The notes: a model not told the origin generated them from the sequence alone. Counted from the stretch's first letter, positions 1 through 54,194 are shown. The stretch is 54,194 bases of DNA from Parcubacteria group bacterium (GCA_016188835.1 JACPHB010000010.1:1-54194), one strand, 5' to 3'. Translations and numbers: made by a program.

Positions 1-2403
1 AAATTTTTTACTAATCGCATCTTCCACTTCTTGGCGCGGTTTGGCATATTTTTGTCGGCATAATTCTCTTAATTTTTCCGCTTCATCCAAACTGCTGTCC
101 GGAGAATCTTCAGTCATAATGTTAAATGGTGTAGTAGTAGCACCATTAAGTAACAGCTTAACATAGGCATGGCGATTATCAATATTGATAAGATCGGATT
201 CGTTAAATACCGGTTCAAAATATTTAACTAAAAATTTAGCGTCTTCCGGGCCAATTCTAAACGAAGCTATGGAACCGGCATTGCCAAAAACCGAATCCCG
301 AATCTTATCGGTAAGCTGTCCAATAAATTGATGGGCTAAAATAAGGTTAAGGCGATATTTTCTGGCTTCGGCAAGAATAGTTGCTATAGAATCGGTCGTA
401 AAATTTTGAAATTCATCCATATAAAGATAAAAATCCCGCCGCGATTCCTCATTTCGCTCCTGCGCTCTCCTAAAAGCCGCCATTTGGAGTTTGGCGGTTA
501 TAATCAGCCCCAAAAGAGCGCTATTCATTTCTCCGATTCTGCCTTTTGAAAGATTAACAAGTAAAATTTTGCCGTTATTCATTATATCATTAAAATCAAT
601 TCCCGAACGGCTTTGACCAATTATATTTCTCATCATTGAATTTTCAACAAATCTGCCTACTTTACTAACCAAGTATCCGATCATCTCCGATTTGGTTTGC
701 TCCGACATTTTAAGCATTTCTTTTTCCCAAAAATCCCGCACCAAGGGATCGGTAACTTTTATGAGCAGTTGGCGGACAAAAGTTGGATCGGTGAAAATGC
801 GGGGAATATCAACCAAAGTTCCAGGGCTGTCTTCATCAGCCATTAACGTTAACATGGCATTTCTCATGCTGTGTTCAAAAACTGGACCAAGGTGTTCCGC
901 CAGAAAAAGTTTTTGAAAAGTGGCAATCATTTCTTGGATGGCAAAATCTTTTTCAGTCGCGGTGGCAGCTTCCAAAAGATTTAAACCTACCGGCCATTCA
1001 GTATCGGCCGGATCAAACAAAACCACATCGTTGTAGCGAGAGCGCGGAATAAGACCCAAAATCGCTTCAACCAAATCGCCATGGGGATCTATTACGCCAA
1101 TGCCGGCGCCGCTATCAATATCTTGTTTAATAAGATTTCTTAAAAGATAACTTTTTCCGGTGCCGGTTTGTCCGATAATATAAAGGTGGCGCCGTCGGTC
1201 AAGCGGATTTAATTTAATAATTGTTTCTTGATTTCTGAACTGGTTTCGGCCCAGAATCACGCCGGATGCCGGTAAAATCGCCGGCGGCGCGGCGGCCTTG
1301 GCTTTAACAAACCTTACTTTTGGCGTTTCTATTTTAATAATCGGAAAGTGAAAAATACTGGTTAATTCTTCTCCGGAAACCCAGATGCTTTCCGATTTAT
1401 TAAATAATCTGAAAGAAAAATTGTAAATTAAATTTTTTAAAATTCTTTTTTGCGGCCTAAAACTATAAAAAGAATTCAAATCCGGAAATTCAAACTGGGC
1501 AAAAGCGCTTTCAATGTTTGACAGTATTTGCGCCGCTTCTTCATCTGTTTCCGCCGATACCAAAATTCTAATGTTAACTTCAAATAAATTTTGCTTCGCT
1601 TTGTTATCAATGACATTAATAAGATCTTGGGTAAGCGGCGTTAACGTTTTGGGAAGTTCAGCGGATTTGTTGTTATCTTCCGATTTTTTAATGTTAAAAA
1701 ATTCTCTAAAGGCGTCAATAAAAGACAAGGGACTTTCTATTTCGTTAACAGCTTTATCTAAATGCTTACCCTGATACAGGTGTTTTATAACTTTTATGGC
1801 GTCGCTTTTTGATGAATATTTTGTCGGCCTAACTAAAATTTGAAGCGCCACTCCTTCGCCCCTGGCTTTAAGAGATGAAACGGCGTTAGTGATAAGGCCG
1901 AGGGTGCTGGCCTCAAGTTTTTTGTAGGTCTGGAACGGTAAAACATAATTGCGTTTTAATTTAAGCGTTGAGCCGGCGCTTTTTCCGCTTCTATTGAAAA
2001 TATTGTAATCGTTTATTGGTTCAATCTGGGCTTCCGGAAAAAATCCCTGAATTTGCCTTTGCATCGTATTTTGAAATTTTTTTGGAAGAGCAAAATAAAA
2101 GCCAATTTCCTCCCCTTCTTCCGGTACGGCAATTTCAAACACCATATATGGCTTGGGAGAAAAAAAACCGCTTTCTTTTTGTAAAATAGCGTTTAAAGAA
2201 TTGTAAAATTGCTCCATTATCAAAAGCTTTTCTTTTTCCTTATTAATGTCGGTTGATTCTAAAATTTTCGGAAAGCGAATTTCAAACAAAATAAAATTCA
2301 AAGAGCTGAAAATAATTCCTTTTCGCCAAGCCCTGTTAAACAAAAACCAAACAAACAATAAAACAATAGCGATTGCTAGAATAAATATTAGATAATAAAA
2401 CAT
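1..2403 (-). CDS. Fused membrane/N-terminal domain plus VirD4/TraG/TraD-like (type IV coupling protein family) P-loop ATPase. The C-terminus runs off the window; 801 codons are visible.
   Basis: This gene is absent from the ORF track because it has no stop inside the window. My own reverse-strand translation from the ATG at 2403..2401 stays open to base 1 (MFYYLIFILAIAIVLLFVWF...). It has Walker A IIGQTGTGKS (about 1150..1176), Walker B FYLYMDEFQNF, and ARKYRLNLILAHQFIGQL. The first ~390 aa parallel ORF 43567..44814 and the rest parallels ORF 41746..43452. Confidence 0.8.
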   Translation of the reverse strand, partial: MFYYLIFILAIAIVLLFVWFLFNRAWRKGIIFSSLNFILFEIRFPKILESTDINKEKEKLLIMEQFYNSLNAILQKESGFFSPKPYMVFEIAVPEEGEEIGFYFALPKKFQNTMQRQIQGFFPEAQIEPINDYNIFNRSGKSAGSTLKLKRNYVLPFQTYKKLEASTLGLITNAVSSLKARGEGVALQILVRPTKYSSKSDAIKVIKHLYQGKHLDKAVNEIESPLSFIDAFREFFNIKKSEDNNKSAELPKTLTPLTQDLINVIDNKAKQNLFEVNIRILVSAETDEEAAQILSNIESAFAQFEFPDLNSFYSFRPQKRILKNLIYNFSFRLFNKSESIWVSGEELTSIFHFPIIKIETPKVRFVKAKAAAPPAILPASGVILGRNQFRNQETIIKLNPLDRRRHLYIIGQTGTGKSYLLRNLIKQDIDSGAGIGVIDPHGDLVEAILGLIPRSRYNDVVLFDPADTEWPVGLNLLEAATATEKDFAIQEMIATFQKLFLAEHLGPVFEHSMRNAMLTLMADEDSPGTLVDIPRIFTDPTFVRQLLIKVTDPLVRDFWEKEMLKMSEQTKSEMIGYLVSKVGRFVENSMMRNIIGQSRSGIDFNDIMNNGKILLVNLSKGRIGEMNSALLGLIITAKLQMAAFRRAQERNEESRRDFYLYMDEFQNFTTDSIATILAEARKYRLNLILAHQFIGQLTDKIRDSVFGNAGSIASFRIGPEDAKFLVKYFEPVFNESDLINIDNRHAYVKLLLNGATTTPFNIMTEDSPDSSLDEAEKLRELCRQKYAKPRQEVEDAISKKF

Positions 2404-2411
2404 TTAAAGTT

Positions 2412-2621
2412 TTATTTTAATTTACCGGCTTCAACAAGCTTTTGATAAAAACGGTCTATTAAAGCGTCGTGAAAATCGTCTAAAAGATGGGGATCATTTT
2501 TTGCTTTAGCCGCTTGTATGGCTTCGCCTATCCCCTTCTCAAACGCGATTTGAATTAACGCTTCAATCTCTGGCGTATGTTGTTTTTCCTGTTCGGTAAT
2601 CATATAAATATATTTTACCAT
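2412..2621 (-). CDS. Small hypothetical protein directly upstream of the fused ATPase gene. The start is more likely Met7 at 2603.
   Basis: This 69-aa ORF is co-directional with the ATPase gene, and its stop is 8 nt before the ATPase ATG. No motif is recognisable. A TGgTAAAAT -10-like box lies 8 nt upstream of Met7. Confidence 0.45.
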   Translation of the reverse strand: MVKYIYMITEQEKQHTPEIEALIQIAFEKGIGEAIQAAKAKNDPHLLDDFHDALIDRFYQKLVEAGKLK

Positions 2622-2647
2622 AAATAAATTTTTGTTATAATAAGGTT

Positions 2648-4231
2648 ATGCCCAGCAAATATAACACTATCGCTTTAATTTTAATTATCACTATTGCGAT
2701 TTTTTTCAGGTTCTGGCAGTTTAATTCCATCCCACCCGGTTTATATCAAGACGAAGCGATGAATGGCGCCGACGCCTTGAGTTCTTTAGAAAGCGGAAAA
2801 CTTGGCGTTTTTTATACAAATAACAATGGCCGCGAAGGAATGATTGTTTGGTTAGATGCTTTAGCTATTAAAGTTTTTGGAACAGAACCATGGGTGTTAA
2901 GATTATTTCCCGCCCTTGCCGGAGTTTTGGCCGTTTTAGTGTTGTTTTTTCTGGCAAAAGAACTTTTTAGTGTTGAGATTGCCTTGGCTTCAAGCTTTTT
3001 TATGGCAACCAGTTTCTGGGCGGTAAATTTCAGCCGAATCGGTTTTAGAGCCGGACTTATGCTGCCAATCTTAATATGGTCTTTTTACTTCTTATATCGC
3101 GGCTTTAAATTATTGACATCCGATGTCGATAGCGACTATCGACATCGGATGTCAGATTTTATTACTGCTGGAATTTTATTCGGTTTGGGATTTTATACTT
3201 ATATTTCGTATAGATTCGCGCCGATTTTAGTCGCCGCATTTTTCATACCCTATCTTTTAAAACATCACATAAAAAACCTGTGGTTGGGATTTGCGATTTT
3301 CGCGATTACGGCTTTTATTGTCGCTTTACCGATAGGACTTTATTTTATTAATAACTCCGGCGACTTTTTCGGAAGAAGCAGGCAAGTATCTATTTTTTCA
3401 GCAGATAACCCCCTTAAGGCCTCTGTTTTAAGCATTGCGGCAACATTAGGAATGTTTAATATTATCGGAGACCTTAACTCACGGCATAATTTTGCCGGCT
3501 CTCCGCAATTGCTTTTGCCGGTGGGAATTTTATTTATTTTAGGGATTTTGATATGCGCCAAAAGAAGAAATTTGAGCGATAAGTTTTTATTGCTCTGGTT
3601 TTTTATATTTTTACTGCCAAATATTTTATCAACGGAGGGTAATCCCCACGCTTTGCGGGCTTTGGGAGCGATGCCTGCAGCAATGATTTTTGCCGGCATT
3701 GGATTAATTTGGCTTTATCAAAAAGTTAAAGGATATTTTGATAAAAAGATTAAAAATTTAGAACTTGAAGCTTACCGCGGCCAATTATTAAGAATTAAAA
3801 AAGAGGTCTTTATATTGCTATTCATTTTTTTATTGTTCATAAGCTTTTCTGAATTTAACAAATATTTTATTAAATGGGCTTCAAACATCCGCACCGCCGA
3901 TGCCTTTTCGCAAAGCCATGTTAAAATTGCCGACTACTTAAACCTATCGCCGAGAAACGTTAAAAAATATGTTATTTGGCCTGTGGATGATCGGCCAACA
4001 GAAAACGGCTTGCCGGTTTCCGCGCAAACCATATATTTCCTTACTTATGGAAAATCCGATATAAATTATGTGAAGTTCAATGAATCTGATAAAATAAATT
4101 TAGGGGCAAACGGTGCGATAATCGCTACGCTTAACTCCGATTTGGACTTGCTTCACGATTTAAATAAAAAATTTCCGAGCGGGAAAATTGAATTTATTTA
4201 TTTAAACACTCCGATTTTAATAGTTCCATAA
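2648..4231 (+). CDS. Polytopic membrane glycosyltransferase, GT39 / ArnT-PMT-like
   Basis: The 527-aa protein has many hydrophobic segments. The N-terminal loop PPGLYQDEAMNGADA carries the DE motif typical of ArnT/PMT-type lipid-carrier-dependent glycosyltransferases. Confidence 0.8.
   Translation: MPSKYNTIALILIITIAIFFRFWQFNSIPPGLYQDEAMNGADALSSLESGKLGVFYTNNNGREGMIVWLDALAIKVFGTEPWVLRLFPALAGVLAVLVLFFLAKELFSVEIALASSFFMATSFWAVNFSRIGFRAGLMLPILIWSFYFLYRGFKLLTSDVDSDYRHRMSDFITAGILFGLGFYTYISYRFAPILVAAFFIPYLLKHHIKNLWLGFAIFAITAFIVALPIGLYFINNSGDFFGRSRQVSIFSADNPLKASVLSIAATLGMFNIIGDLNSRHNFAGSPQLLLPVGILFILGILICAKRRNLSDKFLLLWFFIFLLPNILSTEGNPHALRALGAMPAAMIFAGIGLIWLYQKVKGYFDKKIKNLELEAYRGQLLRIKKEVFILLFIFLLFISFSEFNKYFIKWASNIRTADAFSQSHVKIADYLNLSPRNVKKYVIWPVDDRPTENGLPVSAQTIYFLTYGKSDINYVKFNESDKINLGANGAIIATLNSDLDLLHDLNKKFPSGKIEFIYLNTPILIVP
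3114..3154. repeat. Perfect 18-bp inverted repeat with a 5-nt loop inside the GT39 coding sequence
   Basis: The sequence is tgacatccgatgtcgata-gcgac-tatcgacatcggatgtca. It is in frame and encodes LTSDVDSDYRHRMSD. Confidence 0.9.
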
Positions 4232-4294
4232 AAAAACTCCCCCGCGCGTTTGCGAAGAAGGTGCTCGCACTCCATAGCTCATTGAGCGAAGGAG

Positions 4295-4370
4295 TGGTGG
4301 GCCCGGAAGGATTTGAACCTCCACAGTTCCGGTTATGAGCCGGGAGCTCTAGCCGTTGAGCTACGGGCCC
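4295..4370 (-). tRNA. tRNA-Met (anticodon CAT), CCA encoded
   Basis: The reverse complement folds by hand as GGGCCCG-TA-GCTC..GAGC-T-CCCGG-CTCATAA-CCGGA-ACTGT-GGAGG-TTCAAAT-CCTTC-CGGGCCC-ACCA. G1:C72 and the lack of the 3 G:C anticodon-stem pairs argue for an elongator Met or tRNA-Ile2 rather than an initiator. Confidence 0.9.
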
Positions 4371-4387
4371 CGCCATGGGAAAGAGAA

Positions 4388-4462
4388 TGGTGCCGCCGGA
4401 GGGACTTGAACCCCCAACTCTCGGCTTAAAAGGCCGCTACGCTGCCATTGCGTCACGGCGGC
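4388..4462 (-). tRNA. tRNA-Lys (anticodon TTT), CCA encoded
   Basis: The reverse complement reads GCCGCCG-TG-ACGC..GCGT-A-GCGGC-CTTTTAA-GCCGA-GAGTT-GGGGG-TTCAAGT-CCCTC-CGGCGGC-ACCA. Confidence 0.9.
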
Positions 4463-4485
4463 ACTAATTCTTGGCTTGTTGTGAA

Positions 4486-4570
4486 TGGTGCCGGCGGTCG
4501 GACTTGAACCGACACGAGCGATGCCCGCTCCGTCTTAAGCGGAGTGCGTCTGCCATTTCGCCACGCCGGC
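4486..4570 (-). tRNA. tRNA-Leu (anticodon TAA), long variable arm, CCA encoded
   Basis: The reverse complement reads GCCGGCG-TG-GCG..CGC-A-CTCCG-CTTAAGA-CGGAG, then a 15-nt variable arm, then TCGGT-TCAAGTC-CGACC..CCGGC-ACCA. Confidence 0.9.
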
Positions 4571-4597
4571 ACCTTAATTACCATTATATAATATAAT

Positions 4598-6451
4598 ATG
4601 AAAAAAGTCAATATCTTAGTATTTTTACTACTTTTAATTTTTGGCGTTCTTGCAGTAACCAGCATGTGGAACGACAGCGCCAATTATGATGAACGGATTC
4701 ACTTGCCGGCCGGATATTCTTACTTAACGCAAAAAGACATGCGCTTAAACCCTGAACATCCGCCGCTGGTAAAAGACATGGCCGCTTTGCCGCTTTTATT
4801 TTTAGATATTAAATTCCCCTTCCAAAGCTGGGGTTGGAATACGCCATTAAATGCCGATCGGTCGCGAACTCCGGCTTGGCAAACAGATGTCGGCTTTGGA
4901 AACGACCTGCTTTATTATTCAGGAAACGACGCGCAAAAAATGATGCGGTATGGAAGAATCCCGATTATTTTGATTGGCATTTTTTTGGGATTTTACATTT
5001 GGCGATTTACTAAAGAATTATGGGGTAACTTAGCCGGCATCATCGCTTTAACTTTTTATTCATTTTCCCCTACCGTTTTGGCGCATACGAGGCTTGTGAC
5101 AACCGACGTTGCCGCCGCCGCCGCGTTTTTTATCAGTTTTTATTATCTTTATCATTGGCTTAAAGCGCCGACACGAAGAAACCTGTGGATTTTCGGTATT
5201 GTTCTTGGTTTAGCGCTTCTAACAAAATTTTCTACTTTTCTCTTGATTCCCATTTTTGGCGCGATTGTTTTAATATGGGCGCTTTTAGAAAATCAGAAAA
5301 AATGGTTTTGGACCGCAAAATATATCGGCGGATTTATTTTCATTTTAATTATTGCTTTTCTTGTTATCGGCGCTATTTATTCTTTTCACACTTGGAATTA
5401 TCCGATTGAAAAACAGGCAATTGACACAAAATTCATTTTATCAACTTTCGGGTTTAAACCGCTGGCTAATTTTAACGTTTGGATTTCTTCGCAACCCTAT
5501 TTAAGAGCTTATGGTCATTATCTTTTGGGATTTTTAATGGTATTGCAGCGTTCTCTAGGAGGCAATACGACTTATTATCTTGGTAATGTCTCGGCGGAAG
5601 GAGCGCGATCGTATTTCCCGGTCGTTTATCTGATTAAAGAGCCGCTCGCTTATATCTTGATGGTTTTATTCGGATTGTTTTTGGCTTTGAAACATTGCCT
5701 AAGCCATTGCCGCCAGCGGCAATTCCGCTATTGGTGGCAAGATTTTGTTGATCTTATAAAAAATAACCCGGCGGAAATGGGAATGATTTTTATAATTTTT
5801 ATTTACTGGGCTTTTTCGGTTCGTTCCCGCCTCAATATCGGCGTGCGCCATATTTTGCCGACAATTCCTTTTATTTACGCTCTGACGGCCAGACAAATCG
5901 CCGCTTGGATTAAAGACGGCGTAACCGAAAGAATACCTAATTATCGAAGGTTCCTGCCTGCCGGCAGGCAAGTTTGGCAGCTTTTGGGATTATATTGGGA
6001 AAGAATAAAACGGTCAGTATTAGTTGTCATGTTTTTCTTCTGGGCGATTTTAACCACGTTATTCATCTATCCTTATTTTCTTACTTATTTCAACGAAATT
6101 GCTGGCGGGCCGGATAACGGCCACGAGTTGGTTGTAGATTCTAATCTTGATTGGGGGCAGGATATTTTGCGATTAGCAGATTTTATAGAAAAAAAGAATA
6201 TCAAAGAAATAAAATTGGATTATTTTTCCGGCGCTCCGGCGCAGTATTATATTAAAACGGCTAAAATTGAATCTTATAATCGCGAAACTCCGCAAAAAGG
6301 ATGGTTAGCAGTTTCGGCTACAATTTACATGGGCGCCTGTAAAGCTGATAAAATCCCCTGCTCTTACAACGAACGCGCTTATGTATGGCTTGATTCTTAT
6401 AAGCCAATGGCCAAAATAGGATATTCTATTTTTGTTTATGATTTAAAATAA
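4598..6451 (+). CDS. Second polytopic membrane glycosyltransferase (GT39/PMT_2-like)
   Basis: The 617-aa protein has an N-terminal motif ANYDERIHLPAGYSYL...NPEHPPLVKDMAALPL and many TM segments. Confidence 0.75.
   Translation: MKKVNILVFLLLLIFGVLAVTSMWNDSANYDERIHLPAGYSYLTQKDMRLNPEHPPLVKDMAALPLLFLDIKFPFQSWGWNTPLNADRSRTPAWQTDVGFGNDLLYYSGNDAQKMMRYGRIPIILIGIFLGFYIWRFTKELWGNLAGIIALTFYSFSPTVLAHTRLVTTDVAAAAAFFISFYYLYHWLKAPTRRNLWIFGIVLGLALLTKFSTFLLIPIFGAIVLIWALLENQKKWFWTAKYIGGFIFILIIAFLVIGAIYSFHTWNYPIEKQAIDTKFILSTFGFKPLANFNVWISSQPYLRAYGHYLLGFLMVLQRSLGGNTTYYLGNVSAEGARSYFPVVYLIKEPLAYILMVLFGLFLALKHCLSHCRQRQFRYWWQDFVDLIKNNPAEMGMIFIIFIYWAFSVRSRLNIGVRHILPTIPFIYALTARQIAAWIKDGVTERIPNYRRFLPAGRQVWQLLGLYWERIKRSVLVVMFFFWAILTTLFIYPYFLTYFNEIAGGPDNGHELVVDSNLDWGQDILRLADFIEKKNIKEIKLDYFSGAPAQYYIKTAKIESYNRETPQKGWLAVSATIYMGACKADKIPCSYNERAYVWLDSYKPMAKIGYSIFVYDLK
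5955..5970. repeat. 16-nt perfect palindrome tgcctgccggcaggca inside the coding sequence (encodes LPAGRQ)
   Basis: Read directly from the sequence. It belongs to the CCTGCC..GGCAGG family also seen at 31239, 31339 and 35936. Confidence 0.85.
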
Positions 6452-6520
6452 AGAGTCCCCGCAGTAATATCTGTCAATTGCACGTTTAGAACCGATCGGT
6501 TGAAAATATGCAATTTAATT

Positions 6521-6548
6521 AAAAATCAGCTTAATAAAGCTGATTTTT
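6521..6548. terminator. Bidirectional hairpin terminator between convergent genes
   Basis: The sequence aaaaatcagctt-aata-aagctgattttt forms a 12-bp perfect stem. A-runs and T-runs flank it on both sides. Confidence 0.65.
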
Positions 6549-6550
6549 AA

Positions 6551-7339
6551 TTATTTTAATTTATAAAAAACGCGGCTCGGGATGCGCAAATCCACATATT
6601 CTAAATTACCGGTGTTTTTTACCGCTTCCTCTAAAATCGACAGTAAATTATTAACTGCCGCCGCCGGCTCCTGCTTTTCATCAAGATAAATTGACCAATT
6701 TTTATTTGTTACGGCTTCCAAATCAACAGAAAAATTTGGTTTTATTTTAAATTCTAAAATTTTAAATTTATTATTTTCTGAAATTTTGGCATTAAAAGCA
6801 AATATAAAATTGATTAAATTATCATCTAAAACTTTATCACCCAATAAAATATTGTTTTTTGACAAATCCTCTATTTTCAATATTAAACTGCCTTCGGTTT
6901 CGGGCGTCTTTGCAAATGCAACGCCGGTTTTATCGAAGTAATAGCAACCAGCGCTATTACACCAAATACCAATCTGAATTCTTTTATGAAAATCTATTGT
7001 AATTGTGTTAAATAATTTTTTTGTGATTGTTATGTCGGTTATAGACGGAAAAGCGGCGGCTAATTCCGATTTTAACCGTGATTTTGATAAAATTAATAAG
7101 TTTTCACCCAATCCGAACGAATTGATATTTGAGATTATACTTAGAATATTATCGCGATTTAAAACGGTATTATCGGAAAAATTTATATTTTGAATTTTTA
7201 AAAAAGATGATAAAAAAATTAACCAAAATACAGTTAGAATAATGGCTAAAAGAAAAAATAAAAAAAATAAAATTTTTATTTTTTTAATTTTTTCTTCTTT
7301 GCTTATTGTTTTGAATCTGTAATAGCGGCTTGATGGCAT
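6551..7339 (-). CDS. ftsQ: Cell division protein FtsQ/DivIB-like (TM + POTRA)
   Basis: The 262-aa protein has one N-terminal TM followed by a POTRA-like segment (KIQNINFSDNTVLNRDNILSII...ITITKKLFNTITIDFHKR). Confidence 0.65.
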   Translation of the reverse strand: MPSSRYYRFKTISKEEKIKKIKILFFLFFLLAIILTVFWLIFLSSFLKIQNINFSDNTVLNRDNILSIISNINSFGLGENLLILSKSRLKSELAAAFPSITDITITKKLFNTITIDFHKRIQIGIWCNSAGCYYFDKTGVAFAKTPETEGSLILKIEDLSKNNILLGDKVLDDNLINFIFAFNAKISENNKFKILEFKIKPNFSVDLEAVTNKNWSIYLDEKQEPAAAVNNLLSILEEAVKNTGNLEYVDLRIPSRVFYKLK

Positions 7340-7365
7340 AAAGTTTAACTTTCAATTTCTAATTT

Positions 7366-8526
7366 TCAAATATAAAAACGCTTAATGAGAGGATTAATTC
7401 TCGTAACAATTTCATAGTTAGTTGTGTCAATTTTCATTGCCATATATTCGGCGGTTATTTTTTCTTTTCCTTGTTTTCCTATTATAACAACTTTATCTCC
7501 AATTTTAACATTTCGAACATTGGAAATATCAACAACAATCATATCCATGTTCACTCGACCAAGAACCTTACATCTCACCCCTTTAATTAAAACTTCGCCG
7601 CAACTTGAAAAGCCGCGGTCAAACCCATGCCAGTATCCGACCGGCACAATCGCCAATCGTGATGATTTTAAAGTTTTTTCCGTGAGATCATAACCGACGT
7701 AGGCGTTTTGTGACGTGTTTTTAATCTCGCCAATTACCGATTTCCATGTTAGTGCCGGTTTTAGTTTTGTGCCTGTTTGAATCTCCAATTCTTTAGTTGG
7801 ATACAGTCCATAAAGGCCAATGCCGATTCTTACCATGTCAAAATATGATTCGGGGTATAGCATAGTGCCGGCTGAAGCGGTAACATGGCAAAGATAATTT
7901 TTCCCGCCCCGAAAGGGCGAGGTCTCGCCTTGGGCGGAAAAACCAAATTTTTTGAATAATTCATCGGCTTTTTTAAAATCTTCTATCTGTTTAAAACTAT
8001 ATGAAGGATAAAGCCGATCTTTTGCGGCTGCAAGATGCGTGTAAATACCTTCGGGAAAAAGTTTAAATTGTTTAAGAAGTTTAATAACCAGCGGTAAATT
8101 TTTAACAAAAAATCCCTGCCGATGCATTCCCGTATCAATTTTTATGTGAATTCTCGGGGGGTTTTTAAGTGCAATTAAATGCTTTAGAGCGTCTAAACTT
8201 GAAATGGTCAAACTGATATTATTTTGAGCGGCTTCTGCCATCCGCGATGGCAAGGTATATCCAAGCACTAAAATGGGCTTTTTAAGCCCCTTTTGACGCA
8301 ATTTCAGCCCCTCGGTAATAGAATCCACGCCGAACCAATCAACCTTATTTTCGGCGATTTTAGCAAAATCAACCAAGCCGTGGCCATAGGCGTTAGATTT
8401 AATTACCGCCATTAATTTTACCTTCGGTTTTATGATTTTCCGGAATTCAGAAATATTGTGAAAAATCGCTTTTTTATCAACCTCAATCCAGGTTCGAAGA
8501 GTGTTTTTTGATTCCATTACTATCAA
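7366..8526 (-). CDS. alr: Alanine racemase
   Basis: The PLP-lysine motif AVIKSNAYGHG is present, and the length (386 aa) fits. Confidence 0.9.
   Translation of the reverse strand: MIVMESKNTLRTWIEVDKKAIFHNISEFRKIIKPKVKLMAVIKSNAYGHGLVDFAKIAENKVDWFGVDSITEGLKLRQKGLKKPILVLGYTLPSRMAEAAQNNISLTISSLDALKHLIALKNPPRIHIKIDTGMHRQGFFVKNLPLVIKLLKQFKLFPEGIYTHLAAAKDRLYPSYSFKQIEDFKKADELFKKFGFSAQGETSPFRGGKNYLCHVTASAGTMLYPESYFDMVRIGIGLYGLYPTKELEIQTGTKLKPALTWKSVIGEIKNTSQNAYVGYDLTEKTLKSSRLAIVPVGYWHGFDRGFSSCGEVLIKGVRCKVLGRVNMDMIVVDISNVRNVKIGDKVVIIGKQGKEKITAEYMAMKIDTTNYEIVTRINPLIKRFYI
7903..7937. repeat. GC-rich nested palindrome inside alr (CCGCC..GGCGAG-gt-CTCGCC..GGCGG)
   Basis: The sequence is cccgccccgaaagggcgaggtctcgccttgggcgg. 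It encodes GETSPFRGG on the coding strand and has the same architecture as 9496..9530. Confidence 0.8.
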
Positions 8527-8573
8527 AATAACATTTTATTGAAAACAAAAAAAGCGCTGAAGATGCTTTTTTA

Positions 8574-8600
8574 GAAATTAGAAATTGGAAATTAGAAATT
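8574..8600. repeat. Four tandem GAAATTN heptamers
   Basis: The sequence is gaaatta gaaattg gaaatta gaaatt, lying between the serS stop and the alr start. Similar runs occur at 7351..7370, 35460..35487 and 48577..48597. Confidence 0.7.
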
Positions 8601-9872
8601 TTATTTAATATATCCCTCTAAAACAGCCGGGATTTTTATTGTGCCGTCTTTTTGCTGATAATTTTCCATTATGGCGATTATCATACGGCCAATGGCAAAA
8701 GCCGTGCCGTTTAACGTATGAACAAATTCATTTTTACCCGTCTTTGGATTTTTATATTTAATATTTAATCGCCGCGATTGGAATTCGGTGTCATTTGAAG
8801 TTGAGTGCGTTTCCCGATATGTTCCCTGCCCTGAGCCTGTCGAACTGGGTTGCCCGGGAAGCCACGCTTCAATATCGTATTTATTCGCCGCTTGAAATCC
8901 TAAATCGCCGGTGCACATCTGGAGCACGCGATAAGGAATTTGAAGCGCCTGCATCAGTTTTTCTTCCATAGAAAGCAAGAATTCGTGTTCTTTTTTTGAA
9001 TCCTCCGGCTTGGTAAAACTGAACATTTCTATTTTATCAAATTGATGAACCCGCAATATTCCTTTGGTGTCTTTGCCGTATGAGCCGGCTTCACGACGAA
9101 AACAAGAAGAAAAGCCGGCATATCGAAGCGGCAGTTTTTTGACATCTAAAATTTCATTCATATGCATTGCGGCTATCGCCTGCTCCGATGTTCCAATTAG
9201 GTATAAATCATCTTTTTCAAGGTGATATATCTCGTCTTCGTTATAATCTAAATACCCCGCCCCGCGCATTGCAACTGGCTTTAAAAATACCGACGGCACA
9301 ACCTGTATAAAACCTTCTTTTTTCAAAACATCAAAAGCAAAACGCGTGAGAGCAAATTCCAAATCTACGGCATCGCGCAAAAGATATCCAAAGCGGCTAC
9401 CGATGGCCTTACCCGCTCGCTCAGTGTCTATCCAGCCCAAATTTTCTGCTAAAGCCATATAATCTTGTGCAGTAAAATTAAATTTCGGTTTTTCTCCCCG
9501 CCCGGCAGGGCGAGGCTCGCCAGAGGCGGCCACTTCGCGTAAAACAACATTTTCGGTTTCATCTTTTCCAACCGGAACTTCCGGCAACGGCAGGTTTGGA
9601 AGCTTCCTCAAAATGCCATTTATTTTCTCGTTTAAGATTTTTTCATCAATTTCTATTTTTGCTATTTTTTCTTTAATCTTCCTTCCAATTTCGATATTTT
9701 TCGCTTCAGCATTTTTTTTGCGTTCCGCATTAAGTCCCTCAATTTGTTTTCTCAAAACACCCCGCTTACCGTCAAGCTCCAAAGCCGAATCAATATCAAC
9801 TTTAAAACCCTTGGCCTTCATGCTTTTTCCCACTTCTTTTTTATTTTCTCTTATATATTTTATATCCAGCAT
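8601..9872 (-). CDS. serS: Seryl-tRNA synthetase
   Basis: The 423-aa protein has an N-terminal coiled-coil arm and class II motifs (FRREAGSYGKDTKGILRVHQF, GTAFAIGRMIIAIMENYQ). Confidence 0.95.
   Translation of the reverse strand: MLDIKYIRENKKEVGKSMKAKGFKVDIDSALELDGKRGVLRKQIEGLNAERKKNAEAKNIEIGRKIKEKIAKIEIDEKILNEKINGILRKLPNLPLPEVPVGKDETENVVLREVAASGEPRPAGRGEKPKFNFTAQDYMALAENLGWIDTERAGKAIGSRFGYLLRDAVDLEFALTRFAFDVLKKEGFIQVVPSVFLKPVAMRGAGYLDYNEDEIYHLEKDDLYLIGTSEQAIAAMHMNEILDVKKLPLRYAGFSSCFRREAGSYGKDTKGILRVHQFDKIEMFSFTKPEDSKKEHEFLLSMEEKLMQALQIPYRVLQMCTGDLGFQAANKYDIEAWLPGQPSSTGSGQGTYRETHSTSNDTEFQSRRLNIKYKNPKTGKNEFVHTLNGTAFAIGRMIIAIMENYQQKDGTIKIPAVLEGYIK
9496..9530. repeat. GC-rich nested palindrome inside serS
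   Basis: The sequence is ccccgcccggcagggcgaggctcgccagaggcggc. It encodes ASGEPRPAGRGE on the coding strand. Confidence 0.8.
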
Positions 9873-9878
9873 AAATGT

Positions 9879-11243
9879 TTATTCCTTTGGTTTCATCGTC
9901 GGAAATAGTATTATCTCTCGCGCAGAATGCGAATTTGTTAAAAGCATTGCCAGCCGGTCTATGCCGAGACCGAATCCGGCAGCTGGCGGCATTCCATATT
10001 CAAGCGCCTCCAAAAAATCTTCATCCAAGCGCTGGGCTTCTTCTTCGCCTCCTGCTCTTAACTGTTCCTGATCTTCAAATCGCCGGCGCTGTTCCAGCGG
10101 GTCGTTTTGCTCGGTAAATGCCTTTACTAACTCTAATCCTCCGGCAAAAACTTGAAAAGCATCAGCTTCCAAATGACTTTTTTGGAGTGTTTTAGAAAGC
10201 GGCAGAATATCGGCCGGAAAATTGTTTACAAAAGTAGGTTGTATCAATTTTTTTTTAGCCAAGTCAAAATCGCCGAATTCTTTGACTAAATCATCATATT
10301 TTTTTTCTTTCCATCGCCCATTAAAATCAATTTTATTATTTTGATATTCAATCACCAAATTACCATTGTTTACTTTTTTAACAATATATTCAAATAAATT
10401 CCCTATAAATTTTTTTAAATAATCAGAATCTTTATAGGCGATATAGGCCTCAAGCATTGTAAACTCCGGATTGTGATGCGCATCCATTCCCTCATTTCTG
10501 AAATTGCGGCCGATTTCATAAACCTTTTCAAAGCCGGCTACTAAAAGCCGCTTAAGATAAAGTTCCGGCGCAATACGCAAATATAAATCCAAATTCAGGG
10601 CGTTTAAGTGGGTTTCAAAGGGCCTAGCCGTGGCGCCGCCGGGAATTGTTTGAAGCATTGGTGTTTCAAACTCAACGAAACCGCGTTCATCAAAAAAATT
10701 TCTTAATTCTTTTATAATTACGGAACGTTTCAAAAATTTTTCTTTCACCTTGCCGTTCATTAAAAGATCCAGATACCTCTTGCGATAACGCTCTTCCACA
10801 TCTTGAAGTCCATGCCACTTTTCAGGAAGCGGCAAAAGTGATTTAACAATTATCCGTATTTCAGAAATACGAAGAGTTTTTTCTCCTTTCTTAGTTTTAA
10901 AAACTGATCCCTTAACCTCAACGAAATCTCCAATATCGTAATTGGTAATAAATTCATCGTAAGATTTTTTATCGCTTAAATCGGCGGGACTTATAAAACA
11001 CTGAATTTTTCCGCTTGCGTCCTCCAGGTCAAAAAAAGCCGCCTTGCCGTGGATGCGCTGAGTTTTTATTCTACCGGCGAGATAAAATACTTTTTTTGTA
11101 AGCCGCCAAAACCAAAATTTATCAATGATCTTTTTAATTTCAAAGTCGCGCCTGATTTCCGCCGAATAAGGGTTAATACCGTTATTTTTAAAACGTTCAA
11201 ATTTTTTAATTTTTGTTTGGCGCAGTTCTTCTAATGTCGGCAT
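9879..11243 (-). CDS. lysS: Lysyl-tRNA synthetase, class II
   Basis: It has an OB-fold N-domain, class II core motifs and EYGMPPAAGFGLGIDRLAMLL. Confidence 0.95.
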   Translation of the reverse strand: MPTLEELRQTKIKKFERFKNNGINPYSAEIRRDFEIKKIIDKFWFWRLTKKVFYLAGRIKTQRIHGKAAFFDLEDASGKIQCFISPADLSDKKSYDEFITNYDIGDFVEVKGSVFKTKKGEKTLRISEIRIIVKSLLPLPEKWHGLQDVEERYRKRYLDLLMNGKVKEKFLKRSVIIKELRNFFDERGFVEFETPMLQTIPGGATARPFETHLNALNLDLYLRIAPELYLKRLLVAGFEKVYEIGRNFRNEGMDAHHNPEFTMLEAYIAYKDSDYLKKFIGNLFEYIVKKVNNGNLVIEYQNNKIDFNGRWKEKKYDDLVKEFGDFDLAKKKLIQPTFVNNFPADILPLSKTLQKSHLEADAFQVFAGGLELVKAFTEQNDPLEQRRRFEDQEQLRAGGEEEAQRLDEDFLEALEYGMPPAAGFGLGIDRLAMLLTNSHSAREIILFPTMKPKE

Positions 11244-11248
11244 GACGA

Positions 11249-11713
11249 TTATTTTTCAATTTTAATTATTTTATATTTAACGGTACCGCCCGGCGTTTTA
11301 ATCTCGACTTCATCACCCGCTCTTTTCCCTAAAAAAGCCCGCCCCAAAGGCGATTCATTGGATATTTTTCCTTCTTGCGGCTTAGCTTCGGCAGAACCAA
11401 CTATGTTAAACACATCAATATTGCCTTCTGATTTTGTTTCTATTGTTGATCCTATCATTACAATATTTTCGTCGCTTGATGTTTTAATTACGACCGCATT
11501 TTTTAAAAGATCTTCAAGTTCAGCAATGCGGTTTTCATTTAGCGACTGTGCTTCTTTGGCTTCAAAATACTCGGCATTTTCGCTAAGATCGCCGAGATCT
11601 TTTGCTTCTTGCAATCGCTTGGCAATTTCTTGACGTTTTTTGATCTTTAGTTCTTGCAATTCTTTTTTGAGCGTTTCCATTCCTTCCGGACTTAAATAAG
11701 TTTGATTTGCCAT
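11249..11713 (-). CDS. greA: Transcription elongation factor GreA
   Basis: The 154-aa protein has a coiled-coil N-domain (DLSENAEYFEAKEAQ) and a GreA C-domain (SPLGRAFLGKRAGDEV). Confidence 0.9.
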   Translation of the reverse strand: MANQTYLSPEGMETLKKELQELKIKKRQEIAKRLQEAKDLGDLSENAEYFEAKEAQSLNENRIAELEDLLKNAVVIKTSSDENIVMIGSTIETKSEGNIDVFNIVGSAEAKPQEGKISNESPLGRAFLGKRAGDEVEIKTPGGTVKYKIIKIEK

Positions 11714-11730
11714 AAATTTATATAATTTTA

Positions 11731-13626
11731 TTATTTACTCAGCTTATCATAATTTTTATTGTAATACCAATAAAAAACTTCTTTGGCGACTGGAACAGCG
11801 GCTGTTGAACCTTCGCCAGCGCCCTCAATAATAACAGCTAGGGCAATTTCCGGATTATCATATGGAGCAAATCCGGTAAACCAAGCGTTGGTTTTTTTTA
11901 AAGTATTGGTTACTTGAGCGGTGCCTGTTTTCCCAGCAACTTTAATTGGTAAATCGTTTAAAAAATAAGCAGAGCCATCGGTTACTGCACCTCTTAATCC
12001 TTCACGCACTACTTTAAGCTTGTTTTCATCAACTATATTAGTCCTAATCGGTTCCGGTTTAAATTCACGGATAATATTATTGTTGTTGTCAGTAATTTTT
12101 AAGACAAGTTTTGGCTTCCATAAATTGCCGCCATTAGCAACAGCTCCCATAGCCGACGCCAGTTGTATGGGCGTTATTATAATGTCTCCTTGGCCAATAG
12201 AAACATTGTAAGTATCGCCGGTAAACCACCCTTCATTTTTCACTGATTTTTTCCATAAAGGATCGGGTATAAGCCCCGATAACTCTCCGGGTAAATCAAT
12301 CCCGAGATTGGATCCGAAGCCGAAAATATTTAAATATTTTTTAATCCGGTCTATACCCAGACCTTTAATATTTTTATAGCCGCCGCCGATAACATAAAAA
12401 TAAACATTCGCCGAAACCGCAATAGCACGCCTCATATCCACAAACCCATGGGCCTTCCAGTCGCGATAAGTATAAACTATATTAGGATCATACTGATTTT
12501 CTATTTTAATATATCCCAATGTGTCGTCAATTTTGGAATTCGGATCAATAATATTTTCGGCTAAAGCGGCAGAAGCTACAAACGGCTTTATGGTTGATCC
12601 GGCGGGATAAAAACCGCCTATGGCGCGATTAAAAAACGGTTTATTTTTATTTTTGATAATTTCTCCATAAGTTTGGCTGTCAAAGTCAAAACTGGGTAAA
12701 CTTACTAAAGCAAGAATCTCTCCTGATTTAACATTTAAAACAACGGCGGCAGCACCGATTGAGTTTGTTTGAATTATTTTATCGTTAAGAGCGTTCGTTA
12801 AAAGTTTCTGCAGATCGCCATCGATACTCAATATTAAATTATTGCCGGGCACCGATTCTTTGGCTGTTAAAGTTTTTAAAATGGTATTTTCGGAATTAAC
12901 CGAAACAGCAATTTTCCCCGGATTGCCTCGCAATTCTTTTTCATATTGCGCCTCAAGTCCGTCTTTACCGATAAAATCCAGTGCTCCATAATACGAATCG
13001 GCTTTAATATCATCGTCGGATACTTTACCGACATAACCGACTATGTGAGAAAAATAAACGCCATCTTTATAATCGCGGCGAGTTTCTTTATTTATAAATA
13101 TAGCAGGAAGAACGGCTGAATTGGTTTCTAAAGACATTAATGTTTCCTTATCTAAATTAGATTTAAAAAGTGCCGGCTCTGTTGAATTTCTATTTAAACT
13201 TTTTATAAAATTTTCTATTTCTGAATTATCTTTTTTAATTATTTTTGCCAATTGATTTATCCAATCATTTAATTTATCGGTTGGCTTGGGTAAATCAGCC
13301 GGAATAATTAATAAGCTAAAATCCGGAGTATTAGAGGTTAAAATTTGATAGTTGGCGTCATAAATAATTCCGCGTGGCGGCCGGCTATGATAAAAACGAA
13401 TGTTATTTTTATTTGATTTTAAAGCATAATAATCTTCATTTTTAATTTGAAGCCAAAAAGCCCGACCCCAAAATAAACCCAAAATTAAAATGGAAACTGT
13501 AAAAATAATTAAAAATCTGTTATTTTTAAGCGGAGTTTCCAACTTCATTGCCAACTTTCTGTCAAGAAGAATTTCTTCCGGTTCTATTTCACCTTTGTTT
13601 TTTTTTAAATATGAATTTTTAAACAT
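11731..13626 (-). CDS. mrdA: Penicillin-binding protein 2 (elongasome transpeptidase)
   Basis: It has an N-terminal TM, SxxK (GSTIKP), SxN (SAN) and KTG (KTGTAQ). It lies downstream of mreBCD. Confidence 0.85.
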   Translation of the reverse strand: MFKNSYLKKNKGEIEPEEILLDRKLAMKLETPLKNNRFLIIFTVSILILGLFWGRAFWLQIKNEDYYALKSNKNNIRFYHSRPPRGIIYDANYQILTSNTPDFSLLIIPADLPKPTDKLNDWINQLAKIIKKDNSEIENFIKSLNRNSTEPALFKSNLDKETLMSLETNSAVLPAIFINKETRRDYKDGVYFSHIVGYVGKVSDDDIKADSYYGALDFIGKDGLEAQYEKELRGNPGKIAVSVNSENTILKTLTAKESVPGNNLILSIDGDLQKLLTNALNDKIIQTNSIGAAAVVLNVKSGEILALVSLPSFDFDSQTYGEIIKNKNKPFFNRAIGGFYPAGSTIKPFVASAALAENIIDPNSKIDDTLGYIKIENQYDPNIVYTYRDWKAHGFVDMRRAIAVSANVYFYVIGGGYKNIKGLGIDRIKKYLNIFGFGSNLGIDLPGELSGLIPDPLWKKSVKNEGWFTGDTYNVSIGQGDIIITPIQLASAMGAVANGGNLWKPKLVLKITDNNNNIIREFKPEPIRTNIVDENKLKVVREGLRGAVTDGSAYFLNDLPIKVAGKTGTAQVTNTLKKTNAWFTGFAPYDNPEIALAVIIEGAGEGSTAAVPVAKEVFYWYYNKNYDKLSK

Positions 13627-14128
13627 TAAATCTAAATATTTTTATGCTTTTGACGGAAAATATTATCAAAAGTAGAACGGCCGTAAGCACCAGCTCAGCC
13701 ATAATTCCGCTATTTAAAAAATAAAAACTAAATTTTTCTTGTCCTCTTATAAGTATATTATTTATTATCCATGCTAAAAAATGGTAAAAAAACACCGCAA
13801 AAACAGTAATAATTAAAATATTTTCACTTTTTAAAGTTAACAGCACTTTCTTTTGAAGAATAATCAAAAAAGCGGCTGTTAAAAGCAATAATAAGCTGGT
13901 AACCCCAAATACAGAGAAATAAACCGTGTCAATTAAAAAGCCGCCGAACCATCCTAAAAAAATGGCGCTATAAATGTTTTTAGTAAGTATTAGAAGCGAT
14001 ATTAGAACCAAAAAAATATTAAATCCCCAGCGGAATTGATTTAAAAAAGCTATTTGAAAACTGGCTAAAATAATTAAAGCAAAAACGGTAAAAAAAATTA
14101 GAAACATTATTTTGTAGTCATAGCTCAT
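13619..14128 (-). CDS. mreD: Rod shape-determining protein MreD (by position and topology)
   Basis: This 169-aa multi-TM protein sits between mreC and mrdA. Confidence 0.6.
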   Translation of the reverse strand: MSYDYKIMFLIFFTVFALIILASFQIAFLNQFRWGFNIFLVLISLLILTKNIYSAIFLGWFGGFLIDTVYFSVFGVTSLLLLLTAAFLIILQKKVLLTLKSENILIITVFAVFFYHFLAWIINNILIRGQEKFSFYFLNSGIMAELVLTAVLLLIIFSVKSIKIFRFNV

Positions 14129-14154
14129 CTTAAAGATTTGATATTAATTTTTAA

Positions 14155-14943
14155 TCATTTAAGAATTACAAAAACATTATCAAAATCCCGAAAATCGGCT
14201 AATAATTCAATATCCGCCGTATTAAATACTTGATTGTCTTCCGATTTGATCTGCTTAATTTTGCCTATAATAAGACCTCGCGGCCATAAGCCGTCTGTAC
14301 CGGAAGAAATGATTAAATCGCCTATTTCTGGTTTTTTATTTTTAGCGATAAGATCAAAAATGATATCCGAACCCAAGCCCCGCACCAATCCGGAAACATT
14401 CCCAGTGGAGTTAACTGCCGCAATCTTGCTGGAAACATCAATGATTGTTTTAACTTTGGAAGTATTATAATTTACATCGCTTATTTTTCCAACCATCACT
14501 TCTCCCTTAAAAATAACTGGCATGCCGACCGCAATGCCGTCACTGGCGCCCTTATCTATTAAAAAAGAACGGTTATTTTCAAAATCTCTCCCAATAATGT
14601 TCGCCAAGCTGATGTTCCAAAAATTTTTATCGGCCAAATTTAATTTTTCTTTTAAAAGCGCATTTTCTTCTTCTATCTGCGGTAATTTTGCCAATTTTCC
14701 GTATAATTCAAGATTTTCCGTTGCCAGTTTAATATTTGATTCTTTTAACTGTCTTATGCCCAAAAAAGCATTCTGCCAAAATACAAACTTATTTCCAATT
14801 TGACTAAAAATAATTTCAAACGGTCTTAATGTTACGGCAAGATAACTTTTAAATAATAAAACGGGACCGCTTTGGTTAAAAAAAATAATAACCACGCAAA
14901 GTAAAAACAAAAGAAAAAATGTAGCCAATTTCGATCTGGTCAT
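14155..14943 (-). CDS. mreC: Rod shape-determining protein MreC
   Basis: It has an N-terminal TM, a coiled coil and a beta-rich C-domain. It lies directly downstream of mreB. Confidence 0.8.
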   Translation of the reverse strand: MTRSKLATFFLLFLLCVVIIFFNQSGPVLLFKSYLAVTLRPFEIIFSQIGNKFVFWQNAFLGIRQLKESNIKLATENLELYGKLAKLPQIEEENALLKEKLNLADKNFWNISLANIIGRDFENNRSFLIDKGASDGIAVGMPVIFKGEVMVGKISDVNYNTSKVKTIIDVSSKIAAVNSTGNVSGLVRGLGSDIIFDLIAKNKKPEIGDLIISSGTDGLWPRGLIIGKIKQIKSEDNQVFNTADIELLADFRDFDNVFVILK

Positions 14944-14946
14944 ATA

Positions 14947-15981
14947 TTAACCGTTATTTATCAAAATTTCTCTTAAAGATTCAACATCTTCAAGAATAAT
15001 GCCGCAACCGCGAACCACTGCCGTTAAAGGATCTTCGGCAAGTTTTGTCGGAATTCCGGTGGTTTGGGTAACCATCTCTGAAAGACCGCGCAACATACTG
15101 CCGCCTCCAGCTAAAACGATTCCCCGCGTCATTAAATCGCTTAAGAGTTCCGGGGGCGTTTCTTCAATCACAGAACGAACTTCCGAAATAATAGCGTTAA
15201 CTGACGGAGCGATTGCTTCGCAAACTTCTACGTCGCTTATTAAAACTTCTTTGGGTAAACCGCTTATTAGATCGCGGCCTCTTACCATTGCCGTTAATTT
15301 TTCTTTTAAAGGCAATACCGACCCGATTAAAATTTTAATTTCTTCGGCGGTTTTTTCTCCCAAAAGGAGCTGAAATTCATCTCTGGCGTATTGAATAATA
15401 TCCTCATTCATTCTCTCGCCGGCAACTCTTAGATTTCGCGACACCACAATGCCTCCCAAAGATATTACTGCCACATCGGTAGTCCCGCCCCCGATGTCAA
15501 CAATCATGTTGCCAACGGCTTCAGAAATTGGAAGGCGAGCTCCGATAGCCGCCGCCATTGGCTCTTCCACAAGATAAACTTCTCTGGCGCCGGCATTTTT
15601 AGCCGCGTCTTCAACGGCTCGCCGTTCCACTTCGGTTACCCCTGAAGGAATGCCTATAACCACTCGCGGCCTCACTAAAAAACTATAAGAATCCTTGTGG
15701 ACCTTATTAAAAAAATATTTTAGCATTTGTTCGGTTACTTCAAAATCGGAAATAACCCCATCAATTAAAGGGCGGATGGCTACGATATGGCCCGGCGTCC
15801 GGCCAATCATTTTTTTGGCTTCCGCTCCGATGCTTAACACCTGATCGGTTTTTTTATTTATGGCCACTATAGAAGGCTCGTTAATGACGATACCTCGTCC
15901 CCTTACGTAAACCAAAGTGTTGGCCGTCCCCAAATCTATGCCTATATCTCTTGAAAATATTTTAAATAAACGATTTATCAT
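14947..15981 (-). CDS. mreB: Rod shape-determining protein MreB (actin-like ATPase)
   Basis: The motifs DLGTANTLVY, DIGGGTTDVAVISLGG and LAGGGSMLRGL are present. Confidence 0.95.
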   Translation of the reverse strand: MINRLFKIFSRDIGIDLGTANTLVYVRGRGIVINEPSIVAINKKTDQVLSIGAEAKKMIGRTPGHIVAIRPLIDGVISDFEVTEQMLKYFFNKVHKDSYSFLVRPRVVIGIPSGVTEVERRAVEDAAKNAGAREVYLVEEPMAAAIGARLPISEAVGNMIVDIGGGTTDVAVISLGGIVVSRNLRVAGERMNEDIIQYARDEFQLLLGEKTAEEIKILIGSVLPLKEKLTAMVRGRDLISGLPKEVLISDVEVCEAIAPSVNAIISEVRSVIEETPPELLSDLMTRGIVLAGGGSMLRGLSEMVTQTTGIPTKLAEDPLTAVVRGCGIILEDVESLREILINNG

Positions 15982-17215
15982 TTTTTATATTTGATATTTT
16001 AAGCAAATTGATTTTTCCGGTTTTTCTGTTTTTAATTTCAACAGAATTTTTTGATAATGTTTTTTCACTTATTACGAGCCGAGTCGGAATTCCGATTAAA
16101 TCAGCATCGGCAAATTTTTCTCCAGCCGACTTATCGTCGCGGTCATCGTATAACACTTCAATGCCTTTATCAAGACATGTTTTATATATTTTTTCCGCTT
16201 CTTTTTTTACAACCGGATTAGAATTTTTTAGTTCAACCAGGTGAAACTTATATGGCGCCGCGAATTCCGGCCAAATTATTCCATTATCATCATGAAGCGT
16301 CTCAACTATAGCTCCCATTGTCCTCCCCAGCCCAATCCCATATGAACCCATTATTACGGACTCTTTTTTTCCTTTCGAATTTAAAAAATTCAAATTAAAA
16401 GCATCCGAATATTTAGTTCCGAGCGGAAAAATATTGCCGACTTCGATCGCGTTTTCTTTTATGATTTTACCGGCGCATTTGGAGCATTTGCCACCGGCAT
16501 TTAATTTGGAAATTTCCTTATTTTCCGCATAACCGCATTTCAAACAAACAAAAACCACATCCTCTCCCACAGGGCACAGAACATGAAATTCATGGGTATT
16601 TTCGGCGGTATAATCGCCGCCTGCTGCCAATGTGTAAACTGTTTTCAGACCGCATCGCTTAAATATATTGAGATACGTTTTTTTGACTATTTCATAATAA
16701 TTTCTAAAATCGGATTCTGAAGCATGGAAACTGTATAAATCTTTCATTATGAATTCCTTGCCCCGCAATAATCCGGATTTGGCTCTTAGTTCGTTGCGAA
16801 ATTTTGTTTGAATTTGATAGGCGGCCAGAGGTAGATCTTTGTACGAATTTATGTATTTTGATGCAATAGCCGTTAAAACCTCTTCATGAGTCCAACCCAA
16901 AACAAAATTGGCTGATTTTTCTTTTTTCCCGCGCGCCTCAAAACCAATCCCCACATCCCATCTGCTGGTAGCATCTAAATATTTTTTTTCGACAAGCGCC
17001 GGCATAAACATTTCCTGGGCGCTGATGGCGTTCATTTCTTCGCGAATAATATCGGCAATTTTAGAAAGCACCCGCCACCCCAAAGGCAGATATGAATAAA
17101 CTCCAGCGGAGTTTTTATATATAAACCCCCCTCTTTCAAGTAGTTTCGCGTTTACACTTACTTCATCCTTAGGCGCCTCTCTTAAAGTTTTCCCAAAAAT
17201 TTGTGATTGCCGCAT
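15962..17215 (-). CDS. proS: Prolyl-tRNA synthetase, short form without the INS editing domain, with a Cys4 insertion
   Basis: The 417-aa protein has class II motifs and a CLKCGYAENKEISKLNAGGKCSKC insertion. Its 3' end overlaps the mreB start by 20 nt. Confidence 0.9.
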   Translation of the reverse strand: MRQSQIFGKTLREAPKDEVSVNAKLLERGGFIYKNSAGVYSYLPLGWRVLSKIADIIREEMNAISAQEMFMPALVEKKYLDATSRWDVGIGFEARGKKEKSANFVLGWTHEEVLTAIASKYINSYKDLPLAAYQIQTKFRNELRAKSGLLRGKEFIMKDLYSFHASESDFRNYYEIVKKTYLNIFKRCGLKTVYTLAAGGDYTAENTHEFHVLCPVGEDVVFVCLKCGYAENKEISKLNAGGKCSKCAGKIIKENAIEVGNIFPLGTKYSDAFNLNFLNSKGKKESVIMGSYGIGLGRTMGAIVETLHDDNGIIWPEFAAPYKFHLVELKNSNPVVKKEAEKIYKTCLDKGIEVLYDDRDDKSAGEKFADADLIGIPTRLVISEKTLSKNSVEIKNRKTGKINLLKISNIKNDKSFI

Positions 17216-17279
17216 AAAGTTTTAGTTAAAGTTAAATCAAGCTCTTATATTCTACAACAAATATGCCACTCCGAAAACC

Positions 17280-17308
17280 TTGACAATAATAAATAATTGT
17301 TATATACT
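17280..17308 (+). promoter_or_regulatory. Sigma-70-like promoter TTGACA-N17-TATACT
   Basis: Read directly from the sequence. It lies about 50 nt upstream of the small ORF at 17359. Confidence 0.5.
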
Positions 17309-17358
17309 TATTATAATAAAAAAACAAAGTTCATTTTACAACTTATGAGGAGAACGCC

Positions 17359-17517
17359 ATGAAACACAAAACACTGGCAAAAAAACATATTCGACAAACC
17401 CGACTACTACCATCTTGTGATAATATGAGCTATAAAACTCCAAACCTAATTGAGGTCATTGCCCAAGAACTCAAACGAATCCGCGAGATTCTGCAGTATG
17501 GCAAACCACTCTCTTAA
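17359..17517 (+). CDS. Small hypothetical ORF (52 aa), below the ORF-track size cut-off
   Basis: The translation is MKHKTLAKKHIRQTRLLPSCDNMSYKTPNLIEVIAQELKRIREILQYGKPLS. It is preceded by a GAGGAG Shine-Dalgarno sequence about 6 nt upstream and followed by a hairpin plus T-run. Confidence 0.4.
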   Translation: MKHKTLAKKHIRQTRLLPSCDNMSYKTPNLIEVIAQELKRIREILQYGKPLS

Positions 17518-17561
17518 TAGCACAATAATTCAAAGGTTGTAATTTTATCATTTTTATTATA

Positions 17562-17598
17562 ATCTCGGAGTGAAATTATCATCCCGAGATATTTTTTT
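17562..17598 (+). terminator. Rho-independent terminator-like hairpin plus T7 run
   Basis: atctcgg pairs with ccgagat (7-bp stem, 15-nt loop), followed by atttttttac. Confidence 0.5.
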
Positions 17599-17647
17599 AC
17601 TGAATAAAAACCCTATATTCTAAAGTGTAACTTTTAAATCCTTTCTT

Positions 17648-17683
17648 GAACGCACAAAAATCCTATAGGCAGTTTGTGCGTTT
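17648..17683 (-). repeat. Copy A of the palindromic element GAACGCA..TGCCTATAGGA..TGCGTTC (inverted relative to B-D)
   Basis: The sequence is gaacgcacaaaaatcctataggcagtttgtgcgttt, with a 10-bp stem aacgcacaaa/tttgtgcgtt. Confidence 0.85.
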
Positions 17684-17718
17684 ATAGAAAGTATGATAAA
17701 ATATATAAAAACAATTAT

Positions 17719-18297
17719 ATGAAAAATGTAATTAAAAGCGAATCATTAACCGCGGATGTTTTACTTATAGCCGCCGCCGGGCCAATTATTTTAGCATCAT
17801 TATTCTTGCCCAACGCGCCCCTGATGTTAAAATCGTTAATTAAATGGCATAAAAATTGGGGTAAAATAAAGCGCCAGCGAATTTATGAGGCTATCAGGCG
17901 CCTTAATAAAAAAAGATTGATTGAATTAGAGCAAAAGGGTAACGATTTATATCTTAAAATTACCGAAAATGGTAAAAAGATAATAAAAAATTTTGATTAT
18001 GACAATATTGAATTACCCAATCATAAAAAATGGGATAAAAAATGGCGAATGATAATTTTTGATATCCCGGAGAAGAAAAATAAAGAGCGCCGCGCTCTTT
18101 CCGCAAAATTGAAAGATTTGGGTTTCTATCCCCTGCAAGAGAGTGTCTTTATTTATCCTTACGACTGCCAAGATGAAATAGATTTTATTTGCAGTTTCTT
18201 GTCCATTGATAATTATGTTAATTATTGTACTCTTGAAGCTTTGGATAAAAAAGAAGGCGATTTAAGAAAGTTTTTTGATTTATCTCTTAAACTCTAA
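17719..18297 (+). CDS. PaaX-like regulator: wHTH plus a Cas2-fold domain. The start is taken at the ATG at 17719; the track starts at a TTG at 17674.
   Basis: The wHTH-like segment is RQRIYEAIRRLNKKRLIELEQKGNDLYLKITENGKK. It is followed by WDKKWRMIIFDIPEKKNKERRALSAKLKDLGFYPLQESVFIYPYD, which matches the W..W..FDIPe..R..L..GF..Q.SV pattern of PaaX central/Cas2-like domains. Confidence 0.6.
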   Translation: MKNVIKSESLTADVLLIAAAGPIILASLFLPNAPLMLKSLIKWHKNWGKIKRQRIYEAIRRLNKKRLIELEQKGNDLYLKITENGKKIIKNFDYDNIELPNHKKWDKKWRMIIFDIPEKKNKERRALSAKLKDLGFYPLQESVFIYPYDCQDEIDFICSFLSIDNYVNYCTLEALDKKEGDLRKFFDLSLKL

Positions 18298-18301
18298 CTC
18301 T

Positions 18302-18336
18302 GAACGCATTTATTGCCTATAGGATTTTAATGCGTT
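18302..18336 (+). repeat. Copy B of the palindromic element
   Basis: The sequence is gaacgcatttattgcctataggattttaatgcgtt. It starts 5 nt after the stop of the PaaX-like gene. Confidence 0.85.
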
Positions 18337-18437
18337 TTAAAGTTAAAATTATTACATCAATTATGAAAAAATTAACGCATCTTTAATAAATCTCACCGCT
18401 CCGAAACAAACGTTTTCTAATCAATAGTTTGGAAATA

Positions 18438-18467
18438 TTGACAAATAAAACAACTTTGTGTTATTAT
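18438..18467 (+). promoter_or_regulatory. Promoter TTGACA-N18-(TGt)TATTAT
   Basis: Read directly from the sequence. It has an extended -10 TG and lies upstream of ORF 18535. Confidence 0.45.
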
Positions 18468-18495
18468 AAATATTATGATATTGGAACGTTCTTTA

Positions 18496-18517
18496 ATCTA
18501 ACTACAATCTAACTACA
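18496..18517 (+). repeat. Tandem direct repeat 2 x 11 nt (atctaactaca) in the 5' leader
   Basis: Read directly from the sequence. It lies 17 nt upstream of the ATG at 18535. Confidence 0.8.
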
Positions 18518-18534
18518 GAAATGGAGCAAGAGCC

Positions 18535-18897
18535 ATGCAAGCAAATATCATGAACATTTCAGAGCTTCAGAAAATTCAAAAAAAAGCAAAAATAAGCATG
18601 CAAAATATCAAGACCGATGAGGAACAGGAAAGGAAGCAAAAAATTGAAAAAAAGGCCAAATGGTATTTAGAAGGATTTAATGAGACATTAAAGCAAGTAG
18701 CAATTAAGGCAGCTAATGAAGGAAAGAACGAGGCAGTTGTTATGCAAGTTGGGCCATTTTGGGTAGCCGGATGGTTTGATGAAGTCACCAAAAAAGCCGC
18801 TGAAATGGCGGTTGTATATGTTAAAAAGAAATATGACGGTTTTAATTTCTGGCTTGATGATGGTTTTATTTGGGCATCTTGGCCAGAATCTTCATAA
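18535..18897 (+). CDS. Hypothetical protein (120 aa)
   Basis: The ORF has a GGAG Shine-Dalgarno sequence (atggagcaagagccATG), its own promoter and a downstream hairpin. No motif is recognised. Confidence 0.55.
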   Translation: MQANIMNISELQKIQKKAKISMQNIKTDEEQERKQKIEKKAKWYLEGFNETLKQVAIKAANEGKNEAVVMQVGPFWVAGWFDEVTKKAAEMAVVYVKKKYDGFNFWLDDGFIWASWPESS

Positions 18898-18915
18898 TTT
18901 TAGAATATATTTGCG

Positions 18916-18950
18916 TCCCTACCGAAATATTGGTGGGGATTTAATTTTAC
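18916..18950 (+). terminator. Hairpin plus T-rich tail
   Basis: tccctacc pairs with ggtgggga (8 bp with one G-U, 8-nt loop), followed by tttaatttta. Confidence 0.45.
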
Positions 18951-18983
18951 ACTAGCTCAAAATCTAAAAATAAGGTCTGCCTT

Positions 18984-19021
18984 GGACACAAAGATTACCT
19001 ATAGGAGATTTTTGCGTTCAG
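18984..19021 (+). repeat. Copy C (degenerate left arm) of the palindromic element
   Basis: The sequence is ggacacaaagattacctataggagatttttgcgttcag. Confidence 0.7.
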
Positions 19022-19126
19022 TAAATTTACGATTAATAAATCTTTGTTATTATCTTTCGTAAATCAGCAACGATCGTTGGAATATTACGAAAAATAAAAA
19101 TACGAAAATGAAAAATTAGAAAATTC

Positions 19127-19154
19127 TAATAATTTAGCTATAGCTAAATTATTA
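19127..19154. terminator. Perfect 14+14 AT-rich palindrome downstream of rseP
   Basis: The sequence is taataatttagcta-tagctaaattatta, lying 39 nt after the rseP stop. Confidence 0.4.
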
Positions 19155-19192
19155 TACAGTTGATTTAACCTCAACTGGTTGAACCTCAATAG

Positions 19193-20245
19193 TTATAGAA
19201 GTTTTAAGATATCTCTGTAGGTTATCAATGCAACGAGTACCAAGAGCAAGACGATGCCAACAGAATGAATGGCGTTTTCAATCTTGGGGTTGACTTTTGA
19301 GCCCTTGATTTTTTCTATAGCTAAAAATAACAGCCGACCGCCGTCTAAAGCAGGAAAAGGAATTAAATTTAAAACCGCGAGATTAAGAGAAATCAAAGCC
19401 ACTAATTGAAGCAGATAAACAAAACCGAGAGCTGTCGCCTGGCCGGCCAATACCGCAATTCCCACCGGACCGGCAACCTCCTGAGGCACTTTTCCGGAAA
19501 CCAGAAGATTTTTAATTAACCCAAAAAATCCCTTAATTATTTCCCAAGTTATAATAAACGACGATTTTATCCCAAGCCAAACGCTTTGATACCATGGATA
19601 AGAAACAAGGCCGGTTTTAGCAAGAGCTATGCCTAAAGCTCCTTCTCCTTCCGGAGGACTTACTCTAGGGACGGTTTTAATTTCTAAATTGCCTTGACCT
19701 CTTTTAATTTTTAAATTTATTTCTTGGCCCTTGTTTTTACTGATGAAATCCTGAAAAATTAAAATTTCGGAAAAATTTTCTATAGAATCGCCGAGTTTTA
19801 AACCGGCTTTTTCTGCCGGAGAATTATGGTTGATGGCAATAATTTGAATTTGAACATTTTTAGCGAGTGTTTCATTTTCTTCGCTTACAACTTGCGGCAA
19901 GCCGATATAAAATCCGATGATTAAGAGCATGGCGCCGAGTGCGAAATTCATCATAACTCCAGCCGCGGTGATTAAACTTCTAATAACAATGGATTTTGAA
20001 GAAAAACTTTTAGAATTATTAGTTTCGCTGCCGTCTTCGCCTAATATTTTAACAAAGCCGCCCAAGGGCAAAAGATTTATTGAATAAATTGTTTCGCCGG
20101 ATTTCCAGCTAAAAATTCTTGGCGGAAAGCCAAAACCGAATTCTTCCACAGTTAAGCCGCTTTTTTTGGCAACAATAAAATGGCCAAATTCGTGAACCAA
20201 AACTAAAATTCCCAAAATTAAAATAAAAACCAAAATGGTAATCAT
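19193..20245 (-). CDS. rseP: RIP metalloprotease RseP (site-2 protease, M50)
   Basis: It has HEFGHF, a PDZ-like middle region and NLIPFPALDGGRL. Confidence 0.9.
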   Translation of the reverse strand: MITILVFILILGILVLVHEFGHFIVAKKSGLTVEEFGFGFPPRIFSWKSGETIYSINLLPLGGFVKILGEDGSETNNSKSFSSKSIVIRSLITAAGVMMNFALGAMLLIIGFYIGLPQVVSEENETLAKNVQIQIIAINHNSPAEKAGLKLGDSIENFSEILIFQDFISKNKGQEINLKIKRGQGNLEIKTVPRVSPPEGEGALGIALAKTGLVSYPWYQSVWLGIKSSFIITWEIIKGFFGLIKNLLVSGKVPQEVAGPVGIAVLAGQATALGFVYLLQLVALISLNLAVLNLIPFPALDGGRLLFLAIEKIKGSKVNPKIENAIHSVGIVLLLVLVALITYRDILKLL

Positions 20246-20793
20246 CCGTTTTTAATTTCTTCTTCTTTTAACTTCAATAAATTTTCCAAATTATTATTTG
20301 TTAAGTCAATTAATTTTTGGATCCCTTCTTTTATTTTAAATTTTTCATCTTCGGTAATTTTTTTGGAGTCAAACAGCTCATTAACTTCTTTTATCATTTT
20401 ATCTCTGCTATTGCGATATTTGATTTTAGCTTCTTCCGATTTAGAACCTATAACTTTTATTAGCGCCACTCTTCGTTCTTCGGTTAATGACGGAATATTT
20501 ATCCTGATTAAATTTTTATCAACAATGGGATTTAAATTTAAGTCGGAAGTTAAAATAGCTTTTTCCAGATTAGGCAAAACGGTTCTATCCCATGGCTCAA
20601 TTATTAAAATTCTTGGTTCCGGAGCGGAAATGGAAGCCAGTTGTTTTATGGGAATTTTGGAACCATAGCAATCAACCAATATGTTTTCAACGAGAGCCGG
20701 GGTGGCGCGGCCAACGCGCAAAGAAGAAAACTCGGTTTTTAACGATTCTTCTATTTTTTTTAATTCATTTTTAAAATTTTCTAAAATTTCCAT
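20242..20793 (-). CDS. frr: Ribosome recycling factor
   Basis: The 183-aa protein contains LRVGRATPALVENILVDCYG. Confidence 0.95.
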   Translation of the reverse strand: MEILENFKNELKKIEESLKTEFSSLRVGRATPALVENILVDCYGSKIPIKQLASISAPEPRILIIEPWDRTVLPNLEKAILTSDLNLNPIVDKNLIRINIPSLTEERRVALIKVIGSKSEEAKIKYRNSRDKMIKEVNELFDSKKITEDEKFKIKEGIQKLIDLTNNNLENLLKLKEEEIKNG

Positions 20794-20805
20794 GAAGGTT
20801 TATAA

Positions 20806-20902
20806 GCCAATAAAACAAATTTTTTTAAAATTCCTTAGCCCCATTCGCCTTCGGCGAACGGCTCGCCCCCGCCTAGAATTTTAAAAAATTTGTTTTATTG
20901 GC
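20806..20902 (+). repeat. Long hairpin element, copy 1: a 27/28-bp AT-rich stem around a conserved GC-rich core
   Basis: The arms are gccaataaaacaaatttttttaaaattc and gaattttaaaaaatttgttttattggc. The core is cttagccccattcgccttcggcgaacggctcgcccccgccta. The right arm encodes the last 9 codons of holB. Confidence 0.9.
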
Positions 20903-21670
20903 ATCACAGTTAAAACTTAATAATAATTCATCATAAGCAAACTTCGGATTAATATTTGTTTCATTTAATTTAAAATAAATATTTTGGCTTGTTTTTAATA
21001 AATTGTTTAATTTTTGATTCGGGCTAAATAAGAATTTGGCTCTTAAAAATATGATCCAAAATTTGAAAATTTCAATTGCCGAGTAATCGCTAAATTTTTC
21101 AATAATAGAATATCGGTCTTTTGATTCATTGCTAAAAATTTCGTTAAAAATTTCTATAATTTTTTTATCTGTTTCTATATCAACGCCGTCTTGTCGCCAA
21201 AATGGCAATTTTATGCCGCGAGAAGCAATAGTTTCCGGAATTCCGTCAATAGTTTTAACGTTTAGTATAATAATGGCATGATTCGGTGCCTCTTCAAAAA
21301 TTTTGAGCAAGGCGTTTTGAGCGTAAATATTTAATTTTTCCGCCGCATCTATTACCGCTATTTTATATTTTCCGTAATAAGGACTTAAAATTAGAAATTT
21401 TTTAAGCTGCCTGATTAAATTTATAGACCGCTCTTCATCAGTATCGGCTGAAATTAAAATTAAATCCGGATTAAAACCCCGACGCTGTAAAGTCGGGGCT
21501 CCGACCGAAGCATCGGAGCTAAAATCAGGATTAAGAATTTTATTAGCGAATTTTAAAGCAATCGTTTTTTTAGCCAACTCATCCGGTCCATAAAAAATAT
21601 AAGCATGAGACAAACCATTGTTTTCAATGCATTTGTTAAGATAATCGGTAATTTTCTGATAATTATTCAT
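20873..21670 (-). CDS. holB: DNA polymerase III delta-prime-like clamp-loader subunit (divergent)
   Basis: The N-terminus NGLSHAYIFYGPDELAKKTIALKFANKILN and the length fit delta-prime. The Walker A motif is degenerate. Confidence 0.65.
   Translation of the reverse strand: MNNYQKITDYLNKCIENNGLSHAYIFYGPDELAKKTIALKFANKILNPDFSSDASVGAPTLQRRGFNPDLILISADTDEERSINLIRQLKKFLILSPYYGKYKIAVIDAAEKLNIYAQNALLKIFEEAPNHAIIILNVKTIDGIPETIASRGIKLPFWRQDGVDIETDKKIIEIFNEIFSNESKDRYSIIEKFSDYSAIEIFKFWIIFLRAKFLFSPNQKLNNLLKTSQNIYFKLNETNINPKFAYDELLLSFNCDANKTNFLKF
21477..21518. repeat. Tandem GC-rich hairpins inside holB
   Basis: The two hairpins are ccccgac-gctgtaaa-gtcgggg and ctccga-ccgaagca-tcggag. They encode SSDASVGAPTLQRRGF on the coding strand. 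Confidence 0.85.
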
Positions 21671-21674
21671 TTTA

Positions 21675-22688
21675 TTAGCGACGCGCCATAATGCTTCTTT
21701 TATAAAATTCCAGATTTTCTAAAACCAAACCAGCGCCCTTGGCGACGCAAAATAACGGTTCTTCGGCGACATATGCCGGAACTCCGGTGGCTTTTACCAT
21801 TAGTTCGTCAAAATTCCTAAGTAACGCCGTGCCGCCGGATAAAATTATTCCTTTATCCATTATATCGGCAGATAATTCCGGAGGAGTTTGGGCTAAGACC
21901 AGTTTAACGGCTTGAATAATTTCTTTAAGTCGCTCGGAAATTGCTTCCACGACTTCATTGGTGCCAATGTTAATATTCCGCGGCAAACCGGTTACTATAT
22001 CGCGGCCTCGAACGCCTATGTGAAGTTCATCTTTCAAAGGCAGTGCTGAGCCAACTTCAATTTTTATTCTTTCGGCAGTTCTTTCTCCAATGGCTAAATT
22101 ATGGCGGCGTTTAAGGTAATCAATAATCGCCTGGTCCAATTTATTGCCGCCTACCCTTCTTGAATGAGAAGTTACAATGCCGCCTAAAGAAATAACCGCC
22201 ACTTCGGTGGTGCCGCCGCCAACCGACATAATTAAATTTCCGGAAGCCGAATTAATTGGGATATTGGCTCCAATAGCGGCTAAAACCGGCTCTTTAACAA
22301 TATAGGCGGCTCTGGCGCCGGCATTTACAGCCGCGTCAATAACAGCCCTTCTTTCGGTTGAACTGGAACCGGATGGCACGGTTACTAAAACTTCCGGTTT
22401 TATTAACTGGAATCTGCCCAAGCTTTTACCAATAAAATACCTGAGCATGGCTTCGGTAATTTTATAATCGGCAATAACGCCATCGCGCATTGGTTTTTTG
22501 GCGATTATATTTTCCGGAGTGCGGCCGATCATTGTTTGTGCCTCAATACCAATGGCCAAAACGGCATTATTATCCGGAGAAATTGCCACCACAGTGGGCT
22601 CATTCAAAGTAATCCCGCGACCGGGAATAAATACAAGAGTATTAACAGTGCCGAGATCAATTCCGATTTTTTTAGTAAAGATTGCCAT
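21675..22688 (-). CDS. Second MreB/Mbl-type actin homologue
   Basis: The motifs DLGTVNTLVF, SVGGGTTEVAVISLGG and LSGGTALLRNF are present. It is clearly paralogous to 14947..15981. Confidence 0.9.
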   Translation of the reverse strand: MAIFTKKIGIDLGTVNTLVFIPGRGITLNEPTVVAISPDNNAVLAIGIEAQTMIGRTPENIIAKKPMRDGVIADYKITEAMLRYFIGKSLGRFQLIKPEVLVTVPSGSSSTERRAVIDAAVNAGARAAYIVKEPVLAAIGANIPINSASGNLIMSVGGGTTEVAVISLGGIVTSHSRRVGGNKLDQAIIDYLKRRHNLAIGERTAERIKIEVGSALPLKDELHIGVRGRDIVTGLPRNINIGTNEVVEAISERLKEIIQAVKLVLAQTPPELSADIMDKGIILSGGTALLRNFDELMVKATGVPAYVAEEPLFCVAKGAGLVLENLEFYKRSIMARR

Positions 22689-22693
22689 GTTTT

Positions 22694-22792
22694 AAAAAAT
22701 GAAAATAAAATTTTAAAATTGTCATAGCCCCACCCCGCTTCGCGGGGCGGCACGACCCCGCCTACAATTTTAAAATTTCATTTTCATTTTTT
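22694..22792 (+). repeat. Long hairpin element, copy 2
   Basis: The arms are aaaaaatgaaaataaaattttaaaattgt and acaattttaaaatttcattttcatttttt (29 bp, 1 mismatch). The core is catagccccaccccgcttcgcggggcggcacgaccccgcct. Confidence 0.9.
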
Positions 22793-22799
22793 ATATTAA

Positions 22800-24065
22800 T
22801 TAATTTTTAATTCTCTTTATATCTGCTCCTAGTGCTTGTAAACGTTCATCTATTTTTTCATATCCCCTATCAATTTGGTAAATATTTTCTACAACGCTTT
22901 GGCCTTCCGCTAAAAGCGCCGCGATAATTAATGCCATTCCGGCGCGAATGTCTGGGCTGTTAATTTTTTTACCGCGCAGCTTACTGGGACCTTGAACAAT
23001 AACCCGATGCGGATCAGCCATAATAATATTCGCACCCATCTGATTTAAGATATCGGTATAAAATAACCGGCCCTCATAAATTGTTTCGTGAACCAATGAA
23101 ATGCCGTTCGCCTGCGTCAACAAAACAGTAAGCGGCGCTTGAAGGTCTGTAGCAAAACCAGGATATTCGCGTGTCTTAACATCGATAGTTCGAAGATTTC
23201 TAACGGGCTTTACTATAACATAATCAGCGCCAATTTCAAGATCGGCTCCCGCTTTTTCAAGTAATGAGAGTAATACTTCCAAATGTTCCGGGTGGCAATT
23301 TTTTATTTTAATATTGCTTTTGCTCGCAATCGCCAAAATTATAAAAGTTCCCGATTCAATTCTATCGGGAAAACCGTTCCAAGCGCCGCCATTAAGTTCT
23401 TTTGCGCCAACAATTTCAATTGACGGCGTGCCAGCTCCGGAAATTTTAGCGCCCAAAGAATTTAAAAAAATGGCTAAATTTTCTATTTCCGGTTCGCAAG
23501 CGGCATTTTTTAAAATTGTTTTTCCTTGAGCCAGTACTGCCGCCATCATTAAATTCTCGGTTCCGGTTACGCTTACTATTGGAAAAACAAATTTATTGCC
23601 TATAAGTTTTTTGGAAGCGACTGTAAAAATATCTCCCCTCTTTTTAACCTTTGCCCCCAAAGCTTCAAAACCGTCAATAAAAAAATCAATCGGCCGTTTG
23701 CCCAAAGTGCAGCCGCCAGGATGAGGAAACGAAACTTTGCCGTATCTAGCTAAAATTGGTCCAGTCAAAACAATTGACGCCCTGAACCGATCGGCGATTT
23801 TATAATTTAAATCAGTTTTTTTTATTCCTGAAGAATTTATAAAATTGCCTGAAAACTTAGCGCCCAAATCAATAAGAAGTTCTTTCATTCTGTCAACGTC
23901 TTCTATCTTCGGCATTTTCGGCAATTTTACCGGTTTGTCGGTTAAAATTGATGCGGCTAAAATTTTTAAAGCCGCGTTTTTAGCGATACCAACAGTGATT
24001 TCGCCTTCTAATTTTTTCCCGCCGTTTATAACAAAATATTCCGCCATGATGTGAATATTATACAA
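22800..24065 (-). CDS. murA: UDP-N-acetylglucosamine 1-carboxyvinyltransferase. An alternative start is Met7 at 24047.
   Basis: The 421-aa protein is typical MurA throughout (FPHPGGCTLGKRPID, PGFATDLQAP). Confidence 0.95.
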   Translation of the reverse strand: MYNIHIMAEYFVINGGKKLEGEITVGIAKNAALKILAASILTDKPVKLPKMPKIEDVDRMKELLIDLGAKFSGNFINSSGIKKTDLNYKIADRFRASIVLTGPILARYGKVSFPHPGGCTLGKRPIDFFIDGFEALGAKVKKRGDIFTVASKKLIGNKFVFPIVSVTGTENLMMAAVLAQGKTILKNAACEPEIENLAIFLNSLGAKISGAGTPSIEIVGAKELNGGAWNGFPDRIESGTFIILAIASKSNIKIKNCHPEHLEVLLSLLEKAGADLEIGADYVIVKPVRNLRTIDVKTREYPGFATDLQAPLTVLLTQANGISLVHETIYEGRLFYTDILNQMGANIIMADPHRVIVQGPSKLRGKKINSPDIRAGMALIIAALLAEGQSVVENIYQIDRGYEKIDERLQALGADIKRIKN

Positions 24066-24124
24066 TAAATTTATTATTGACTCAAATTGCGCAATTTTTT
24101 AAAACGTGTTATGGTAACTGTCTT

Positions 24125-25066
24125 ATGACAATAAGATTCAGACGTTTTGTTTTTTGGATTTTTGTTATTCTATTTATCGCCGCGAGCATTACCATTACCC
24201 TTTTTGCCCAAGGATGGCGTTTTGATTTTGATTCTTTTAAAATGGTTAGAACCGGCGGTATTTTTGTTAAAACCACGGTTTCCGGCGCTAAAATATATAT
24301 AAATGATAAATTTACCGGAACAACAGCGGGCATTTTAAATTACACAAAATTAGTCGACGATCTTGCCCCCAAAAATTATAATCTTTTTATTCACAAAGAA
24401 GGATATTACCCATGGAACAAAATGGTTGAAGTAAAAAATGGCCTGGTAACCAAATTAATTTCTGTAACTTTATTTCCTTTGGAACTTAAAAAAATTAAAA
24501 TGGCGCAATTACCGGCGCAAAAAATAGCAGATTTTGAAGTTAACGATAAAACAATTAGGATAATAGATAATAAAAAAATAGGAACCGCTAAAATTTATGA
24601 TTTTGATGGGCAATTTATATCAAACGAAAAATTTAAAATTTCAACTTCCACAGAATTAATATCTCCCGATAAAAATAAAAAGCTTTATGCCGTAGATAAT
24701 AAAATTTGGATTGAGTATTTAAATGACATAAAAGAAGAGCCGTCTAAAAAAGCGGGGGAAAAAGAAATAATCGCTACGTCGGAATCGCCAATTTTATTTT
24801 TAGATTGGCTTAAAGATTCCGAGCACATTATCTGGCTTACTAACGGCGAATTAACAATTGCCGAAAGGGATAATCGAGGCGGTAAGCGGAACAGCGTTAA
24901 ATTTTATTTAAACATCAATCCGCCAATTTTTTGGGACATTAAAAATTTCGATCTCTATTTCTTTGAAACTGATAAATCCCGACGCCTTGACGGAACGTCA
25001 ACGGTCGGGATCCCGACCGAAGCATCGGGAGAAAAAATTATCTTATATAAAATAAATGTAGAATAA
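24125..25066 (+). CDS. Membrane-anchored PEGA-domain protein. The ATG at 24125 is preferred over the TTG at 24077.
   Basis: It has an N-terminal TM (FVFWIFVILFIAASITITLF) followed by a PEGA-like segment (GGIFVKTTVSGAKIYINDKFTG...NLFIHKEGYYPW). Confidence 0.65.
   Translation: MTIRFRRFVFWIFVILFIAASITITLFAQGWRFDFDSFKMVRTGGIFVKTTVSGAKIYINDKFTGTTAGILNYTKLVDDLAPKNYNLFIHKEGYYPWNKMVEVKNGLVTKLISVTLFPLELKKIKMAQLPAQKIADFEVNDKTIRIIDNKKIGTAKIYDFDGQFISNEKFKISTSTELISPDKNKKLYAVDNKIWIEYLNDIKEEPSKKAGEKEIIATSESPILFLDWLKDSEHIIWLTNGELTIAERDNRGGKRNSVKFYLNINPPIFWDIKNFDLYFFETDKSRRLDGTSTVGIPTEASGEKIILYKINVE
24977..25030. repeat. Tandem GC-rich hairpins inside the PEGA gene (same family as 21477..21518)
   Basis: The two hairpins are tcccgac-[gccttgacggaacgtcaacg]-gtcggga and tcccga-ccgaagca-tcggga. 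They encode SRRLDGTSTVGIPTEASG. Confidence 0.85.
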
Positions 25067-25078
25067 CAATTATTCCAC

Positions 25079-25098
25079 TTTCAGACGATCGTCTGAAA
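25079..25098. terminator. 20-nt perfect palindrome between convergent genes
   Basis: The sequence is tttcagacga-tcgtctgaaa. Confidence 0.45.
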
Positions 25099-25113
25099 CT
25101 CGTATAATTAAAA

Positions 25114-25158
25114 ACGGCACGTGGGAGAAGATCGCTGATGCGATTTCCCACGTGCCGT
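25114..25158 (-). terminator. GC-rich rho-independent terminator of the SPFH gene
   Basis: acggcacgtggga pairs with tcccacgtgccgt (13-bp perfect stem). On the minus strand it is followed by TTTTTAATTAT. Confidence 0.7.
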
Positions 25159-25186
25159 ATTGCCGATTGAACTGCTCTTTGGCCGG

Positions 25187-26056
25187 CTACTTGGTAGGCT
25201 TGCCCGAAGCGTCGAATGTTCCGACGAGAGGCACCCCGTTGTTGCCCACAGGGATATAGATCGTCGTGTGATTCGGCGACCCCACCATCTTCTCTTGCGC
25301 CGCGATCGCCTCGTGCTGGAGGTACTGGGGAGTGAGGCGCTGGTTGATGATCTCCATCGCCTTAGCAACACCCTCAGCGTCCTTGATTCGTTTCTCCGCG
25401 TCTCGCCCGGCGATCTGGATTTCGGTCGCCTTCTGCTCGAGAAGCTGAGTCGTTGCCATCTTCTTGGCCACGGCATTCGCCACTTCATCTGGGTATTGGA
25501 TATCGCCGACGACCACACTCATGATGTCGAACGGGGTGTTGTTGACCCAGATCTTCATTGTCTTCTCGATGGCATGGCCGATCTGAACAATCCGCTCTTT
25601 GAGAGCCAACGCATCCAGCGCCTGCACTTCATCACGAGTCGCCGTTCGCAATGGCTCCTTCAAAAAGTTACCGTAGGCGACTTCGACGACCTTGTTCGGG
25701 TTCTTGTCGTCGCCCCTTTCGAGCGTCGTGTACTTCTCGACGAACAACTTCACTTGCTCGTGTTCAGGCTTCACCCGCCAGACGATGTGCACCTGGAAAG
25801 ACACCTTGAGGTTGTCCTTCGAGAGAACGGTCATCGGCTCATGGTAGGTGTATGGCGTCACGCTGATGTTGTGAGCGTCGAGCAGCCATCCGAGCCCCGT
25901 CGATGTCGGCCCCGTCTGCATGTTGTAGAACCGATCATGACCGAACCAGGCGCCCTGCGTGACGTACCCGACGTAACCAGCAGGGGTTGAAGGGTTCGAG
26001 CAGCCGACGAGACCGAACGAACCAATGACGAGAGCGAGAAAAATAATCCTTTTCAT
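25187..26056 (-). CDS. SPFH/Band-7 (prohibitin/stomatin-like) lipoprotein; compositionally foreign
   Basis: It has a signal peptide plus lipobox (MKRIIFLALVIGSFGLVGC). The Band-7-like core carries a C-terminal Ala/Glu-rich helix (ATTQLLEQKATEIQIAGRDAEKRIKDAEG). GC is about 52-67% on hand-counted lines, against 23-40% in the flanks. Confidence 0.8.
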   Translation of the reverse strand: MKRIIFLALVIGSFGLVGCSNPSTPAGYVGYVTQGAWFGHDRFYNMQTGPTSTGLGWLLDAHNISVTPYTYHEPMTVLSKDNLKVSFQVHIVWRVKPEHEQVKLFVEKYTTLERGDDKNPNKVVEVAYGNFLKEPLRTATRDEVQALDALALKERIVQIGHAIEKTMKIWVNNTPFDIMSVVVGDIQYPDEVANAVAKKMATTQLLEQKATEIQIAGRDAEKRIKDAEGVAKAMEIINQRLTPQYLQHEAIAAQEKMVGSPNHTTIYIPVGNNGVPLVGTFDASGKPTK

Positions 26057-26155
26057 CTTGCGCCTCCTTTAGGCGTTTTTTCTCTTGTTTTTGGCATCAC
26101 TCAGCAAATACCTCACAATGAGATACCGCTTGATGCCAAGGAACTACTGTTGTTT

Positions 26156-26185
26156 ATTATAACACGTGTATAATTATAACGTCAA
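26156..26185 (-). promoter_or_regulatory. Promoter TTGACG-N18-(TGt)TATAAT for the SPFH gene
   Basis: Read on the minus strand. It is followed by a structured leader of about 90 nt and an AAGGAGG Shine-Dalgarno sequence. Confidence 0.55.
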
Positions 26186-26198
26186 TAGATGAAATATT

Positions 26199-26618
26199 TT
26201 ATCGCTTCGACCACTGAGGAGCGCGGCGGGCGCCTTTGAGGCCGGGTTTCTTTCTTTCTTTCATTCTTGGGTCGCGGGTTAAAAAGCCAAATGTTTTTAA
26301 GTTTGTTTTAGATTCAGGATGCGCCAAAACAAGGGCTCGGCTTAATCCGTGGCGCAAAGCATAGGCCTGAGCTCTAAGTCCGCCGCCAAAAACTTTAACG
26401 GAAACTTTGTAATTTTTAATCCCGCTTTTAACAATCGGATCCATTAACGTGTCCTGCATTTCTCTCCCCGGAAAGTAATCGGAATAATTTTTATTATTCA
26501 CAATTACCTCTTGCTTAATGTCGTTTGGCCAAAGCCGAATTCTGGCTATTGCCGTTTTTCTTCTGCCGACGGCCTCGTAATATTTATTGATTTTTGTAGT
26601 TTTGGTTTTTAGTGCCAT
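26199..26618 (-). CDS. rpsI: 30S ribosomal protein S9
   Basis: It contains GGGLRAQAYALRHGLSRAL and ends in the canonical ...RAPQWSKR. Confidence 0.95.
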   Translation of the reverse strand: MALKTKTTKINKYYEAVGRRKTAIARIRLWPNDIKQEVIVNNKNYSDYFPGREMQDTLMDPIVKSGIKNYKVSVKVFGGGLRAQAYALRHGLSRALVLAHPESKTNLKTFGFLTRDPRMKERKKPGLKGARRAPQWSKR

Positions 26619-26619
26619 A

Positions 26620-26973
26620 TCATTTGATGATTAACCGTTTCATTAATTTAGCTCGCAATCGGCTTTTATTAAGCATTCTTAAAACAGCCAACTTTAAAGC
26701 TCGACCCTTATCTTTTTTTATTAAATCGGCATATTTTACGGTTTTCAAGCCGCCGGGATAACCCGTGTGGTGCCGGTATATTTTTTGGACTGATTTTTTA
26801 CCGGTTAGCAATATTTTATCTATGCCGGATACCCTAACAGTTATCATAGGATCTGAATGAGGAAAATAATTTACCTCCCTTTTTCCCCTTAAGAGAGTTG
26901 CAATTTCACTTGCTAACCTGCCCAAAGATTTCCCCGCTGCATCAATGTTATAAATTTTCGGTTTATTTGCCAT
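26620..26973 (-). CDS. rplM: 50S ribosomal protein L13 (short, 117 aa)
   Basis: It contains DAAGKSLGRLASEIATLLRGK and lies upstream of rpsI, as is usual. Confidence 0.9.
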   Translation of the reverse strand: MANKPKIYNIDAAGKSLGRLASEIATLLRGKREVNYFPHSDPMITVRVSGIDKILLTGKKSVQKIYRHHTGYPGGLKTVKYADLIKKDKGRALKLAVLRMLNKSRLRAKLMKRLIIK

Positions 26974-26974
26974 A

Positions 26975-27325
26975 TTATTTCACAAGTTCAATTATTACCA
27001 TTTTTGCGCCATCATTTTTTCTAATTTCCAGTTTCATTATCCGACAATAACCGCCGCTTCGCTCTTTAAAGCGCGGCGACAAATCTTTAAATAATTTATT
27101 CACTGGCTTTAAATTTAATTTTTTAAGCAATAAACGCCGGTTTGCCAAATTATCAACTTTTGCCTTAGTAATTGCTTTTTCGATCATGGGCCTAATTTCT
27201 TTAGCTCTGGCCTCGGTAGTTCTGATGCGCTCTTTTAAAATAAGATTGCTTATTAGATTCCATAAAAAAGCTTTTCTGAAATCTGCCGATCTTCCAAATT
27301 TTCGATTTTTTCTTAAATGTTTCAT
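26975..27325 (-). CDS. rplQ: 50S ribosomal protein L17
   Basis: It contains MKHLRKNRKFGRSADFRKA...TTEARAKEIRP. Confidence 0.95.
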   Translation of the reverse strand: MKHLRKNRKFGRSADFRKAFLWNLISNLILKERIRTTEARAKEIRPMIEKAITKAKVDNLANRRLLLKKLNLKPVNKLFKDLSPRFKERSGGYCRIMKLEIRKNDGAKMVIIELVK

Positions 27326-27333
27326 AGCGTTTC

Positions 27334-28302
27334 CTACTCCTCTGATTTTAACGTAAAGCCAAGTTTACCAAGCGCTTTTTTTATTTCTTTTACCGCTTTA
27401 TTGCCTAAACCTTCCAATTGCAATAAATCTTTTTCTTTTAAACGTAAAAGTCCGGCAATAGTTTTTATGCGATTTTCTAAAAGAATATTTTGGGTACGAT
27501 TTGAAAGTTTAAGATCTTCTATTTTACTTTTTGTTATATCCTCTTCTTCTTTTTCTTTTTCAATTAATTCTTCCTTGGTTTCTTTTTTGTATTCGGTTTT
27601 CATAATTTTACTTGCCGCGGTGGTAAAAACCTGAAACTGTTCAATCAAAATTTGAGCAGCGTTTATAAGCGCTTCAGTAGGAGTTATTGTACCGTCAGTT
27701 TCAATATCAAACTTCAATTTGTTATAGTTGGTTTTATCACCGACGCGCATATCTGTAGTGTCATAATTAATCATTTTAATGGGCGTAAAAATAGCATCAA
27801 CCGCGATACTGCCAATTTCTTGTTTATCCTTTTTGCGAGTTTCCCATTCAGAATAACCAAGTCCTCTTTCAACCTGCATTTCTATTTCTAAAGAAGCGTT
27901 TTTAGAAGTAAGCGTGGCAATTAAAGTGTCAGGATTCGCAATTTCAATTTGTGACGTTAATTTTATATCACCCGCTTTAATCTCTTTTTCACCTTTTGCT
28001 TTTAAAGTTATAATTTGCGGCTCATCATTATAAATTTTAAATCTTATTTGTTTTAAATTTAAAATTATCTCAACAATATCTTCTAAAACGCCTGGGATAG
28101 TGGAAAATTCATGATTAACATCTTTTATTTTTACAAATGTTATGGCGGCTCCGGGAAGAGATGATAACATTACGCGGCGCAAAGCATTGCCCAAAGTTAG
28201 ACCGTATCCGGGATAAAGTTCTTCTATTTCGAAAACAGCCCTGTTTTTAGAAATTTGTTCTATTAATTTTGGCGTCTTTGGCAAAGAAATGTTTGTGTTC
28301 AT
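27334..28302 (-). CDS. rpoA: DNA-directed RNA polymerase subunit alpha
   Basis: It has N-terminal domain motifs (PGYGLTLGNALRRVMLSSLPGAA) and a C-terminal domain (LSNRTQNILLENRIKTIAGL). Confidence 0.95.
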   Translation of the reverse strand: MNTNISLPKTPKLIEQISKNRAVFEIEELYPGYGLTLGNALRRVMLSSLPGAAITFVKIKDVNHEFSTIPGVLEDIVEIILNLKQIRFKIYNDEPQIITLKAKGEKEIKAGDIKLTSQIEIANPDTLIATLTSKNASLEIEMQVERGLGYSEWETRKKDKQEIGSIAVDAIFTPIKMINYDTTDMRVGDKTNYNKLKFDIETDGTITPTEALINAAQILIEQFQVFTTAASKIMKTEYKKETKEELIEKEKEEEDITKSKIEDLKLSNRTQNILLENRIKTIAGLLRLKEKDLLQLEGLGNKAVKEIKKALGKLGFTLKSEE

Positions 28303-28352
28303 AATTTTAAATATTTAAAAAATTTTTAATTTATTTTTAATACCAATTTTCA

Positions 28353-28979
28353 CTATCTGGAATAAAAAGCGACAATTGAATTCATGTTAAAATTTTTTGG
28401 CAAATCATTATCTTCTGGATTACTTTTTATTTCTATTTCTAAATTTTTTTTATCAATTGAGAGCCAAGAAGGCGCCACGTGTTTTTTTAATTTATTAATT
28501 AAATCAAAAAATATCTGCTTTTGCCGGCTTTTCGGTTTTATGCTGATTATATCGCCGATTTCAACCCGATGCGACGGAATGGCGACTCTTTTATTATTGA
28601 CCAAAAAATGACCATGATTTACCACCTGCCGCGAAATACTTCTTGAGCTCACAAAACCGCTTCTGTAAATTGCATTATCCAAACGCCGTTCCAATATGCT
28701 AAGCACCAGATTACCGGTAATACCTTTGCGCTGTTTTGCTTCATTAAAACACTTATTTAACTGCTTTTCGCTTATGCCATAAGTAAATTTTATTTTTTGT
28801 TTTTCTAAAAGCTGCGCTCCAAATTCGGATAAAGCCCGCCGGCGAGCTTTCCCATGCTGACCCGGCCGATAAGGTTTTTTTAAAAAAGATGATTTTGGCG
28901 AAAAAGACCTCTCGGCTTTAAGTCCGAGATTTTCTCCCACCTTTCTTGATAATTTTTCTTTTGGTCCAGTATATCTCAT
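28353..28979 (-). CDS. rpsD: 30S ribosomal protein S4
   Basis: It contains MRYTGPKEKLSRKVGENL and an S4 RNA-binding domain. Confidence 0.95.
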   Translation of the reverse strand: MRYTGPKEKLSRKVGENLGLKAERSFSPKSSFLKKPYRPGQHGKARRRALSEFGAQLLEKQKIKFTYGISEKQLNKCFNEAKQRKGITGNLVLSILERRLDNAIYRSGFVSSRSISRQVVNHGHFLVNNKRVAIPSHRVEIGDIISIKPKSRQKQIFFDLINKLKKHVAPSWLSIDKKNLEIEIKSNPEDNDLPKNFNMNSIVAFYSR

Positions 28980-29428
28980 ACTCTTCTCACTTTTTTAGGC
29001 CTGGGGCCATTATGCGGAATCGGAGTTATATCTTTTATGGATATTACATTTAATCCGTGGCTGGCAAGAGCTCTTATGGCCGACTCCCGTCCAGAACCGA
29101 TGCCTTTTACAAAAATTTCAATTTCTAAAAATCCGGTTTTTTTAATTTTTTCTAAAACCGCTTCTGTTACTTTGGCCGCTGCATAGGGCGTGGCTTTTTT
29201 AGGACCATTAAAACCAAGCGCTCCGGCTGAAGACCAAGCTAAAACCCCGCCTTTTTCATCGGTAACTGTAATCGCAGTATTATTATAACTGGCTTGTATA
29301 TAAATTTTTCCCCTGGCAATCTGTCGACCGGTTTTACCGCTAAAAACATTTGCTTGCTCAATTCCTAATTTTTCGCTTTCCTTAAGGAGCTCTGCTTCAG
29401 TTTGTTTTTTTATTTTCTTTTTTCCCAT
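28976..29428 (-). CDS. rpsK: 30S ribosomal protein S11
   Basis: It contains NNTAITVTDEKGGVLAWSSAG...ITPIPHNGPRPKKVRR. Confidence 0.95.
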   Translation of the reverse strand: MGKKKIKKQTEAELLKESEKLGIEQANVFSGKTGRQIARGKIYIQASYNNTAITVTDEKGGVLAWSSAGALGFNGPKKATPYAAAKVTEAVLEKIKKTGFLEIEIFVKGIGSGRESAIRALASHGLNVISIKDITPIPHNGPRPKKVRRV

Positions 29429-29429
29429 A

Positions 29430-29819
29430 TTATGTTTTCTCCGCTGATTTTTTACGGCCGGAACCGACTGTTTTTCTCACATTGCCTCTTCTGGTTCTGG
29501 AATTTGTCTTAGTTCTTTGCCCCCTTACCGGCAATCCTCTGAAATGACGATAACCTTTATAGGCATTGATTTCTTTCAATCTTTTAATATTGCCTTGGAT
29601 TATTCTTTTTAAATCTCCTTCTATTTTATAATTTTTTTCCACAAAATCTTTTAAGCGCGTTAATTCTTCATTGGTTAAGTCTTTAGCTCTTTTATTAGAA
29701 TCAATTTTAATGTGTTCTATAATTTTAGCCGCCGAGGGTCGGCCGATACCATAAACATACGCCAGTGAAGCGATTATTTTTTTATTGTCCGGAATATTTG
29801 TTCCTGAGATTCTTGGCAT
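29430..29819 (-). CDS. rpsM: 30S ribosomal protein S13
   Basis: It contains MPRISGTNIPDNKKIIASLAYVYGIG. Confidence 0.95.
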   Translation of the reverse strand: MPRISGTNIPDNKKIIASLAYVYGIGRPSAAKIIEHIKIDSNKRAKDLTNEELTRLKDFVEKNYKIEGDLKRIIQGNIKRLKEINAYKGYRHFRGLPVRGQRTKTNSRTRRGNVRKTVGSGRKKSAEKT

Positions 29820-29824
29820 GTTTT

Positions 29825-29938
29825 TTAACCCTGTCTTTGTTTATGTTTTGGGTTTGAACAAACAATATAAAGACGCCTTTGGCGGCGGATAATTTTACAT
29901 TTAGCACAAATTTTTTTAACGCTTGCACGTACTTTCAT
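29825..29938 (-). CDS. rpmJ: 50S ribosomal protein L36 (37 aa), not in the ORF track
   Basis: My own translation is [37 protein letters not shown]. The ATGA overlaps the infA stop. Confidence 0.9.
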
Positions 29939-30156
29939 AATCGTCTTATTATTCGGCCCCGCCTCTTATCAGAAGATAATTCAACTTCCACACGATCACC
30001 GACCAAAACACGAATAAAATTTAACCGCATTTTACCTGATAAATGAGCTAAAATTTCCGTGCCATCTTCTAATTTAACTCTAAAAGTTGTATTTGGTAAG
30101 GCCTCTGTAACAGACCCTATAAGTATTAATCTTTTATTATCTATCATAAGAAACAT
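29935..30156 (-). CDS. infA: Translation initiation factor IF-1
   Basis: It has the S1-like fold signature [31 protein letters not shown]. Confidence 0.95.
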
Positions 30157-31817
30157 TAGTTGTCAATAGTAATATTAATCTTTCTGGAGTTACTGGGAGC
30201 GCGATTAACCCAAAACGGCCAAAGAGAAATGGCGGCGCTATTTATATATGTTTTATCAGAAATAATTGTTCTCATTTCAATTTCATCGCGTCCGGCCAAC
30301 TCTTTTTTAAGAACTTCAAGATCGGCTGGCAAGGCATTATTTTTATCAACGTTAAAAGTAAAAAATAATTCTCCTTTTTTAAAATCAACGCGATTAGCTT
30401 CGGGATAGGCAATATTATCATTAAAAGTGAAATTTTTTAAGTCTGGATAATGGTTTGATACAAAATAATTAATCATTGTTTTTAAATCTTTTTCTTTAAA
30501 AAATATGGCTTGCCAGGTAACTTTCATACTTAAAACATTTGCATTAATCTTATAATTATCAACTTTTACAGAAGAAGCGCCCTCAACTAACTGTAAATCT
30601 GAATCTTTCAGCGTGTTTAGAACATCAGTTTTTAATTCTTGCGCCAATTTATCTTGAAGTTCTTTCTTGTTTTGCAGAATCGCTTCTTGGTTTAAAGAAG
30701 AATTTGTAATAATGCTCATTGGTTCAATGCTTTTGGCGTAAAAACCGGCATACTTGGGCGTTTCTTTAAAACCGGGAATAGTAAAATATGATGGACCAAT
30801 TAAATAGTCGTTTGAAGCCTCGTTACCGATAACTTCCGTTTTAATGAAGCTGGGTGTTAATTTCGCATTTAACATTTTCGCGCCAGGAATAATAATTGAA
30901 TTTTTGATTCGGAAAATTTTACCGTCTTTTGTTTCAAATCTTGTATTGGCGACTAATTTTTGAGGAGCGGCGCTGTAAGCATTGTAAATTTCTATAACGC
31001 CGCCGACTTCAGGGCGACCTTCTATTGTTTTTGAACCGGTTTTATCTAATGAAAAGTATTGCCCGGGTATAATGCCGGCAGTTAAATTTGAAGAACTCAC
31101 ATTTTTACTTACGGCAACAGGAATCTGGACTTTAAGCGGAATTTCCTTTAAAGAAATTTTGATATTGGCTTTTGGTAAAATCAAATACATTGCTGTGCCA
31201 AAGAGCAAAAATCCGCTAATCATCAAAAAAAATATTGCCTGTCTGCCGAGATGCCATCTTGAATCCTCGCTGCCGCGCCTATCGGCAGGCAGATAGAAAT
31301 TTTCAAGATTTTTTTCTAAATCTAAATTTTGACTCGCCGTGCCTACCGGCAGGCAGGCAGTTTCATAGATAACTGGCTCCGGCGGCAGATTATAATCCGG
31401 CTCCGATTCTTTCCCTTTTGGTATTTCTTCTGTTATTTCTTCGGGCAATTCTTGAATTCCAGATGATGGCGGCAAAATATCCATCATAATTTTTATTTTT
31501 TTATCAGATTTTATTCGTTCTGTTGTTTCTTTTTTTTCTCCGCCAGAAACGGAAAAATTATTATTATCATAAATCAACATTTTTATTTTTTTGGCAAAGG
31601 ACTTTATCTCATTATTTTCGGTGTTAAGCGATAATATTTTGCCTATGCTCTCGGCCTCTTCTTTTAAAATTTTTATAGAATTTAAATCGGCGGCGATTAT
31701 AGAATTTTTAGGTAAAACCAAAACGACCTCTTGTTGCTTTGACCGCATTAAACGATCAATCAAAATAGCGGCATTATCTTTAATTCTGGCTCTAATTATT
31801 TCAAACCCTTGAGACAT
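30156..31817 (-). CDS. Hypothetical single-pass membrane protein (553 aa) at the head of the infA-rpmJ-rpsM operon
   Basis: The long ORF has one central TM ([20 protein letters not shown]) and overlaps infA by 1 nt. I cannot name a family with confidence. Confidence 0.6.
31239..31292. repeat. GC-rich inverted repeat inside the 553-aa ORF
   Basis: ctgtctgccga pairs with tcggcaggcag (11 bp with one G-U) around a 32-nt GC-rich loop. It encodes [18 protein letters not shown]. Confidence 0.75.
31339..31360. repeat. CCTACCGGCAGGCAGG palindrome-like element inside the 553-aa ORF
   Basis: The sequence is gtgcctaccggcaggcaggcag. It encodes CLPVGTA on the coding strand. Confidence 0.7.
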
Positions 31818-31845
31818 TATAAATATTTTAACACATTTTTAGTTG

Positions 31846-33618
31846 TCATTCCACAATAGCCCTGATTCTTCTTACTCCAGCGCTTGACGATTCTTCTTTT
31901 ATTATTTTAAATCTGCCTATTTCGCCAGTGTTCTTAACGTGCGGGCCGTCACAAAATTCCTTAGAATATGCCTTGCTTAAATCGGGATCGCCGACAGAAT
32001 AAACATTAACTTCATCCGGATACTTTTCTTTAAAAAATGCCCTGGCTTGTAATTTTAAAGCAATTTCTTTAGTCATTTTTTGTTTAATAACAGGCAAGTT
32101 CAATTTTATTTTATCATTAACGATATTTTCAATTTTATTAATTTCTTCGGGCGTTAATTTCCTAGGAAATGTAAAATCAAATCTCGTTCTTTCGGGCGTA
32201 ATATCAGAACCCATTTGTTTAACTTCTGATTCGCCGCCCAAAACATCATGAATCGCCTGGTGAAGCAAATGAGTTGCGGTATGGAGCCGCGTCATTTTCT
32301 CTGCAGTGCCTTTATCCTGAACTGTGCTGATGCCATGACCGCCAAATTTCTTTTCGGCTCCGGCACGCGAAATCTCTTGGTGTTTTTTTAGCGCGGTTTC
32401 CCAGCCGGATTCGTCAACTGAAAATCCATTTTCTTTTGCCAATTCCCGCGTTAATTCTATCGGAAATCCGTAACTTTCATAAAGATAAAAAGCATCTATC
32501 CCCGAAATGGTTCGACTTTGCTCACCATAAATAATTTTATCAGTTTTGGCTTCCATCATTTTTTCAAATTCTTTTAGTCCTTGTTTTAAGGTTTTGGAAA
32601 ATTTTTCTTCTTCTTTTTCTATAACTCTTAAAATATCATCTTTTTTTAAAGACAGCTCGGGATAAAATTCTTTATACATTTCAATAACTTTTTGTGATAA
32701 AGGAATGAAAAAATTTTTATCTAAATTTAAAATTCGGCCATAGCGAATAGCGCGACGCAATATCCTGCGTAAAATATATCCTTGAGCTATATTTGACGGC
32801 AAAACTCCATCGGCAATAAGAAAAGTCGCGGCTCTTATGTGATCAGCAATAATTCTTACCGCTTTTGTTTCATTTTCAATATCTCGATGAGGAATTAATT
32901 GGATGATTGGTTCAAATAAGTCGGTTTCAAAAACTGTCGGCGCGCTTTGGATAACTTTTGTAAGCCTCTCAAATCCCCAGCCAACGTCTACCCCTTTTTG
33001 TTTTAAAGGCGCAAAAGTATTATCCTTCGAATAAAAATATTCCATAAATACCAATGTGGCTACTTCTAGTCCGTCAACATAAACCTCGTTACACGCGCCG
33101 CAAGGGCCTTCCGGCCCGGCCGGACCCCAAATATTGCCATCTTCTCGATTTCCTTGTTTAATTTTTTCCGCCGGTAAAAACCGCAACCAAGCGTCATAAG
33201 ATTCTTGGTCTTTTGGTATTTTTTGATCCCCTTCAAAAACTGAAGCCGATATCCGTTCTTTATCAATTCTAAAAATTTTGGTGAGCAATTCAAAAGTCCA
33301 TTCAATGGTTTCTTTTTTAAAATAGGCGCCGAAAGAAAAATGCCCCAGCATTTCAAAAAAAGTCAGATGCGACTCATCTCCTACTTCGTCAATATCGGAA
33401 GTACGAAATGACTTTTGGATTGAAACTGTCCGCCATGAACCAAAATCTTTCATCGGGTCTTTGTCGCCGGTAAAATACGGCTTAAACTGCTGCATTCCGG
33501 CAGTCGTTAAAAGTACCGAAGGATCGTCTTTGGGCACAAGCGAAGACGAGGATACAATTTTATGTCCCCTCTCTTCAAAAAATTCCAAAAATTTTTCCCT
33601 GATTTTTTTTGAATTCAT
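31846..33618 (-). CDS. alaS: Alanyl-tRNA synthetase, short form (catalytic + tRNA-recognition + editing; no C-Ala domain)
   Basis: It contains MNSKKIREKFLEFFEERGHKIV, the editing-site HTATHLLH, and ...CDGPHV. Confidence 0.95.
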   Translation of the reverse strand: MNSKKIREKFLEFFEERGHKIVSSSSLVPKDDPSVLLTTAGMQQFKPYFTGDKDPMKDFGSWRTVSIQKSFRTSDIDEVGDESHLTFFEMLGHFSFGAYFKKETIEWTFELLTKIFRIDKERISASVFEGDQKIPKDQESYDAWLRFLPAEKIKQGNREDGNIWGPAGPEGPCGACNEVYVDGLEVATLVFMEYFYSKDNTFAPLKQKGVDVGWGFERLTKVIQSAPTVFETDLFEPIIQLIPHRDIENETKAVRIIADHIRAATFLIADGVLPSNIAQGYILRRILRRAIRYGRILNLDKNFFIPLSQKVIEMYKEFYPELSLKKDDILRVIEKEEEKFSKTLKQGLKEFEKMMEAKTDKIIYGEQSRTISGIDAFYLYESYGFPIELTRELAKENGFSVDESGWETALKKHQEISRAGAEKKFGGHGISTVQDKGTAEKMTRLHTATHLLHQAIHDVLGGESEVKQMGSDITPERTRFDFTFPRKLTPEEINKIENIVNDKIKLNLPVIKQKMTKEIALKLQARAFFKEKYPDEVNVYSVGDPDLSKAYSKEFCDGPHVKNTGEIGRFKIIKEESSSAGVRRIRAIVE

Positions 33619-33621
33619 GTG

Positions 33622-33954
33622 TTATGTATGAAGTCGAGCCGCTAGGGCAAAATGAAGAAAATAGTTATCAATTGATGACAAACTAGACAAATATTCATTG
33701 CCGCCGTAGAAAAAATCGCAAATAACTTCGCGCATCCTCGCAATTTCCTTGGCGCGATTTTTCCATCTTTTATCGGAAAGCGTCAAATCAAAAAGTTCAA
33801 GAGCGCGCTCCAGCGCTTTTTCCTTATGTTCTTCTTCGCCACTATTGTGCCATCTTATAGCTCTTGCAACCTCACTGCCAATATTGGCCATTTGTTCGGA
33901 AAGTGATAATTGAAACCATTTTTTATCGTCAAAATTGCGTTCAAAATTAGTCAT
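33622..33954 (-). CDS. Hypothetical all-alpha protein (110 aa)
   Basis: This is an ORF only. It lies 12 nt downstream of 33967..34320. Confidence 0.5.
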   Translation of the reverse strand: MTNFERNFDDKKWFQLSLSEQMANIGSEVARAIRWHNSGEEEHKEKALERALELFDLTLSDKRWKNRAKEIARMREVICDFFYGGNEYLSSLSSIDNYFLHFALAARLHT

Positions 33955-33966
33955 CTTATTATTTTT

Positions 33967-34320
33967 TTAATCAATCAAATTTTTTATAATGTCTTTTATT
34001 TTTTCCCTGATTTCCAAACTTTTCACATCCCGCGAACGATTATCTTGTGATGGTCTTATATTGATTACAGAATCAAATTCTATCCATTTTTCTTCTGATT
34101 CGTCCGGATATAAATTAACGCCCCAAAGATTCGATTGTTCGGAGCTGTTTTTCAAAAGTTCTGCCTCTTCATCGGCATGCAACTCACCTCCAACAGCCAT
34201 GATGCCGCGTTTAATATCAATAACCGCTTTTACTAAATCGCCAAAGCGTTTTTTTGCTAACTGTTTTAATTCTCTTTTAGAAATTTTTTCTGTAACCAAA
34301 ATTATATCCGTCATAAACAC
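33967..34320 (-). CDS. Hypothetical protein (117 aa). It may belong to the DUF5674-type family, but this is from memory and unverified.
   Basis: This is an ORF only; it contains GDLVKAVIDIKRGIMAVGGELHADEE. Confidence 0.5.
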   Translation of the reverse strand: MFMTDIILVTEKISKRELKQLAKKRFGDLVKAVIDIKRGIMAVGGELHADEEAELLKNSSEQSNLWGVNLYPDESEEKWIEFDSVINIRPSQDNRSRDVKSLEIREKIKDIIKNLID

Positions 34321-34395
34321 AATTTTAGCATATTGTTTAATTTTTGAAAAATAAAAAAACGGCTTGATATTATCGCGCCGCTCAAAACATTAATA

Positions 34396-34611
34396 TTAAT
34401 CGAAAAGCCGTTTATTTCCGGTAAACCACATTGGCAATGTATATAGTAAAAAGAACAGAATACTAGGCCAGATTGCTGGTGAGTAACCATCAAGCCATGA
34501 GGCTAAAAAGAGAAAGAAAGTTATCATTGTAAGTGGCGATAAAAACACCAGAATCGCCCAAATATTAAAAAGTGGACCATTATAGATAGCAATGGTTCTT
34601 GGTGTTTCCAT
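34396..34611 (-). CDS. Small two-TM membrane protein (71 aa)
   Basis: It has two hydrophobic helices. A strong GGAGG Shine-Dalgarno sequence lies about 9 nt upstream of the ATG. Confidence 0.55.
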   Translation of the reverse strand: METPRTIAIYNGPLFNIWAILVFLSPLTMITFFLFLASWLDGYSPAIWPSILFFLLYTLPMWFTGNKRLFD

Positions 34612-34717
34612 TATTTATTTTCCTCCGTTTTTAAATAACAATTATATAGGCTTCTGCTACTTGTCCCTATGACAAGTGCCGATAGTCCTGATAACACTTA
34701 TAACACAAAACAAATAG

Positions 34718-35893
34718 TCAGTCAATAATCCCGCCGCCAAGCATTTCCTTGCCATCCGAAGCTTTAGCGAAGGAGGGGCCACTCCTTAAAGAATAGAAAA
34801 CCGCGCTTTGGCCGGGAGTGACAGCTCTTTGCGGCTCTTTAAATTGAATAACGAATTTTGAATTATAAATTATGGTTTTATTCTTAATTCCTGATTCATA
34901 ATTCATGATTCGTGCTTCTTGCAATGGTTGGCGATAACGAATACGTGCAAGGCAATTCAGCGGTAATTTCGGCAGTTTTCCCGAAATCCAGTTGATGTTT
35001 TTTACCATTAACTTATTTGCAAATAAATTTTCATCCTTGCCTTCGGCCACAAAAATAATATTGGTTTTTAAGTCCTTTGCCGCGACATAATAAATTTTTC
35101 CCTGTTCGCCAGGCAAACTGCCTTTAATGCCAATCCCCCTTCTTTGGCCGATGGTGTAAAAAACCGTGCCATCATGCGTGCCAATAATTTTTCCATTAAG
35201 ATTTTTAATCGGCCCCGGATTTTTTCCAAGTTTTTCTTTTAAAAACCCCGCAACATTAATTTCACCGACAAAACAAACGCCTTGCGAGTCGGGTTTTTCA
35301 GCCGTCGGCAATTTATATTTTTTAGCGATTGCCCGTACTTGCGGTTTGGTGTAATCGCCAATCGGAAAAAGGCAATGTTTTAATTGCCCTTGAGTTAAAG
35401 TCCATAAAAAATAACTCTGGTCTTTATTTAGATCTTTTGCAATTTTTAATTTACAATTTGAAAATTGAGATTTGGAAATTGGAAATTCCCGCTGCAGGCG
35501 GGTGTAGTGTCCGGTAGCGATATAATCCGCTCCTAATTCAAGCGTTTTTTTTAAAAACAAGCCGAATTTAATTTCCCGGTTGCACATTACATCAGGGTTG
35601 GGAGTTCGACCAGCGGCGTATTCGCTGACCATATAATCAACCACGGCTTTTTTAATTTTATTTTCAAAATCAAAAACATAAAAAGGAATGCCTAAAACTC
35701 CGGCAACGCGCCTCGCGTCGGTTGCATCTTCTTCGGCGCAGTTTACCCCGACCGAAGCGTCGGGGCCGCTCCAAGACCACCCTTTCATATAAACTCCAAC
35801 GACATCGTATCCATTTTGTTTTAACAACAAAGCCGCAACGGACGAATCAACGCCACCCGACATCGCGCAAAATATTTTTTTTCGCTTATTCAT
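34718..35893 (-). CDS. mnmA: tRNA 2-thiouridine(34) synthase MnmA. The start is set at Met32 of the track ORF.
   Basis: It has the PP-loop CAMSGGVDSS. The 31 upstream codons translate a terminator hairpin and are rejected. Confidence 0.9.
   Translation of the reverse strand: MNKRKKIFCAMSGGVDSSVAALLLKQNGYDVVGVYMKGWSWSGPDASVGVNCAEEDATDARRVAGVLGIPFYVFDFENKIKKAVVDYMVSEYAAGRTPNPDVMCNREIKFGLFLKKTLELGADYIATGHYTRLQREFPISKSQFSNCKLKIAKDLNKDQSYFLWTLTQGQLKHCLFPIGDYTKPQVRAIAKKYKLPTAEKPDSQGVCFVGEINVAGFLKEKLGKNPGPIKNLNGKIIGTHDGTVFYTIGQRRGIGIKGSLPGEQGKIYYVAAKDLKTNIIFVAEGKDENLFANKLMVKNINWISGKLPKLPLNCLARIRYRQPLQEARIMNYESGIKNKTIIYNSKFVIQFKEPQRAVTPGQSAVFYSLRSGPSFAKASDGKEMLGGGIID
35746..35765. repeat. GC-rich hairpin inside mnmA (ccccga-ccgaagcg-tcgggg)
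   Basis: It has the same loop as the holB and PEGA copies, with compensatory stem changes. It encodes PDASVG. Confidence 0.8.
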
Positions 35894-35935
35894 AGTTGAA
35901 ATATCATGACACATAAAACTAAAAACCGCAAAAAA

Positions 35936-35971
35936 CCCCGCCTGCCTGCGGTAGGCAGGCAAAATGCGGGG
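35936..35971 (-). terminator. Rho-independent terminator after nrdJ, built from the CCTGCC..GGCAGG element
   Basis: The minus strand reads ccccgc-attt-tgcctgcc-taccgc-aggcaggc-gggg followed by TTTTTT. Confidence 0.7.
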
Positions 35972-35979
35972 TATAGAAA

Positions 35980-38376
35980 TTAACAAACATTGTAATCGCA
36001 GTTACTGCAGTGGCTGCAACCTTCTTCGTAAATCAACGTGCCCTGCCGGCATTGCGGGCAGCGATTACCGCGAAGAATCGCAATTTCTTTTTCTTTTATT
36101 TCTTTATCTTCAATAAAGCCAAAATATTTTAGATAAAAATCAATGGCCTTGCTGACACCATCGGCAAGCGATGTAACTTTTTCTTTTCCGAAACCGGAAG
36201 TGCGGCTTCCGCCAATGCCCCTAAGCTGGTCTTTAAGCTGGGTCAGGCGCTCAATCGGTGTTTTAGGCGATTCAATCCGCAAATGTGCTGAAGCCAACCG
36301 CCCCATGGCTTCGGCATCAGCCGCGGCATCGGTTCCTGCCTTGGCAACATTGATAAAAATCTCAAACGGTTCAATCGGTCCGATTTCAATATCATAATTA
36401 ATGGTGACAAAAGCGGCGCCATCGGGTGTTTCCACACGCGTGGTAATGCCATGAGCCGGCTTTGGCCTTGAGCGGATAAAATCTCGGTAATCTAATTTAC
36501 CCTTTTGACTGTTATCAATTCCCACTGTAAGCACTCCGCCTTTGCAGCCATCGCGAAAAACGGTGATCCCAAGGCAAGCGGTTTCATAAGCAAGCCAATA
36601 AATTTTTTCAATATCGGCCGGCGTGGCCGAATTGGGCAGATTAATGGTTTTACTTACTCCATTATCGGTGTTTTTCTGAAAAGCGGACTGGATTTTGACA
36701 TGCCACTCCGGCTTTATCTCATGGGCAGTGATAAAAACTTTCCTCACATCGCCTGGGATGCCGTCTAAATCGCTAATTTGGCCGCGGTTTTTGACTTCTT
36801 CTTCAAGTTTTTCGGAATAAAAACCGCGCTTTTTGGCAACTTCGAGAAATCTTTCAAATCCTGGCTGGATTCGATATAAAATCCGATTTTCAAACTTGTG
36901 AATTTCCGTAAGGCCGTAGAACGGCTCAATGCCGCCGGAACAGCCGGCCAAAATCCTGATTTCACCGGTCGGAGCAATAGTTGTAATGGTGCAATTTCTC
37001 ATCGGTTTATCATCTTTATAAATACTCTTATCCCATAGCGGGAAAGGTCCTCGTTCCGTGGCGAGTTTTTGCGACTCATCGTGGCCAATATCATTGATAA
37101 ATTTTGATACCTGTTCCGCCAGCTTAATAGCATCATTTGACGCGTAGGGCGTATCAAGATAAGTCAACATGTCGGCCCAGCCCATAATGCCAAGGCCAAT
37201 TCGCCGGATTTTATGCGCAAAATCTGTAATTTGAGGAAGCGGATAAGGATTAAGTTCAATGACATTATCCAAAAAGTGAACGGCTAACCTTACGGTTTTT
37301 TCCAATTCATTGAAATTAATTTTGTATTTATCGTTTTCTCTGATTAGAAACTTGGAAAGATTGATAGAACCCAAATTACAAACATCGAAATCAAAAAGCG
37401 GTTGTTCGCCGCAGGGATTGGTCGCGTTAATCATTTTAAGAGATGGAATTGGATTTGCCCGCCATCTGTTGGTTTTATCAATAAACCACAAACCGGGATC
37501 GCCGGTTTCCCACGCCATTTTTACAATGGCATCAAAAACCGTCCTGGCTTTAATCCGAGATACAACCTCGCCACTATGCGGAGCGATTAAATTATATTCT
37601 GCATTATTTCTAACTGCCTCCATAAAAACATCGGTTGCCGCCACGGAAATATTAAAGTTGGCAATTTGCGTATCAAGAAGCGAAGTTCTTAAAAGGTCTA
37701 AAGCGCGCTTGCTGTAAATGAATGGTTTTACGCGTTCATATATTACCTTGTTTTTATCTATTAACATTCCCTTGGACTCGACAAATTCCATGATATCGGG
37801 ATGATGAACATTCATAATCGCCATATTGGCGCCGCGGCGCATACCACCCTGTTTCACAAATTCGGTTGAAGTATTAAATACTTTAAGGAACGAAACGGGG
37901 CCAGATGACCGGCCGCGAGTGGATTTTACAAGCGCGTCTTTCGGCCGCAAAGATGAAAACGAAAAACCGGTTCCACCTCCGGATTTATGGATTATCGCCT
38001 GCCACTTGATGGCATCATAAATTCCATCCATAGAGTCCTCAACTGGAAGGACAAAACAGGCGGAAAACTGCAATCCGTTGCCGGTGCCGGCATTGTAAAT
38101 TGTCGGAGCGTTCGGGAAAAACTTTCTTTCCGCTAAAGTAGCGTAAAATTCTTTTGCCAAATCATTAACTTCGTCGTCGGACTTATTGAATTTTTTATCG
38201 GCGGAAGCTATGTGGTAAGCGACTCGCCAGCACATGCCTTCAACTGTTTCAACTATTTGGCCGTCTCTATCGCGGCGCAAATAACGCTCGTTAATAAGCT
38301 TAAGCGCATCCTCCGTAAAATCGGGAGCAATAAGGCCTTCGGGCATTTGAGCGATATAAACCTTAGTTCGGCTCAT
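35980..38376 (-). CDS. nrdJ: Class II (adenosylcobalamin-dependent) ribonucleotide reductase with a C-terminal Cys-rich zinc ribbon
   Basis: The 798-aa protein has the active-site NPCGEQPL and the C-terminal CPQCRQGTLIYEEGCSHCSNC. Confidence 0.9.
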   Translation of the reverse strand: MSRTKVYIAQMPEGLIAPDFTEDALKLINERYLRRDRDGQIVETVEGMCWRVAYHIASADKKFNKSDDEVNDLAKEFYATLAERKFFPNAPTIYNAGTGNGLQFSACFVLPVEDSMDGIYDAIKWQAIIHKSGGGTGFSFSSLRPKDALVKSTRGRSSGPVSFLKVFNTSTEFVKQGGMRRGANMAIMNVHHPDIMEFVESKGMLIDKNKVIYERVKPFIYSKRALDLLRTSLLDTQIANFNISVAATDVFMEAVRNNAEYNLIAPHSGEVVSRIKARTVFDAIVKMAWETGDPGLWFIDKTNRWRANPIPSLKMINATNPCGEQPLFDFDVCNLGSINLSKFLIRENDKYKINFNELEKTVRLAVHFLDNVIELNPYPLPQITDFAHKIRRIGLGIMGWADMLTYLDTPYASNDAIKLAEQVSKFINDIGHDESQKLATERGPFPLWDKSIYKDDKPMRNCTITTIAPTGEIRILAGCSGGIEPFYGLTEIHKFENRILYRIQPGFERFLEVAKKRGFYSEKLEEEVKNRGQISDLDGIPGDVRKVFITAHEIKPEWHVKIQSAFQKNTDNGVSKTINLPNSATPADIEKIYWLAYETACLGITVFRDGCKGGVLTVGIDNSQKGKLDYRDFIRSRPKPAHGITTRVETPDGAAFVTINYDIEIGPIEPFEIFINVAKAGTDAAADAEAMGRLASAHLRIESPKTPIERLTQLKDQLRGIGGSRTSGFGKEKVTSLADGVSKAIDFYLKYFGFIEDKEIKEKEIAILRGNRCPQCRQGTLIYEEGCSHCSNCDYNVC

Positions 38377-38556
38377 TTTTTTCCTCTTTTTTAAAGATCA
38401 AAAAACAAAAAGTAAAAACACTTTAACATTAAAAAAAATTTTAATCAAATAGAAAAATTGTGGACAAATTGTCACAAAACATATAACATGGAACACGCAA
38501 CATGAAACGCAAAAACATTTATGTTATATGTTACGTGTTATATGTTGTATGAAACT

Positions 38557-39129
38557 ATGTTATCAATAAATGATTTACAAAACGGAATAAATATCGTTTA
38601 TGAAGAAACGCCCTATCAAGTCCTTGAGGTCCTCCATCTTCATATTGGTCGCGGTGGCAGTAGTATCCAGACAAAACTAAAAAATTTAAAAACCGGTGGA
38701 GTTTTAAACCGTAATTTTAAGCCATCCGATGTTTTTGAAGAAGCGGATATTCTAAAACAGAAAGTGAAATATCTTTACAGCCACAGAGATGAATATTGGT
38801 TTTGCGAAGAAAATAACCAAGTAAAACGTTTTAAACTTTCGCAGGAACAAATTGGAAACGCGATTAATTTTTTAAAACCAAATACTGTTGTTGAGGCGCT
38901 TAATTTCAAAGGTGTAATTTTAAATGTAACCTTGCCTATTAAAATGGATTTTAAAGTTATAGAAGCTCCTCCAGCTACCCGCGGCAACACTGCGCAAGGA
39001 GGAACTAAAACCGTCACCATAGAAACCGGCGCTCAAATTAACACTCCCCTTTTTATAAATGAAGGAGATATAATTCGCATCAACACTCAAACCGGAGAAT
39101 ATGCCGAGCGAGTGGAGAAGGGAAAATAA
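38557..39129 (+). CDS. efp: Elongation factor P. The start is set at MLSINDLQNG.
   Basis: It contains HLHIGRGGSSIQTKLKNLKTG and is about 190 aa from 38557. Confidence 0.9.
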   Translation: MLSINDLQNGINIVYEETPYQVLEVLHLHIGRGGSSIQTKLKNLKTGGVLNRNFKPSDVFEEADILKQKVKYLYSHRDEYWFCEENNQVKRFKLSQEQIGNAINFLKPNTVVEALNFKGVILNVTLPIKMDFKVIEAPPATRGNTAQGGTKTVTIETGAQINTPLFINEGDIIRINTQTGEYAERVEKGK

Positions 39130-39239
39130 AAACCGCCTGTGGACAACTTTATTTGTAATGTGCTATACTATTTTCGGTGCTTGGAGGGCCTTGGCCCTGT
39201 CACGGCTATCTAAGCTGTAACCAAACACCACTAAAAAAT

Positions 39240-39259
39240 ACCGCTCTGCGGTGTTTTTT
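39240..39259. terminator. Bidirectional terminator hairpin
   Basis: accgc-tct-gcggt is flanked by A6 upstream and T6 downstream. It serves efp or the sRNA candidate on the plus strand and 39263..39748 on the minus strand. Confidence 0.6.
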
Positions 39260-39262
39260 AGT

Positions 39263-39748
39263 TTAGTCATATTCAAGGTCTCCACTATGTAAAATCCGCC
39301 TACTATTCATTGCGTCAATGCCCCAATGCGGAATAACGCTCCAAAAGTATTTTTCGCCCCCAATAACTTCTTTTACAATTACCTTTATACGAATATTATC
39401 AAGCACTGCAATGAATTCATAAAAAGTTACGCCTTTTAAAACGTGTTCCCAGCGACTGTTTGTCTTCTGGGCTTCAAAACATTTTGTTGACCATACACCT
39501 TGTAGCGTCCGCGACAATTTAATCACTTCGGGAGCATAGTGGATAAGCTTTAGACGACTATATTGATCATTGTGGGATCTCGCTTGTTTGTCTGACTTAA
39601 ATTTTAAGTGCCGCAACCCTTTGGCATTAAAAGCAATGTCACAACTAAAATATGGACAGCGTACTTTGTCGATAGTGGTATAAAATACTTCAGCATCATT
39701 TCGAACCCGTTCAAAATCCTGTTCGTCTTTAAAGTTAAATTTACCCAT
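39263..39748 (-). CDS. Hypothetical protein (161 aa)
   Basis: This is an ORF only. It lies 2 nt downstream of the small basic ORF, and the pair is bracketed by terminators. Confidence 0.55.
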   Translation of the reverse strand: MGKFNFKDEQDFERVRNDAEVFYTTIDKVRCPYFSCDIAFNAKGLRHLKFKSDKQARSHNDQYSRLKLIHYAPEVIKLSRTLQGVWSTKCFEAQKTNSRWEHVLKGVTFYEFIAVLDNIRIKVIVKEVIGGEKYFWSVIPHWGIDAMNSRRILHSGDLEYD

Positions 39749-39750
39749 AT

Positions 39751-39864
39751 TTAATTAGGAGTTGAACGACGATGCTCGTGTATTTTAATTCGTTTGTCTT
39801 TTCCAATCTTGCGCCAGTGAGTACGTACTTCAACAATTTTTTTGCCTTTTTTTGTCTTTGCCAT
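39751..39864 (-). CDS. Very basic 37-aa peptide (MAKTKKGKKIVEVRTHWRKIGKDKRIKIHEHRRSTPN)
   Basis: I shortened the track ORF 39751..39936 because the upstream 24 codons cover the terminator hairpin at 39916..39930. Confidence 0.4.
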   Translation of the reverse strand: MAKTKKGKKIVEVRTHWRKIGKDKRIKIHEHRRSTPN

Positions 39865-39915
39865 ATTTTTAATTTTACTTAATTTGAATAATTTCGGCCT
39901 TTTAACAACAAAAAA

Positions 39916-39930
39916 CGCGGCTTCCCCGCG
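39916..39930 (-). terminator. Terminator closing the ATPase-protease operon
   Basis: The minus strand reads cgcgg-ggaag-ccgcg followed by ttttttgttgtt. Confidence 0.6.
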
Positions 39931-40158
39931 ATTCATTTATGAAACACTGCCGAACAGTGAAACTGTCGGGAAAGTATTTTTCGTGAATCGGAGGAATAAT
40001 GTGAAATTAATAAAGTAAAAATCTTTTAACTAACCCGCCGATTAATTATGTCTCGTTTTGAATTGTATTTTAATTTTATATCAAAAGTATTGCTTGACAC
40101 AATAGCAATTTTTGTTTTGTAATATTTTAGTACACCCAACTTAGATATTTGAGAAATT

Positions 40159-40635
40159 TTAGATGAGGTTATTATTTGATAACTTTAAACCCTGCTTTTC
40201 AAAAAATATTCGCCACCACATGAGACACATTTCTGCTAAAACTAAAGCATCTAGTGATGGATATCCATCTACATGAACCCAACATACCGCCTTGTTTTCT
40301 GCAAAACCCCCAACAGATATGAAAAATTCGGTTGTATCTACGGCTATATTTGAATCAATGGATGGATTTGTAATAGCAAGATGTTTTGATCCGTTGCATA
40401 AATCCCGACATATTTTCATATCGGTATTCGATTCTATAAACCCATCAACAATGTTCTTTTCTAAAACACCAGAGTTGATAATCCAGTCTTTTAAATGAAA
40501 ACAATTTTGAAAGAAAGTGTAGACGACATCCTCCTGATAGTACGTGCTCTGTTCTTGGCCCTTTTTAGTAGAGATTTCTTTTAATCTTTTATACCATCTT
40601 TCTATACGATAAAATTGTTCACTCACTTTGTCCAT
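40159..40635 (-). CDS. Hypothetical cytoplasmic protein (158 aa), last gene of the ATPase operon
   Basis: This is an ORF only. The conserved-looking patches are FFQNCFHLKDWI and RDLCNGSKH. No family is assigned. Confidence 0.55.
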   Translation of the reverse strand: MDKVSEQFYRIERWYKRLKEISTKKGQEQSTYYQEDVVYTFFQNCFHLKDWIINSGVLEKNIVDGFIESNTDMKICRDLCNGSKHLAITNPSIDSNIAVDTTEFFISVGGFAENKAVCWVHVDGYPSLDALVLAEMCLMWWRIFFEKQGLKLSNNNLI

Positions 40636-40666
40636 ATGTATTGACTATAAAAATTTGATTTTTGGA

Positions 40667-41743
40667 TTAATTAACGCCAAAACGACTCATGTCTAAGATT
40701 CTTCCTAATGACTCAACTTGGCCTATGATGCCAAAAGTAGGTATACCGAGATAGCAATTATCCTTTACCAATATAGCCGCACCCCCAGAATTTCCATGAT
40801 CTATTTTAGCGTCTGTAACGTAATATTTTCCTTCGTATCCTGATATTTTACCACTTGTAAGCGTCAGGCCGTATTTACTGCCTATTGCTGGAAACCCCAA
40901 AATTACTACGTCATCTCCGATTTTAACCACATTACGATAACAGATGCTTTTAACTATTGCATTTTTTTCAATAAAATCTAATGATAGTGGATCATTTGTC
41001 AAATTTAGTGTTCTATATTTTGGTTCTATGATCTGAGGTTTTAATATATACTCATCATCATCTGGATCTGTAGAAAGTTTACCTGCAAAAATACCTTGAA
41101 AAGTGACGGCATCGAAACCAATTGTTCCTGTTGGGTTCGTTAAAAAAGAAAGAAAACATAAGTCAGTACCTTCGACTACGTGTTGATTTGTTAATACAAT
41201 ATATTCTCCGTATATATTCTTAAATAATACCCCTGAGCCAGCAGAGCTGAGTTTCCCACCGCTAGCACAATTAACAAATGCTACGGACTTGCTCCAATAA
41301 TCAAATACATCGCTGGTACTATTTATAACTTGTCTTTGATTTGTAGGGTAACTTTGTTGTTGAGTTTGGTCTTGACTAGGCATTGAATTTTCGGCACTTA
41401 GAGTATCAGAAAAAAGAATTTTGTTTATATATCCAGATCCGCTAGATGGATTGCCCCAAGAAACTAAAATCCATTCTGGTAAATTATCGATTTTATCATA
41501 TGGAAGATTAATGAATGTATTTTTTGGATATTGTCCAATAATTTTACAATCTAATCCGGCGCATTCACGAATATTTGCAATGGATTTTAAATAAAATCGT
41601 GTAGTTTCAGATTTTTTAATGTTATTTTCTGGAGTATTGGAAATATTGCTGTAATAACCGGCAATGGAAATTAAGGCAAGAGCAATTAAAAGCCCGACTA
41701 AAATAATACTTGCCTTAAACCAATTTTCTTTTAACCAGTTCAT
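40667..41743 (-). CDS. Membrane-anchored trypsin-fold (S1) serine protease with an SH3b-like N-domain
   Basis: It has an N-terminal TM and an SH3-like segment (ANIRECAGLDCKIIGQYPKNTFINLP..WILVSW). The catalytic His context is LTNQHVVEG and the catalytic Ser context is DHGNSGGAAIL. Confidence 0.75.
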   Translation of the reverse strand: MNWLKENWFKASIILVGLLIALALISIAGYYSNISNTPENNIKKSETTRFYLKSIANIRECAGLDCKIIGQYPKNTFINLPYDKIDNLPEWILVSWGNPSSGSGYINKILFSDTLSAENSMPSQDQTQQQSYPTNQRQVINSTSDVFDYWSKSVAFVNCASGGKLSSAGSGVLFKNIYGEYIVLTNQHVVEGTDLCFLSFLTNPTGTIGFDAVTFQGIFAGKLSTDPDDDEYILKPQIIEPKYRTLNLTNDPLSLDFIEKNAIVKSICYRNVVKIGDDVVILGFPAIGSKYGLTLTSGKISGYEGKYYVTDAKIDHGNSGGAAILVKDNCYLGIPTFGIIGQVESLGRILDMSRFGVN

Positions 41744-41745
41744 TT

Positions 41746-43452
41746 TTATTTTCCAATTGTCTCTTCCAAAATCTTTTTTAGGCCTTCGGTATCAACGGTT
41801 TTACGCTGCCTGCCCTGCATAGCTTTTGGAGCTGGCGATTCTTGAGTTCGAGGCCTCAACTGCGATAAATGCACTGGTTTAACGGGTGGGCGCCTGCCTG
41901 CCATCGCCTGCGGCTCAGGTCGCTGGCGGGCAGAAGTTTTAGAAAAACAATCCTTACAGTAAACCGGCCTCGTCGGATCAGGTTTAAAAGGAACGGTTGT
42001 ATTTTTCCCGCAATTCGCGCAAACGGCGCTGAACATATTTTTTTTATCATCAAAAGCGCCACGCTCTCCGCTAGAGGGTCCGCGCGAAGATGTATTGTAT
42101 GACGGTAAATCGTAAGCGTCTCTTTGAGACGAACTTTGTGCTTCTGCCTGTAGAACACCTGTAGCAATAGATATGGTGCTTTCTACTTCGGCTTTTGGCG
42201 TGCCATAAGTAATTCTCGAGTACTCTATAATTTCATCGGCATAAGAAATTTCCGGTTTGGAATATGGCGGTAAAGTGATCGCCGAAAACGGCCTTGACGG
42301 AACGCCATCAATCAAAAGACGCAGATAAATATTATAATTAGGCAGATTAAGCAAATCTTGAGCCGTAATGTTAGGGCTAAATTGCTTTTCTTCCAAAAAT
42401 TCAACGTCTTCGCCGCCGGCTCTGAAAGCAATAAATGTGCCGACATTGCCAAAAATCGCGTCTTTTACCTTTACATTTTGGTCGTGAACCAACTGGCCGA
42501 TGTATTGATTGGCAATTGTAAGATCAAGGCGGAATTTTCTGGCTTCCGACAAAATGTCGGCAAAACTATCAGTAACAAAAGTTTGAAATTCGTCAACGTA
42601 AAGATAAAAATCTTTACGGTCTTCTTCCAAAATATCAACCCTACTCATGGCAGCAAGTTGGATTTTGGTGATAAGCATACCACCCAAGAGTTTTGTATTG
42701 TCTTCTCCGAGCCGCCCCTTGCTAAGGTTCATTATTACAATTTTTCCTTCATCCATGGCCTGCCGGAAATTAAACGAAGAAGTCGGCTGACCGATGATGT
42801 TTCTGATGATGGTTGCCGAACTGAACTGGCCGATTTTATTTTGAATGGCCGCCGTCGCTTCCTGTTCGTATTTTTGCTGATAAGCGGCATATTCCTGCGT
42901 CCAAAACGCTTTAATAACTGGATCAGATATTTGGTTCACGATATTTTTTCTAAATGCCTTATCGGAAAACATCCGGTTAACGCCAAGCAAAGTGGAACCT
43001 GGAACTTCTAATAGAGCTAAAATAGTGTTGTTTAAAATATATTCCATTCGAGCGCTCCAAACATCGGGCCAGATTTTTTTAAATACTCCCATAAGACCAG
43101 AGGCCACCAAGTGGCGCGCTTTAGCGTCTATGGTTTCTATGGCGTTAAAAGCTATCGGAAATTCCATATCGGCCGGATTGAAATAAATAACGTCTTTTAT
43201 CCGGTTTTCCGGAATATAATGAAGCAACCTCTCAGCCATTTCACCGTGAGGATCAACAAACCCCATGCCGCGGCCAGCCAAAATATCGGAAATCATCATA
43301 TTCATTTGCAAAGTGGTCTTGCCGGTGCCGGTCTGCCCGATAATGTACATATGGCGACGGCGATCGTCGGTTTTAATGCCGAACTTTTTCCGTTCGTTAC
43401 GGAAAGTCGTTTCGGCAAAAAATGTTATTTCGTTTTTATTTTCGTTATTCAT
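41746..43452 (-). CDS. VirD4/TraG/TraD-like P-loop ATPase with a C-terminal CxxC-x17-CxxC zinc ribbon
   Basis: It has Walker A IIGQTGTGKT, Walker B FYLYVDEFQTF and ARKFRLDLTIANQYIGQL. The tail contains CANCGKNTTVPFKPDPTRPVYCKDC. Confidence 0.8.
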   Translation of the reverse strand: MNNENKNEITFFAETTFRNERKKFGIKTDDRRRHMYIIGQTGTGKTTLQMNMMISDILAGRGMGFVDPHGEMAERLLHYIPENRIKDVIYFNPADMEFPIAFNAIETIDAKARHLVASGLMGVFKKIWPDVWSARMEYILNNTILALLEVPGSTLLGVNRMFSDKAFRKNIVNQISDPVIKAFWTQEYAAYQQKYEQEATAAIQNKIGQFSSATIIRNIIGQPTSSFNFRQAMDEGKIVIMNLSKGRLGEDNTKLLGGMLITKIQLAAMSRVDILEEDRKDFYLYVDEFQTFVTDSFADILSEARKFRLDLTIANQYIGQLVHDQNVKVKDAIFGNVGTFIAFRAGGEDVEFLEEKQFSPNITAQDLLNLPNYNIYLRLLIDGVPSRPFSAITLPPYSKPEISYADEIIEYSRITYGTPKAEVESTISIATGVLQAEAQSSSQRDAYDLPSYNTSSRGPSSGERGAFDDKKNMFSAVCANCGKNTTVPFKPDPTRPVYCKDCFSKTSARQRPEPQAMAGRRPPVKPVHLSQLRPRTQESPAPKAMQGRQRKTVDTEGLKKILEETIGK

Positions 43453-43465
43453 ATTTATGTTATGT

Positions 43466-43563
43466 GATTACAAAAATAATAAAAATAAAATTCTAGGTGG
43501 GGGCGAGCCGTTCGCCGTAGGCGAATGGGGCTAAGGAATTTTATTTTTATTATTTTTGTAATC
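43466..43563 (-). repeat. Long hairpin element, copy 3 (core inverted relative to copies 1 and 2)
   Basis: Perfect 28-bp arms (gattacaaaaataataaaaataaaattc and gaattttatttttattatttttgtaatc) flank the core taggtgggggcgagccgttcgccgtaggcgaatggggctaag. The element fills the gap between the two genes. Confidence 0.9.
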
Positions 43564-43566
43564 ATT

Positions 43567-44814
43567 TTATCCTATTGGCAATGATACCGGCGGCTCCGCT
43601 TTTTTGGACTCAACGCGGCGCATGGTCGGCGTTTCAACCGTTAAAATCGGATAATGATAAATAGTCGCCAATTCTTCAATATTTAAAATAAAATCTTTTT
43701 TCTTCGGCCACTTCCGATTGGCATAACGCTCAATAAAACTTTGTTTTCTTAAAAACTCTTTCCTTTTTTTAAAAGGCGGATCGGCAGAAGTTCCCGCTTC
43801 GCTGTTTGATTTGAAGGCGTTCATATTGACCGTGTTGAACTGTTTGAAAGCGCCATTTATTGCCGCCATATTGGCGCGGCTAAAAATATCGCTTCTGGCA
43901 ATATAAGCAAAACGGATGCTTACCCTAAAAGCCAATTTTGCCATTTTATTTTCAATTGCCTCAATCAAGGCCTTTTCTCCCGATGTAAGATTGGCAATTG
44001 ACGCCTTACTTTCTTCCTTTTTCTTCTCTCCCCAAATGGGATAAATCAAAATGGCTTTTATAAGATTTATTATGAATTCGTCTATCGGCCCCAAAGCTCT
44101 GTCAAGCCAGCTTTCTTTGGTTGCGGTTTTTTTCCCCATCAGCTTGTTTATGAATTCCTGGCCTCTTTCTTTCCATTCTTTTTCGACAGTCGGTTTCATT
44201 AAATATTGAATTAAAATATTTTCTCCCGCCTTAAGTTTTGAAAGAATTTCAAGAAATGAAGCCATCGGGTCAACGCGCCTTTCTTCTTCTTTTTCTTCAA
44301 AAAAAGGATAGGTTCTGATGGGGAAGAAATCATCTTTTTCCAAAATAAGCTCCGCACCGCTTATGTCGTATGTTTTGCTCGGCGTTTTTTTAGCAATTGG
44401 GCCGGCGTAATCCAATACTTCGGAAATTTCCGCGTCTGGATATTGAGCGTGAATCTGGGCCTCAACCAGAGTCCGAAATTGTTCCGGCGTTCTGATAAAA
44501 AAATATACCGCCCCGTCAATGCCGGCGATTTCAAAACTGAACCATTCCTGCACCTTGCCTTTCCAGTATTTATCAATAAATTTGATTTTGGTAATAATGC
44601 CGTGAAGCCCAGAAAATATCTGCTCCATTGATTTCGGGCTTTTTTCAATGTCTCGAGAAACCTTAATCTCAAGAAAAGTCCATTTCAGCGCTTTTATGGC
44701 CGTGGTTTTTAAGTGCCTTACCCACAGTTCTATAAAAACCGCGATTAAAACTACCGGCAGCCAAAGCCACCAGAGCCCCAAAAAAACATTAATAATCGCA
44801 TAAAAAATACCCAT
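43567..44814 (-). CDS. Membrane-anchored partner protein of the ATPase. It is homologous to the N-terminal ~390 aa of the fused gene at 1..2403.
   Basis: It has an N-terminal TM (IINVFLGLWWLWLPVVLIAVFI). The C-terminal ELATIYHYPILTVETPTMRRVESKKAEPPVSLP matches ELTSIFHFPIIKIETPKVRFVKAKAAAPPAILP in the fused gene. Confidence 0.75.
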   Translation of the reverse strand: MGIFYAIINVFLGLWWLWLPVVLIAVFIELWVRHLKTTAIKALKWTFLEIKVSRDIEKSPKSMEQIFSGLHGIITKIKFIDKYWKGKVQEWFSFEIAGIDGAVYFFIRTPEQFRTLVEAQIHAQYPDAEISEVLDYAGPIAKKTPSKTYDISGAELILEKDDFFPIRTYPFFEEKEEERRVDPMASFLEILSKLKAGENILIQYLMKPTVEKEWKERGQEFINKLMGKKTATKESWLDRALGPIDEFIINLIKAILIYPIWGEKKKEESKASIANLTSGEKALIEAIENKMAKLAFRVSIRFAYIARSDIFSRANMAAINGAFKQFNTVNMNAFKSNSEAGTSADPPFKKRKEFLRKQSFIERYANRKWPKKKDFILNIEELATIYHYPILTVETPTMRRVESKKAEPPVSLPIG

Positions 44815-44843
44815 TCAATTGGCAATTTATACTTACATGATCA

Positions 44844-44873
44844 ATTATACCAAATTTGCCAAAGAAATTCCAA
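44844..44873 (-). promoter_or_regulatory. Promoter TTGGAA-N18-(TGg)TATAAT for the ATPase operon
   Basis: Read on the minus strand. It lies about 30 nt upstream of the ATG at 44814. Confidence 0.45.
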
Positions 44874-44957
44874 TAAAATAAATCCAATTCTGTATATGTT
44901 TTTATAATAACAAATATCTTATATTTTAACGAGTTATTTTTATTCACTTCATTTTAC

Positions 44958-44995
44958 GAACGCATTTACTGCCTATAGGATATATATGCGTTCAG
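44958..44995 (+). repeat. Copy D of the palindromic element GAACGCA..TGCCTATAGGA..TGCGTTC
   Basis: The sequence is gaacgcatttactgcctataggatatatatgcgttcag. The first 24 nt match copy B at 23 of 24 positions. Confidence 0.85.
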
Positions 44996-45097
44996 ATAAA
45001 AAACAAAAATAATTATAAACTTAACGATAATAATAAACTTACAATACAATTACAGATTTTTAACCGATCGGAAAAATATCCGTAATTTATAAAACCC

Positions 45098-45117
45098 AAC
45101 CGCCTCGCGAGGCGGTT
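45098..45117 (-). terminator. Hairpin terminator after 45139..45402
   Basis: aaccgcctc-gc-gaggcggtt forms a 9-bp stem. On the minus strand it is followed by gggttttat. Confidence 0.55.
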
Positions 45118-45138
45118 TGGAGGCAATCTAAGTTGTAA

Positions 45139-45402
45139 TCATTTAATCCCCAAAGAATATAATGCAAGTCCCACTATAATCCCTATTACAACTGGCCAAA
45201 AAAATTTATCCCAGATTGTTTTTTTGTTATTTTTAATTTTACTGCGCCCAATATTGTCTCCTTTCCCGGAATGGCTTTGGATTACAATATCTCTATTGGC
45301 ATTTAAGACTTTGGAAGGAGATTCAATCATAATTTTTTCTAAAACATTTTTCTTTCTACGCTCCAGTGTTTCTAATCGATTTTGGTGCATCTGTCTCGCC
45401 AA
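45139..45402 (-). CDS. Hypothetical protein with a C-terminal TM (87 aa; TTG start, or ATG at 45390)
   Basis: This is an ORF only. It overlaps the upstream ORF by 47 nt in another frame. Confidence 0.4.
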   Translation of the reverse strand: MARQMHQNRLETLERRKKNVLEKIMIESPSKVLNANRDIVIQSHSGKGDNIGRSKIKNNKKTIWDKFFWPVVIGIIVGLALYSLGIK

Positions 45403-45664
45403 GGGAGATGCTGTTTTTGTCTTTGATTCTTTTTATTTCTTCGTCTTCTTTTTCTCTTATATGTCTTTTTTCAAATTTTTCTAATAAATCTTTTGAAAGA
45501 TAGGCAAAAATGCTCAAAAAGAAAGCAATAACAACAATGTTCCAAAAATTAGGATTATAATTATTTTTACCAGACCAATCAAATAAAAATGCAGAACCTA
45601 GGCAAAATAAAATAAAGTAATAAATATGTCTATTATAATAAATTTTTTCTTGAATTTTTTTCAT
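45356..45664 (-). CDS. Hypothetical two-TM protein (102 aa)
   Basis: This is an ORF only, with two hydrophobic helices followed by a charged tail. Confidence 0.45.
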   Translation of the reverse strand: MKKIQEKIYYNRHIYYFILFCLGSAFLFDWSGKNNYNPNFWNIVVIAFFLSIFAYLSKDLLEKFEKRHIREKEDEEIKRIKDKNSISLGETDAPKSIRNTGA

Positions 45665-45731
45665 AAATTATCTCCCTAATTTTATTAACCTCGCTTCGAT
45701 AAATTCCTCCAAATCGCCGTTTTTAAAAATT

Positions 45732-45944
45732 TTAAGTGTTGGTCCATTTGTTATCGGAAATGCCAGCTTGTTTTAAAATTTCAGAAACAAGATGTTTTGA
45801 TATATCGCCCCTGTGAGGATTTGGAACTATAATTTTAAGATTCTTATTTTTCATTATTAAATGACGGCCGCCGGGATAAGGGCCGTCAAATTCCAAGCGA
45901 TGCAGTTTTTGGACTAATTTCTTCCAAGATATATTTTTAGGCAT
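45732..45944 (-). CDS. hicA: HicA-family mRNA interferase toxin
   Basis: The 70-aa protein contains GGRHLIMKN...IVPNPHRGDISKHLVSEILKQAGI, matching the HicA/YcfA pattern. Confidence 0.8.
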   Translation of the reverse strand: MPKNISWKKLVQKLHRLEFDGPYPGGRHLIMKNKNLKIIVPNPHRGDISKHLVSEILKQAGISDNKWTNT

Positions 45945-46182
45945 GTCTAACTGCTTGTTTGCGACTTACCTCAATCTTAAGTTCCGGTATTGAATCCCCG
46001 TCTTTAATCTTAAACAAGAGCCAATCCTCTAAGGCACTTCTTAGTTCCTCGCGGCAATCCTCAAGATTTTTTGTGTTTGCCCACACGCCTTTAAGGCCGG
46101 GAATTTTGCCAAAATAAGTGCCATCTTTAAGAATTTCATAAATGGCTTCTTTTAATTTTTTCGCGATATATTCACTAAGCAT
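45937..46182 (-). CDS. hicB: HicB-like antitoxin (N-terminal HicB fold only, no obvious DNA-binding domain)
   Basis: It contains YFGKIPGLKGVWANTKNLEDCREELRSALEDWL. It overlaps hicA by 8 nt. Confidence 0.75.
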   Translation of the reverse strand: MLSEYIAKKLKEAIYEILKDGTYFGKIPGLKGVWANTKNLEDCREELRSALEDWLLFKIKDGDSIPELKIEVSRKQAVRHA

Positions 46183-46218
46183 ATTTTATATAATACTATT
46201 TATGAGAAATTGTTTATG

Positions 46219-46548
46219 TTATTCCACTTTCTTATCAAAAAATTCGCCGCCTTGTTCAAGAACTTCTTTTCCCTCTTCGCTAAAAATTTCTAATTCGGCT
46301 AATTGTTCTTCGAAATCAGCTATCTCAAGTACTAATTCTGCAATAGTATAGCTAATAGCATCCGGATTTTGTTTTAATTCCTCAAGCTTTTTTCTTTTTT
46401 CCTCAATAGCGGCTTTTAATTCTTCAATATATTCATCCATGTCCTCTAATCTTTGCTTTGCCGCTTCCGGGGACATTAATTCTGCTTCGGATTCCGTTTC
46501 TGACCCATGTTCTTCCGGCTGATCAAATTTTGGTTCTCCAATATTCAT
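46219..46548 (-). CDS. Acidic coiled-coil hypothetical protein (109 aa)
   Basis: This is an ORF only and is very Glu-rich. Confidence 0.45.
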   Translation of the reverse strand: MNIGEPKFDQPEEHGSETESEAELMSPEAAKQRLEDMDEYIEELKAAIEEKRKKLEELKQNPDAISYTIAELVLEIADFEEQLAELEIFSEEGKEVLEQGGEFFDKKVE

Positions 46549-46575
46549 GATTTTATTATACTAATTATAATTTTA

Positions 46576-47613
46576 TTACACTAAAATGAAACGCTGGTCG
46601 TCGGTTTTTTTGAAAATTTTCCGATTTTGAAGATTTAAGAGAATGGTATTTTCTTTAACCAGCCGTTTATTCTGAACGGTTTTAACAATTTCTTCCTTGG
46701 TTAATCCAACTTTAGAATTTTTTAAAACAGAAACTAAAACATCGCGCACCGTGCCCGGCTCGTAGCCCCAGTCGCTTAAAGCGTATGTTCCCCTCCCAAC
46801 CAAAACAAACCTCGCGTCTTTAATAAGTTCGTTATGAACCGTTTGAGGATGGGCTTTGCGATCCGAAAAAACCGTTTTGTTTATTAAGTTCGCAACTTCG
46901 GTAAAGTGAAGTGGTTTTTTCTCTTTTTTAAAAACCAAATAGGCCTTATCTTTAACACCCCGCGGCGAGACCTCGGGCGAACTTATTAATCCCCATTCGC
47001 CGAAAGGATTCTGAGAAATCTGTCTGCAAAGTCCGACGTATGATTTTAAAGTTTGTTCGGTTAAATTTTTATTGGCTAATCCAGCGGCAGTTTTAAATAG
47101 GGCCTCATTTTGAAGTAGTAAATTTTGGCTGGCCAACTTTTCTTTCAAAGCGCCGGCTAAAGCGATCGCCTGATTATAATGCGCGGCGCCAAGCGCCCAA
47201 GCCGATCGCCAAACTGGAGTTTCCTTGAAATAAACAAATCTTCCATTTCCTAGGGCTAATGTAAAATTAATCAAATTTTCTTTATTTTTTTCTTTTAAAG
47301 AAAGAATTTCCGTTAATTCTTTTAAAAAATAATCCTCGCTTCTAACGCCGCCATGGGCCGTTAAATGCCGCTCTATCAGCTCAAAAACTGGCTTTATTGG
47401 CTCTAAAGCATTCTTATTGGTTAGCTGTTTAAGGCCTAGCGCTTCAATTTGCCTTACCCGTTCCCTGGTAATACCCATATTCTGGCCGATAGCTTCTAAA
47501 GTTTGGTAGGACATTGTGCGAAGGCCAAAACGTTTTTCTATAACTTCTCGAACCCTTGGATTGATAGTTTTAACTATTTCATCCAAAATATTTTTTAAAT
47601 TTTCTTCCGCCAT
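46576..47613 (-). CDS. Sigma-70 region-4 HTH plus HARE-HTH domain protein
   Basis: The N-terminus (VIEKRFGLRTMSYQTLEAIGQNMGITRERVRQIEALGLKQL) is region-4-like. The C-terminus (FTEVANLINK...HPQTVHNELIKDARFVLVGRGTYALSDWGY) is HARE-HTH-like. Confidence 0.7.
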   Translation of the reverse strand: MAEENLKNILDEIVKTINPRVREVIEKRFGLRTMSYQTLEAIGQNMGITRERVRQIEALGLKQLTNKNALEPIKPVFELIERHLTAHGGVRSEDYFLKELTEILSLKEKNKENLINFTLALGNGRFVYFKETPVWRSAWALGAAHYNQAIALAGALKEKLASQNLLLQNEALFKTAAGLANKNLTEQTLKSYVGLCRQISQNPFGEWGLISSPEVSPRGVKDKAYLVFKKEKKPLHFTEVANLINKTVFSDRKAHPQTVHNELIKDARFVLVGRGTYALSDWGYEPGTVRDVLVSVLKNSKVGLTKEEIVKTVQNKRLVKENTILLNLQNRKIFKKTDDQRFILV

Positions 47614-47673
47614 ATTTTTACTTATTTAAAGTAAATGTTAATAAACCTATAGTATAACAATCTTATAATACTG

Positions 47674-48576
47674 TCAATTTTTTTTTAGAATGTTAAACCA
47701 AGTTACTAAAAGCGGAGCCGCAATAAATATAGACGAATAAGTTCCGGAAAAAATACCAACCATAAGCGCCAATACAAAATATTTTAAACTCTCCCCTCCA
47801 AAAACATATAAAGCCGCCAAGGTCAATAAGACAGTAAGTGAAGTGTTAAGCGAACGGATAATAGTTTCGCGGATGCTTTGACTAACCAGTGGCATAAAAC
47901 TCAACTGGTTATAGCGTTTAAGATTTTCTCGAATCCTATCAAACACTACAATGGTATCATGAACCGAAAAACCGAGAATCACAAGAAGTGCGACGATAAA
48001 ATTAGCGCCGACCTCAATGCCATAAAAACGTCCCAAATAAGCGAATAAGCCGATGGGAATAATTAAATCATGAAAAAGCGCTATCAAAGTAACAACGCCA
48101 TAACGCCATGAACTTATCGGGCTTGATACTTTTCTAAAGGCCCAGGCGATATAAAGCGAAATCCCCAAAAGAACGATGATTATGGCTTTTATCGACTTCT
48201 GCTTTAGTTCGGCCCCGATAGTCGGCCCAATAGATGAAAATCTTCTTTCTTCAAATTGAATTTTATTTTTTTCCGCCTCAGCAGAAAGAATCTTAATAAT
48301 ATTTTGATGAGTCGCTTCATCGGTTTCCCTAAATCGCAAAACCGCGCCGTTTGATCCAAGTAGTGAAATTTTTAAATCGTTTAATTTAAGGGGCTTTAAA
48401 GAATCGGAAACTGAATTTAAATCGGGCAGAGCAGAATAATTAATTTCCAAAATTGAACCACCTTTAAAATCAATTCCAAACTGAAGGCCCCAAAGTGCTA
48501 ACGCGATAATGCTTATGGCAATAAAAATTACGGAAATGGCGTAAAAAATTTTTCTATTTTCAACAATATTTAACAT
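47674..48576 (-). CDS. secF: Protein translocase subunit SecF
   Basis: The 300-aa protein has a 6-TM pattern and lies downstream of secD. Confidence 0.9.
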   Translation of the reverse strand: MLNIVENRKIFYAISVIFIAISIIALALWGLQFGIDFKGGSILEINYSALPDLNSVSDSLKPLKLNDLKISLLGSNGAVLRFRETDEATHQNIIKILSAEAEKNKIQFEERRFSSIGPTIGAELKQKSIKAIIIVLLGISLYIAWAFRKVSSPISSWRYGVVTLIALFHDLIIPIGLFAYLGRFYGIEVGANFIVALLVILGFSVHDTIVVFDRIRENLKRYNQLSFMPLVSQSIRETIIRSLNTSLTVLLTLAALYVFGGESLKYFVLALMVGIFSGTYSSIFIAAPLLVTWFNILKKN

Positions 48577-48597
48577 GAATTAAGAATTAAGAAATTT

Positions 48598-50010
48598 TTA
48601 GATATTTTTAATCTTTACTCCCGTAAGCAAAGGCCATTTTGAAATAACAGCTTCCGGAAATAACTTTAAGAACGAACGAGTTACAAATATTGCCGAAAAC
48701 ATGCTTACAATAACGCCGATACCAAGGGTTAAGGCAAATCCTTTTATTATGCTAGTGGTAAAATAGTACAAAACCGCCGTGGTAATTAAAGTTGAAATAT
48801 TAGAATCGCGGATTGACGGCCAGGCGCGAGCAAACCCGTCATCAATGGCCATCCCAAAACCCTTCCCGGATCGGGCTTCTTCTTTAAATCTTTCAAAAAT
48901 AAGAATATTGGCATCAACCGCCATGCCGATTGATAAAATAAATCCGGCAACTCCGGCCAGAGTCATGGTTACCGGTATTAATTTAAATAAAGCCAAAACT
49001 AAGGCAGTGTAAATTAGGAGCGCCAGCACCGCCGCAATTCCAAAAAAACGATAGTATAAAATCATAAATACCGCCACCATCAAAAAGCCGAGCATTCCGG
49101 CAAACAAGCTTTTATCAAGTGAGTCGCGGCCTAAAGAAGCGCCTACCGAGTCCTGTGATATTAATTTAATCGGCACTGGCAGGGCGCCGGCGTTAAGGCG
49201 TTCGGATAATTTTTTTGCTTCTGCAAGAGTAAACTTACCGGAAATCACCGCCGAACCGCCGGCGATCGGTTCTCTCACAACAGGAGCTGAAATTGGCAAA
49301 CCATCAAGATAAATGCCAAGCGGCTTTCCAACATTTTTAGTTGTCAATTCTTCAAATATTTTCGCTCCCTCATCATCAAATTGGACGCTCACCGTCGGCT
49401 GATAAGTTGTTTGATCAAATTCTACTTTGGCGCTTTTTATATACTTGCCGTTTAAATTAGTTGGTTTAAAATACGGGTCAGTCAATAAATAATCTTTATT
49501 TTCGGCTTTTTGTTCGCTTAAGATTTTTTTAGTTTCGGCTTCATCTCTTGGTTCTTTAAATTCCAAAAACGGCGTCTCGCCGATTAAATCAATGGCCTCC
49601 GAAATATCTTTAATCCCCGCAAGTTCAACTATTAAACGCCATTCGTCGGCCGCGTGCTCAACTTCAACCACCGGCTCGCTAACGCCAAAAAGATTAACGC
49701 GCCGCTCAACAACATCGCGCAGTCCGGACATAGCTGAACTTACGTCCTGGCCCGCTACCCCAGATACGTCGGCTAAATAAGTCAATCGCGTGCCGCCCGC
49801 CAAATCAAGACCGAGTTTAAACGGCATATTAAAAAAACCGGGAATTTTTACCGGTGAAACAACATTTATTTTATCAATAGCTTTATCCCACCATGCCGGA
49901 TAAACAAAAAATGCCGCCAAAATGGCAATGACAAAAATTGCTAAAACGGCAAAACGCACTTTTAAAGCGGCGTCTAATTTGAATAATTTATCAGGAGAAT
50001 ATCCGGTCAT
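48598..50010 (-). CDS. secD: Protein translocase subunit SecD
   Basis: The 470-aa protein has a periplasmic P1-like domain and a C-terminal 5-TM bundle (GMAVDANILIFERFKEE). Confidence 0.9.
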   Translation of the reverse strand: MTGYSPDKLFKLDAALKVRFAVLAIFVIAILAAFFVYPAWWDKAIDKINVVSPVKIPGFFNMPFKLGLDLAGGTRLTYLADVSGVAGQDVSSAMSGLRDVVERRVNLFGVSEPVVEVEHAADEWRLIVELAGIKDISEAIDLIGETPFLEFKEPRDEAETKKILSEQKAENKDYLLTDPYFKPTNLNGKYIKSAKVEFDQTTYQPTVSVQFDDEGAKIFEELTTKNVGKPLGIYLDGLPISAPVVREPIAGGSAVISGKFTLAEAKKLSERLNAGALPVPIKLISQDSVGASLGRDSLDKSLFAGMLGFLMVAVFMILYYRFFGIAAVLALLIYTALVLALFKLIPVTMTLAGVAGFILSIGMAVDANILIFERFKEEARSGKGFGMAIDDGFARAWPSIRDSNISTLITTAVLYYFTTSIIKGFALTLGIGVIVSMFSAIFVTRSFLKLFPEAVISKWPLLTGVKIKNI

Positions 50011-50034
50011 AATTCAAGCTAAATCGTAAAATCT

Positions 50035-50604
50035 TTAAACTTTTTTGTCAACATTTATCAATACTAATCGCCATTTCTTTTTTGACCAAACAGGGCCGGC
50101 ATACGCCACGCCTACGCGTGGTAAATTTACAATTTTTATTTTCCCGCTCAAAAAAGCATTTTTGAGCGAGGCTCGCTCCGAATTTGTCGGAGCGGCAATC
50201 CACAAACCTGTTTTAGGCAATGCAATTTTATTATTAAATTTTTTATCTATTTTTAGTTGTTTAGTAATTCTCGCTGGCCCATTAATTCCTTTAACGCCGC
50301 GGATTAAAACCGCTGCCGGATAATTTTTTGGGCCAGTCACGATATTTAACATCCAATGCATTCCGTAGGTGAAATAAACGTACCAGCGCCCCGCTTCGCC
50401 AAACATGGACGCGTTTCTTTTGATTTTCCCGCGCGACGCATGCGACGCCTTATCTTTTAAACCGTCATACGCTTCAACTTCTGTAATTATAAACTTATCA
50501 ATTTTTTTACCGCGCCGCCTTACAAGATATTTCCCTAAAAGCTCGCGCGCCACAATAAGGGTGGACCTATTAAAAAAATTTTCTCTTAAAACTTTGTTTT
50601 TCAA
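50035..50604 (-). CDS. mpg: DNA-3-methyladenine glycosylase (Mpg/AAG family)
   Basis: It contains ARELLGKYLV, ITEVEAYDG..DKASHA and YVYFTYGMHWMLNIV. Confidence 0.85.
   Translation of the reverse strand: MKNKVLRENFFNRSTLIVARELLGKYLVRRRGKKIDKFIITEVEAYDGLKDKASHASRGKIKRNASMFGEAGRWYVYFTYGMHWMLNIVTGPKNYPAAVLIRGVKGINGPARITKQLKIDKKFNNKIALPKTGLWIAAPTNSERASLKNAFLSGKIKIVNLPRVGVAYAGPVWSKKKWRLVLINVDKKV
50164..50194. repeat. GC-rich overlapping hairpins inside mpg
   Basis: The two hairpins gagcgag-g-ctcgctc and cgctccga-atttg-tcggagcg share 5 nt, so they are alternative folds. They encode NSERASL on the coding strand. Confidence 0.7.
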
Positions 50605-50647
50605 TTTAATTTATAATTTATTTTGTTTGTTTTGCGTGCTATAGCAT

Positions 50648-50965
50648 TCATAACAAACAAATTGATTTTATTTCATTTAAAATATCTTGAGGAATAGGGT
50701 TATGAATAGGGCTTTTGCCGGGATAGCGCCAAGCGGTAATTATTTTTATTTTTTCTTGTTTTTTAATCGACTGATATATAGTCCAAATTTCAGAATAATT
50801 TTTCCCACCAGCTGGTTGCATAGCCGCAATCATTTTAGGCACAATTGCTTCTTCCGTCCGCGCCGGATAACGGATTATTCTTTTAATTCTCTGGGGCGAC
50901 AGGCCGTAATGCCGCATTTTATAGATTGAATGCTTGGTCCAGAAGTATTTTGCGCCGCTTATCAT
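50648..50965 (-). CDS. Hypothetical protein, possibly a DUF4258-like toxin fold (tentative)
   Basis: The WTKHSIYKMRHYGLSPQRIKRII pattern is present. It overlaps the upstream nuclease gene by 4 nt. Confidence 0.4.
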   Translation of the reverse strand: MISGAKYFWTKHSIYKMRHYGLSPQRIKRIIRYPARTEEAIVPKMIAAMQPAGGKNYSEIWTIYQSIKKQEKIKIITAWRYPGKSPIHNPIPQDILNEIKSICLL

Positions 50966-51639
50966 ATTTTCAATTCTTTTAACTTTTCATGCCACGAACA
51001 AAATGGGCAATCGAAAGATGGTTTCGGCATTTCGCCCTCTAAAACATCAATGGCTTTCAGAAATTCCCCTTCCGCCTGTTTTGGGTTTGTCTTAAGGGTC
51101 TGCACATGAACATGAATCGGCACGCCATTATGAAGCTCTTCTCCATGTTCCGGATAATAATAAATCAAATGGCCAAAACCGGAAGTTGGCTTATTATTTT
51201 TTTCTAAAAGCAATGCGTAAAAATTAAGCTGATGCTGATAAGCGCCTAGCACATCTTCTTTATCGCGCGGGTCCGAACTGGAAGTTTTGTGGTCAACTGG
51301 CGTGTAAGTTCCATCACTCCTAATCAAACAATCGTCAAGCCGGCCCGTCAGCCCATATTTTTCATCATAGTCCCAAAAGTATTTTTCCTGAAAAGGATTT
51401 TCTAACTTTCCTTCAATTTTTCCTTCAACCATTGGCGGAAGTTCGCCAAGCGGCCGATATAAATCAAAATACTTTTTCAAAATTATATCAAAACGATTGG
51501 CTAACCGCGAAACTATTCCTTCCGGTTGTCTCAATTTTTGATTATACTGCAGCCAAAAACAACGCGGACAACGGTATATTCCCTCAATTCCCGAATGTGA
51601 TAGCCAAGTTTTTTTGCTTTTATTTTTATTGCTGTTCAT
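50962..51639 (-). CDS. PD-(D/E)XK nuclease, Cas4/RecB-like, with four Cys
   Basis: It has an N-terminal CPRCFW and the D...D.K motif (RLDDCLIRSDGTYTPVDHKT). It also has QxxxY (YQHQLNFYALLL) and a C-terminal CPFCSW. Confidence 0.7.
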   Translation of the reverse strand: MNSNKNKSKKTWLSHSGIEGIYRCPRCFWLQYNQKLRQPEGIVSRLANRFDIILKKYFDLYRPLGELPPMVEGKIEGKLENPFQEKYFWDYDEKYGLTGRLDDCLIRSDGTYTPVDHKTSSSDPRDKEDVLGAYQHQLNFYALLLEKNNKPTSGFGHLIYYYPEHGEELHNGVPIHVHVQTLKTNPKQAEGEFLKAIDVLEGEMPKPSFDCPFCSWHEKLKELKI

Positions 51640-51670
51640 ATTTTGATATAGTATGATACACTAATACTAT

Positions 51671-52543
51671 ATGTCAAAAACGGAAAAAATCGGAAAACCG
51701 AGCATGAAAGACCCAGAAAGCGGCGCCGACCGTGAGCTTGGCCAGCCGGTCTTTGACCGGGAGTTTGAGAAAGAATCAATTGAAGCAACTTTCCCCGTAG
51801 TTAAAGAAGCAATTAGTGAATTCTATGAAAAATATTTTAGCCGTGGTAAACAAATCAATCGTACGCTTCAGATAATTCGCGACGCCGAAAGAACATGTGG
51901 CATAGCGATAGAAATACTAAAGAAAGAAGACGGCGACGCGACATTAGCACTTTCAATTATTGAAAGCGCCCGCGGCGAACTCCAGTACGAAAGAGATCTT
52001 ATGGAATCACATAAACTGGAATCTGAAGAAGAGGTTAAAAATCAAGAAGCAGAAATAGTATGGCAGAAAAATTTTGAGAAGGATCTGCACTACCAAGAAG
52101 CCAGCGATATTCTTTTCAGTCATGATGAGTATGGCGTTCCGGAAAAACCTGATTTTATTGAATGGCTTGGCGAAACAAAAGAATCTATAAAAAAATTGGC
52201 AAAAGAGGAAGAAGAAAAATTTCGCGGCGCGCAGGAAGGTGATGGCATTGGCAAGCGCCCGTTCCGATCAAGATTATTAACCGACGTCCCGGCTATTGAG
52301 CGTTTTGAAATCGGCAAAGAAACTACGCGGGATTATAGGGAAATAATGGACGTGTTAAATAGCCGCCTTTTGGCCGAGCGCGAGCGTCTGGGCGTTTTGC
52401 TTCTTCAATACGGAGAAAATTCTGAAAGGGTTTTTTATGATAAAATGGCAAAAACCCTCGTCGGAGTGCGGCAGATGGAGCTATTTCTCGCTATGGCGGA
52501 AGGCGAACGCAACGAGCGAATTGCTAAAAAACAATTATATTAG
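51671..52543 (+). CDS. Acidic hypothetical protein (290 aa)
   Basis: This is an ORF only. It is divergent from the nuclease gene with a 31-nt spacer. Confidence 0.5.
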   Translation: MSKTEKIGKPSMKDPESGADRELGQPVFDREFEKESIEATFPVVKEAISEFYEKYFSRGKQINRTLQIIRDAERTCGIAIEILKKEDGDATLALSIIESARGELQYERDLMESHKLESEEEVKNQEAEIVWQKNFEKDLHYQEASDILFSHDEYGVPEKPDFIEWLGETKESIKKLAKEEEEKFRGAQEGDGIGKRPFRSRLLTDVPAIERFEIGKETTRDYREIMDVLNSRLLAERERLGVLLLQYGENSERVFYDKMAKTLVGVRQMELFLAMAEGERNERIAKKQLY

Positions 52544-53087
52544 AATAAATTATTTTTCCGTTTTCAAAAATATGGAAATTGCCGGTTTCTTCGGAAACCG
52601 TGAAAACTGTCGTGTTTTTAAAAATATAAGATGAAGCGATGGCCGCCAAATGCCGGCTGTGAACTTTTTCTTTAAAGCCGAATTGTTCGGAAAGGTCTTT
52701 AAATTGGCCGGGATTAATTTTTTGAGCAATAATTTTCGGCCGCAATCCCTCAATAATAATACCCGAATGGATAACATTTCCTTTTCTGTCAATCAAAATC
52801 GCTCCGTCAAAATTTATGGTGGTAGAAACATCGTGGCGCGCCGATGATCTTCTTTTTATTTTCATAATGTTAATATGGCGCTTCGCGAATATATCCTGCG
52901 TCTTATCAGAGATATCGGTAAATTTGCTCCATTTTCTCTGCCAGCCCAAAATCACAAAAAGTCCGAATTCTTTTCGGCGCTTCAATAATGACAATATTAA
53001 TTCCGCGACTTTTAATTTTAAGGGTAAAAATAAATCAATATTTGATTTCAAAAATATTTTTTCTATTTTTGGGATTTGTTTGTCCAT
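52524..53087 (-). CDS. Divergent DAC (DisA_N / diadenylate cyclase-like) domain protein without a TM anchor
   Basis: It contains GLFVILG, FDGAILIDRKGNVIHSG, HSRHLAAIASS and FTVSEETGNFHIFENGKI. These parallel the GALIVI, DGA, RHR and SEETG motifs of DAC domains, but the RHR motif reads RHL here. Confidence 0.55.
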   Translation of the reverse strand: MDKQIPKIEKIFLKSNIDLFLPLKLKVAELILSLLKRRKEFGLFVILGWQRKWSKFTDISDKTQDIFAKRHINIMKIKRRSSARHDVSTTINFDGAILIDRKGNVIHSGIIIEGLRPKIIAQKINPGQFKDLSEQFGFKEKVHSRHLAAIASSYIFKNTTVFTVSEETGNFHIFENGKIIYSNIIVF

Positions 53088-53158
53088 ACTTTATATATTA
53101 TATAACAAATTAAAATCCCATAAAGTTTTATGGGATATAATTATTAATGCCTTCAGAA

Positions 53159-54154
53159 TTATTCCTGATGAACATATTCAAACGGATATCTTGTAATTTC
53201 TTCCCAATTTTCATTAATCCATTGAATTACTTCGTCTATGCCATCAGATAGTTTAATTTGTGGCTGCCAAAATAACTCTTCCTTCGCTCTGGAACAATCC
53301 AAGTCAATCATGGGATCTTGATCTGCTCTGTCTTCAGTTACTTCGGTTGACGCTTCAAAATCACGATTCATTTTTTGGCAAATTAATTTTACCAAATCTC
53401 TTATTTCCATCGTATTTCCGCCGGAAAAGTGATACGCTTCCCCAGTTTTGCCGCCCAAAATAACGCGATGAATTCCATTACAAACATCCGATATGTGAAT
53501 AAAGCTTCTATGCGCTCTTCCCCCGCCATGAAGCGGAACCTTTGTGCCATTTTGTAAAAAAATAATCGTTCTTGAAATGATTCTGTACAACTGCTGATGA
53601 ATGCCGTAAACGTTAACCGACCTGATAAAAGAAACCGGAAATTCAAATTTCTTAAACATTGCCATCAGAAATAAATCGCCGGCTACCTTAGAAACCGCGT
53701 AGGGTGTTGACGGATTGTAACAATTGGAATCCTCCCGATAATTGCGGCAAAGTCCATAAACTTCCGGAGTTGAAATCTGGATATACTTTTTAAGGTAATT
53801 CTTATCTTTAAGGTTAAAAGCGAGATTGGGGATTCCAATCGCGTTAGTCATAAGCCAATGCATTGGATTAGTCCAGCTGTGCTGAACATTGCCCTGAGCC
53901 GCAAAGTTAACGATTATTTCCGGCTTTTCCCGGTCAAGCAGACGGATTATTTCCGGAAGTTCCGTATTAATATTCAGCTGAAAAAATCTGAAGCGCGGCG
54001 ACCTTTCTTTTCTGTAAAGATAAGGTAAAAACAGAGGCGGATATTCGGGCGAACGGCTGATGCCGATAATTTTTTGATCAGTATTTTTCAAAAAATAATC
54101 AACCAAATGGCTGCCGGAAAAAGAATTGCTTCCTAAAATCGCAATCTTTCCCAC
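53159..54154 (-). CDS. NAD-dependent sugar epimerase/dehydratase (extended SDR, 4,6-dehydratase-like)
   Basis: It has an N-terminal Rossmann fold (KIAILGSNSFSGSHLVDY) and a catalytic YxxxK (YAVSKVAGD). Confidence 0.75.
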   Translation of the reverse strand: MGKIAILGSNSFSGSHLVDYFLKNTDQKIIGISRSPEYPPLFLPYLYRKERSPRFRFFQLNINTELPEIIRLLDREKPEIIVNFAAQGNVQHSWTNPMHWLMTNAIGIPNLAFNLKDKNYLKKYIQISTPEVYGLCRNYREDSNCYNPSTPYAVSKVAGDLFLMAMFKKFEFPVSFIRSVNVYGIHQQLYRIISRTIIFLQNGTKVPLHGGGRAHRSFIHISDVCNGIHRVILGGKTGEAYHFSGGNTMEIRDLVKLICQKMNRDFEASTEVTEDRADQDPMIDLDCSRAKEELFWQPQIKLSDGIDEVIQWINENWEEITRYPFEYVHQE

Positions 54155-54194
54155 GCCTTGTCTCCCTAGCCATTAATTTGTCAAAAAACAATAA

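Follow-up and report, generated by a model that had tools for sequence, protein, structure and literature searches.

The perfect hairpin at positions 43465-43564 of the window, as the whole 54,194-nt stretch of DNA analysed here is called, belongs, with a probability of roughly 60%, to a non-autonomous, structure-defined repeat family of the REP/MITE kind whose members are gained, lost, inverted and converted at gene boundaries. The family consists of dispersed palindromic repeats of about 95-105 bp and is confined to Candidatus Azambacteria and neighbouring Paceibacteria (Patescibacteria/CPR), tiny bacteria of groundwater. It is apparently previously undescribed, and no description of such a repeat was found in the literature. 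Gain, loss, truncation, inversion and conversion at gene junctions are shown by comparison of orthologous sequences, in which pairing is kept by compensatory change. A preliminary description of the locus had left the choice between an mRNA processing or decoupling site, a protein-recognised cruciform and a miniature mobile element that targets palindromes, and of these three options the mobile element is the best supported.

An inverted-repeat search of the window placed the arms of the hairpin, which is the third copy of the family in the window (copy 3), at 43465-43493 and 43536-43564, each being 29 nt long and 100% complementary to the other with 42 nt between them. The perfect stem around a 42-nt GC-rich core that had been described before was thereby borne out, with 1 bp more per side than the claimed 28. 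RNA folding of copy 3 gave -40.8 kcal/mol for the minus strand, which is the mRNA sense, and -48.3 kcal/mol for the plus strand, compared with -9.6 (minus) and -18.8 (plus) kcal/mol for the shuffled sequence (z = -11.6 and -9.8; 0 of 200 shuffles were as stable). On the plus strand, here the G-rich orientation, copy 3 begins with the A-rich 5′ arm (43465..43493), of which the inner ~12 nt, AAATAAAATTC, are common to other copies of the subfamily and the outer ~15 nt were found at the copy 3 locus only. The TAG half (43494..43496) of a 3-bp TAG/CUA helix follows, which is invariant in the family and gives a stop codon at the core edge in either orientation. Next in order are an 11-nt G-rich asymmetric internal loop, GGYGGGGKCGWG (43497..43507; the copy 3 version is GGTGGGGGCGA-G), faced by GG alone (43529-43530), and an inner 9-bp hairpin, CCGUUCGCC-GUA-GGCGAAUGG (43508..43528), that includes a conserved G·U pair. 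Positions 43531..43535 comprise the CTA that completes the 3-bp helix and a 2-nt AG bulge, and the U-rich 3′ arm (43536..43564) is the perfect complement of 43465-43493. The minus-strand transcript at copy 3 is the C-rich version of the hairpin.

Copy 3 fills the gap between two minus-strand genes, just as had been reported, and the hairpins of the window take up their gaps almost entirely. The upstream gene (43567..44814, -; 415 aa), whose orthologs carry Pfam DUF8128, has its TAA stop 2 nt before the stem, and the downstream gene (41746..43452, -; 568 aa), encoding a TrwB/T4CP-like ATPase with a treble-clef zinc finger, has its ATG 12 nt after it. Copy 1 (20806..20902) lies between holB and frr and copy 2 (22693..22793) between murA and mreB, both with the G-rich strand on the minus strand, that is on the gene strand. 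With the G-rich strand of copy 3 on the plus strand and all flanking genes on the minus strand, copy 3 is inverted relative to the genes in comparison with copies 1 and 2, which confirms the orientation given in the preliminary description. The agreement at 48 of 50 positions claimed there between the core of copy 3 (+) and that of copy 1 (-) also proved correct, with T/C at position 5 of the core and T/A in its apical loop as the two differences. A 32-nt core pattern matches the window at 20838-20869(-) and 43500-43531(+), with 0 matches expected (100 shuffles). Copy 2 is more diverged than copies 1 and 3, with a core of the T/T/CGA-type subfamily and the inner hairpin CCCCGC/GCGGGG. The window is an unremarkable stretch of chromosome from a Candidatus Azambacteria bacterium (Patescibacteria); its MreB has 98% identity to named Azambacteria proteins, and its genes are housekeeping genes, with no transposase and no intI among them.

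Two further inverted repeats in the window were recorded. A 50-nt imperfect inverted repeat at 38457-38567 is 72% complementary and contains many ACATATAAC/GTTATATGT motifs. It is situated between two divergent genes, ribonucleotide reductase (35980-38376, -) and efp (38521-39129, +), and could be a regulator-binding region such as one of NrdR-type boxes. The other is a perfect 19-bp inverted repeat with a 3-nt loop at 3114-3154, TGACATCCGATGTCGATAG / CTATCGACATCGGATGTCA, inside a PMT_2 glycosyltransferase ORF (2648-4231).

The family was searched for by scanning a pattern of conserved core bases over species-representative genomes, groundwater metagenome contigs and viral contigs. Between them, 7 species-representative genomes, every one from Patescibacteria, contained the pattern at 27 loci, of which one MAG alone had at least 18. 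More than 120 groundwater metagenome contigs were also among the matches listed, so the core that the preliminary description knew from the window is found elsewhere. The sole viral-contig match (L151) is a chance match with neither arms nor inner hairpin. A covariance model built from 27 copies gave 32 + 104 matches in ~870 kb, every one full length, and no more divergent variants were recovered in these scans. The invariance of the conserved loop and TAG bases is partly circular, these bases being partly fixed by the search pattern; conservation of the core nevertheless looks real because the covariance-model scans gave no divergent variants. Against Rfam 15 at the gathering threshold the whole window yielded 3 tRNAs only, and a permissive Rfam scan of 43440-43590 yielded only generic AT-hairpin matches to miRNA precursors, at 25 bits versus thresholds above 200. 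A tRNA- or tmRNA-like identity was rejected, ARAGORN giving only the 3 tRNAs at 4.3-4.6 kb.

The anatomy of the family was established from 121 non-redundant copies read 5′ to 3′ on the G-rich strand. The order of parts is an A-rich arm, TAG, the 11-nt loop, a hairpin of 9-11 bp, GG, CUA pairing with the TAG, a bulge of 2-3 nt and a U-rich arm. The conserved unit is a GC-rich structured core of ~45 nt with ~10 bp of inner arm per side, continued by ~15 bp of locus-specific stem, and stem length is sharply peaked at 26-29 bp, with the stems almost perfectly paired and 59 of the 121 wholly so. The apical loops of the inner hairpin are GAA, GCA, GUA, AAA or AGCU, and the bulge is AG in 93 copies and CGA in 14, the latter a subfamily. 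Of the free positions within the 11-nt loop, Y is T 69 times and C 50 times, K is G 97 times and T 20 times, and W is A 89 times and T 28 times. The inner ~10 bp of the arms are conserved per subfamily (…AAAATTC, …TTTAAAATTG, …AAAATCG and …AAAAGTC), and the outer ~15 bp are unrelated between loci, yet complementary inside each copy. Outer and inner helices are both backed by covariation, with 95.6% and 97.6% of cells paired and 105 and 283 double-change cells respectively; none of 500 shuffles reached the observed value, and pairing collapsed in slid registers. The stem of the inner hairpin also varies between copies with compensation, double changes being seen at 6 of 9 pairs and 99.3% of cells being paired. 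Readings of the core as group II intron domain V, K-turn or G-quadruplex were discarded by eye, pairing or consensus being unfit.

These data leave next to no probability for a chance palindrome, an assembly artefact or a small protein-coding ORF, although the genome is AT-rich and a few copies have an in-frame upstream ATG. Chance matches to the core are expected zero times, and an assembly artefact, as envisaged in the preliminary description, is excluded by the same architecture in more than 150 independent contigs from different assemblies. A micro-ORF through the core, suggested by the in-frame ATG...TAA of some copies, was also rejected: the inner-hairpin lengths of 17, 18, 19 and 20 nt break the frame and exclude any reading frame through the core, and the elements are therefore non-coding.

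Which strand of the element is preserved was read from the arms, every non-Watson-Crick arm pair being penalised equally. On the G-rich strand arm mismatches were G·U in 30 cases and A·C in 5 (p = 2e-5), some of the G·U pairs being shared by descent within subfamilies and hence not all independent. The G·U:A·C bias was 13:3 in copies that are sense and 6:1 in copies that are antisense relative to the neighbouring genes, and inner pair 27-45 is formed by G·U in 47 of the distinct sequences, by A-U in 18 and by G-C in 1. Since the bias follows the core, whatever the direction of the genes, the strand whose fold is preserved is tied to the element and not to the host transcript. A protein-recognised cruciform is possible, yet the preponderance of G·U pairs argues more for folding of the G-rich strand as a single strand than for a symmetric cruciform.

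The same signals bear on the idea that the hairpin is a cis-acting structured RNA of the host, for example a site processed by RNase III or another nuclease, or a 3′-UTR element bound by protein, selected as RNA in the G-rich orientation. Strong covariation, the G·U over A·C bias together with the conserved G·U pair, an invariant internal loop that suggests a specific ligand and a modest excess of sense copies, 38 versus 25 antisense, would all be expected of such an RNA. It is however quite unlikely, as about 40% of the copies, with copy 3 itself antisense, show the C-rich strand to the flanking mRNA and the G·U bias remains in antisense copies. The core is moreover flipped between strains that are 98-99.9% identical, no gene family is associated with the element, and orthologous junctions occur without it.

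Flipping was found repeatedly among orthologous copies with matching flanks, 12 pairs having inverted cores and 24 pairs having the same core orientation. Loci L053 and L097 show 98.2-99.9% identity over 2.2 kb and the ~100-nt hairpin aligns in reverse only; copy 1 of the window and L039 have common arms and flanks and opposite cores. Swapping was also evident, 15 of the 24 same-orientation pairs having differing inner-hairpin alleles in identical arms (e.g. L092/L147, L043/L145 and L064/L148/L101). The coordinated changes in these alleles are too many for point mutation, and conversion or replacement is therefore concluded. In L074 versus L131, where flanks are identical, a single compensatory T-A to C-G change separates the arms.

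An invertible switch, or hairpin inverton, in which the 27-29 bp inverted repeats flip the 42-nt core and so toggle the downstream gene through transcript stability or factor binding, has in its favour that inverted repeats surround a segment seen in both orientations at orthologous sites, including the near-identical L053/L097, and that the two strands of copy 3 differ in fold energy as given above. Such a switch is very unlikely all the same: no invertase or other recombinase gene lies within 2 kb, the two orientations were seen between strains, the 42-nt segment holds no promoter-sized payload, and flipping is expected as a passive by-product of perfect inverted repeats. A length of 42 bp is also far below that of the recombinase-driven invertible segments known.

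Presence of the element varies as much as its orientation. All three window sites lack it in close relatives, and the comparison with orthologous intergenic regions without the core that the preliminary description had proposed could thus be made for every copy. At murA-mreB the element is present in the window and in L102; L152, L153, L154, L157 and L158 have a 4-nt ATGA overlap of the two genes, and L028, L029 and L030 have a short gap. A truncated element remains at this junction in L155 (2951-2995) and L156: it has lost the 5′ arm together with the G-rich loop and retains just the 3′ arm preceded by the 3′ half of the core (ggcgaatggggctacga). At holB-frr the site is empty in six relatives (L028, L030, L153, L154, L157 and L158), filled in the window and L039 and filled with different arms in L029 and L109. 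L152 (4828-4873), and also L155 and L156, carry there a core-less AT palindrome, ATACTAACAAAATAAAA-tataaaaattg-TTTTTATTTTGTTAGTAT. In L152 its first arm is the native holB end and is followed by a direct repeat of the junction, and this a-b-a'-b arrangement looks like a fold-back template-switch product or a core deletion. The DUF8128-ATPase junction, the site of copy 3, is empty in L162, with a 23-nt gap, and holds unrelated inserts in L159-L161. In further filled/empty pairs the empty state is again an overlapping stop/start, e.g. ATGGTAG in L148 versus the filled L064. Many gene pairs overlap by ATGA or ATGGTAG (e.g. L152-L158, 3001-3004), and such junctions are repeatedly filled in other strains. 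Part of this presence and absence could be due to repeated precise loss and not to insertion.

With these sites at hand, the earlier suggestion of a miniature mobile element that targets palindromes holds in its first part, the family loci and the empty sites revealing a dispersed repeat that is gained and lost, but not in its second. No palindrome is present at the empty murA-mreB or DUF8128-ATPase junctions, and the one core-less palindrome seen is that at holB-frr in L152, L155 and L156, so pre-existing palindromes do not appear as the targets. An AT palindrome of 23 bp at 7250-7296 of the window was considered as an empty arm pair and rejected, being coding sequence for a Lys-rich and then Phe/Leu-rich membrane segment at the N-terminus of ORF 6551-7339.

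Other insertions were observed at the junctions of these genomes. An AT-only intergenic repeat, …ttttcaataa.caattttcaaa.tgtttgaaaattaaaaattaaatcattgattgaaaatt…, at L159:2392-2500, L160:2419-2500 and L029:11015-11179 occupies different Azambacteria junctions, DUF8128-ATPase and mreB-holB. The DUF8128-ATPase junction of L161 (2352-2497; ATPase 90% identity) holds another GC-rich core of ~95 nt in a similar 16+7-bp AT-rich stem, AAAAATTGACAAAAAT…ATTTTTTGTCAATTTTT, with a fold of -54.3 kcal/mol (z = -7.1) and no Rfam match. This insert is unique among 162 loci and suggests that several families of elements with an AT stem and a GC core exist. Upstream of murA in L153 (821-1693), and in that Azambacteria strain only, an rve-family integrase gene was found, which indicates that conventional IS elements also occur in the Azambacteria lineage.

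The origin of the locus-specific arms was traced best at holB-frr. In the window holB (265 aa) runs through the whole 5′ arm of copy 1 and ends at the core TAG, thereby gaining 9 codons, ANKTNFLKF (window 20873-20902). An anchored alignment of this junction sets the gene-proximal arm of copy 1, ATGCCAATAAAACAAAT, in register with ATGCTAATAAAATAAAA, the native end of holB in relatives whose site is empty, stop codon included, and the other arm is an inverted copy of the gene-proximal one. The native holB TAA of the relatives is ACA in the window, and the opposite arm of copy 1 has the matching compensating change. The arms of L046 and L037 likewise align with the native sequence of L125. This two-site observation is suggestive of outer arms derived from local sequence; in a crude systematic test of outer arms against local empty-site sequence, 4 of 23 sites gave p < 0.05, which is near chance. 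At some sites the stretch around the stop and start codons looks duplicated, as in L064 compared with L148, in L079 compared with L064 and in the a-b-a'-b of L152, with no fixed motif or length among these duplications. A conserved terminal motif or a fixed TSD (TGA/ATGA) was rejected, since it is found in a subset of copies only and corresponds to vestigial stop and start codons of overlapping junctions.

A more specific and fairly improbable reading may be formulated, in which core and inner arms are mobile DNA that is recognised by its structure and makes its stem itself. When such DNA enters a gene junction, some 15 bp of the target would be copied in inverted form, for instance if a G-rich single-stranded intermediate folded back and primed its own synthesis. 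The resulting stem of ~27 bp would loop out the insert and bring the upstream stop back beside the downstream start, and the centre would from then on be a flip-and-swap cassette, inverted and converted between copies.

With respect to the neighbouring genes, the copies with both neighbours called were sense/sense in 24 cases, antisense/antisense in 18, convergent in 15 and divergent in 2. Most copies adjoin a gene 3′ end, and upstream ORFs often enter the arm and end there or at the core TAG. When the 404 ORFs that neighbour 55 sites, to a distance of 2 kb, were clustered, only housekeeping genes emerged, with no recurrent gene, transposase or recombinase, and no mobilising enzyme, clear target-site duplication or transposition intermediate was identified at the loci examined.

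This position could be that of a portable bidirectional intrinsic terminator or insulator, which would stop or pause RNA polymerase from either side and be kept by the host at gene ends. The layout of A-tract, GC-rich hairpin and U-tract is reverse-complement symmetric, the preference for gene 3′ ends and for convergent over divergent pairs would suit a terminator, and an orientation-independent function fits the flipping; in E. coli bidirectional terminators the pairing of A-tract and U-tract strengthens termination. The reading is possible but unlikely, for the element is inserted between overlapping (ATGA) and presumably co-transcribed genes, e.g. murA-mreB, with 4-12 nt to the next start, close relatives manage without it, and neither the invariant 11-nt loop nor the TAG/CUA helix is needed for termination. 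An intrinsic-terminator consensus scan flagged ordinary terminators in the window and 0 of the 3 copies. The core helix is closed by TAG/CUA and C-G and then continues into AAUUUUAUUUUU, which pairs with the A-rich arm, and by sequence rules the element does not look like a canonical terminator. Bidirectional terminators are further unlike this family in that here one ~45-nt core recurs across several genera and dozens of unrelated loci, the pairing of A with U extends over 26-29 bp, GGCUAAG separates the inner hairpin from the U-rich arm, and the insertions are inside formerly overlapping gene pairs.

The nearest known systems are REP/REPIN and those MITEs that form hairpins in transcripts, such as Correia elements. 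As with REP, BIME and REPIN sequences, the copies are short, non-coding, extragenic palindromes in high number and both orientations, located at gene 3′ ends and between convergent pairs and absent from promoter regions. The numbers given above, at least 18 copies in one MAG, 3 in the 54-kb window and only 2 divergent pairs, are a REP-like distribution, and, as in REP, conservation of the structure leaves room for G·T/G·U pairs on one strand. About half of the copies have GTAG at the core foot (…ATTG|TAGG…), which recalls the GTAG tetranucleotide of REP, and the rest have C before TAG (pair 10: C-G 31, G-C 29). REP/REPIN elements are however 20-40 nt long with conserved arms and a variable loop, whereas in this family of ~100 nt the centre is conserved, with nested helices and an invariant internal loop, and the arms of 26-29 bp are locus-unique in their outer ~15 bp. 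REP/REPIN are mobilised by RAYT Y1 transposases, but no RAYT-like gene is present in the window or within 2 kb of 55 sites, and the copy number is tens per genome compared with hundreds for REP.

The resemblance to MITEs (Correia of Neisseria, RUP, BOX and SPRITE of pneumococci, ERIC of enterobacteria and RPE of Rickettsia) lies in non-autonomous repeats of ~100-150 bp at gene junctions that are co-transcribed, form long hairpins, can supply stop codons and show presence/absence polymorphism between strains. RNase III cleaves the hairpins of Correia elements, and these can also serve as promoters or terminators. MITEs, in contrast to this family, have conserved terminal inverted repeats and a direct duplication of fixed length; in the present elements conservation is lowest at the termini, which differ at every locus, and no fixed duplication was found. 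No parent IS element was seen for the family. Integron attC sites are similar in being ~100 nt long, located between genes and conserved in the folded strand rather than in arm sequence. They differ by their R''/R' boxes (RYYYAAC/GTTRRRY), extrahelical bases, variable centre and cassettes, while the present elements have perfect stems, a conserved centre, housekeeping neighbours and no intI. The arm ends hold no GTTRRRY motif, and an attC identity is ruled out by the perfect stems, the conserved centre and the absent R''/R' boxes.

Under the favoured reading, a mobile repeat of REP/MITE character, the element would spread as DNA through a single-stranded fold of the G-rich strand, as is suggested by a G·U bias that goes with the core irrespective of gene direction. 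A trans-acting factor would recognise the folded strand, and the invariant 11-nt loop with the TAG/CTA helix looks like a putative recognition site for such a protein. Templated repair within the palindrome, or template switching, may keep the long arms perfect and probably lengthens them into the neighbouring sequence, and the same perfect inverted repeats and repair would let the centre flip. At copy 3 the base of the hairpin would bring the stop codon of the DUF8128 gene, 2 nt away, next to the ATPase start codon, 12 nt away, and by re-juxtaposing stop and start in this way the stem may render insertion into overlapping gene pairs tolerable.

Copy 3 itself is most likely an inert, looped-out insert that would additionally provide a strong 3′-end, processing or terminator-like hairpin between the two genes. 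The element must give its transcripts a very stable hairpin. A perfect duplex of 29 bp in a transcript would be a substrate of RNase III, and RNase III cleavage, exonuclease blocking or termination at the copy 3 transcript hairpin are each plausible, none of them being specific to the DUF8128-ATPase pair. Given its occurrence in both orientations, its flipping between near-identical strains and its absence at the corresponding junction of relatives, the element is not a device dedicated to regulating the DUF8128 and ATPase genes.

Patescibacteria genomes are among the smallest and most streamlined in bacteria, and a repeat family colonising junctions of essential genes is unexpected in them, the more so for one that is structurally perfect and yet inverted or exchanged between strains otherwise 98-99.9% identical. 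For annotation the element is an issue, as it lengthens ORFs, holB by 9 codons, and splits overlapping gene pairs. It is also a tractable marker of recombination and replication slippage in organisms not yet cultured. If the invariant G-rich loop binds a protein or nuclease, it would be a new lineage-specific module of RNA or ssDNA recognition. If the locus-specific arms are an inverted target duplication, a stem-building element would represent a new insertion mechanism, giving inverted and not direct target duplications in genomes with almost no other mobile DNA.
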